A stretch of DNA of 64,000 bases from Zygnema circumcarinatum SAG 698-1b. Lineage: Eukaryota; Plantae; Zygnematophyceae. Of the stretch, positions 1-64,000 are shown piece by piece (the stretch's first letter is position 1; each line of letters opens with the position of its first letter). The notes beneath the pieces are model-generated. The model ran no database searches. It saw only the letters and a program-made list of their open reading frames with translations, and had not been told where the DNA came from. The position numbers were made by a program, and so were the translations under genes. Where the stretch lies: contig CM074807.1 in the NCBI GenBank assembly GCA_037447605.1, positions 992,001-1,056,000 on the forward strand. The letters run 5' to 3'.

Positions 1-223
1 TTTTCCAAGATTTCCACTTCATAGCCAAAGTAGAGCTCGCAATTTCTAGCATTCTTCAAAGTTCGAAATCAACAGCAATGGCCCCTTGAATGTTCATACG
101 GGTCTCAAATGCGAGCAGCTCAACCACCAATATACTACCAACAATTTATTCAGTTAGAAAACATTCAAGCTCGGAAAAGTGACGTAAAACAGTCCACAGC
201 AAGCGAAACAACTTCTCCCCCAC

Positions 224-735
224 CGTGACACATGCCGCAAATCGGCACTTTCAAGCCGTGCGCCCTCCACCTGCTGCTGTTTCACCATGGCTCTCTCCAA
301 GTCACATCCTCCTTCCGAATTCATACTCGCAGCAGTAGCCGTAGCAGGAGGAGGAGGAGGGGTTGCCTGCAAGCACCTGCTCTGCTCACAGGCCATGGCC
401 GCCTTTGCCATGCGCTCCTCCTCCGCATGCATCGAAATGACAGAGCATCGCACCATGGCTTCCCCTCTCGCCAGAGCCTTGCCACTTGGCGTCTGCTGAT
501 AGGCTCCCGCCACCTCTCGCACGTGCCTGACAACTGCAGCAGGAAGAAGGCGGCTGTGCGGCATCAGAGGGGAGAGCGGGGAAACCAGAAGAGTGCAAAT
601 GAGAGAGCCAAGAAGGCCTCCTCCTTTACAGGGACGAGCAGCCCGCCGCCATGGCCATGGCTGCCTGCCGGAGAGGAAGGAGGTCTTTGAAAGGACGGCG
701 ATTCCAAGACGCCTCCCTCGACCCATGACCGCCAT
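224..735 (-). CDS. Probable 5' coding exon of an unidentified gene continuing off the left edge; start codon uncertain
   Basis: 193-aa ORF (154..735) with a plausible donor CG|GTGGGG at 223. It lies head-to-head with the GT18 gene across a promoter-like region. No family motif recognised. Confidence 0.35.
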
Positions 736-1545
736 GGCCGAGAGCGGAGGGACGTCCTAGGAAACCAGTTCAAAATTAGTACTCTCTCTGTGGGAAAATG
801 AGCCGGAAAACCTTCAACTACAGCATTCGTTCTATTTTGTATCTGGGATTGCCCTAACAATCTGGTGTGCAACCTGACTAACCATGGCTAGTATTTTTTT
901 CTTACTGTTGGTCCAAATGTCTAGTACAGTACTGTATGAAACATCGTATTCGATATATTTTTCAAAATCGACCTATTTCGATACTGTTTGCTCTTTTGTC
1001 CGTACCAATGCGTGCAGAAAACGACAAAGGGACATGCCACCACCCCGACCGTACAATCTTCTTTTTGTGTTCCGTACGGGTACTGTGACAACACGTCACT
1101 CCAATCAGCGCACGTAGTTCCATGTTCACAGTTGCGATCCGCCCGTTTCCACTCGACGCACTCCTCTCTTTTCGCTAAACGACAAACTGACCGGCAAGCC
1201 CCAGCCGTATGGTCCCGCTATTGATTGGTCAGAACAAGATTGCTGACGTGTTTACTGTGGAGCAATGCTTCTCCGCTGTGCCCCTAACGCAGACCAAGGC
1301 CAAGCCAAGTTTCATTTGGCAATGGCTTGGAGATTTGTTCGAATAAAGTATTTCGCACGGTAACTTCGACCTTTATTTAATGTCTTTGGAGCAAAAACGC
1401 ATGTACTGATTTCGAACGACTGGTTTCTTGTAGAAGACGAGGTTGCCCTGGCTCATTTGACTTCTCCAGGAAGGACCGGCCATGGCGGCGACGCCTGCAC
1501 CTACGTCAGCAGGCAGGCTCCGCATCCCACTCTCACTCTCTGGCT

Positions 1546-4500
1546 ATGGCGAATGCTGCAGGTTGAGGGAAGGGAGGGGGTTTTAGGGTTGAAGGATGTG
1601 TGAGGGTGGAGGAGACGAAGAAGGAGGCTCAGCTTTAACGAAAGGAGCGTTGGTTGCTTTGGTTGGAGCAGACGAGGGGGAAGGAAGCTGCTGAGTGATT
1701 GGTTTTGGGAGAGTTGAGAGAGGATATTGTTGTGAGGGACTGAAAGGCATTGCATTTGTGTTTTTTTTGGTTCTGAAAGCGGTCTATCTGTGTAGGAGTG
1801 TGCATGAACAGGTCAAGCAAGTTGTGTCGATGTTGTTGCTGCTTCAAAATCTTTCAGAAAGTGAAGGAATAAGCTGATTATGATGTGTTCAAGCCTGTGC
1901 TTTCATGTACTTTTGTTGCAGCTCAAAGCAATTTGAACGTCCGTTACCCATGGAAGTTCCGGAGCTGCCTCGTGCTGCTGTTCGCCATCAACTTGGCCAT
2001 AAGTGCTTACGTGTATTTCGAGATATATCTCGATGCAGGGAAAGAGAGCAACTCCATGCTCTTGAAGGTATACTACTCGACGAACACTTTATTATCTTCT
2101 ATTGTGCTCACATTGATCGGTACTACTTTGTTGCATTCTGTGCTGCCTATTTGTACGTCATGAAACCTGGAGTACCCGTCGGCATGCAGGGTCGAACATT
2201 TGTTTGGTGTAGGTATATGAGTCGCTTGTGCCTCATTGAACTCGTGTGGGTTAAGGTGTGAGAAGATCAGTGACATGTTATATCTTCTTGTGCAATTTAA
2301 AGTGTTTTGAAATGGTAAATTTTGAAGGCTATTTAGCAATAAAACCTAAAAAATATGAAGACCGCCAAAGTGGAAACACAGAATTGTTATGCTTGATGGT
2401 AATTTATGGCCATATGCATGAGATCAAGTGGACTCAATCTGCAGTGTTTCATTAGCGCAGCATATCTTGTTCGTCTACCTGGAACAGACTGAGAATGCAT
2501 CGTAACGTAAAGTAGATTTTTTTTTTTTGATTTTTTTTTCGGTAGCATTGGACTAGTTCGCCATGCCGTTGATGAATGATGAGACAGAGAGTCATTCTGG
2601 GATGCAGGAGTCCAACACCAACAGTTCACAGATTCTGAGCAGTTCAGATGAGAGACAGACAGAGGTATTGAGGAAAGACATGAAAGATCCTTGTGGCTGC
2701 GATGAAGGGAGTGAAACAGGTGAGAAAGTATCACTTTTTCTGGTGCTTCATAAGAAAAAAAAGTAGTAACTTACAACCTCAGGTCCTGAATTTCGAGATT
2801 GGGTGTTTGTACTTGGTTAGGTTAACGGGAAAAATTACGTATTGAAACAAAAGGGCCATTCTAGAGGAACAAAGCCATACGGCGTTCCCTTCTGTATATA
2901 TACAAATTAACATTCATCTACTAAAGTGTTTTTTGTATAAAAATTCAAATTATTCTGACTGTTTTTGTATTATGTATTTCCAACTGTTAGCATGTAGTAC
3001 TTTTTGAAAACAAACATAAAAATAATAATAATAATATACAACCCAGTAAGGACAAAAAAAGAAAAACATAAAACGTCGTGTTGACCCAATTTTATAAACC
3101 TTTGCGCTCATCCTCCTTTTCTGTTTGCTATGCATGCCTTGCCAATGGTGTGACATTGTGCTTAGCTTCTTTGGTAACGGCCTATTTCTTCCCAAGTAAA
3201 CAGATCTTATATGTTCACTCCTTTTGCCGTTGTGCCCATTGATGTTGGCATCCAAAGAGTAGCTTATCTTGCTTGCATTTGTGGATGCTGCTGCTCCAAT
3301 CCAGGTGCAGGTGCTTCACCGGCTGTCCAGATGGAGGATCCGCTACTTCAAGCTCAATATGGACTGTACACATTATGTCCTCCTCACTATGTTGTGTCTC
3401 CTCCAACGGATGCAAAAACTCCTAGCGATGGGCTACCACCACAACACTGGTGGGGTCTCGGAGGACAGTCGGGCGAAGGATTTCCCGTGAACAGTAGTGA
3501 TGATTGGCCCATTGTGGATGCGTCGACTCTACCCAACTTGCCATATCTGCGCACAAGGTATGCAAGTTTACAACGTTTAGGCATTTGTTTAATAATGATT
3601 GTGGCACCTCTTGAATGATAGGTTTACTTCATAGATCATGAATAGTGTGTTGCGTGTAGATTGCTATTGCAGAGATTTTGACGATAGTTGCCCTCTGTTT
3701 GATTGCGTGTGTTTGTTCTATTTGTTGTTTAGAGTATGAGAGCTTCATAAAATCTGGAAACCAAATTGTTGGAACCCATTTCTGATTAGTGACACGCCTG
3801 TACCTATTTTTTCCTATGTATAGATATACGCGAATGTATAGCCATTGGCATGCAGCAATGAGCCGCCTTCGAGCTAAGCTTGTGAATGCGGGAGAGCCTC
3901 CCTACGCTCTCAGAATGAAGATGAGAACAAGGCAAAGTGATGAAACACAGATGGACCAAAGCTCCATTTTTGACTCTGTCTTGCAGCAGGCTGTCAAAGC
4001 TGCTGGCCTCACTCTAATCTCTCCTACAGTTAGTTCCATGGACTCAATAGATGGGATCAGAAACGGCCGCGCTGACAGGGAGGTAGGAACTGGCAATAAC
4101 TGGAGTACGTCAACGTGGGCGAATGATCGAGCATCGTACGAGGGATTTTGTAGTTTTTCAAGGTGATTTTTCAGAGCTTAATTATCACTAGGCGTTTTGG
4201 ATAGGAAGCAGACGTTAGCGAGATAAACAAAATGGGTTTAATTTTTCATATTCAAGTCGTTTAGTAGTAGACTATCGCATTAAAGCAGAATTGACTTGAA
4301 GTTTTGTCAACTTAGCTTGTTGAAGTTGCGTGACCTCATCGATGGAGGTGACTGCCTCATTTGTGCTCATTTCATAGTGGCTGGGTAGTCCAGTTCTTAG
4401 CTTTCTGTTCACTGGTACGAGCTTTTTTTCTTCTTTTGGTTTTTCTCCTTCTCCTCGCTGGTCGGAAAGCGACTCTCGAGAGGGCGACTACCGTAATTGA

Positions 4501-7500
4501 CTTACTTTTGGTGTGTGGATGCTCTGCAGGTCCGTTAAAGATCATGCAGGGATGACTGTATCCAGCGCTCCAATGCCGAAGGTTCTCACATACGATGGCA
4601 GCCTTATGTTCTACGGCTATGATGGCCTGACCGGCCCTCAGGGAGACATCATGCAGTGGTGTGACCTTCTGATCGCCCTCCATCTCATTGGCTACGCCTC
4701 TAGCCTCACTTTTCCTCTCACGTACTCTCATCCCTGCCCTTCACTGGAAGACTACGACGTGGTGTTTATCGACTACGCTGCTCTCTTGTGCCGTCAGTGC
4801 TCGTACGATTCCTCCCCCTTTCGTGCTTCCATGCATTGGTCAGTCGTAACGGCAGCAGCAGAACGGGCAGTAAGCAGCATCGATTTGATCGTAGTGTAGA
4901 ACTTTGGAATGTAGTCAGACTTTCTGCCAGCGAAGTTCGGGGTCACAGGAGGTCCCAACACATTGAGGAGTCCTACTATACATGTATATGTGATAAGTAG
5001 GATCCGAAACATTCACCATGCATTTCTTTCCTCATCACCTGCATGCACTACATGAGGTAGTGGGAATCGGAGGCCTTCAGTTGGACGCAAGGAAGCAAAA
5101 GTCTTCACGGCTGATGATCGAAGTTCTGCAAATCTCCTATGGCTGGGAGGTTTCAGTGTCTTTGTTCACAAAATGAAAACCCGTGAAATTATATAGGCAT
5201 GTTCTAACCTCATAAACTTTGCATCTGTTAATCGTGAAGTTTTCCGTGCAAATGAGATAATGACAGTTCGCTGGAAGAATTTAGAGCATGAGGATAGTTG
5301 GAGCAGCCTTATTATGTGTTCTTCTCGATGCACTTCTCGACTCTCAGCTAATTTTTCCGTAATTCTTGATGTGCTTATGTCTTATTGAATGCCCCCTTGC
5401 TTTTGCTGCCGCAGTTATCGTCAGGGCTTTTACACTCAAGGTTCGAACGGTGCAAAATGCAAAGTGAGGCTCCTTGATTTGTTTGGAACGGAGGAGATGC
5501 ATAATTCAGGGACCATTCCAGGCGAGTATTCTGGTGTGCGCCTACCAAGCCTTCGGCAATACCTATCTTTACAGCCGGATTACTCCCCTGGGAACACATT
5601 TCTCGGATTTGTTTCCTTCCAAGGCACTACGCCTTTGAGGTGGGAGCCCACACACAGTTCTTACGTTCCGTATTCCATGTTTTGATTGGGCTATGACTCC
5701 GTCGCTGATCTGGGTGCCTCCAGTCGATGATTTTCAAAACCTAACTCATGTAAAGGCCAAGTGAAATGGACCAGATTCTGACATCGTAACTCAGAGGGCG
5801 GAACATTTCTTAGATCGGTTGATTGAATGCAAAGTAAAGGATTTATAATATAGTACAAGTCATTTATATACGCGTTATCCTCCTCGGGATCATCAGAGCA
5901 GAATGCGCAGGAGGCGTAGCCTGTTGACTTATTCTGAGAAAGTCCAAATCTGATGCCAGTAAGAGTGCTTTTAGAAGCGACTACCGGTGTAACTTCGAAT
6001 TCAATTACGATGGGAGAGTATTGAAAAGTGGAGGGGGAGAGTCTCAACCAGAAGGAATAGGGCAGTGGGAAAGTGCCTTCACCTTTTAGATAACATATTC
6101 CGCTTCGAGCATCGACCTTAATTTTGCCATTTTTTCTCCCATGTAGGTCAGAGCGTTTGCTCATTAATTTCTTCCTCGGTTGCATTGTTGTCCCTCTTGC
6201 AGCTGAATGCATGAGGGAACAGACCATGAGGGCATATTCATGCAGGCATCTCGATGGGTGTCCAGCGCATAATCAAGAAGGGCTTCTCTCTCGCTGGAGA
6301 CATGTCCCTTCAGCACATTCATTTTGGCACATCAGGTATGTCCAGAGTAGCATACTCATTCTTGTACCGCCATACTGGTGGGGACCATTTCACTGAGGAG
6401 CATGAGCATGAGCATGAGTTACCATTGGGTCATGAAAAGGGTAGTTACTGCAGCATGCACATACATGAGGGCACCTCCGGAAATGCAAAGCGAAACCTCT
6501 TGACCATACTACTAGAGGTTAATCCTCCTTGTCAGATCATGAGAAAGCACTTGTAAATTTTCTTCAGGTTTCGGGGCTCAGGTTAGTGTCAACAGGTAGA
6601 AACTGACATAGTGACCTAGGTGCAGAAGACTGATTAAGGTAGTTGGGGACCCCATGATAACCTGTTTCGGTTTGAGGAGGGGTACGGAATGTATTTTATC
6701 TGACAATGGGATATGTATCTCGCAAGTCTTTTGAGTATTTGGTGATGACCAATTTAATTCAAGTTTAATGTGCCGCGTGATTAGTGTTCAACAGCTGTGG
6801 CAAACCCATTACTGTAATTCTCGCAGTATTATGCTAATGCTAAAACTGCTATTATGAAGGTAAGCAGGAGGATGTACGGGTGTTTAAAGCCTCACATGAA
6901 GGAAGATGAATGGGGTGATCGTTTACTGCTGCTAGCTGTTGTTTCGCAAATTTCCAGGCCTTCCTTACACATCATTCTCACTGAATGGCCCCCCTATTCA
7001 TTTTCATTGGGGTCTTTTTCTGGCCTGATTCTGCATGCAGGCCATCCCCCTCGAAAACTTTTGGATGTAACACAGCTGCTGAGAGTCAAATCTCGACTAC
7101 AAGTTGCAATAATTCACTCGATTATCATCGACAGTGGGAGGCTCAGATATGGGGCAAAGGCTCCAGTTACTTCAGAACTCGATACCCTGATGCTAATTTT
7201 AACCTGGAAACCTTTCTGTCTCAATCGTCGAAGCATGTACCTCTGGCAGCTTTCGTAGATGCAAGCGAGAAAGAAACTGTACCTTCATACGTCCGTATCA
7301 GCGAAAGGATCCTTACTCCTGCAGAAGTGGGCGAGCAGCTTGCAAGGTGAGAGCACAATGCTTCATATTTTTACCGCCATATGGATCTCCTCTATGTATG
7401 TTCCAGTTCAGACATCATCAGTGCTGAACTGAGAGCAAGCAGTGGAATCTATATTTCAGGTGCTCTATTGTGATAGGGCTTGGGCTACCCTTGATGGCAT

Positions 7501-8020
7501 CCGGCCTTTTGGAGGCAGCTGCCAATCCTGGCTTGCATCTCGTGCTGCCCAAATTTGATCCTCCCTGGACGTCCAGTAATCAGGATCAGATGCGGGGAAA
7601 GCCCACCAGTCAGCCCTTCACTTCTCAGCATCCTTTTCTGGAGCAGGTGTTGAGACCCCCATATGTTTACACCATCAACATAGCAAATCAGACGGTGATT
7701 TCGGACGCAACCCTCAAGCTCTTATGCGTTTTCAGGGTTCGTATGACTTTCTGCTCTTTTTGGGGCTTTGTTTTTCCTTTTGTAAAAGAATCTCCCGTTT
7801 ATTATCTGTGCAGGAAGTGGAGGCGGCGTTGATAGATATTCGCAAAGATTTTGATTATTTGGCAGGTTTGACGACCTTAGAGCAGCGGAAGGAGTTGGGC
7901 CGGAGAAAGGCTGCCGTGTTGGATGCTGTAGAGCCCTTTTATGGCGCGGAGTCTTTTCTGGTGAGAGTCCACAACTTGGTTCAAGGGCACAACGAGTGCT
8001 TTGGGGCTAAGGTAACTTAA
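1546..8020 (+). CDS. GT18 / MGAT5 (GnT-V)-like beta-1,6-N-acetylglucosaminyltransferase, type II membrane protein, about 10 exons
   Basis: N-terminal TM (CLVLLFAINLAISAYVYF). Spliced exons 4530-4802, 5415-5639, 7041-7346, 7460-7694 and 7814-8020 join with consistent phases. They give GPQGDIMQWCDLLIALHLIG, VVFIDY, CKVRLLDLFGTE, PGNTFLGFV, PSYV, IGLGLPLMASGLLEAAAN, PKFDPP, GKPTSQPFTSQHPFLE and PYVYTINIANQ. These are collinear with recalled human MGAT5 motifs GPLGELVQWSDL, LIYID, CMLRVLDSFGTE, PDNSFLGFV, PSYV, VGLGFPYEGPAPLEAIAN, PKFNPP, GKPT..TSQHPYAE and PHVWTVDLNNQ. The 5' exons and start codon (1546 versus 1482) are less certain. Confidence 0.85.
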
Positions 8021-9556
8021 TGCCAATCTTATTTACTCCTCTCCTTCAAGCCTCCAGGTACAAATCGTGAGGAATAGGATCTGTGAGCTCATTTTGGAGT
8101 CGTTTTTCAGAGCGGCACAATTTTTTCCTTTTTACTTATGTTAAATTTACTTTTTGTGAACAAGTGCCCTTCCGTTTCTTTTCCTTGATGGAAGCGGTTT
8201 AAGGTTAGGATCGAGATGATAGGAAAAGCAAAAATGGTGAGCAATAACAGTAGCAGATGCTGATGTATATTGTTTGTTATTTACATGAAGCGTTTTTCAA
8301 GGCCCGACTTTAACGGCCGAATCTGGAATGTTTGTTGTTCGGAGCTTTAATGGAGTTGGCTGGGTTATGTCCTATTGCAGTTCTCAGTTCTCAATTCTCG
8401 TGAAAGTGTATTGGGAGGAGCAAGAACAGAGGGGAAGATGTTGGGATATGTCTTACTCTGTCGTGTGGCATGCTCTTGGGCCTTCAATGCATTCGTGGCC
8501 GTCGGAATTTGTTCGACTATAGTCTGCTACGGGAAAGACCCATAATTACAAAGATAGCTAAAAAACCATCCTGTTTCATCCACCTCTCGTCTTGATCTTC
8601 TGGCTATGCCTGAGGGCTTTTCTAGTCGAGCGTCTTCCATTGGTGATTTGCCATGTATTTCACGTTTTAATCTTCAAACCGCCGTTGCGTGGAGAAAGGC
8701 TCCTCCCTGCCACGCATCACCTGTGAGCGGCACCTACATGGGTTTATATCCAGCTTCATCTCTCCGAGCGTGCCAAAGTGCCGAAGTGCCAAAGGCCATC
8801 TATCGCCTTTCTCTCCCTTGCGTCGTTTGATCCCCACATGCCTTTCTTTCTGTCAGCCCCAAACCTGTACCCCCCCCGCCCTCACCACGAAACGCATCCG
8901 TGTGCTATCACCCCGTGTAATTTAATTTCTTACTTTTCTTTAGGACACGTTCTCTCACTTCACCAGAAAAAAAGTAAGGCACTCCGCAAAGGGTACTTCC
9001 AGGGTGACATTTTCACAATCAGACCGTACAGTGTGTGCGGACCTACCCAGTTTAACCATGGGCCGAATGGGATCCTGTGGGTGGTGGAAAGCCCTTACCC
9101 CCTTGTTTACGACGTATCCGATTTGCAAAATGCTATGAAGTCAGCAGACAGGCTTCAGATGCTCAAAGGCAGTTTTCAAGCAACTTTTTCCAAAGTAGAG
9201 AGTTTTCCTGACAGCAGAAAATACACCCAGTTAAGCCAGAGACCGGGTAGCGAAAAACAAAAGAAACATCATTCTCATTACACGGCTCAAGAAACCGCCG
9301 CCCACTCCCAAGCAGAGACCAAACACAAAAGGCGATCGGATCCACACGAGCTTCTGCAAAGAGTGAAAGGCGGTAGTGGTACATGCAGCCATGGTACAAG
9401 GCAGGGCCAAATGGCCTCCTAAATTCTCCTATGGGCACCTCCCGCGCCTCTATACGACTGCGGGTGTCCAGAACGTCCTGACCTGATCTATAGACTGCCA
9501 AATAGACTACAGACTGAATTTCAAAACTGCTCTCAGTTTTCCGTATGGAGTGGCAG

Positions 9557-9620
9557 AGGGAAAGGGAGAGGGAGAGGGAGAGGGAGAGGGAGAGGGAGAG
9601 GGAGAGGGAAATGGAGAGAG
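9557..9620 (+). repeat. (GGGAGA)n hexamer microsatellite
   Basis: About 9 tandem GGGAGA units read directly. Confidence 0.9.
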
Positions 9621-10646
9621 ACGTACAATTGTGAGAGCTCTACTGCAGCAGCCCTACACTAGTGGTACCCATGGCCGTGCAGCCAATCCTAACCCTGCCC
9701 TACAGCTTCTTTCTTAGGCGCAGTACAAGACCTAGGCTTATGCTACATCTGAGTGAGAGATCGCCTGCCCAGAAGCAAAGCTTATAATTATTGGCTACTG
9801 CTGCGAATTGCCTGATTGGACAGGGACATTCGAATGCCTACTATTGTACAGCTGTCCTCTGGGAATCACAAGGGCATACTAGAAGTAAGCAGCAGCCTGA
9901 TACTAGGACAGGGCTCTATGCGGATGATGGGTATGAGAGCAGAGTGTCTCCTACAGATGAAAAAAATCTTCCCTCATAGCCATTCACGGCAGAGCTTTTT
10001 CATTCGGGAGACCAGTATAAGGAAAACAAAAAGGTCGAGAAAATAGGACTTCCAGGGGTCCGGCTAGGGGAGTAGGAAGTGCAAGTCGTCAAATCATGAA
10101 AACTTCAATGGTAGAAGAGTGAGCCCGCCGCTGAAGAGAGAGATGAAGAGCCCAAGATGACGCTCAAAGAGTCAATGGGTGGTTGAGTGGCTGGAAATAG
10201 GTTATTTTCTCCATGCCGCCAAGAGGCAGGTTGAGGGAAGATATAGTAGGACGCTTTCTCCAACTTAGATCCCAACTCTCAATGTCTTGGATAGGAAAGT
10301 GACCTCCAGTATTACTCCCATCCTCGAACTCTGACGGAATCGGTAGCCACCTTTCCTTTTCAGAGCAAATATTGCATAAGGTCTTGCAGAAAGCTGGGCT
10401 CAGTCTTCACACTTTGCCTCTGTAAACTTCGGACTGCGATCTGAGCCACTTCGATCCGCAGCGAAGAATAATATTCAATAGTCAAATAGTCAAATAGGGA
10501 AAGAGTATCGGGATATCTATCAATGTACAGGGGGGAATCGCATACGGATTCCGACAGTAGCTTGCATTTGATGTGCTGTACTCTTTCTGAAATGGGAGAG
10601 CCCTTAGGGAAGGTAGCTATGAAAACCACCACAAGAGGGTTGAAAA

Positions 10647-19145
<8,499 letters not shown>

Positions 19146-19499
19146 CGCGAGAAAAACCTAACAAACTCCTATAAGACTTTTAACATCAGTTCCGCGTCCA
19201 GCCGCTGCGTTGCGCGGAAACAGCAGCAACCATCGCTACTTCCAGATACCATCTTCAAAACTAACCCTGTCCTTACGCCATCGCCATCACCTGCTCGCCT
19301 ATTGCCAGCCTCACAGAAAACTTCCAACCATAGCTAACGCTCGATCCCAAAATCAAACTCCCCCTGCAAACCAAACCAAGCCTCCTGCTGCTTCTCCTGC
19401 GGCTCTAGCCTTCAAGCAATCTCCCCACGCGCCGCTTGCCAAGGCTTTGTACACCCTCTCTCCCTCCCTCCTGCAAAAGGCCGGGAATCCGCGGCTTTG

Positions 19500-21550
19500 C
19501 AATCCTGCCAGGCCAGCAGCAATCAAGCTGTTGCAGAAACAATATATTTGGTCAGGGATAACGTAGGCTGCTGCAGGGCTACTCCGGACCCCTGCAGGCG
19601 GGCGGGCACGCAGGCAGGCAGGCAGGCAGGCAGAGGGGAGGGGGCAGGGCGGGCCCCCTGCGTCGCCAGAGGGACGTTGCAGGCCAAAGCTTGCCGGCCG
19701 GCCACCGGCCGCCGTGTCGGCCGGCAGAAGCGGCGCGCGGTGCGGCGCGGCAACGGGAAACTGAGGGGGACGGCCGGCGAAAAAGAGGCCGGCCGGCAAA
19801 ATGTTGGAGGAGCCGGCGAAGGGGCGAAGCGGCGGGGCCGAGGGACGGCCGGCGCGGGACCGACCGGGCGGGCGGTTGACGGGATATTTCGGGCGCGGGG
19901 ACGGGGACCGAACTCGGGCCGCCGAGTTCATCGGGGCGGAAGGGCAAGGGGAGGGGGGGCACACGTGTCGGCGCGTCTCGACAGCCGTACGATTAGTACG
20001 GACTCCCGATGCGCAATTTGGGCTACGGTCCGGAAGCGGCAGATTAGTGCGCACGAGCGGGCGTTTATTGGGACTGTACGAACGAGCGACGGGATCCAAT
20101 CCCGGTTAAAGTGGCCGTACGGTTTTTTGTCGTGCCTTTCGTACAGAACGCTTGCGGGCGAGTCGTGGCAGGCGGGTTCGCAGATTCCGAGATTGCGGAC
20201 AATCCGAAACTGGCAAGCGGCGGGCGGGCGGATTCGGCAGAAGCGGACGCCTGACAGGGCGAGCTTGTCGGTTGCGGGTTCGAGAACTTATACGTGTGAA
20301 GTTGAACGACCGTCGATTCCGAAAACGAGAGGTTACGATTCCGCCACGTCATCTGACGGCCGAAGACGCCCAAAATTGCCGGCGGGGTCAGCGCCATCCG
20401 CGCGTGTCTCTCAGAGCGCGCCGGGCAGCGATGCCAAGTGGGCGCAAGCCGACAAAAGTACGCCGTCGGCGCCGGCCTAGCTTGCCGCTTAGCCGTCCGT
20501 ATGCCACGTTGGACTGCCTTCTGACCGCTGACTGACCTCTGACCACTCGCCACGTCACCTAATCGCGCGCCAGCAGCGCCACCTCGGACGGATGCCCCTT
20601 CAGGGCTGCCCTGCGCCACATGATCCAATCCGTCGCCGCCACGCTGGCAAAACGGCCACGTGGCAAGTTGCACGATCGCAACCGTCCGTCTAAACGAAGC
20701 GGTGGCCTCTCCGCCGTCCGATCGGTGGCGTTCCGTGTCGTATCCGCCCGTCGCGGCCGACGGCGACACGTCCACAAATTTCAAAAAGTTAGGGCCGCAG
20801 TCGGACCACCCGCTTTGACTTTCTGCGCTTTTTGTCCTTTTTGGAGCCGCATTTGGCCACGTTGACCGTCGGCCGAGTCGCACGGCGACACGTGGCGGGT
20901 CCGCGCCGCGCGGCACCGTTGGGCCCCTTTCGGTGCGCGCTCTGCGCGACACGTGTCGGTCGCACCAGGGCTTGCGCAGAAGCGACAAAGGGTGGGCCCT
21001 GCACTAGAGGTCGGCAGAGCCTATTCCTTAGGTCGGCAGGATGTTGGGTATAGGTCGGCGGGACGTTGGGTATAGGTGGGCGCCCCAGTCCCTCTCCAAC
21101 CGTCTCCCGCCCTACTTCAAATTTGGAAATTTGGTGCCGAGCGGGCTGCGCGGGACTTTGGCGGGAGACGACACACGCGCGAGTCTCGCCACGTACGGAC
21201 GGCGCCTTGCTGGCCGTACAGTCCCGTACTTGGAATTTGCGAATTCAAAAGCGACCGACCGCAAGTGACGGTCGGCGGCGCTTCTGAGGCGTGTTGGCGC
21301 CAACTTGCGCTCATGGCATGGCATACCATCCCATGGCATGACATGGCATGCCTGTACTTCCACGCGGAGAACCGCTGGGACCGGTCGGCTCCTCGTGGTT
21401 CACCCATCATGATGTTGGTGTTGCCCATGCCCATGTCCGTGCCCATTGGATGGCGGCATGACCATGGCGGGACCCATGCCATCTCTCCAGTTCAATGCCA
21501 TTCGCTCCCACTGCCCGGCGCGGCGGCCTCTTGGGGTTGCTCGTAGAGCG
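19500..21550. promoter_or_regulatory. Large CpG island / upstream region of the kinase with G-box and ACGT elements
   Basis: Extremely GC- and CpG-rich. CACGTG at about 19962, 20657, 20889 and 20950, plus many CCACGT variants and a (GGCA)n tract at about 19605-19635. Confidence 0.6.
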
Positions 21551-22432
21551 CATGTGGCAGTGGCTCGAACAACATGTTGCTCGCAGCCTTTCTTTCCTTA
21601 CATAGGCCGCTGCCTTGTGGGGCATTGGTTCGCATCGGTTCGCCATCTTGTGTTGTGCATTTACCTTTGACGGAGTCGCTGATCGTGATGGTAATTCACC
21701 TGTTGGGTCCAAAGCCAAACCCAAACAGCGGAGTTGAGGCACAACACACCCTTTCTCCAGATGGGCATCTCCATCCCCATGCTCAATGAGCTATGTATAC
21801 AGAATTGTATACGTGGCGAGCGCCTATTCAAATATAGGCGACTATGGTTCGCAATGGCAATGGCCCCACGGTGGGTCGCAGAAGTTACGGTTGTTGACAA
21901 TGTTGCAGAGTCATGCATGCATGGTCGTGGAAAGTTGCACAAGTCGAGGATGTTGCGGTTCACTTGCAGGGTGTTGTTGGCAAGCAGCGGACGTTTGCAA
22001 GTTTCCAGCATTGTCTTTGGCGGACAGAGCCATGACAAAAAGTCGACCAAAATGACGAAGTTCGGCAGCGCGCACTCAAATCTATTGATCCGGGAGAAGC
22101 AATTAACTCACATAGAGCCTCTGAACTAAATGAATCGCGAAACCCATGCTCGTATCATGATGCAATATGCATGTAAAACCCTAACACTCCATAAGATCTG
22201 CAAAACCCATAGTAAAAAAAGAAAGAACGAGGTTAGCATTGCCGAAGAGCAACCAGTATCTCAGATGCCGCTGATCAAGCCCAGCTACTGCAACACATCA
22301 TTCATAACGCTTCTGTGTAAATGTAAACATCAACAGTTTTAATACCTTAAAAAGAAAAAAGCAACAGAAACTCAGTCACGAACAACAGCAGGAGCAAGGA
22401 GCTGACTTCACTCACCTCCAAAAAGAGGACAT

Positions 22433-23392
22433 TCAAACGACCTCTTCTGGAGACCAACAGAAGTGTTCGTTCCGATTAAGGGCATCGAGAGCTGCAAGAT
22501 GGGTCTCTTTAATACTCCAAGAATACACATCTGCATTTTCTTGCATTCTCTCCTTCCGCAGTGACTTAGGAATCACCACTGCACCCCTCACTCCTCCCAC
22601 CCATCATCCATCTGCAACTTGGCAACGATCTTTCCACTATCAAACTCTTTTCAAGAAGTAAGAGAAATTCAAAACGAAAGCAACATCCGCTGCCGATGGA
22701 TGAAACACATCAGGAAATCTGCCAAGCTATATGCATAAGAGCCTGGTTGGCAGAGCCTCTTAAACCCAAGAATGAAAGAAAGAGGGGTTCACACAACTGT
22801 TCGGTTAGAAGCACGTACCCAGATCTCGCTGAAGGCCCCATCGGAGCAGTATTTGTGCCGGAGTTCGTTCGTACAGTTCCGCAGTTGACAAAACCAAGGG
22901 ATCGTTCAAGAGCTGTCAGAACCCGCAGGCCCTCCGGGTGAGAGGGAGTGGGAGGGGGAGCGGGAGAGGGAGCGGGAGAGGGAGCGGGAGAGGGGACGGG
23001 AGAGGGAACGGGAGAGGGAACGGGAGAGGGAGTGGACGAAAGAGCAGGAGAGGGAGCGGTGAGGGAGCAGGAGAAGGAGTGGGAGAGGGAGTGGGGGAGG
23101 GAGCGGGAGAGGGGGCGGGAGAGGGAGTGGGAGAGGGAGTGGACGAGGGAGCGGGAGATGGAGCGGTGTGGGAGAGGGGAGAGGGAGCTAAAGGGCGAGC
23201 GGGAGAGCGTGCTGGATGGAGCGAGAGTGAGAGAGAGGAAGACGAGGGAGGACGAGGGGGAGGGAGGAAAGGCGGGGAGAAGGGTTGAAGGAGAGAAGAA
23301 TGTTCACCTGTCCACATCCTAATGGTGAATATGCCACTACTTGGATACTGAACTCCATGCATAATTTCCTGAGACTCTCCTGNNNNNNNNNN

Positions 23393-23424
<32 letters not shown>

Positions 23425-25181
23425 CAAGGTAATATCAATACCAGTCAATTTGGGCTGCTACCATTATAGTGATGGCGCTTGAAAAAGTTAATCAACAGCC
23501 CAGTGGAAAATGCTGAATGAACCTCGATAAAGTCAATCAATAGCAGAATACTGATTCACTCTTCTTTACCAGTGAGAGCTTGAAAGCTGGAAAGCTGCAA
23601 AGCGTATGACTTTAAAAGACTTTGGGGTTTCAGGAGGGAAATTTCAATCATTTTTTTTATTTCTGGTTTAAATTAAGGTTGCATATTATCCCAGGTTCAT
23701 TTGTCGTTTTGAGGGCTCGTACCAGTGGATGAGGTAAAGGTCCTACCAACCAAAAAAAAAAAAATTCAACCATCCAAATAGTGAAACGATTATTTTAGCT
23801 AGGAAGAATCGAGTACTTTCGTATGTACGGGAAAAATGAAACGAGCAACTTTTAACACTTCCGTCAACATCTGCTTAGTAGAAAAAACAAACATTTCAGT
23901 CGCCAAAACAATGCAGATTTTAAACCTCTTAGAAGCTAACTGGAAAGCTGAAGCTGTTACGGTTCTGCCCGCCTGTTAAACGGATTTGCAGGACAACAGA
24001 TTTAACGAATTTAACGGATTTAACGGATTTAACTGAATTTTTCTCCTGGTTTGAGAAGTGGAGCCTTACAAGATAGTCCATTCCGAGCCTGCCCAATGTC
24101 TTGTTGCAAGCTGCGATGGCCTTGTCATACCTGGACACAGTTTGTGAAAAGGAAAATGTGAAAAAAGCACAAAGAAATTTGAAGAGTTTGCGCATAAATT
24201 ATCACAAAGCAGCATAGAGAAGTTTCAGACATTTGAAGGTCCTTTTAAGGTTTACCCTTGTTCAAAAGGAGAAGCCTTTGATGTAATGAAAAGTTCCTCC
24301 CGATTCATCCTCATTTCCCTACACGCCTTCCCTATCTCCTCTTCGTTCTTGTATATTGAAGCTGTGTCTGCACTCCACATTCAAAACATTCAATTACGTT
24401 AACCCTGTCTAGCCTTTGGATTTGACCATATCCGATTATAGCAGCTTTTGCCGCAAGCAGGAATAGGAGGATGAGAAAATGACTACTCTTATTACCAATG
24501 TGGGTGTAGCCGGCCTCAAGGGCCCAACGAGTCGCTTTTTGCGCTTCATCCCCGCGGGCTTTAAAGGTACCCACTGCAATAGGTGGCAATGAAGATAGAT
24601 ACAATAGATACAGTGATTAGATGGCGAGAAGAGGTGTGGGAATAAGAGCAGTCATACTCTCAGACCGAGTGCATTCTGCTCTTCTTGCTCCTTCAAACTT
24701 TCCGTAGAATTGCTTCGACCGAAAGAGTTTCCATGGATACAAAATGGCTCATTCCGCCTTTCTATGACGTTTTCATTTGCACTGCAGTGCCTAAAAGTAA
24801 CGTGTAAGTTGCCTTCCATTCCACGAAACCCTAAAACTCACATCCAAGACGCGGCATTTTAACTCCATTAGAGAGAGTGACGAAGCGAGGCTCCTCTTCG
24901 CTCATTTCTGTGACTCCCGAGAAGCTTCCTGAATGTGGCAACCGCCTGCCCTCCGTTGCAGGCGCAGAACTTCGATGTGCAGCGCATGCAGCCGAGGCTC
25001 TCTTAAACCTAATTCGCGAAGCAGAGCGAGAGCAATGGCAGCATAGTGATCTACAAGTAGCTTGCTTCAAGTGCTGCATAGGAGAGAAGGCGAGCAATCT
25101 GCCTGCTCTCAGTGCTGTTTTGAAAGTACTACAGAATGTGGAAGTATGGAGCACGCATCCTGCTCCATGGCTGGCATGCAT
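22433..25181 (-). CDS. Aldo-keto reductase (AKR5 / 2,5-DKG-reductase-like); internal exon(s) missing at an assembly gap
   Basis: Reads FVTLSNGVKMPRLGLGTFKA, HIDTASIYKNE, ELFITSK, DLYLIHW (tetrad D/Y/K/H present), QVVAYSPLG, TPAQILLRWGLQ, VVIPKS, with stop at 22433. Core ATG is at 24905; an in-frame upstream ATG is at 25181. The GVSN-containing segment is not in the visible sequence. Confidence 0.88.
22940..23200 (+). repeat. G-rich minisatellite, about 12-bp unit GAGGGAGCGGGA, in an AKR intron
   Basis: Tandem degenerate GAGGGAG(C/T)GGGA units. Confidence 0.8.
23383..23392. other. Assembly gap N10 (others at 31985-31994 and 53165-53174)
   Basis: N runs, each next to low-complexity sequence. 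Confidence 1.
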
Positions 25182-25815
25182 GCCTCATGCCTGGACTGCT
25201 GCCGGCAGTGCGACACTCGCACTGGGCGAGCCCTTTGTAAAAAGGAGAGGGAAATGCAAATTTCCTCTTCTTTTGAGGGGAATGAACTGGCACGTTCTTA
25301 CATCATGATGTTATGAATGTGTGAGGGTGGAGGTAGATGCCCATGACATCGTCACTCGCCTCCGGCTATGTCAACCTTCACACTTGATGGCTCGCCATTG
25401 TGAGATGAGTAATCTGGAGAGGCTGCAGTGCAGGCCACTGCCTGTTTTGGACATGCTTTGGCCATCACCCTCTTGAGAAGTACGCGGCTTGCAGTGTGAA
25501 CCTTAACCTTTAGATCGATGGTTCAACTCCATGTTCATGGTTGATGTTCATAGTTCCACATGTGCATGTTTTGCTAGACAAGCATGGAACATGTCCCAGG
25601 GCAGTCAAACATGGAAAGGAAGCACAAGCACAAGCACAAACACAAACACGACATTGCACTTCCTCCAAGTGCAAACTCGTTTGGCTAATTCAAAGGACGC
25701 ACAGCGTCCAACAAGTACACGACCCCGCTCTATTGGCAATATCGTGACTTGTTGGCTAACCTAATTGACAACTTGTTGAACCCACAATGGCGGCGATTCT
25801 CTCTACCTGCGAGTC

Positions 25816-28572
25816 CTATTGCTTCTCTCTATCAGCCAACTGTGGGCGGAAGAAAAACCCCGAAAAGACAAAGAAAGTCAAATAGTGCGGAATAAAGACG
25901 AGGAGCACGAGCTGGGCGATGATGAGGCAAACATCTGATAAGAGGTAGGAGCCCTTTGAGACTCTCTCAACCATCCAAATGAAAAAGATTTGGATGGGAG
26001 TTCCAAAGCAGGCCAGCAGCTGAGTGAGGCCGAATAACGTGCCATAGTTTTGGAAACCAAAAACTTCTGCCAAGTAGTTTGTGACCACCCCTATGGCCAA
26101 GGGCCTGCTGAGGCCAAAAGCAAAGAATCCCACCACCTGCATCACAATACAAGACTTGGGTTTAGATCTGTTGCAGAACATGTCTTCACGTGCTCCAACT
26201 GACTAACACCTAACTTCAAAGAGGCAGCATAATTTGAAGGCAAATAGGGTTTTAATAGGGTTTCTGGGAAGGAGGGTAAAGCTGGGGTCTTACCTTCCAT
26301 TGGAGTGGAACGAGCCCAGGAAGCAAACAGAGAAGGTAGAGGAGGGAGAGAAGCCCTTGACATACTATGGTCGCAGAAATACCCAACTTCACCAGAAGGA
26401 TTCCAACGATTGGAATTCCAAGGAGACCCCCAAATGGCAACGACAAATTGAATATGGAACTAAAGTAAGCAGCAGTTGCCTCCACAGGTTGGACACCTCC
26501 TTCATGTATGGCTTCTTTCACCAACTGATCATATATTGTGGCAAGACTGAAGTTCATGCAGAGGATGAAGAGTCCGAGGTATACAGCAGCCACAAGGAAA
26601 GGAACGGAACACACTTGGTGCCATATGTCAAAATTGTAAAGCTCAGGAGGTTTTCTTAGAGTTTCTTTTTGAGAAAGTTCAGAAAGTCCTATGGGTTCTG
26701 GCGACTCTAAAGAAAGCAGGGCATCAAGGTGCCCTTCATTTCCGACCTGCTTATTTTTGACTTCTTCATCCAAAAGTATACGACGGATTAGCCAAACTCG
26801 GTGAGGTTCTCCGCGATTCCCCTGACTTCTCTCAATGCCATAGGCAGTATCCGGGTAGAGGGAGAGGCTGGCAATAAAGATGACAACAGGAGTGATCTGC
26901 AGCAGTAAGGAAAGGAAGGAAGAGCTAAGAGACAAGAACCTATGCATTTGGACTGAGTGTGTTATATATGCATGATACGGAATGATACTTCCATCTGCAA
27001 CTATTCATCTCTTACTCTTCCACTTTATGTACATTGGAGGAGAGAGATGAAAGCTCTATGGTAGTGGGGTGCTGAGAGATTTCCTCACCAGATAGAGCCA
27101 GCAAATTCTCGAAAACGGTACTCCACAATGGCTCACAGCCCATGCCCCTGCGACTGTTACAAGAGACGATATTTGACAAGCTCCGGTCTGCGCACCGATC
27201 ACTGCAGATGCATTTCTCTCAAAAAGTGCGGAGAAGTTATTCTGCAAATGCTCAATGCCCATCAATGACCAACAACCAAATAACAAGCCATTAGACTCAA
27301 CAAATATAAACTCCACTTGCAACCTGCAACGAAAACCACAGATGCGCACATAAATGGGCTGATCATGCGAGAGGCAAAACATAAAGGAGACCAGTGAAGT
27401 TTTTTCTTTTGTTCGAATCTGCATGGCTGTGTAGGGACTGATCTTCAAAGCTGAACTGGGATGCATGCAGTAGCAAGACTAGAGATGCTAAATTGTTAAG
27501 TAAACTCCTGTGGAGCATGTCATCGGATATAGACGGACTAACCGTGGAAAGGAATACAAGGGAACCTCCGATAGCCAACAGCACGAAGCCGCATAAGTAA
27601 AGGTAGTCTCCAAAAGTGCTTGCAATTGCAAGCGCAACTAAGCCACATCCAAAGACGAACGATCCCATGCAGGCACTCGCTCTGCATAGGAGATAAACAA
27701 AGAAACAAAAAAAAAAAAAAACAGAGAAAACTGCAATGATTAATCATCACTGAAAGCTTCTAAACAAAGACCTGGAAGTTACAGGAAGGACTCCAAGAAA
27801 GAGCATTCCTCTGCTAGGTCGTTAAACCTTAAGGGTAAACGCGCTTCAGCTGAACTTGAACAACAGTAGGAGTGAATGCTGAAAATCGAACTAATCGTGC
27901 CGTCGTCATACGAATGCGGTTTCTATTCATTGCAGGATAACCAAGTTGCAGTTCTATAAAGCAGCTACCTGGGACCAACTTTGTCGAGAAACATTCCGGA
28001 AAATGGCCCAAATAGTGAAGTTGCACCGGTGGCAAAAGTGACCAGCAATCGGAACTGCCCTTCCTGCTCCGCACAGGGCCTCTCACTGTCCTTATCGCAT
28101 AAGGATGAGTAGGCCCCTTCTTGAATAAGCAGTACGTCATGCAGGGCCGGAAATCCGAAGATGAGTCCTGCACAATTAACCCCCCTTCAATATGTATGCT
28201 TACCCTGCAGTCACAATCACAAAGACGCTCTTCTATTCATTTTGAAGAAGTGAGAATGAGAATTATCTTGTGAAACTCAAGAGGCTTCCGTTGACACAAC
28301 ATTCAATGACTGTCTGTCACTCATCGCAGCAAGAAAACTTGCTCTTTCTCACTGAATTATACTGCATTGATCAATCAAAAGAAAAGCAATATACGCACTG
28401 ATTTCATGCGAGAGGAATCTGCAAATGTACCAGCAGTGAGAAATGTGAAAGCAAGCGATGAGCCGAGCAATACAGTGTTCCAAAAACCGCCTTCAAAGCC
28501 ATGCCCCGAAATATCCTCGTCCTCCGGGCGATAAAGGACACGGTAACCCTTGCTTCTCTCCCCTTTCTCCAT
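25816..28572 (-). CDS. SLC43/FMP42-like MFS transporter, copy 1 (6 exons)
   Basis: GLIFGFPALHDVLLIQEGAYSSLC...C...GMFLDKVGPR resembles yeast Fmp42 GIIFGFAAL...LC...GKILDMYGPR. Multiple TM segments; late FGFQNYGTLFG motif. Confidence 0.8.
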
Positions 28573-28719
28573 AACAAGATGCTCTTACCAACGCAGGGAA
28601 AGCCTCCTTCGAAGGGCGCTCCCCTTGATCCCCTCCTCCCTCCTCTCTCTCTGTCGCTCTCTCCCTCCCTCCCTCCTTCCCGTTCCACGCCATGGCGACA
28701 GGCCAAGCGGTCCCAGCAG

Positions 28720-29025
28720 CCGCCACGTGTCCTCCAGCGACTCAGCTCCCACCCTTGAAAGCGACGTTGAGAGAGGGAGAGAAGAGAGAAGCGAGAGGGA
28801 GGGAAGTGCTAGAGCCACATATGAAACCTTTATGGTCAAAGGGTTAACCCACGTGACATGACGTGACAACGTTTGGTTCGTCCACCTGGACTGTTCTCTG
28901 TGGTCTTACGTTTATGTATGTGGATTCAGTGAGACTTGGCGCAGTTGGCGATAAATCACCCAATAGAATGCGGCCACGTGGCAATTATAGTGAAAATAAC
29001 AGGTAGGGCCTGCCACGTGGCAACG
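28720..29025. promoter_or_regulatory. Bidirectional promoter with four G-boxes between MFS copy 1 and the cysteine-synthase-like gene
   Basis: CACGTG at 28724 and 28850; perfect palindromes GCCACGTGGC at 28973-28982 and 29012-29021. The divergent ATGs are 530 bp apart. Confidence 0.6.
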
Positions 29026-29101
29026 GCGGCGGCGCAGTGGGCTGGAAGGGAGAAGGGGGCGTTTGCTCTCTTTCTGTGGGCTCGGCGGTGGAGCTCAGGC
29101 C

Positions 29102-32100
29102 ATGGCTGCCGCGCCCTACCTCTCAGCATGGGGGTACCCCCACTTGGTGTGCGCGCTGCTCGCATCCATGGCGGCGGCTGTGGCTTCTTTCCTCCTCTTG
29201 GAAGGGCGAGGACGCGGGAAAGAGAGGGGCAGCGATGGCGGCAGCAAGCGTGAGGGAAGACGAGACGGAAGCAGGGCCAGTGCTGGAAGAGACGGAAGAG
29301 GAAGGAAGGGATGCGAAGTCACGGAGGGACTGCTTGGATGCATTGGGAACACTCCGCTCATCCGGATTGAAAGCTTGTCACGAGCAACAGGATGCAATAT
29401 CCTTGCAAAAGCGGAGTTTCTGAATCCTGGGGGAAGCATTAAGGACCGCGTGGCTAAGAAGATCATTGAAGAGGTGAATCTGCAGACCATTGAAGGAGGG
29501 CACTTGAGCAAGTGAGAAAAGCGAGTGTACAAGAGCTGCTCGTACGCATGCAGATGTCGGTTTTCCTTCAGGTCTTCCCCTTGGATTTCTTGCCTTTTTT
29601 TTTGGGCTGGACACATATCTTATTGGTCCATTTTGCATCCGTATAGAGAGGCATGAGAACGCATCGCACTATCGGATGTTGTCCATTTTCTCCCAATGTG
29701 CATGGCTTGGAAAACCTTGCGAAGACTATTGCAGGCGGGCTTTTGTAAGTACTGGAATAAAATAAAGGACGTCTAATGAAAGACATTCCACCAACAGGCA
29801 CTTTTAACTTTTCTAGAGGATGTACGTTACCAAAAGCCACAACCGACCTCTTTAGTCAGAAATAACGCCACATGCCATTTCATAGACCACATTTTCCAAA
29901 CTAGCTTCGTGTCCCAGAACTTTATAAATATGCTTTACGATTTGTGTATGTCACTTTATAATTCCAACGCGAGAAGACCACTTCCCCAGCATCATGCTTC
30001 CGAGCCTTTCCAATCAAGATGATGTTTGAAAGTCGACGATATGCTCCAGCTTCTCCCCTTTTCATAAAAGCGGGAATGTAAAAGTACTTCATTCTGTCAT
30101 TGCTTGAGGGGAATTATCCTTGAACTCAGTGTACCCTTCTTCATTTGTTTCCAACTGCAGAGCAACTTCTTGTGTATATTCTCATCTTCCCTCCTTTGAG
30201 CCGGGCAGGCTATGGAATCCGGACAGTTGCGGAAGGGAGGCCTTATAGCAGAGGGCAGTGCTGGAAGCACAGGCGTCTCCTTGGCCATGGTGGCGCTAGC
30301 GGTCGGCTGCAAATGCTTTGTGGCTCTACCTGACGATGCTGCGGAGGAGAAAGCGCTGATTTTGGAGGCTTTGGGAGCTGAGGTGAAGAAGGTCCGGCCC
30401 GTTAGCATCACGCACAGAGACCATTTTGTGAATGTGGCGAAGCGACGGGCAGCTGAGGAGCAGTCTAAGCTGGTGGCTTGGTGAGAAGGGAGAGTCCTCT
30501 GTGTGTTAGCAAATAAAGTCAGGGAATTAGGGCGCAGATTTTGAAAGACATGTTTCTCACAAGTTTTCAACGAATGCTGCTAGGTTATGGAGTCACTTGA
30601 GGGAGCATCTAGGGGTGCACCTAAAAGTTTGCTCACCGTATTCTCTGAGAGCTCTCAGGAATGATACTCAGGCTTCTGTTTCATTTCTGTTTGGTTGCTT
30701 AGGGAGGAGGCTCATCCGCGGAAAGTGGACTCAGAATCCTCAACAAACGAGGGGGTTTGTGGGGAAGGGAGAAAGGATGGAGGGGAAGGAGAAGCCAATG
30801 CGAGCTTCTCTGAAACGTGGGCACTTCAAAGGAAGCGAACGATTGAAGGGCAGTGCACAAGTTCTGGAATACATGATGCCCACGCAGGTGGAGGATGTAA
30901 AGAAGGATTGCCAGGGGACTTCGCAATCACCTCGGAGGACGATAGAATTGCGTGTCAATGTAGAAACACTGAAAAGGATGTGAGAGAGGAAGAGATTGAA
31001 GGGAAAGAGCAATTCAGCATTCAGCAGAATGGAGGGACGGAGACAGTTGCATACGAACCCCCGCGAGGAGGCTTCTTTGCAGACCAATTTGAGAACTTGG
31101 CAAACTTTCGAGCGCATTATGAGAGTACAGCGGCAGAGATATGGGAGCAGACAGGAGGAAACATTGGTGCGTTTGTTGCAGCGGCGGGAACGGGTGGCAG
31201 CGTGGCAGGCATTTCCTGTTACTTGAAGGTAATAATAGCAAAGAGATGAGTAGGAGTCTTGTTTGCGAAATTGGGGAAGGTGGAGGTGAGTGCTTGTTTT
31301 GGAAGCTGGCATTCAGCTGGTTTATTCTTTTGGTGCGATGCTGTAAGAAGTTGCCGTTTTTGCAATGTCTATTGCGTGGAATCAAAGGGTCGATCTTTAG
31401 TCCCTTTCGTGAGGGTCTTGATAATGTTCAAGATGGAGGTGAAAAGTTGTCGTAGTACATCTTGCGGCATGAAGGCAAGCAGAGCCAATTAGGATGAAGG
31501 ACTGATTTGAATATCACTTCACTTGTCAAGTGACAAGATAAAGTTGCTCGCAATCAGCACCACAGGCCCTACACTGTCCCTAAGCATGTATCCATTACCA
31601 ATAGCCAAAGCATTCAGTTATCTGTCCTGAACGACATACTCATGCATCTTCTCCATCTTGTCCATCCTCTTTGCACATCTCAACAGGAACGAAACCCACA
31701 CATCAGGTGTTACCTCATTGACCCTCCAGGCTCAAGCTTGTATAACAGAGTGACACGTGGCGTCCTGTTCACACGTGAGGAAGCGGAAGGCAAGCGGCTG
31801 CGCAACCCCTTCGACACCATCACGGAGGGCATCGGCATCAACCGACTCACAAGGAACTTCGCGCGAGCACGCCTTGACGGAGCTTTTCGAGGGACTGACA
31901 GGGAGGCCGTGGAAATGGCTAGGTAAGCGAGGGCGAGGGAGAGGGCGAGGAAGCGGGAGAGGAAGAGGGAGAGGGAGAGGAGGANNNNNNNNNNAAGGGG
32001 GGAGGCATCAATGGGGAGCGAGAGTCATAGGAGGTGTGAGGAGTGTAGGCTCTCTGGGAGGCACTTACCTTCACGCATTGGTGCCATCCATGGTGCAGGT

Positions 32101-32393
32101 TTCTCCTCAAGAATGATGGTCTCTTTGTTGGAAGCTCATCCGCAATGAACTGCGTCGGAGCAGTGAGGACAGCTCGGCTTTTGCCACCCGGTTCAACCGT
32201 TGTCACAATCTTATGTGATGGAGGGAACCGGCATTTGAGTAAGTTTCATAATCCGGCGTACTTGGCGGCCTTGGGTTTGACTCCATGCGCTAAGGGGCTC
32301 GAGTTTCTGGACAGTCAAAACACTTGGCGAAATTCGAAGCTCGGTGCTTCCTCTCCCCAAGGACCCTGCGATTGGGGCAGGCGAGAGAGCTGA
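29102..32393 (+). CDS. Cysteine-synthase-like PLP enzyme (MCY1 / cysteine synthase 2 type) with N-terminal TM, 5 exons
   Basis: Motifs: IGNTPLIRI, AKAEFLNPGGSIKDR (PLP Lys), EGSAGSTGVSLA, GGFFADQFENLANFRAHY, AAAGTGGSVAG, LIDPPGSSLY, TITEGIGINRLT, DGLFVGSSSAMNCVGA, VVTILCDGG.RHLSKF. Confidence 0.92.
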
Positions 32394-32971
32394 GTCTTAA
32401 GCATTCAGGTTCGGCCGGGGGAAGCGGAGGTGAAGGAGTGGGCGAAACTGAGTTAGGAGGTTAATTGTGCTTAGAATTGTTACTTTACAATTGGGTTTAG
32501 TAGTTTAGAAAGCAGCAAAAAGTGGAGATTTGATGAAGTAGCTTTCTTAAATTTTTCCTTGCAGTAACATAGCTTGCCTCTCAATTCCAGATCAGACCTT
32601 TCCGCAACGACCACTACATGTTGATTGTTTGTGGCACATTTTTCCCTCGGAGCTCGCACCGCTGTCAGCCACGCATACCCATATGTCGAATTTTGGAGAG
32701 GCCCTCCTTCAGTGCACCTCCCGCCCCTCGCACGGCTCCCATCTGCCTGACCTTACAAGCTCGATATAGAACATCATATCTCGATACGATATTCAAGCCA
32801 TACGTTTGCACGACAATGGTATCGTATCCTCAAAAAAATATCGTATCGTATTCTATACTGATTATATCGTCAAATCTTATATAAACGATATTGTCAGTAC
32901 GATACATACTGGAATGTATCGAGCTTGCGATATTGCTGTCCGGACGTGGCAGCCTACAGAGCGCCTTACAG

Positions 32972-33018
32972 AATTAGGGTTAGGATTAGGGTTAGGGTTA
33001 GGGTTAGGGTTTAGGGTT
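32972..33018 (+). repeat. Short telomere-like array, mainly TTAGGG with one TTTAGGG, just upstream of the glutaredoxin-like ATG
   Basis: ttagggttaggattagggttagggttagggttagggtttagggtt. Confidence 0.85.
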
Positions 33019-33031
33019 AAGCTCGGCAGCC

Positions 33032-34657
33032 ATGGCTGTCCGACCCCTCCTCTCATGGCGGCCCTTCGTCATGCCCGCGCGTGCGAGCGGTGCCTCCATG
33101 CATATGGCTACCGGGAGGAGGCCTTGCGCGGTGTCTAATTGTGAGGAGAGACAGCCATGGCCGAGCAGAGGGAAGCTGCTGCGCCAGGGAGCAGCCATGG
33201 AAATTTCCTCAAGAAGAGAGCCTGCAGGTCTGCGCTGGCACCATAGCCTGGGTTTGGGTACTTCCGGTCGTAGCTTGATCTTTAGGGTTTCAGAATCAGA
33301 TGCAGGAATTAGAGTCAGGGATGGGGCGAGTTTTAGGGTTAGGGTTTCGTCCATGGTGGGTGGAGGAGGGGAGCGTCTTGTACTGTACAGCAAACCCGGG
33401 TGCTGTCTGTGTGACGCTTTGAAAGAGAAGCTGGAGGCGGTGCTGTACTTGGGAGACAAGGGTATTCTGGAGGGAGTGCAATTGGAGGTGAGGAAGGACA
33501 GCTGTAAGAATCAGAGTAGGGAAAAGAATGGGTAGGGGGAAGAGGAGGAAGGTCAAGATGGGATGAGTTGCTGCATTGGGGATAACCTTACTTTTAGTTT
33601 TGATGTTAGATTTAGGCTCACCTTTAGGGCTGGAGTTGATCTAATAGTAAGGGTTGTCAATATGAAGGATGGGTCGATATGAATGCAGATTGAGTTTTAG
33701 TATGAAGATTAAGTGAAACTTGGGATGAAATTGTTAGCCAGGGTGACATCACGTCTTTTGTAATTTGACTGAATTACCTTTGTGAATTGTTGTGCTGCTG
33801 TTGCTGCTTGCTTGCTGGAGAGTGTGAGCTCTCTTATTACAAGGATAAAATAGTCGAACCTGCTAACACCTCCAGTTTATCTGGATCGCGCTTTAGAAAT
33901 CGCATTCTTTCGTTCTGGCACATCACGTAAACCCCCATCAAATTTTGGAATTCACGTTTATTTGGAGGAGGCATGTAAAGAGGGAGCGTTCCATTCTAAA
34001 ACAAAGCCGAAGAGATCAGCTTATAGTCAACCCTTGCATTTGCTTTGAAGCTCTTGGAAGGTCTTATTCGTTTGATTATAGGTTGATGATTTCCTCATTC
34101 AGCAGTTGCGGCGGTTGATGTGGTCAGATACGTGACATAACCACAAGAGTGGAATGGGAACAAGCCTATCAATATGAGATCCCAGTGATGACACGCTTAA
34201 CAGAAGCAGGGAACGAGGTGATGCTAATCCGAGACTCTAAAATCCTTGTTTAGATAGAGCGGTTGTGGCGGGTGAGAGTGAGCTCAGATCTCAACATATG
34301 TCAAGATTGTTGATTGATTATGGAAGCTTTTGGAAAGTGGATTATGGTTATTAGCACTGTGAAGGCATTGATAATTTTAAAGTGCATCTTTAGGTGAATT
34401 GTTTGCCATTTCCACATCTTCAAATTCAGCTGAATTCTTTTGGTTTTGAAATCGCCAGTCTTCTTGGCTCGCATAATGCTTGTAGATAGATGAGCAAAGG
34501 CATGGTGTAGAATGGGCTGTAAAGAAAGAATACTGCTCAATGGTACCTTTTGTTCATCTTCTTTCTCTGTCGATTTTGACAGGTTCCTATTCCAAGGCAG
34601 TCTCCTCGGGTCACAGTGGACCGACTAAAGAAGCAGCTTCAAGCGGCCTTTTCTTAA
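33032..34657 (+). CDS. DUF836 glutaredoxin-like protein with a putative transit peptide (3 exons)
   Basis: LVLYSKPGCCLCDALKEKL (CxxC); exon 2 IRDITTRVEWEQAYQYEIPVM; exon 3 VPIPRQSPRVTVDRLKKQLQAAFS* ending at 34657. Confidence 0.85.
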
Positions 34658-35528
34658 GCGGTCGGTCGGAGGTGTGCTTGAGAGGGAGGCAACTCGTTTT
34701 TAAGTGTCAATATATTACAAATGCTCAGAACGGCGTCTCCTATTCAAGGACTGGAGAGAGCCCCCATTACATTTTTGTTTAGGTTCGGAAGCTTGCGCCC
34801 CTTAATTTTAGTTTTCGCACACGGAGAACGGTACAGTTGATGCTTTACATGTTCCAGTGTTCCATTACATATGAATGGAACAATCAGAAATTATCTGTGA
34901 TTCCTTGTTCAACCGTGTCTCTGTAAACATGTTGGTTGTTGGACCTTGTTTCATTTTGAACTGTTGACTTGCCACGTACACTATTTTGGCCACGTAGCGA
35001 CTTGTTATTGGAAGATGGGCGGCGATAAGTTCGAAAGAAAAAGAAAGGTCCCAATTCTCTATGTTTGATGCACTTAATAGAATTGCATTGTGCAGCAATC
35101 GAGTCAAAGACGAAGGAAAAACACAAAACACGAACACGATAACTCCCATAGGGACTTCCAACCACTTGCCATTCAATGCCACATCTCTCTCTTGCCATTC
35201 AATTCTTTATATAAAGCTTGTTATACAGTCTACTGCCGTGACCTAACTTTTTGGCGGAGCTATTTAGCTTTGCAGAGCAGTACAGCGGAATCCGTTGAAC
35301 TGTCAGCAGCAATTGACTCAATCCCTCGACCAGAAACCGGCTGAAGAGCAGCGTTGCTATGCACATCCTGAACCCTAAACTTGGAGTGAACAACCTTCCA
35401 AACAGATAAATGTTTCACTGCATAAACCAAGATTTTAAACTTTGCGAGCTTCTAACCACTAAGATGGAGACCGGTCCTTCCACCCTCCCATGCAGTCAGA
35501 GACTACCCGGGGACCCCACGTGTCCTAA

Positions 35529-43253
<7,725 letters not shown>

Positions 43254-44897
43254 TCTGCTCGACCTCCGAGTCCAGCCCTAACTATCACCCTCTGCAGAGC
43301 AGCACATTTTTTAAAAGTTCCAAAGTAAAGAGTTATGTGAAGTAAAAAAGAACAAAGGTTCTTTCCCGCATACATGCTTTCGCCTTCACGAAAGTCATCA
43401 GCACAGGTTACACGTCGGAACCGATGTCCCACCATTTTTAAACTTCATCTACTTGGTAAAGTGGCAAAGAGGAGGCCTCAGAATTGACATAACTCGAAGC
43501 CAGCCACAAAAAACATTTGTGAACGGCCAATTGACAACAGGAATTTTCTACAAACTTATTTCCACAAAGTTCCTGCATCCCTACCTTAAAAGTAAGACGC
43601 GGAAACTCCTGCCAACAGCGAATTATCCTTGCGCACAAAACCGGAAATCAGCTACCTTCCACCGCGCTCACTTCCACCTTTTGATCACCTGCCGCCCTAA
43701 CAGCCTTGCAAATCCTACTACAAGCTCCAAGAACCTTGCAACCCTAAAAATCCCTCAACTTCGACCGCCATGCCTGCGACTCATTGCAGCCAAAACGCCC
43801 GTAGCATAGCCCTCTCCTGGTCTTCGGCATTCCCCCCCCTCCCTTGACTCCGCCTCCCTCCCCATAGCCGGCTCTACTTTGCTTTGCGCACACCGCCGGC
43901 CGGCTCGGCGAGGCCTCACGCCGGGCGGGAGGAGCGAGCTGCAACCGCCATGGCTCGCACTTAGACACGAAGGCCAACGGTCCATCAGCACATGGGTCAT
44001 GCATGGGTCAGGTACTCATGGTCCCTTGGACTCATGGTCCTCATGGATGGATGGGAAGATGGGCTCCCACAACGTCATGTCATCTGTCAAGATGCTACGT
44101 GGCGCTGCGGCTATGCGCCACGTTGCCTTTTTTGCCATGCATGATGCATCTAGCACATGCATGCATTTCGCCATGCCATGCCATGCCAAAAAGCATGCAT
44201 GGAAACCATTAATAAATAAGACGCAATTGAGAAAGGCTTGCACATCAACGTAACCCCAAGGTTACTTTTTACTGTCAGAAAAGCGAGGCCGGCCTTTCAC
44301 TGAGATCCCTGCAAAGGAGTCCTTTTGCAGGCAGAAAGTGAATGAATGGCTTATGGTTCCAATCACTTAAACAATTTGGGGGTGTGCATCAAAGAACCAC
44401 GAAACACTGGGAACCCAGACAAGTGGCCCGGCTTTGATGCCAATGTTACATAAGGGTCCGGTCTGTTTTAGGTACAGGGCAATGGCCACTTCAAGAATAG
44501 CGTGTTCTTGGCCATTGAAGGCATATCATAAGGTGTGACGGTGAACCGAACAAAAGCATGCAATTCACACATGGAACATATGGGAGTTCACTGGGAGTAG
44601 GTGTCTCTCTTTTCATGTCTTCGACCTTTTATTTTTGCGACAGCAACTCTTAGAATCTTTCTATTTACATTGCGGTGCCTTGTTAAATAGGTAACATCCT
44701 ACAGTGAAGGTAGTAACTACCCATGTCATTATGATAGCAGTAGAAATAGGACATCGCTTATTCTACAAATCAAGCGTGTACGGTCAAGAACATACCCATT
44801 CTTGCTTGTCCTGAGCTTGACAACCTTACCAGCCCTACATTTTCAAATGTCTGAAGAAGATATTACATTGGGAAGGCATTCCAGCATGACCTCTCTT

Positions 44898-47615
44898 TCA
44901 AGCTGACATTCCTTCAATCTGCGACAGAGTATCATCCTCTTCGCCTTCTTCTCTGTCAGGCAGAGTAGGCCGGATGAAAAAACCGCAAAACAAGGTCTTC
45001 ACCGCATAGAGCGTGAATGTCGAAAATGTGCAAATTCCGAGAACCAGGAGAAAGAAATTGACCCAGAAGTACTGCCCTTTGAAAAAGCCTTTCGCCAAAT
45101 TGACTAATCCATATTGAAGCGGGGCTGTCAAAAGAACCCCAAACTGTGCAAGGCCAAACAGCTTTCCGAAATTGACGAACCCAAAGATGCCGGCGATATA
45201 TGCAGCCAAGGAGCTGAACACAAGCGGTCGCGCCATAGAGAAGGCCGCGTATCCCAACCACTGCAACAGAATAATTGCACATTCTATGCGTTCAGAACGG
45301 GTAAAAACCAAGTTGCATAAGTGAAAGCACGTTGTGAATACAGATATGAACAGAAGATGTCGAAAAGTTAGCGTTTCCACTGTCTCTATGCTTTTTCAAG
45401 GTGCGCGTGGGGACTCACCTTAGCCTCCATTGGCAAGACATTAGGCAGAATTGTCATTGAAAATACGGTGAGAAGGCCTCCTCCACACGCGAACGCTGGT
45501 GCGAGGCCCAATCTTTGTAAGATATAGCTCACAGCGGGCACAAAGAGTGCTCCGCCGAGAGGAAGTAATAGAGAGAAAGCAGATGTATATTCGGCCGCTT
45601 CTTCCATAGCAGCCTGCCGGGGCATTCCAGAATTAACAGCCTCCTGAAATACTTGATCTCCAAGTGTTGTAAGGTTGAAATTCATGAGGAGGATGAAGTA
45701 GGAAAGGACCATGGTAATGCCCAGGAAGGGAAGGGACATGGCTTGAGACCTGAAGTCAACATTATAGAGCTGGGGGGGCCTTGGAACCGTGTCCCTGGCG
45801 AAGGAGTTTTCCCGAGTTAGGGTGGAGAAGATCCTGATCTTTTGATCTTCTTTCAGTAATGGAGTTGTTTTTAAGTCCTCTTCTTGTACTTGTTGTCTGG
45901 CTACAAGGATTCTGCGGATAAGCCATGTTCTGTGCGATTCACTGAAGTTCTTAGGACCTTCCTCTATGCCATAAGCTTTTCTTGGAAAGAGGAGAAGGCT
46001 TGTGACAAAGATAACGACCGGAACAGCCTGCGAAGTTGTCGACAGATACACACACATAACTGTAAAACCGAGACAGCCTTGCTAGTTCTATCATATTTCA
46101 AACCAGGCAATCGAAGCGAGCCATAGAATGTCTACCTTACCACTGACATAGAGGTACAACCACAACTAATGACTTCAGCAACAGTAATGCTTGACATGAT
46201 GCAGATGAGACCCCTGAGAGACACCTTCCTCCAAGCCAGAACAGGACAGGGAACAGGACTACCTGCTTCACTTACCGTGTATGACAGGAAAACCTCTTGG
46301 AAAGTGAAGCCGTATCTGGAAATCAAGATATGGAAAACAAGAATGACGACCGAGGATAGTTGATAAGCTCCATTTTGCACACTGATGATGGCGGCTGCAT
46401 GGGTGCTATACAACTCTGCAAAATTGGTCTGCAAAGAAGGACAATCGGTAGACAAGTTGTTCACAGCCCCTCAGCGGAATCCACTTGGGAAGGGATAATT
46501 TCCTGAATGGACTCTGACATGGACCACTATCCTCATGCATTCAAGCACATCAACAGCAAAACAAAGCTGACTAAACTTCACGGGTGGGGAAGAAAACATG
46601 ATCTAATTGAACACCATGATATCCACTACTGTCCTACGTGCCAATTTGAAGGGAAAAAACGAAATGGAGAAAGCCAAAGAAGGACTACGTTCAGAGTTCA
46701 GTCATCTACCATAGATGTTGAGATAGTCGTTCCTCCAACAGCCAGAGCGAAGAAGCCATAGATGTAAGCTAAATTAGAAGTAGAGTGTCCAAATGCAATG
46801 GACACAAGACCAGAGGCGAAGATGAGAGAAGCAATGCAGATCGTCATCCTGCACAGTCGTATGCCACAAGAAATGTTGAGGAAGAGTTTTCGATTTTCAA
46901 AAGGAAAGAAAGTCTATTGACATAATATTTATGGCACTGCCTCACAAGGAGTGCTGCATGAGTTGGCTTAGAAAGTAGGGGGGAAATGCAGATAAGCGCA
47001 AAAAAAGATGACCGAAACGATAGTAGTTTGGGAAATTTTCAGGGAGCAGCTAAAAGCATACCGGGGACCGGCATAGTCAAGGACAACTCCAGCCGGGAAG
47101 GCTGCTCCGGAACAAGCACTCATCGCCACTGTTATGGTGAACGCTATCCAACGCTCCTGAGCAGCGCAGGGTAGCTCCTCCCCGTCCAAGCACAGGGTGG
47201 AAAATGCGCTTCCGTTGAAGGCGAGTGTCCCTGCCAGTGCAGGGAACCCATAAATAACGCCTGTCCACGAAATTTAAGTAAAAAAAAAACAAAGAAAGAT
47301 AATCGGTAAGTATGAAAATAAAGGCAAAAAGTCACTCATAGCAACTCGTTACAATCGGACAGACGCAGACATTGGAAGGTACTTCTAAGTGAAAGGCGTG
47401 AGTTATGGCCTCATCTTCCTTTGGTGAAGTTGAAACCGTAAACCCTACAAAAGTAGAGATATTCGAGAGCACTTGCCTGAAGTTAGTAGGTTGAAAACCA
47501 CCGAAAGGCCAACTGCGGCTGCTCTTGACAGTGCTCCGGTCCTCCAGGCATTGCTCCCTGTGTGATAGAGCACCGCCAAACTCTTGCTGTACCGCAGGAC
47601 CGTTCGGGAGACCAT
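44898..47615 (-). CDS. SLC43/FMP42-like MFS transporter, copy 2 (6 exons, first intron GC-AG)
   Basis: GVIYGFPALAGTLAFNGSAFSTLC...C...GVVLDYAGPR and FGFVNFGKLFG. Same exon layout as copy 1. The start codon may lie further upstream. Confidence 0.8.
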
Positions 47616-48429
47616 TAGTGCGTGTGGATCTGCTGGTCTGGAAGCAAAGAACGGAAACAGGAAACAGAAAATGCGAATAAGAGTGAAAAATTTGCCATAT
47701 GAAAATTCAGTTAATTTGTAAACTGCATTTCTCCAAAAATGCATCCATGAGATACACTGGTGCTGTGTGTACCTGCCAATGATGCGTTGATCTTCAATAC
47801 CTGGCTGGGACTTGCATGGATCATTGCATTGTATTGCAAGGGGGGCAGCATTACTCTTGGTTTGTGATGACAACCCAAACATAAGAGGACCTCGTTCCAC
47901 TCCTCTCATTTGGTTAGTCACACACACATGCTACTGATAGAGATATGCAGGAAATGCGACCAAGGAGCACCAAAATACGGCAAAGCTTCCATGCATTCAT
48001 ACATTTGTATGAAACATTTAACTCTCATGTGCTCTAGTCTGTTACACATTTCACAGTTCCGAGCTACGGCGTATTACCTGTCACTGAAACTCCAGCTCTC
48101 CTCCCCCCTCTCCTGCTCGACCTTTCCGTCCTTCCTTCCAGCTTCTTGAAGTATACGTATCAAAGGCCTGCGATCCCTGCTCCCTTACGATATCCTTTTC
48201 TGAAAGCGCTTGTCACGGATTTAGAAACCCTCTGCTTCCAAACTTCCAGATTCAAATTTTTGTGAACAAAACTCACACGCCTCTCCGCCACACCCCCCAG
48301 ACGAAAAGGCGGTGACAATAGCATGGATCATTAGAATGCGTACAGCAGAATCCAAAATTTCGTCTTCTACATAACGAATGTAGGTACTCGTTCCGTAGAG
48401 GTTCAACGACGGGCAGGACAGTGCTCACT

Positions 48430-49300
48430 CCAAGGAGCCACGTGACCCCGAAATGAGGACACGTGGACAGTCGATCACACGTGGCAATCGTCCATTGGTC
48501 CTAATGTGACCGTCCAAACCATTTCGTACGTATCGGGATATTAAGATATGGTCCGTACGATTGGCCGCCGGCGGGGCCCAGAGGCGGGGAGCTTCTGGAC
48601 TGCAGGGGACAGCTGTCGCAACCCAACCTTACCACGTGTCGTGTTTCTATTAGCTTGTGTCCTGCCACGTAGACCAAGAACGACGCCGCTGATTGGCCGA
48701 CTGCCATCATTTGACAGGTCGTGCGTTCGATACGGTAACGCTATGTTCCGTACGGTGTGTTGATGAAGTCATAGCGCGGTACGGTGCCATACAGTGTCGG
48801 GCGTTGCACTGTACGGTATCGAACGGAAAATCGGCACGAGTTAGGGCTGACTTGGGCCGACCGACGTTACGGTTACGGTTACGGCTGCGGCGGTTACGGT
48901 TGCGGTTGGGGTTGCGGTTACGGTGACAGCTTCGCTGTGCGGCAAGCTCATCCGAAATACTTGGACACTATTGGCTGCCTGCGGACGTGGCACGTGCGCG
49001 TGTGCCTTTGTCACGTGCTCTTACTTCTTGGAATCTCCCGCCATCCTCGAATTCCATTGGCGGACATTTTCTTTTTCCCATCTTCCCTTCCAATCACAGA
49101 TCTCCACGTCATAGTTTGCTTACGTGGCAAGCTGTGATAGGCAAATGGTCTATCCAATGGCCCATCCCATGCATCATAGTATAGCGTATTATCACGTCAC
49201 GTCACATCGCGTCACGTGGGGGGCAGCTTGCAGTGGGTCCGTCGGGTCCTGGTCGGAGGCGAGTGTCGTGGGGGGCGGCCTTAGGGCACACGTGGCGCGG
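48430..49300. promoter_or_regulatory. G-box/ABRE-dense CpG island between divergent MFS copy 2 and the SMP-C2 gene
   Basis: At least 8 CACGTG (about 48439, 48460, 48478, 48633, 48990, 49013, 49213, 49288) plus ACGTGGC and CACGTC variants. Confidence 0.65.
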
Positions 49301-49375
49301 CGCGACGCGCCCATTGGTCGAGCACCCGTCAAAGGCCGTCAGCGCCTGCCTGCCTGCCCGCCGGCCTGCCCGCGA

Positions 49376-49478
49376 CAGCTTGCCTGCTTGCCTGCTTGCC
49401 TGCTTGCCTGCTTGCCTGCTTGCCTGCTTGCCTGCTTGCCTGCTTGCCTGCTTGCCTGCTTGCCTGCTTGCCTGCTTG
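49376..49478 (+). repeat. (GCTTGCCT)n octamer repeat in the 5' region of the SMP-C2 gene
   Basis: About 12 near-perfect units. Confidence 0.9.
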
Positions 49479-49613
49479 GCTTTCATATGTATGTGTGTAC
49501 GTATGTAGGGGCGCGAGGAGGCGGCAGGGAGGCAGGGAAGGGCACTGAGGGCAGGCCGCCTCCCTCGGTGCTTGCAAGGGGCGGGGGTGGGGGCGGGAGC
49601 AGCTGCAACAAAC

Positions 49614-52600
49614 ATGCGGAATTTGATGGCTAGGCGGAAGTCGGCGCTGGTGTCATTCTTCCCGCGCATGCTGCAGTGGGTGCAGAGGCGGGCCCCGCAA
49701 CAATGCAATTCTCAAGAGTGTGAACCGATTGTCTTTGAAACGGGAGAGAACAAGCATTGCAAGCTGAGTGACGAGCCGACTCACACGTCGTTTTCACCTC
49801 GCGCTCTGAATCCCTGCACGTATGAGCTGCAGTCGAGGCTAGAGGCTTTGATTTCGAATGCTCTGCTCTGGCCCCTCTTTTTTCACGTAGTTGTGGTCCT
49901 GCTGCTGCAATGGTGCGCTGGATACGTTCAGTTCAACTGTCTGTTCAGCGTTTTCTGCGGAGGAATTTATCTCCGTGAGGTTGATCGTCGGCAGAAGGAG
50001 TGGCTGGAGATCAGGAAAAGGAGAGACTTTGAAGAAGAGAAATCTCGGTATGCTTCAATGCTTATTTGGCTTTCATCTCTCACGCACTCGCGTGTGTCTA
50101 TGCAAGAGAGAAGGTAGAAGAGGGAGAAGAATGAGGTATGCCAGGCGTCTGTCGTTTTATGGATCCCATTTAATCGTCATGCCATCAGGTTTTATATTTG
50201 CAGGACGATAGAAAACACGAATGTATGGCGTCTTAATGCATTTATATATTAATCACTTTATCAACCTTATGAGCGTGTAATGCATCAAGAATTACGTTGC
50301 GCAAATGTTCATGTGCCAAGGACGTCTTTCTCTTATTTAAACCAATCGCTGCTGTGGTTCTTCTCTGTCATTACTGTAGAATCGTACTTTTCTACGCTTT
50401 CTTAAAACTTCATATCGTCAAGAGGCACCTTTACATCTAGTGCCAATTTTTTTCTGATTGCTTTGCATCACAGGTTCACGTAATAAGTGAATTACAATGA
50501 GGTGATAGGTGGTGATCGAAATGCAGAGCAAAGCCCTTCACGGACACGGAGAGTATGGAGTGGTTCAATGCTTTGATGGAGAAAATATGGGGTTCCTGGC
50601 TGGAGTTCATGCTTTCCAAGATGGTGGCTGAATGTTTATACGCTAATATGGAATTTTATAAACCTCAAGCTCTGAGCAAACTGTCTATTGCGGCCCTCAG
50701 TCTCGGAAGCTCTCCACCTATTTTCAAATCAGGTACATATTCTTGCCATTTTTATCTTGAAGACAATATGCAGTCTTAGTAGGGCTGTATGTTAGTTGTC
50801 TTATCACCAAAATTCCCGGAAAAGTCGTAACATTATAGAGAAATGGAACTGGAGGCATTATGCAAATTCGGTTATTTTGTCCAATCTATGGTGTTTCTGT
50901 ACTGTCGCGTTGATTTGAAAACAATTGTTTGAAGGAGGATACTGGCCAGGGCATATTGACTTTATGACTAGTGCTGCTTCTTTGCCGCAACTGAACTATT
51001 GAAACTAAAAATTCTCTCCAGCGTTTTAATTCATGGCGCGAAATCTCGCTACTGCAAGATGGTGCTTGAGCAATTGCCAGTGGGCTATATTGACGTTATT
51101 AACTACAGTATACGGAATAAAAACTATTTCTGCTGACATTCAGATATCTTCGTTTTTGAATGGCTAATTCCTGCTGATACATTACCTATGATGGAATCCA
51201 ACTCTTCAAAAGTTCTCCCCTTGCCAGTCCTTTGAAATGACACTCAGCTTTCTGAACTGAACAGCATCTCCTGCTCTGCCCTGAATACTGCAGTGAAGGT
51301 ATACCGTGTTCATGACAAGCTTGAGGACCCGCGAGTCACGCAGAAGCAGGTCTTGTCTTTGGACCAAGAGGTAATAGTGGAGCTTGACTTTTCCTATGTG
51401 GCCGGTGATGGCATGCGCGTTGAGTTCGATGCAAAGGTGAGTGCTTGTGTCCTTTGCCCATGAAATTTGAGATGAGAATTACAAACCTGGGATTAGAGCT
51501 TTCTGTGTATTTGCTGGAATTGCGTTTTACAGTATTCACCATCTTACCATATGGAGCTAGTTTTGGGGAATTCCATAATGACATGACGTGCCTTTGTCTC
51601 CAATAAACGAGTTTGTGCCCGTTTCTGACGTATAAAAAGACTTGGAGTGGGAGTGAAAGTGCGCGCTTTTTTCTTTATTTTATTATTCCATGCTGCTTGT
51701 GCTTGGAACTGTTTCATTGCTCATTGACAGCAACTTCTGGACAGTTTCAAATGTGCATCACAAGACTTCCATTTCCGCAATCGAGTTTGGTCTAGAAGCG
51801 GCTGCCTCTTTAGACCATAAAGACCATAAAAAGGATGTACTTGCTGGATGTTTGTGGCATTTGCTCTGACTGCATACATGTTAGATGAAGGGGTTTTAGG
51901 GTTTTTAGGAGAAGATTGTCCACTGCACTTATGCTTGAAGTGTCTATTTGTTACAGGATTGAAATGATTCCGAATTGTGTCAAAATTTAGCATTTTTAAT
52001 CATTTTTAGCGTTTCGTTCATGTTTTGAGATCTCATTCATCCAAATCGGCATTGTTTCCAACACTTCCTCAGTCTATCGTCCATTCCCACACCCTCGTTT
52101 CGCTCTTCTTGTCATCTTGATAAGACAATTTTTTTTTCTGATCCATCCCTAACACTGCTTTGAGAGCAGATGATGGGAATCGATTGGCGACTTGTAGGCA
52201 ACAATCTCGCCGTGAAAGGCAAGCTGCGGGCAGGGCTCAAATTTGTGCCATACTATCCCTATGTGGCCCTGCTTAAACTATCCTTTGAAGACATTCCTGA
52301 GCTGCATCTCAGTCTTCGCCCCCTCTCCTCCAATAGTGTGGATGTTTTAGACCTGCCCGGAGTGGCCAGCTGGGTGGTGAGTGCTTTTTTTTTTTTTTTT
52401 TTCCCGTGTTTCAGCACAAGACTGGATTTGGGTCGATTCTGAAAAGAAAGTAACAGATGCTGCTATAGAATTCAGGCCCAAATCCAAATGGGTGCAAATG
52501 TCTCGTTTATAGCTTTTGGGGTTGAACATTCTTAGAATCAAGTAGTCGACATGCAGCATGGGGGGGCTCTTACTTTTGCATACTCTGCACTTTTTGCATG

Positions 52601-55600
52601 AAAACATGAAACCCTAAAAACCCTAAAAACCCTAAAAAACCCTAAAAACCCTAAAAACCCTAAAAACCCTAATATCCCTAAAAACCCTAAAAACCCTAAA
52701 ACCCTAAAACCCTAAAAACCCTAAAAACCCTAAAAACCCTAAAAACCCTAAAAACCCTGAAAACCCTGAAAACCCTGAAAACCCTAAAAACCCTAAAAAC
52801 CCTCGAATGTGGCTCCGCCCGCAGCAACGCACCCTGCGAGAATGCATTGCGGATTCAATGGTCGAGCCACGTCAGCTCGAGTTCGACCTTATCAAGCTTC
52901 TGGGTACGAGCTATGGAGGCATGGCAGACACGCAAAGTTCACTGCACATCATGCGGAATGGTACGTGGAAATTGCTCAAGTTCTTGTTTGCTTGGAGATG
53001 TACCCATTTGGGAATTGGCTGTGTGTGGATTTACCCCCAAAACATTCCCACACTAGATACTAGGACTCCCATTTTGGTAAAATTTTAGGGCTTGCTAATA
53101 AAACATAGAAGATAGAACATAGAACATAGAACATAGAACATAGAACATAGAACATAGAACATAGNNNNNNNNNNAGAACATAGAACATAGAACATAGAAC
53201 ATAGAACATAGAACATAGAACATAGAATTCTTCGCAGCTTCCATGTCGAGTCCTGAGCCTCTTATCTGTTCTCTGTATTTGCTTCTTGTTTTGAATATTT
53301 GCAGGTCAGATCCGAGTGATGAAACGGACCGAGGTCGCATTTGCAGTCGTGGAAGTGCTCGAAGCGCGGGGTTTGGAAGCCAAGGACTCGAACAGTACGT
53401 TTTTCATATTCACATAAAGGATGTCTATGTTTAATTTATATGTTTGCTGGTGGAAAGTGGTGAGAATCTCAACTTGCGTGCATCGCTCGGTCCCTATGTG
53501 AGGAAAGGTGGTGAGAAAAGGGAGAGTTTCTAGTGGGAGGGTATGCAGGCAGGTGCAGCTTGATTCCACTTTTTGAACTCTTTTAGGGACAGACAACTCC
53601 TTGAATGCGTGAATCGCTGAACTCGCGTGCCAACCTTTTTTTGCGGACTCCTTGTTGTGTTAGAATATGTTTGTGAAGTATTTGATGCTCAAACTTAGCA
53701 CCCTAAACCCGGAAAACCCCATGAACCCAGATAGTTGGCTAATTGACATGGTCATACCCCTCTTACCTTTTCGTAAATTCATTGAGGAAAGTCTTTGGAT
53801 ATAGGTTAGATGTTAGTTCGAGCTATGAGGCTTCTATGAATCATCATAATGCAGGTGCTGGATACAGTCTGTGATGCACTACTAGTTTTGAGTATTTATG
53901 ACTCTCTTTGTCAATACGGAGAGTCCTTCATACAAACGTTATTCAAACACAAGAACCGAAGCCCACTTTCTTCTTCGATTCCTGTGAGCTTTTATCGTAA
54001 CCACCTTCTTCCTCAATTGGTGAATGTTGAACAGGTCTCCTCGATCCGTATGTTCGCATGAAGATGGGCCGCTTGAAGCTGCATACCCAAGTGAAGAAGA
54101 AAAACATGGCCCCTGCTTGGAACGAAATTTTCCGTCTGCCAATCTCTTCATGGGATGCTCCGACCACAGTTCATTTTATTCTAAAAGACCGCGACATCCT
54201 CGGCACCAAAAACAATCTGGTGAAACCAAATTGCTCTAAACAACTGTCATCTTGGATTCAGAATGGTGGTTGTATGCCTGTTCGTTTTTTCAAAGAATGT
54301 GTCAACCAGAGCATTACATGTTCCCCATACTGCCCCTAACACTCTCATTCATTCATTTGTCTCTACGGTTCTATGTGATGGGAAAGGCTGACAAGAATTT
54401 ACGCTTGCATGTGGCATTTTTAGGGTTTTTAGGGTTTTTGTCTCACACACTGCCAAACTTTGGAGCTCTTTGCTTCGGCGCTTTGCAGGGGCATTTTAGG
54501 GTTTTTAGAGTTTTAGGGTTTTTAGGGTTTTTGCATTTTAGGGTTTTTAGAGTTTTAGGGTTTTGAGGGTTTTTGTCTCACACACTGCCAAACTTTGGAG
54601 CTCTTTGCTTCGGCGGTTTGCAGGGTCATTGCAGTTTGGACCTTTCCAACTACCGAGATGGAGAGCGCCATGACTTGCAGCTCCGCCTCACGGGCTGCAA
54701 ATTAGGGCAACTGAGAGTGGCTGTAACTGTTGTGGAGGAGAAACCCTGCTCTCTCTCGCCTTCACCTCTTAGTGATAATGGGACCCCTACTTTATCCTCA
54801 ACAGAAAAGTTATATGCTTCCAGCCCTTCCTTGGCATCTCTAAGTTCAGATTCTCTGTCAGAGAGCGTGGGAGGGTCATCCTGCCGCTTCACAAAGAATG
54901 AAACCCAACCATTAGAAAGTCTAAGCTCGTTCCAACGTCGACAGGCCCTCTTTTTGAACAGAAAGGAGGAAGCTAACGGAGGTTTGCAGCTTCAGAAACC
55001 AATGCAACCAATGCAGAGACGAAATCTTGAGACAGAAAATGCACATTGTGAGGGTGAAGAACAGAGTGCTGAGGTCCGATCTCAGTGTAAAAAACGGAAC
55101 CACTTTTTGGTGCAGCCGGGGAAGACTCTGCATAGTTGGTTTCATGCAAAACCTGATCAGCCCACCATGTCCCATTCAAGAAGCATGCCAACCCCTCCCA
55201 ACTTTGATGGAATGTCCGATAGTGATTCAGCACTCCCTATCTCCCGTTCAGAACCCACTGCCACTCCCTCAGACTCTCTTGAGGGTTGTGGGCTACCAAA
55301 CCAATTTGTGGAGAGGGATGGCCAAAGGGGCAACATGGCTGTGGAAAAGGATGCAGTTCAGGGGACCATTCTAACGTCTGATTACTCCTCTCCAGTGGCT
55401 GCCTTGAAGGCTACTACTGAACACGTTGGGGAGCATAAGGTGCTGGAAAGAAGGCGGTCTATTTCCCAAGTAGAAGAACTATTAGACATGTCTCCAAGTG
55501 GAAGTGTCATTACAAGACATACAGAGACTTGGGAGTTTTCTGAACGGCAACCGGAGCCTTGTAAGGAGTCGGCGTATTGCCTTCATGCTGGAAGGCGAGG

Positions 55601-55865
55601 ACGGAAACATGTGTTTCCACCCTCCGTGAATGTAAAGGCGGAGCTGGTGGACCTGTGTGCAAAACTTATCCTTTCGCATCCGAAGGAACAGTCACGGCAT
55701 CGAAGGAGAAGCCTTTCTCCCCCGTTAGTCCGACCTTCATTACAGGGGAAACCTTCGGGTCGTGGGTACATGAGATGCACTTTGGATGCTCTCGACTTGG
55801 AAGTTCAGTCCCGCAACGCTACCTTATGCCACAATTCGCAGAACCAAACTTTGCAAAGGTTGTGA
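49614..55865 (+). CDS. NTMC2T6-like (At1g53590-type) TM-SMP-C2 membrane-tethering protein
   Basis: N-terminal TM. SMP motifs EWFNALMEKIW, LSLGSSPP, GKLRAGLKF..YP, DVLDLPGVASWV. C2 domain VVEVLEARGLEAKD..DPYVRMKMG..WNEIFRLPISSWDAP..KDRD..GHCSLDLSNYRDGERHDL. Long Ser-rich tail. Confidence 0.85.
52609..52803 (-). repeat. Interstitial telomere-like array (CCCTAAAAA)n = (TTTTTAGGG)n, intronic
   Basis: About 21 units, mostly T5AG3, with T4AG3 and CCCTGAAAA variants. Confidence 0.9.
53103..53227 (+). repeat. (CATAGAA)n heptamer satellite containing an N10 gap
   Basis: Directly visible. True length unknown because of the gap at 53165-53174. Confidence 0.9.
54416..54574 (+). repeat. Interstitial (TTTTTAGGG/TTTTAGGG)n array interrupted by a duplicated 49-bp acceptor segment
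   Basis: Telomere-like units at 54416-54439 and 54493-54574; duplicated segment at 54440-54488 and 54575-54623. Confidence 0.9.
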
Positions 55866-56807
55866 AGGAGGGCGAACTTACAAGGCCTTGCCCTCATGCC
55901 GCTTCCCTCCCCTCTCTTTCTCTTTCTTCTCCGCTTCTCTCCCTCTCTGCCGCTCTTTTCCTCTCTCCCCTCTTCATATCGTTGTATCACAAAATCTTGT
56001 CGAAGAATGTTGAATCCTTAGGATTCTGTAGACAGCCAGTGGGCAGTGAGCATCGCTCGTTTCTACAGAACAGCGAGATGCTCGTGGTTTGCAGCGCTAG
56101 ACTGGCGGACGGGTAACTGTTTAGGCTCTATGCGGTGCGATGGTTTCTGTTTTTTCTTTTTTTTTTTTTTTTTAAGGGTTTGGATAGCTTAAGCCCCGTG
56201 CCTACGTCTCGTGCTGTGCGGCAGAAGTGCTGCATTGTGACGAGACGTGTAAATGCAGTATTGTATATGGACCGATATTATTATATGTGCAGTCAGAGCA
56301 GCTTTGATTTTTCGCACTACGAGTACTCCTTGCATTATGATGTCCAGATAAAGGCACTTTTTTCACTGTAAATGATAAGTTTTCTGAGTTAATTTGTCAT
56401 GAGTTGTTGTGATGTTCAGTGTAGCTTTGTGCAGGGGGCGTGTTGTGAGGTAGGGAGCCATGAAAGTTAAAAAAAGTAAAAATCAAAAGTCAATCAATGC
56501 CATTTCCCCTTCTTCGTTCAAAAATCACTTTTACAGCCATCCCTAATCAGGGCCTTCTTGGCTCATCGGTATTGACTTTACAAAGGCGCCGTCATGAAAT
56601 GGTAGGAAATTAACGGTTACAACGCGTAGGCATGACTTTATCAAAATGCTTTAGATGGCACATCCTCTGCTCTTTAGATGGCCAATGGTCTAAGAATCAT
56701 CAAAGCGTGTGTAAAACATGACTATAAAAATGCACATCAAAGTTAAAAATGTGTTCCAGACAGTTCTTCGTGGTTCCCCATGTCGCTTTTGTCCATGTCA
56801 CCCAAGT

Positions 56808-56929
56808 CAGTGGCGGATCCAAGATTTTTGCTTAAGGGGGCTGAGCCCTCTTTCGATAAAAAAAAGTTGAATTTTTAAAATCTGAGGGGGGGCTAAGCGC
56901 CCCCAATTCGTATATTTAGGTCCGCCATT
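56808..56929. mobile_element. Possible short MITE-like element with degenerate terminal inverted repeats
   Basis: Left end CAGTGGCGGATCCAAG; right end TTAGGTCCGCCATT (reverse complement AATGGCGGACCTAA). Internal GGGGGCT motifs. No clear target-site duplication. Confidence 0.4.
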
Positions 56930-57295
56930 TAGGTCCCAAATGGAACAAACAGTAAGTCTTCATGAAAATACACTTTGCACATTCACAAGGTCTACCGACT
57001 TGCAGCACTCACTGGAAGCATTTTACCATGTGTAGATATTGAGCAGCAGTCAGTCGCCCATTGAACTTCGAGTTGCGAAATGTGTTAACTTTATTCATCC
57101 TAAACTCAAATCCCGAACTCTGATCGAAACCCCTACCACCCCCCATCTAACCTGCATCACCCCCAAAACCAAAACAAACCACCAAACCAATTAAAATCTA
57201 CCAATCAAACCCACCAAGGAGAGAGGAGACGCACTCGATTTCTTTACACCAGGACCACCCAAACATCAAACCCAACACGAAAACTCCCTCTTTCT

Positions 57296-57830
57296 TCACT
57301 CCTTATCGAGACACATTGCCAAAAGCTCTCTAATCTCTTCCATTGGAAGGCGAGCTTCAACCGCCGCTCTAACAACAAAGTGCAACCGCCGCTCTTCTGC
57401 CTTCGCCTTTTGTTCGCACTCCCATCGCCGCCTGTCCTCCGCTTGAGCTGCGACCAGTCTCGCCTCTTCCCTTTCCTTCCACTTTCTCGCCTCTTCACGT
57501 TCTGCCGCAAGCCGCCTCTCTTCTCGCTCCCACTTCTCCTTCTCCCACTCGATCTGTTTCGACCAATACGTTTCTGTTTGCTTCAAGGCAGAATCGCCCA
57601 AAAGGGCCATCACCGAAGAAGATTTAAGCTGCACATGCAAATCAGATGTTGCACTTTGTTAGCCCTAATTCACGCTAATCAAATTTAAGCTCTCAAACTA
57701 TAAACGACGAGGTTCTACATCCAATAGCCTAAGACATACGTGTTTAAAAATGAAAAGAATCTACGAGGTAAACGCTAAGCCATGAATGGAAAACCTTGAA
57801 CTCTAACCTCAACATTGCAAACTGTCCTCC

Positions 57831-57874
<44 letters not shown>

Positions 57875-60171
57875 GTAAACCAGCCCATCTCACTCTCTCT
57901 CTATGCGGTATCCCACCTCTCTCTTGCTCTCCCACTGTCTCTCCCTCTCCCCCGACTCCCCCTCCCTAGGCAGCAGCCCTCCTCTCTCACACATGGACTA
58001 ACCCTTTTCTCTCTCCCTCCTCTCTCTCTCTTCTATTTTCTTCATGTCGTCACCTTTGAGGAGCCTCCAATGAGTGCTGGTTGCATCTTTCTTCGACCTT
58101 TCATTCTATTCATTTGCACGTCCGCCTCTAAAGCTTCGGAGAAGACATTGCCTTCTCCGACCTTCACCCCCCCGTCCCCTCTCCCTCTCTCTCTCTCTGC
58201 CGGAGTGCAATTGTGAGCCTCTTGATGCCAATCGAGATAAACACCAGACTCTCTCACATTTTGGGGCGTATCTACGGCCTTCTCTCTATCGTCTTTCATT
58301 CGGGAATCATCTTCAGCTTCAGCTTCAACACTACTTTCTTTCTGCCCTTCACTGTCCTCTAAGTTAAAGTTGCCAACCTTAAACCCACTGCCTGTCCAAT
58401 CCGATATTGTACCCAGATTGCCACGTAATCTGCTTCCAAACAACTCCAACATCCGTCCATAATGAGAACCCCACTGCTCTAACTTCTCTTTCAAAGAACG
58501 AAAACCTGCTTCACGATCATCTTCCGCCAAACCAGCATCAGAGTCCAGAATTTCAGACAAATGTTCTTTAAATCTACGAAAAAGGTAATTCCACCGTTGC
58601 CTCATCTGCTTTGAAGTCATGAGCAACTCTCCTCCACTGGTAACCTTAAGATGCTCTGCTAGCAGCTGGAATGCCTGCTTCTTAGTTTTAATCATACCGT
58701 TTACTTTTGTGTTTCCCCCATTTCCAAACAAGAGATTGAAATGCCTTTTTTCTTCCATCCATGCGAGCATGGAATCAATGTGATCTGCTCTCATGTGCTT
58801 TCCGGACTTTGAATCTGGAGATTTCTTTTTTCTGTTTCTTTTCCTGCTTCCTGCTTCCTCTTTTGACGCCTTATCTTCCGTCCGCATGTCAATCGATGCT
58901 TCTGTGTGGAGGGCCTGGAAAGATCAAAAAAAAAAAGTGGAAAAATGCATCGGTGCTTGCATGTTCTAACAAAATTTTCATACTTGAAGTTTGAAATGTT
59001 GAAGTTGGAGAGTTGGTATACAATCGTATGGTTTTTAAGTTGAAGGCTTACAGGGGGCAGGGATTAGGTTTTAAGGGTTAGGAAGACCTAAACCCTAAAA
59101 CACTAAACTTAGGGCAGGGTTTAAGGTTTCGCGTTCAGGGGTTAGGGTTCAGGGTTCAAGGAGTAGGGTTATAGGCATAGATTTAGAGCTTAGATATTAC
59201 AGGTAGTGTTAAAGTTTAGCGTTAAGGGAATAGAGATTAGGATTTAGGGTTTATTATTGCTTAGTGACCGCGGGTTAGGGTTCAAAATTTAGAGATTAAG
59301 AATTAATCTATAATTGGGTTGAGAATTAGGGTTGAGGTTTAGGGTCGTAGGGTTTAAACTAGGGTTTATGTTTAGGGTTAAGGGATAAGGGTTTAAGTTT
59401 TAGTGTCAGGGGGGCAGGCTTCAGTGTTTAGGGTTAAGGTTCAAAGTTTTTGAGTTTAGGACTAGGGTTTATGTTTAGGTTAACGGCTTCGGGTTTAAGG
59501 TTCATGTTCGAGTCGAACTTCAAGGTTTTGGAAATAAGGTTTAGGGTTTAGAGTTAGGGTTGATGTTAAGGTAGAATTCAGGTTTAGGGTTTGCGATTTA
59601 GCGTAAGGGGTTACGATTTAGGGCGTAGGTTTGGGCATTGAGCGTTTAGGGTTTAGGGTTAAGGTTTAGAGATAGGGTTTAGGGGTTAGGGTTTATGGTT
59701 TAGGGTTTAGGGTTTAGGCTCTCCCTCCCACTCTCCCTCCTCCCTCCCTTCCTCCCTCCACCTCTTTAGTTCGTTTATATTTGTTTTAGCTAGCATTCAT
59801 CATCAGCCTTGACTCGCGGCGTTTGTTCTCGGCTATCTCTCCCAAACCTCAGCAAGGTTTAGGGATTAGGATTTGACGCGGTGACGAATTTAGGGACAGA
59901 AAATTGCCCTCCATTTTGAAGGCTTAGGGTGTAGGGTTCAGGGATTAATTAGGTCGCTCCATATGAAGGAGGAGGAGGGCCCTACCTCGTCTGCGGAGGG
60001 ACTCCTCCGAGTGGCGCCACTTGTAATTCTAAAAATGTGCACTGCTTCAGGCGGCTGCTTCACACTGGGGGGGGGTCGCCGTGAGGGCGAGGGGGCGGCA
60101 TCAGGGGGAATGAAAGAAAGGGGGATGCGACGAGGGGGAGAGGAGGACATGGCGTGATAGCGCTGCTGCAT
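57296..60171 (-). CDS. Myb/SANT(trihelix)-like DNA-binding protein with a C-terminal coiled coil; 3 exons (60171-59986, 58914-58054, 57628-57296), alternative first exon 60721-60545
   Basis: Basic NLS RKRNRKKK; helical segment MLAWME..FNLLFG..KTKKQAFQLLAEHL..QMRQRWNYLFRRFKE..LKEKLE..HYGRMLELFG; E/R/K-rich coiled coil. All junctions are phase 0 GT-AG. The family call is by pattern only. Confidence 0.6.
59060..59718 (+). repeat. Degenerate interstitial telomeric tract (TTTAGGG/TTAGGG) in intron 1 of the Myb-like gene
   Basis: Dozens of decayed TTTAGGG/TTAGGG units, most intact near 59640-59718. Confidence 0.8.
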
Positions 60172-61157
60172 AGAGAGAGTGAGTGAGTGAGAGAGAGAGA
60201 GAGTTTAGAATTTAAAATTTTGAAAAAAATATGAATTTGAATTTTGAGTTTTGGTTTAGAATCTGGGGGTGTTAGGTGAAGGATTCTATAATTTTGGATT
60301 GTTATGGTAAGGCTGCTGGAGTCAAGATGCAGAATTAATGGTTTAGAACATAAGAGTTCTTGGGCTGAGTTGCAGAAATTAGGGTTTCGAAGTCAAGGCT
60401 GTAGAGTACGGGTTGCAAAATGTGGGTCGGGGGTAAATGTAATGTGGTAGAGTTCAGGATTACATAGTTTTGTGTTTCGAGCATGAGCAACAGCATTAGG
60501 TCAAGTTGTGAGCGATCGGGCTGCAACAAATGAGCAATTTGTACCTCGTCTGCGAAGAGGCTATTTTGGGAAGAGGCGTACAGAACCAAAAGGCCCTGAT
60601 CGTTGTTTAAACTGTGCGATTGAAGATGAGATTCTGGGCACGCTGAGCGAATTACAACGGCGGCGAGAGGGAGAGAGATTCGTCTCGGTCGAGGGAACGA
60701 TAAACGGCAATGGTGCTGCATAGACAGAATCACGCAGCGATGAGTGAGAGAGAGAGAGAGGAAGCACAATCGAGAAGGATGGCAAAAGACGATGGCTGCA
60801 CAAAGTAGGATAGGACGATTAAACGAAAGCAAGTGAAGCTAATTTAAGGGTATGCAGAACAAGCGGGAGAAGACCTTGTCTGCGCCAATCGTGGGGCGTT
60901 CATTGTATTGGACGTCCGATCATGAAGGGGGGTGAGAGTCCTGCACCGGTTAAGTTATCGGCAGAGAGAGAGAGCAAAAGAGAGAGAGAGAGCGAGAGAG
61001 AGAGAGACGGAGAGTTGCAAACGACCAAAAGTAGGGTACAGTTCTGACTGACCACTCTTTTCGTGCCACGTGTACATTTTATCCCCGTGGCGCGTCCTCA
61101 TTTGAGGGTGGCCTTGGATAGAGAGAGCGAGGGGAGGAGAGGTAGGGGAGGGGAGGA

Positions 61158-64000
61158 ATGGCGCTGGCAGAGCCTCGGCTCCCTCCTGCAGGGGCCATGG
61201 GCTGGCAGCCATGGCCGGGCTGCTTGCGCTCTGCGGCCAGGCCAAGGGCGGTATCTCGGCTACAATGTCTCCGCTTTTCGGAACTCGAACTCTCTCCAGT
61301 CGTTCTCGCAGCATCAGCATTCACTCGCTTCTCTGAATCCAGAAACGGTTTGGGGGAGTTTGTTCGGAAAGGGGGGTGCTGGAGGAGGGAGGGGTCGAGG
61401 AGGGGCATACGTCAAGATCGGCCATGGTCCATTAGGCTGCATTCCTTTCCAAAGCACAGAATAGGCACACACGCTGAGGTGCAGGATTTTCATCTAGTCG
61501 AAAAATTATCTCTAAAAGCATGCCGAATACTCAATGCATTTCAAGAATGGGCGCATCGAGCAGCAAAATGGATAACTCAATTGCTAGATGCAGTTTTTCC
61601 CGATACCATTCTCCAGCTGGCAAAGCGAGCCTTCGTTATTTTTTCATTGGGGGCAGCCATTTTTGCAGCCAGCTGTTTTGATGCAACCTTGACGATGAGA
61701 GAGAGCAAGGCATTACAGGAGCATTCTGCAAACTTACATGCTGCAACTCCTCTGGAACATAACATTTCGCCGCTTGGTAGCGTCGTCAGTCGAGAAGTTG
61801 TGCATCCTTTATCTTCCAAGGCGCCAGGTTCGCTTGTCGTCGATCCTGGCGAATTGACGGCAGAGGAAGAAATATCCCTCCGTTTATGGCTTGAGGATGT
61901 GAAGAATGAGGCCCGTGGAATTGGAATCTCTGAGAAGACATTGGAGCTAGCATTGGACGGAGTGCGGCCTTTGCCAAAGGTGGTGGAGAAGGATCGCAGT
62001 CAACCGGAGGTCGTGCTCACTGCGAAGCAATATCTAAGCAGGTATCGACGTCCGCTCTTGTTTGAAATGTGTGGGAACTTAAGTGCTATATATTTCTAAA
62101 AGCCATACTAGTGGAGTGTTTCTCTTAAACTCTCAGCATCGATAATATGTTTGACTACGTATCCTGCTCTTTGATGTCATACAACTTGGTTTAACTTCAT
62201 AAGAAGAACTAGTTGCTTGGCTTTGGTTGATACTGACAGATATTAGTTCTGTATGTGGCAGTCGTGTGAATCCCTACACCGTCAAGAAGGGTGTGGAACA
62301 CTATAAGCGTTGGAAAGATCTATTGAGTGAAGTTGAGAAGCAATATGGAGTGCCTGGTAGTGTCCTCGTGTCACTATGGGGTACAGAGAGCAGGTGAGTC
62401 TTTTGTCACTGAAGTCCAACTCCATCTTAAGTCTGCAGCTCTGCTTTCAATAATAAATGGGCAGTTCTTTTTTTCTGCGTAGGAGATGTTAGGGGCGAGC
62501 ATATTATCGAGTGGAGCAAACCTAAAGCAATGCGTGTATATGCAATAATGAATTCCAGCTCGATCTATGTCTTATCCTTCCACTCCTTTTGATTTATCTT
62601 CACATGATTTGATGACTTTCTCCATGTACATTTGATGGCATCGCCATCGTGAGATCAATGCCACATCACTCTCTCTGTTCCCATGATAAGCATATGAGTC
62701 AGTTCTCAGATAGCATATGAATATTGCATTGAGATGGTTGTCGGAATTGAGTAGAATCCGGTCCTACCTCGTCCCTTGCCTTGTGAGCTTAAGATTTCTC
62801 CCAGTCCTATAAGCGACATTCTCCATTCTGGACCATTCTTTGTGCAGCCGTCCTTAGCTTAGAAAAGCAGCAGGTCCAAGCTGTGCCCTTGGCGCTGGTC
62901 AGGTGTGGATGAAGCCGCGCTTTTGCGGGTGGAGCTGTGGCTTCACCAGCTATGGCAGGAATCAGGGCAGCTTTGACGCAATACAAGCACTCTTCACACT
63001 AGCACGGAACAGTGAGCAGGTGCATCCCTTTGAAGCATCTTTGCATTCACTTGAACTTTTTAGGACGACCTCTGGAGAGTCGGGAAGGTGCTTTAACCAT
63101 TGTCAAAGGTGCTCTGTAGCATAACGACCGATGGTTTTATCCTTTTTCATTTCCTTGGTATCCCTATATATGAATTCTCCGGTCTTCCAAAACATTTCAC
63201 ACTAGTTGAATAGTTGCTTCTAGGCTGAAGAACTGCATTTTCAACGGAAACGGCGATTACCCAATGATGACATTCGAAGCAGTCAGAAATCCTCTTACAT
63301 TTTGACTGGGAATTCGTTCTGCAGTCTCAGCGGGCAGCATACTTTCGTAAGGAGCTTATTGAAGCTTTGCGACTTATGGATGGTCCAAATATGGAGGTGC
63401 GTTTGCGGAGTTCATGGGCGGGTGCTCTCGGCCAATGCCAGTTTATGCCCTCCTCCTACAGAGCGTACTCCGTTGACTTTGACCGAGATGGGCTGGCAGG
63501 TAAACAGACGGCATTCTGGTCCAAGTCCAGAACGTCAATACATATTTTTTTAAGGAGAATTTGGGTGCGGGTGTCATGTAGAGAAGGCCGAAAAAGTTAC
63601 AATCTTGTTTGGGAAGAAAAGTGGAAATTGGAGTTCAAGAGCTGAATTGTTAAGGGGTGAACGTTGATCAATCGGCAGCTGCATTGCCTGCATCGCTACA
63701 TCTCATGTGACGTTTGTTTGAGGGTGCAGACATTTGGACATCGGAAGCAGATGCTTTTGCATCCATGGCCAATTACTTGGTGAAGAATGGGTGGCAGTAT
63801 GGAGCGCCCATAGGCCAAATGGTGATGCCCTTTTTTTCTTGTCCACCATCTTCTTGTATCAGAACCCTGCAACTCTTGTATAACTCTTCATGCTTTTATG
63901 TTCTCCTCCCCTGTGCTTACAGCAGATTGACAAAAACAGCTGCTAACTCCATTCGTAAGTTCTGAATGTTGTTGTGCAGGCAACCATTCCTGCACGCTTT
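61158..64000 (+). CDS. mltB: Lytic murein transglycosylase B (MltB / SLT_2 family), putatively plastid-targeted; 3'-partial
   Basis: Spliced protein: WLEDVKNEARGIGISEKTL..D.SQPE, VEKQYGVPGSVLVSLWGTESSYG (catalytic Glu), ALFTLA, YFRKELIEAL, SSWAGALGQCQFMPSSY, VDFDRDGLADIW (EF-hand-like loop), ASMANYL..GW. At least 5 in-phase GT-AG introns. Confidence 0.9.

Follow-up and report, generated by a model that had tools for sequence, protein, structure and literature searches.

A transcribed GT18 (GnT-V family) homologue with a protist-like active site in the conjugating alga Zygnema circumcarinatum

The 64,000-nucleotide stretch of the Zygnema circumcarinatum SAG 698-1b genome analysed here (the window) carries a native, transcribed nuclear gene of 10 coding exons (positions 1482–8020, + strand), and the sequence of its 708-residue product identifies it as a further, divergent member of the already known GT18 family, which includes human GnT-V (MGAT5). 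The preliminary description of this DNA, which announced a native spliced GT18 homologue in a green-lineage genome, is borne out in this respect by spliced transcripts, a clean open reading frame (ORF) and a match to the Pfam family PF15024. The "plant-lineage" host is a streptophyte (conjugating) alga and not a land plant, and the absence of GnT-V from angiosperms is left uncontradicted. With modest confidence, and taking all its parts together, we favour the explanation that this native algal gene encodes a UDP-sugar transferase with a specificity of its own, belonging to an old eukaryotic family.

Gene structure and transcripts

The exon boundaries were defined with spliced RNA contigs from three sequencing runs (X1, X2, and X5) that come from three studies of the same organism. 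The GT..AG joints are identical among these contigs, and joining the RNA-defined exons yields the clean ORF of 708 codons. Eight of the nine introns are of the GT-AG type and one is an inferred GC-AG intron (Table 1). The first coding exon is revealed by a loose contig end at position 1918 in X1 and X5, which reads window positions 1479–1508; an in-frame stop codon lies upstream of its ATG, at 1458–1460. The start had earlier been placed at ATG 1546, which is in frame and followed by a GT donor, but the X1 and X5 contigs join 1482–1512 to 1922. The gene end at 8020 was placed correctly. The five exons counted at the outset correspond to the GT18-matching part, namely the last five coding exons, of a gene twice as long in exon number. 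In addition, a cassette exon is included in some transcripts; it shifts the frame and introduces an early stop codon, and the resulting transcript is likely a non-productive isoform.

Table 1 Features of the Zygnema GT18 gene in window coordinates
Feature	Coordinates	Strand	Content and evidence
Coding exon 1	1482..1512	+	start ATG 1482, MAATPAPTSA...; sequence and frame checked
Intron 1	1513-1921	+	inferred GC-AG
Coding exon 2	1922..2067	+	remaining cytosolic tail and single membrane anchor; joint 2065/2606 in three runs
Coding exon 3	2608..2719	+	Ser/Thr-rich stem; GT..AG joints in X1, X2, X5
Coding exon 4	3305..3557	+	luminal N-terminal region, no Pfam match; RNA joints; conserved in L002
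Coding exon 5	3824..4162	+	luminal N-terminal region, no Pfam match; RNA joints; conserved in L002
Coding exon 6	4530..4802	+	GT18 match begins; GPQGD motif, Asp333; RNA joints and Pfam
Coding exon 7	5415..5639	+	LDLFGTE motif; Trp401 loop deleted; RNA joints and Pfam
Alternative cassette exon, 133 nt	6203..6335	+	joints 5637/6201 and 6332/7038 (X1), 6332/7038 (X5)
Coding exon 8	7041..7346	+	IWGKGSSYF region; second Rossmann-like half starts; RNA joints
Coding exon 9	7460..7694	+	most conserved exon; PLMAS, LLEAA, GKPTSQ; PF15024 56 bits, PDB alignment
Coding exon 10	7814..8020	+	C-terminal helical tail; stop TAA 8018-8020

Domain architecture, fold and active site

From its N-terminus onwards, the predicted protein comprises a short cytosolic segment, a single membrane anchor, some 280 luminal residues that match no known domain, a GT18 domain of the GT-B type and a short helical tail. 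The type II anchor, as first described, is confirmed by hydropathy analysis as a single hydrophobic segment (residues ~24–46, codons 1960–2028), preceded by Arg and Lys and peaking at residues 23–29 with Kyte-Doolittle values up to 2.0; the sole other hydrophobic peak is a strand of the Rossmann core (residues 560–583). A "PWK" motif ahead of the anchor, shared with animals, is present in few sequences only and is unconvincing. No Pfam family matches the luminal N-terminal region at E ≤ 1 in the ORFs over exons 2, 4, and 5, and among these same ORFs the animal N-terminal domain MGT5A_N (PF15027) is not found at that threshold.

A Pfam scan detects PF15024 (Glyco_transf_18) on three separate exon ORFs, with E-values of 6e-3, 7e-6, and 3e-15. 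By itself, the ORF over exon 9 (E 3e-15) reaches 56.1 bits and thereby exceeds the curated cut-off of 28; the two further exons match the profile collinearly, at profile positions 121–183 and 197–258. A phmmer search of the PDB matches human GnT-V only (E 1e-14), over human residues about 290–594; past this range, the tail can be aligned to further animal sequences. Taken together, the profile and pairwise comparisons confirm genuine membership of GT18 and collinear homology along the domain.

Two further members of the algal clade, L001 and L002, were found in unannotated public assemblies. Both display the residue pattern of the Zygnema protein, Asp base included, and L002 has four intron positions in common with the window gene; another relative, P0001, also carries PF15024. 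The predicted fold was evaluated on an AlphaFold model of L001 (L001:3-1301), which is 55% identical to the window protein and spans the protein without its N-terminal ~300 residues, with a pLDDT of 81.8. In a Foldseek search, the top 19 matches of this model are all human GnT-V (E 1e-19 to 1e-17, TM 0.53–0.60), the next GT-B fold appearing only at E 1e-4, while the best matches in the Atlas are chordate MGAT5 clusters (TM 0.71). The modelled L001 thus matches a GT-B fold nearest to the solved GnT-V structure, and the proposed superposition on the human enzyme returns, for this relative, GnT-V as the best match.

For the mapping of active-site residues, a shift of 115 was taken into account between the 5ZIB chain numbering and the UniProt numbering of the human enzyme, in which the E520A mutant is nearly dead, Glu526 is indispensable, and Glu520 forms a salt bridge with Arg558 (PMC6107550). 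The residue calls made initially are right. The catalytic-base position, human Glu297, is occupied in GPQGD by Asp333 (codon 4645–4647), which retains the acid with a side chain one methylene shorter; Asp is also present in L001 (GPQGD) and in L002 (SSQGD). In exon 7, Asp406, Leu407, and Phe408 (codons 5476–5484) correspond to human Asp378, Ser379, and Phe380, with Ser379 replaced by Leu. The salt-bridge pair is replaced in all three algal members: Met574 of PLMAS stands for Glu520 and Gln613 for Arg558. Glu580 (LEA) and Lys609 (GKPT) maintain human Glu526 and Lys554, and the loop Trp401–Leu406 is missing from the algal protein in the phmmer as well as the MAFFT alignment. Alignment to human GnT-V supports a conservative change at the position of the catalytic base together with altered donor- and acceptor-proximal residues. 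Asp333, Asp406, Phe408, Glu580, and Lys609 are identical in the three clade members, which are only 32–60% identical overall.

Human GnT-V (PDB entries 5ZIB, 5ZIC, and 6YJQ–6YJV) resembles the algal protein in its type II anchor, its GT-B core, an acid at the base position and the conserved residues Glu526, Lys554, Asp378, and Phe380. Animal GT18 sequences are about 28–31% identical to the algal protein, which, unlike human GnT-V, matches no animal N-terminal region and ends at an FLxRVHxL...C motif, where the animal sequences go on into a Cys-rich C-terminal domain. The animal paralogue MGAT5B (GnT-IX), which acts on O-mannose glycans, has the same family and fold and is recovered at similar scores (P0043, P0012), but carries the animal motif set PYEG ... 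KPTSR. Protist GT18 proteins, to which no function is assigned, include those of the dinoflagellate Biecheleria (P0115 group), a EukProt TSA sequence, GECG01 (P0048), and the metagenomic P0028/P0016. They are only 27–30% identical to the algal protein. The dinoflagellate, P0064, and P0028/P0016 types combine a hydrophobic side chain at 520 with Gln at 558, a non-animal pattern, and P0048 has a similarly short C-terminal tail. The base position differs, being Glu in the dinoflagellate group, Gly in P0048 and Asp in the algal protein. With PF15027 not found, the Cys-rich domain absent and a protist pattern at 520/558, the label "animal-type" initially given to the gene is misleading.

Proposed function

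By its sequence, the protein would be a Golgi-resident type II, metal-independent, inverting UDP-sugar transferase. By analogy with the human enzyme, Asp333 would deprotonate the acceptor hydroxyl in the role of Glu297, Glu580 would hold the donor ribose like Glu526, and Lys609, Asp406, and Phe408 would line the acceptor pocket like Lys554, Asp378, and Phe380. Our best guess is that GlcNAc or a related sugar would be transferred in beta linkage to a mannose-containing glycan. The specificity probably differs from that of animal GnT-V, because Met-Gln takes the place of the Glu520-Arg558 pair that sits beside the donor sugar, and because the Trp401 loop, a selector of the alpha-1,6 arm, is missing. 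The beta-1,6-branching activity put forward in the preliminary description is purely inferential.

A broader departure from GnT-V, in which an active enzyme of GT18 fold modifies glycans other than N-glycans (O-linked, cell-wall or secreted) and/or uses another UDP-sugar, as may also hold for the GT18 proteins of Basidiomycota, dinoflagellates and cryptomonads, is a tentative possibility. It is suggested by the Met/Ile-Gln combination at 520/558, which animals lack but which recurs in GT18 proteins of the dinoflagellate type and of other protists, by the presence of GT18 in Basidiomycota clusters and in cryptomonads, the latter counted in a published study (PMC6260743), and by the large algal-specific luminal N-terminal region conserved in L002; however, our searches met no non-animal GT18 with a known substrate, and nothing in them speaks positively for another acceptor. 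Should other glycans be the target, this would be, as far as the searches show, the first function for a non-animal GT18.

It is unlikely that the protein is a true GnT-V, attaching beta-1,6-GlcNAc at the alpha-1,6-mannose arm of N-glycans that end in GlcNAc, to form tri-antennary structures that were later lost in land plants. Asp378, Phe380, and Lys554, through which the human enzyme binds the GlcNAc-beta-1,2-Man arm in its complex, are conserved together with Glu526, and the nearest solved structure and nearest Atlas clusters are those of GnT-V. Nevertheless, these residues are also found in dinoflagellate and metagenomic GT18 proteins, and may mark the family rather than the acceptor; Trp401, described as the alpha-1,6-branch selector, is deleted, Ser379 is Leu and neither Glu520 nor Arg558, both close to the donor GlcNAc, is retained. 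GnT-V and tri-antennary glycans go unmentioned in a 2025 review of N-glycans in microalgae. The combined proposal that GnT-V-type branching predates animals, that the algal sister group of land plants keeps adding a beta-1,6 or related branch to its N-glycans by means of an ancestral GT18 enzyme, that the green lineage had tri-antennary N-glycans lost toward land plants, and that the Asp-base, Met-Gln active site is the ancestral non-animal form appears rather unlikely as a whole. If N-glycan branching were nonetheless true, it would alter how the evolution of green-lineage N-glycans is viewed, and multi-antennary glycans could be made with an enzyme native to that lineage. In plant glycoengineering, the human gene is imported.

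Loss of activity, whether as a pseudoenzyme or in a gene nearing extinction, is highly improbable. In its favour are the altered base residue, the absence of Glu520 and the frame-shifted isoform that arises through the cassette exon; the near relative P0048, with its Gly at the base position, indicates that members of the family need not all be catalytic. Against decay stand the ORF, intact across nine introns, the spliced transcripts in three studies and the five invariant active-site residues in clade members of such low overall identity.

Phylogenetic position and origin

In an unrooted tree built by a "quick" method, in which most rows are without an organism name, the algal clade has an SH-aLRT support of 99 and is placed beside protist sequences, outside a clade supported at 96 that contains all the named animal sequences, MGAT5B among them. 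The protist GT18 proteins likewise fall outside the named-animal clade. This position makes recent transfer from animals, or contamination, unlikely. The gene is better described as part of a small algal clade within an old, patchily kept eukaryotic family, a component of the explanation to which, as a whole, we gave modest preference above. Of the two origins offered at first, retention from early eukaryotes and horizontal gain, recent acquisition from an animal is thus disfavoured by the tree; the gene may stem from ancient retention or from ancient transfer. The protist-like active site and the position outside the named animals point to an older, patchily retained family. The Zygnema protein, expressed and intact, is also a tractable one with which to investigate the role of non-animal GT18 enzymes.

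Genes with PF15024 have been noticed before in the green lineage. For "some dicots, ferns, algae", Wang et al. 2017 report such genes, which form a monophyletic plant clade and are described there as having PF15024 without PF15027 (PMC5225481); compared by this description only, their architecture is that of the window protein. This report weakens the word "unrecognised" as first applied to the activity in this lineage. Our literature searches returned nothing on GT18 in streptophyte algae or on GnT-V in bryophytes; in the plant papers retrieved, "GT18" denotes At5g62220, a member of GT47 in Arabidopsis, and not the CAZy family. The protein searches recovered no named or annotated green-plant GT18 protein. 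Word-index protein searches with P0001 and with the algal alignment added no clade members and carry little weight, since animal relatives were missed too. The 708-residue protein is absent from the searched protein collection although its transcripts are public, which makes such absence weak evidence. A lead to giant-virus relatives in the Atlas (score 0.88) was weak and unconfirmed, a pattern scan of viral contigs with P0001 having found nothing.

That the gene is foreign, through contamination of the assembly or recent horizontal transfer from an animal or a protist, is scarcely credible: the family is overwhelmingly animal in databases and annotated green-plant proteins were not recovered, but the gene is not nested among named animal sequences, is transcribed in same-species runs from three studies, contains nine introns, of which four coincide in position with introns of L002, and occupies one gap-free stretch with an exon 7.5 kb distant that has no named relatives other than angiosperm IRE kinases; it is also loosely linked to a Glrx-like gene, which lies 25 kb from it in the window and adjoins the GT18 gene in L001.

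The GT18 gene and its transcripts

The gene at 1482–8020 is native, spliced, and expressed, and by sequence it belongs to the GT18 family. A Pfam search detected PF15024 (Glyco_transf_18) at collinear profile positions in three plus-strand ORFs between 4.5 and 7.8 kb, the best of which scores twice the cut-off of 28 bits, and among all PDB sequences the sole matches were chains of human GnT-V (MGAT5), with an E value of 1e-14 for the best exon. The GnT-V/GT18 homology proposed in the preliminary description is therefore real. No Rfam family was found in the 64-kb window.

Coordinates of the features in the window
Feature	Position	Strand	Remark
Coding exon 1	1482-1512	+
Coding exon 2	1922-2067	+
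Coding exon 3	2608-2719	+
Coding exon 4	3305-3557	+
Coding exon 5	3824-4162	+
Coding exon 6	4530-4802	+
Coding exon 7	5415-5639	+
Coding exon 8	7041-7346	+
Coding exon 9	7460-7694	+
Coding exon 10	7814-8020	+
ORF	4513-4899	+	PF15024, E 6e-3
ORF	5389-5685	+	PF15024, E 7e-6
ORF	7470-7832	+	PF15024, E 3e-15, 56 bits
Cassette exon	6203-6335	+	133 nt
Antisense ORF	5691-6227	-	178 aa
Candidate kinase exon	15526-17820	-	764 codons
Scaffold gaps (10 N each)	23383-23392, 31985-31994, 53165-53174		none between GT18 gene and kinase exon
Glrx-like gene	~33000-34700	+	PF05768
ORF with SLT_2 match	61158-62099	+	PF13406, E 4e-6, 26.8 bits

Seven public runs, filed under one organism label and originating from three studies, contain at least half of the words sampled from the region. 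Contigs of three RNA runs (X1, X2, and X5) were aligned to 1840–7839, and the joints were then adjusted to GT/AG ends. These contigs display eight identical GT..AG joints, two further joints outlining an alternative cassette exon, and the ten coding exons, once joined, give an uninterrupted ORF of 708 codons. Since this evidence consists of assembled contigs, it proves the existence of the spliced forms and not their expression levels. The first intron is based on a loose end of X1 and X5 at 1918, which matches 1479–1508, upstream of 1922; the start codon is therefore ATG 1482 and not ATG 1546, as previously assigned, and from the GCAG shared at the joint we infer a GC-AG intron (1513–1921). 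ATG 1546 is in frame as well and is followed by a GT donor at 1562. The X2 contig is unspliced across 1840–1921, corresponding either to an alternative 5′ form or to a retained intron. The cassette exon, located inside a 1.4-kb intron, occurs in X1 and partly in X5; as its inclusion shifts the frame and leads to an early stop, the resulting isoform looks like a 'poison exon' form. An antisense ORF within the same long intron overlaps the cassette-exon region, and low-depth contigs cover this intron in all three runs.

Relatives and phylogenetic position

The 78-residue segment encoded by 7461–7694 was compared exhaustively with 1.84 billion cluster representatives by phmmer. This retrieved 114 proteins with E ≤ 1e-3, of which no more than three fell below 1e-10. 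Two of these three, P0001 and P0002, come from unannotated Logan assemblies and fall in the same clade as the window protein. P0001, encoded by a spliced transcript contig (L001, SRR8128905), is 55% identical over 370 residues and also carries the GPQGD motif. P0002 lies on a genomic contig (L002, SRR9302961) that holds nearly the entire gene, with 32–60% identity; its anchor resembles that of the window protein, and it shares four intron positions with the window gene, its own introns there being short. All other relatives are at most 31% identical. The nameable animal matches are from schistosomes, a bivalve, a lamprey, cnidarians, amphioxus, a sponge, and mammals, and the nameable non-animal ones are from one dinoflagellate and one EukProt transcriptome; no named green-plant protein is among the matches of this single 78-residue exon to a collection that also lacks the window's own protein. 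Basidiomycota GT18 clusters were added by an ESM-Atlas feature search, and in a cryptomonad genome paper two species are each credited with one GT18 (PMC6260743).

In a maximum-likelihood tree of 55 rows, the three algal rows form one clade (SH-aLRT 99). All named animal sequences group in another clade, of 45 rows (support 96), which excludes the algal rows. The EukProt protein adjoins the algal clade, and the dinoflagellate group is further out. As the split between the algal and named-animal clades is independent of the root, none of the algal genes falls inside the group of named animal sequences. The label 'animal-type', initially given to the window protein, is not apt. In human numbering, the Glu520–Arg558 pair and the 'WG' of Trp401 are features of animal-like sequences, and a hydrophobic residue at 520 with Gln at 558 is common to the algal clade, the dinoflagellate-type, and other protist proteins. 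Nearly all rows retain Asp378, Phe380, Glu526, and Lys554, and all three algal members have Asp at the base position. The window gene is a new, well-documented member of the known GT18 family, in a lineage where this family is essentially unstudied.

In the nearest non-algal relative, P0048 (EukProt, GenBank TSA GECG01000201), Gly occupies the position of the catalytic base (NPQGG); this protein may be non-catalytic or use another base. Intron-split GT18 genes of AT-rich eukaryotes were also observed on JGI metagenome and Logan contigs (L003–L006), with the non-animal motif pattern PLFGH ... KPTDQ/KPTNQ; this pattern shows that environmental samples contain the protist-type GT18 family.

Protein layout, active site, and proposed activity

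Hydropathy indicates a single anchor (residues ~24–46) behind a basic tail, the same layout as in type II Golgi glycosyltransferases. Residues ~47–300 have no Pfam match and are conserved in the second alga (L002). BLAST matches to other GT18 proteins start at residues ~290–330 and several reach residues 702–705; the match to the solved human GnT-V stops near coding exon 9. The fold was predicted for the relative L001 (3–1301) with a 63-row alignment (mean pLDDT 81.8, pTM 0.81). Comparison of this predicted fold with the PDB gave human GnT-V as the best match: the 19 best Foldseek chains are all from this enzyme (E 1e-19 to 1e-17, TM 0.53–0.60), the next GT-B enzymes following at E 1e-4, and the best Atlas shapes are chordate MGAT5 clusters (TM 0.71 by query).

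An offset of 115 converts the 5ZIB chain numbers into those of Nagae et al. (2018; PMC6107550) and yields the correct residue types at Glu297, Asp378, Glu520, Glu526, Lys554, and Arg558, so the residue numbers of the preliminary description are right. Glu297, the likely catalytic base of human GnT-V, corresponds to Asp333, and the indispensable Glu526, near the donor ribose, to Glu580 (PMC6107550). Glu520, which lies near the donor GlcNAc and forms a salt bridge with Arg558, and whose change to Ala (E520A) leaves the enzyme almost inactive (PMC6107550), is replaced by Met574, and Arg558 by Gln613. Among the residues contacting the GlcNAc-β-1,2-Man arm (PMC6107550), Asp378, Phe380, and Lys554 are matched by Asp406, Phe408, and Lys609, and Ser379 by Leu407. 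The segment Trp401–Leu406 is absent from the window protein.

The window protein would be a Golgi inverting UDP-sugar transferase, with Asp333 as putative catalytic base and Glu580 and Lys609 presumably in their GT18-family roles. It might transfer a β-linked GlcNAc, or a related sugar, onto a mannose-containing glycan, conceivably with a donor and branch selectivity unlike that of animal GnT-V, because the donor-adjacent residues and the branch-selecting loop differ. Action with another acceptor or donor is possible, if doubtful, true GnT-V-type N-glycan branching is unlikely, and a dead enzyme seems highly improbable. In their 2017 survey, Wang et al. (PMC5225481) reported PF15024 genes in some dicots, ferns, and algae; they describe the plant genes as one clade without PF15027 and conclude that GnT-V activity was lost in the plant clade and that animals acquired GnT-V de novo. 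GnT-V goes unmentioned in a 2025 review of N-glycosylation in microalgae.

Genomic neighborhood

The GT18 gene shares a gap-free stretch with a single long exon carrying a CRICE...HS..C motif. Among named proteins, only angiosperm kinases of the IRE type (IREH1/IRE4) are related to this exon (28–52% identity over short stretches), which probably represents the N-terminal exon of a gene for an algal IRE/MAST-like kinase. On L001, a Glrx-like (PF05768) gene at 2149–2820 (−) is arranged tail-to-tail with the GT18 gene. Its window counterpart is 25 kb away, in the opposite arrangement and across two scaffold gaps, a pairing that hints weakly at a loose conserved linkage from an old shared neighborhood. 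Finally, the C-terminal part of an ORF near the window's end matches the bacterial lytic transglycosylase domain SLT_2 (cut-off 24.3 bits), a surprising find in the nuclear genome of a eukaryote that may be linked to plastid peptidoglycan.
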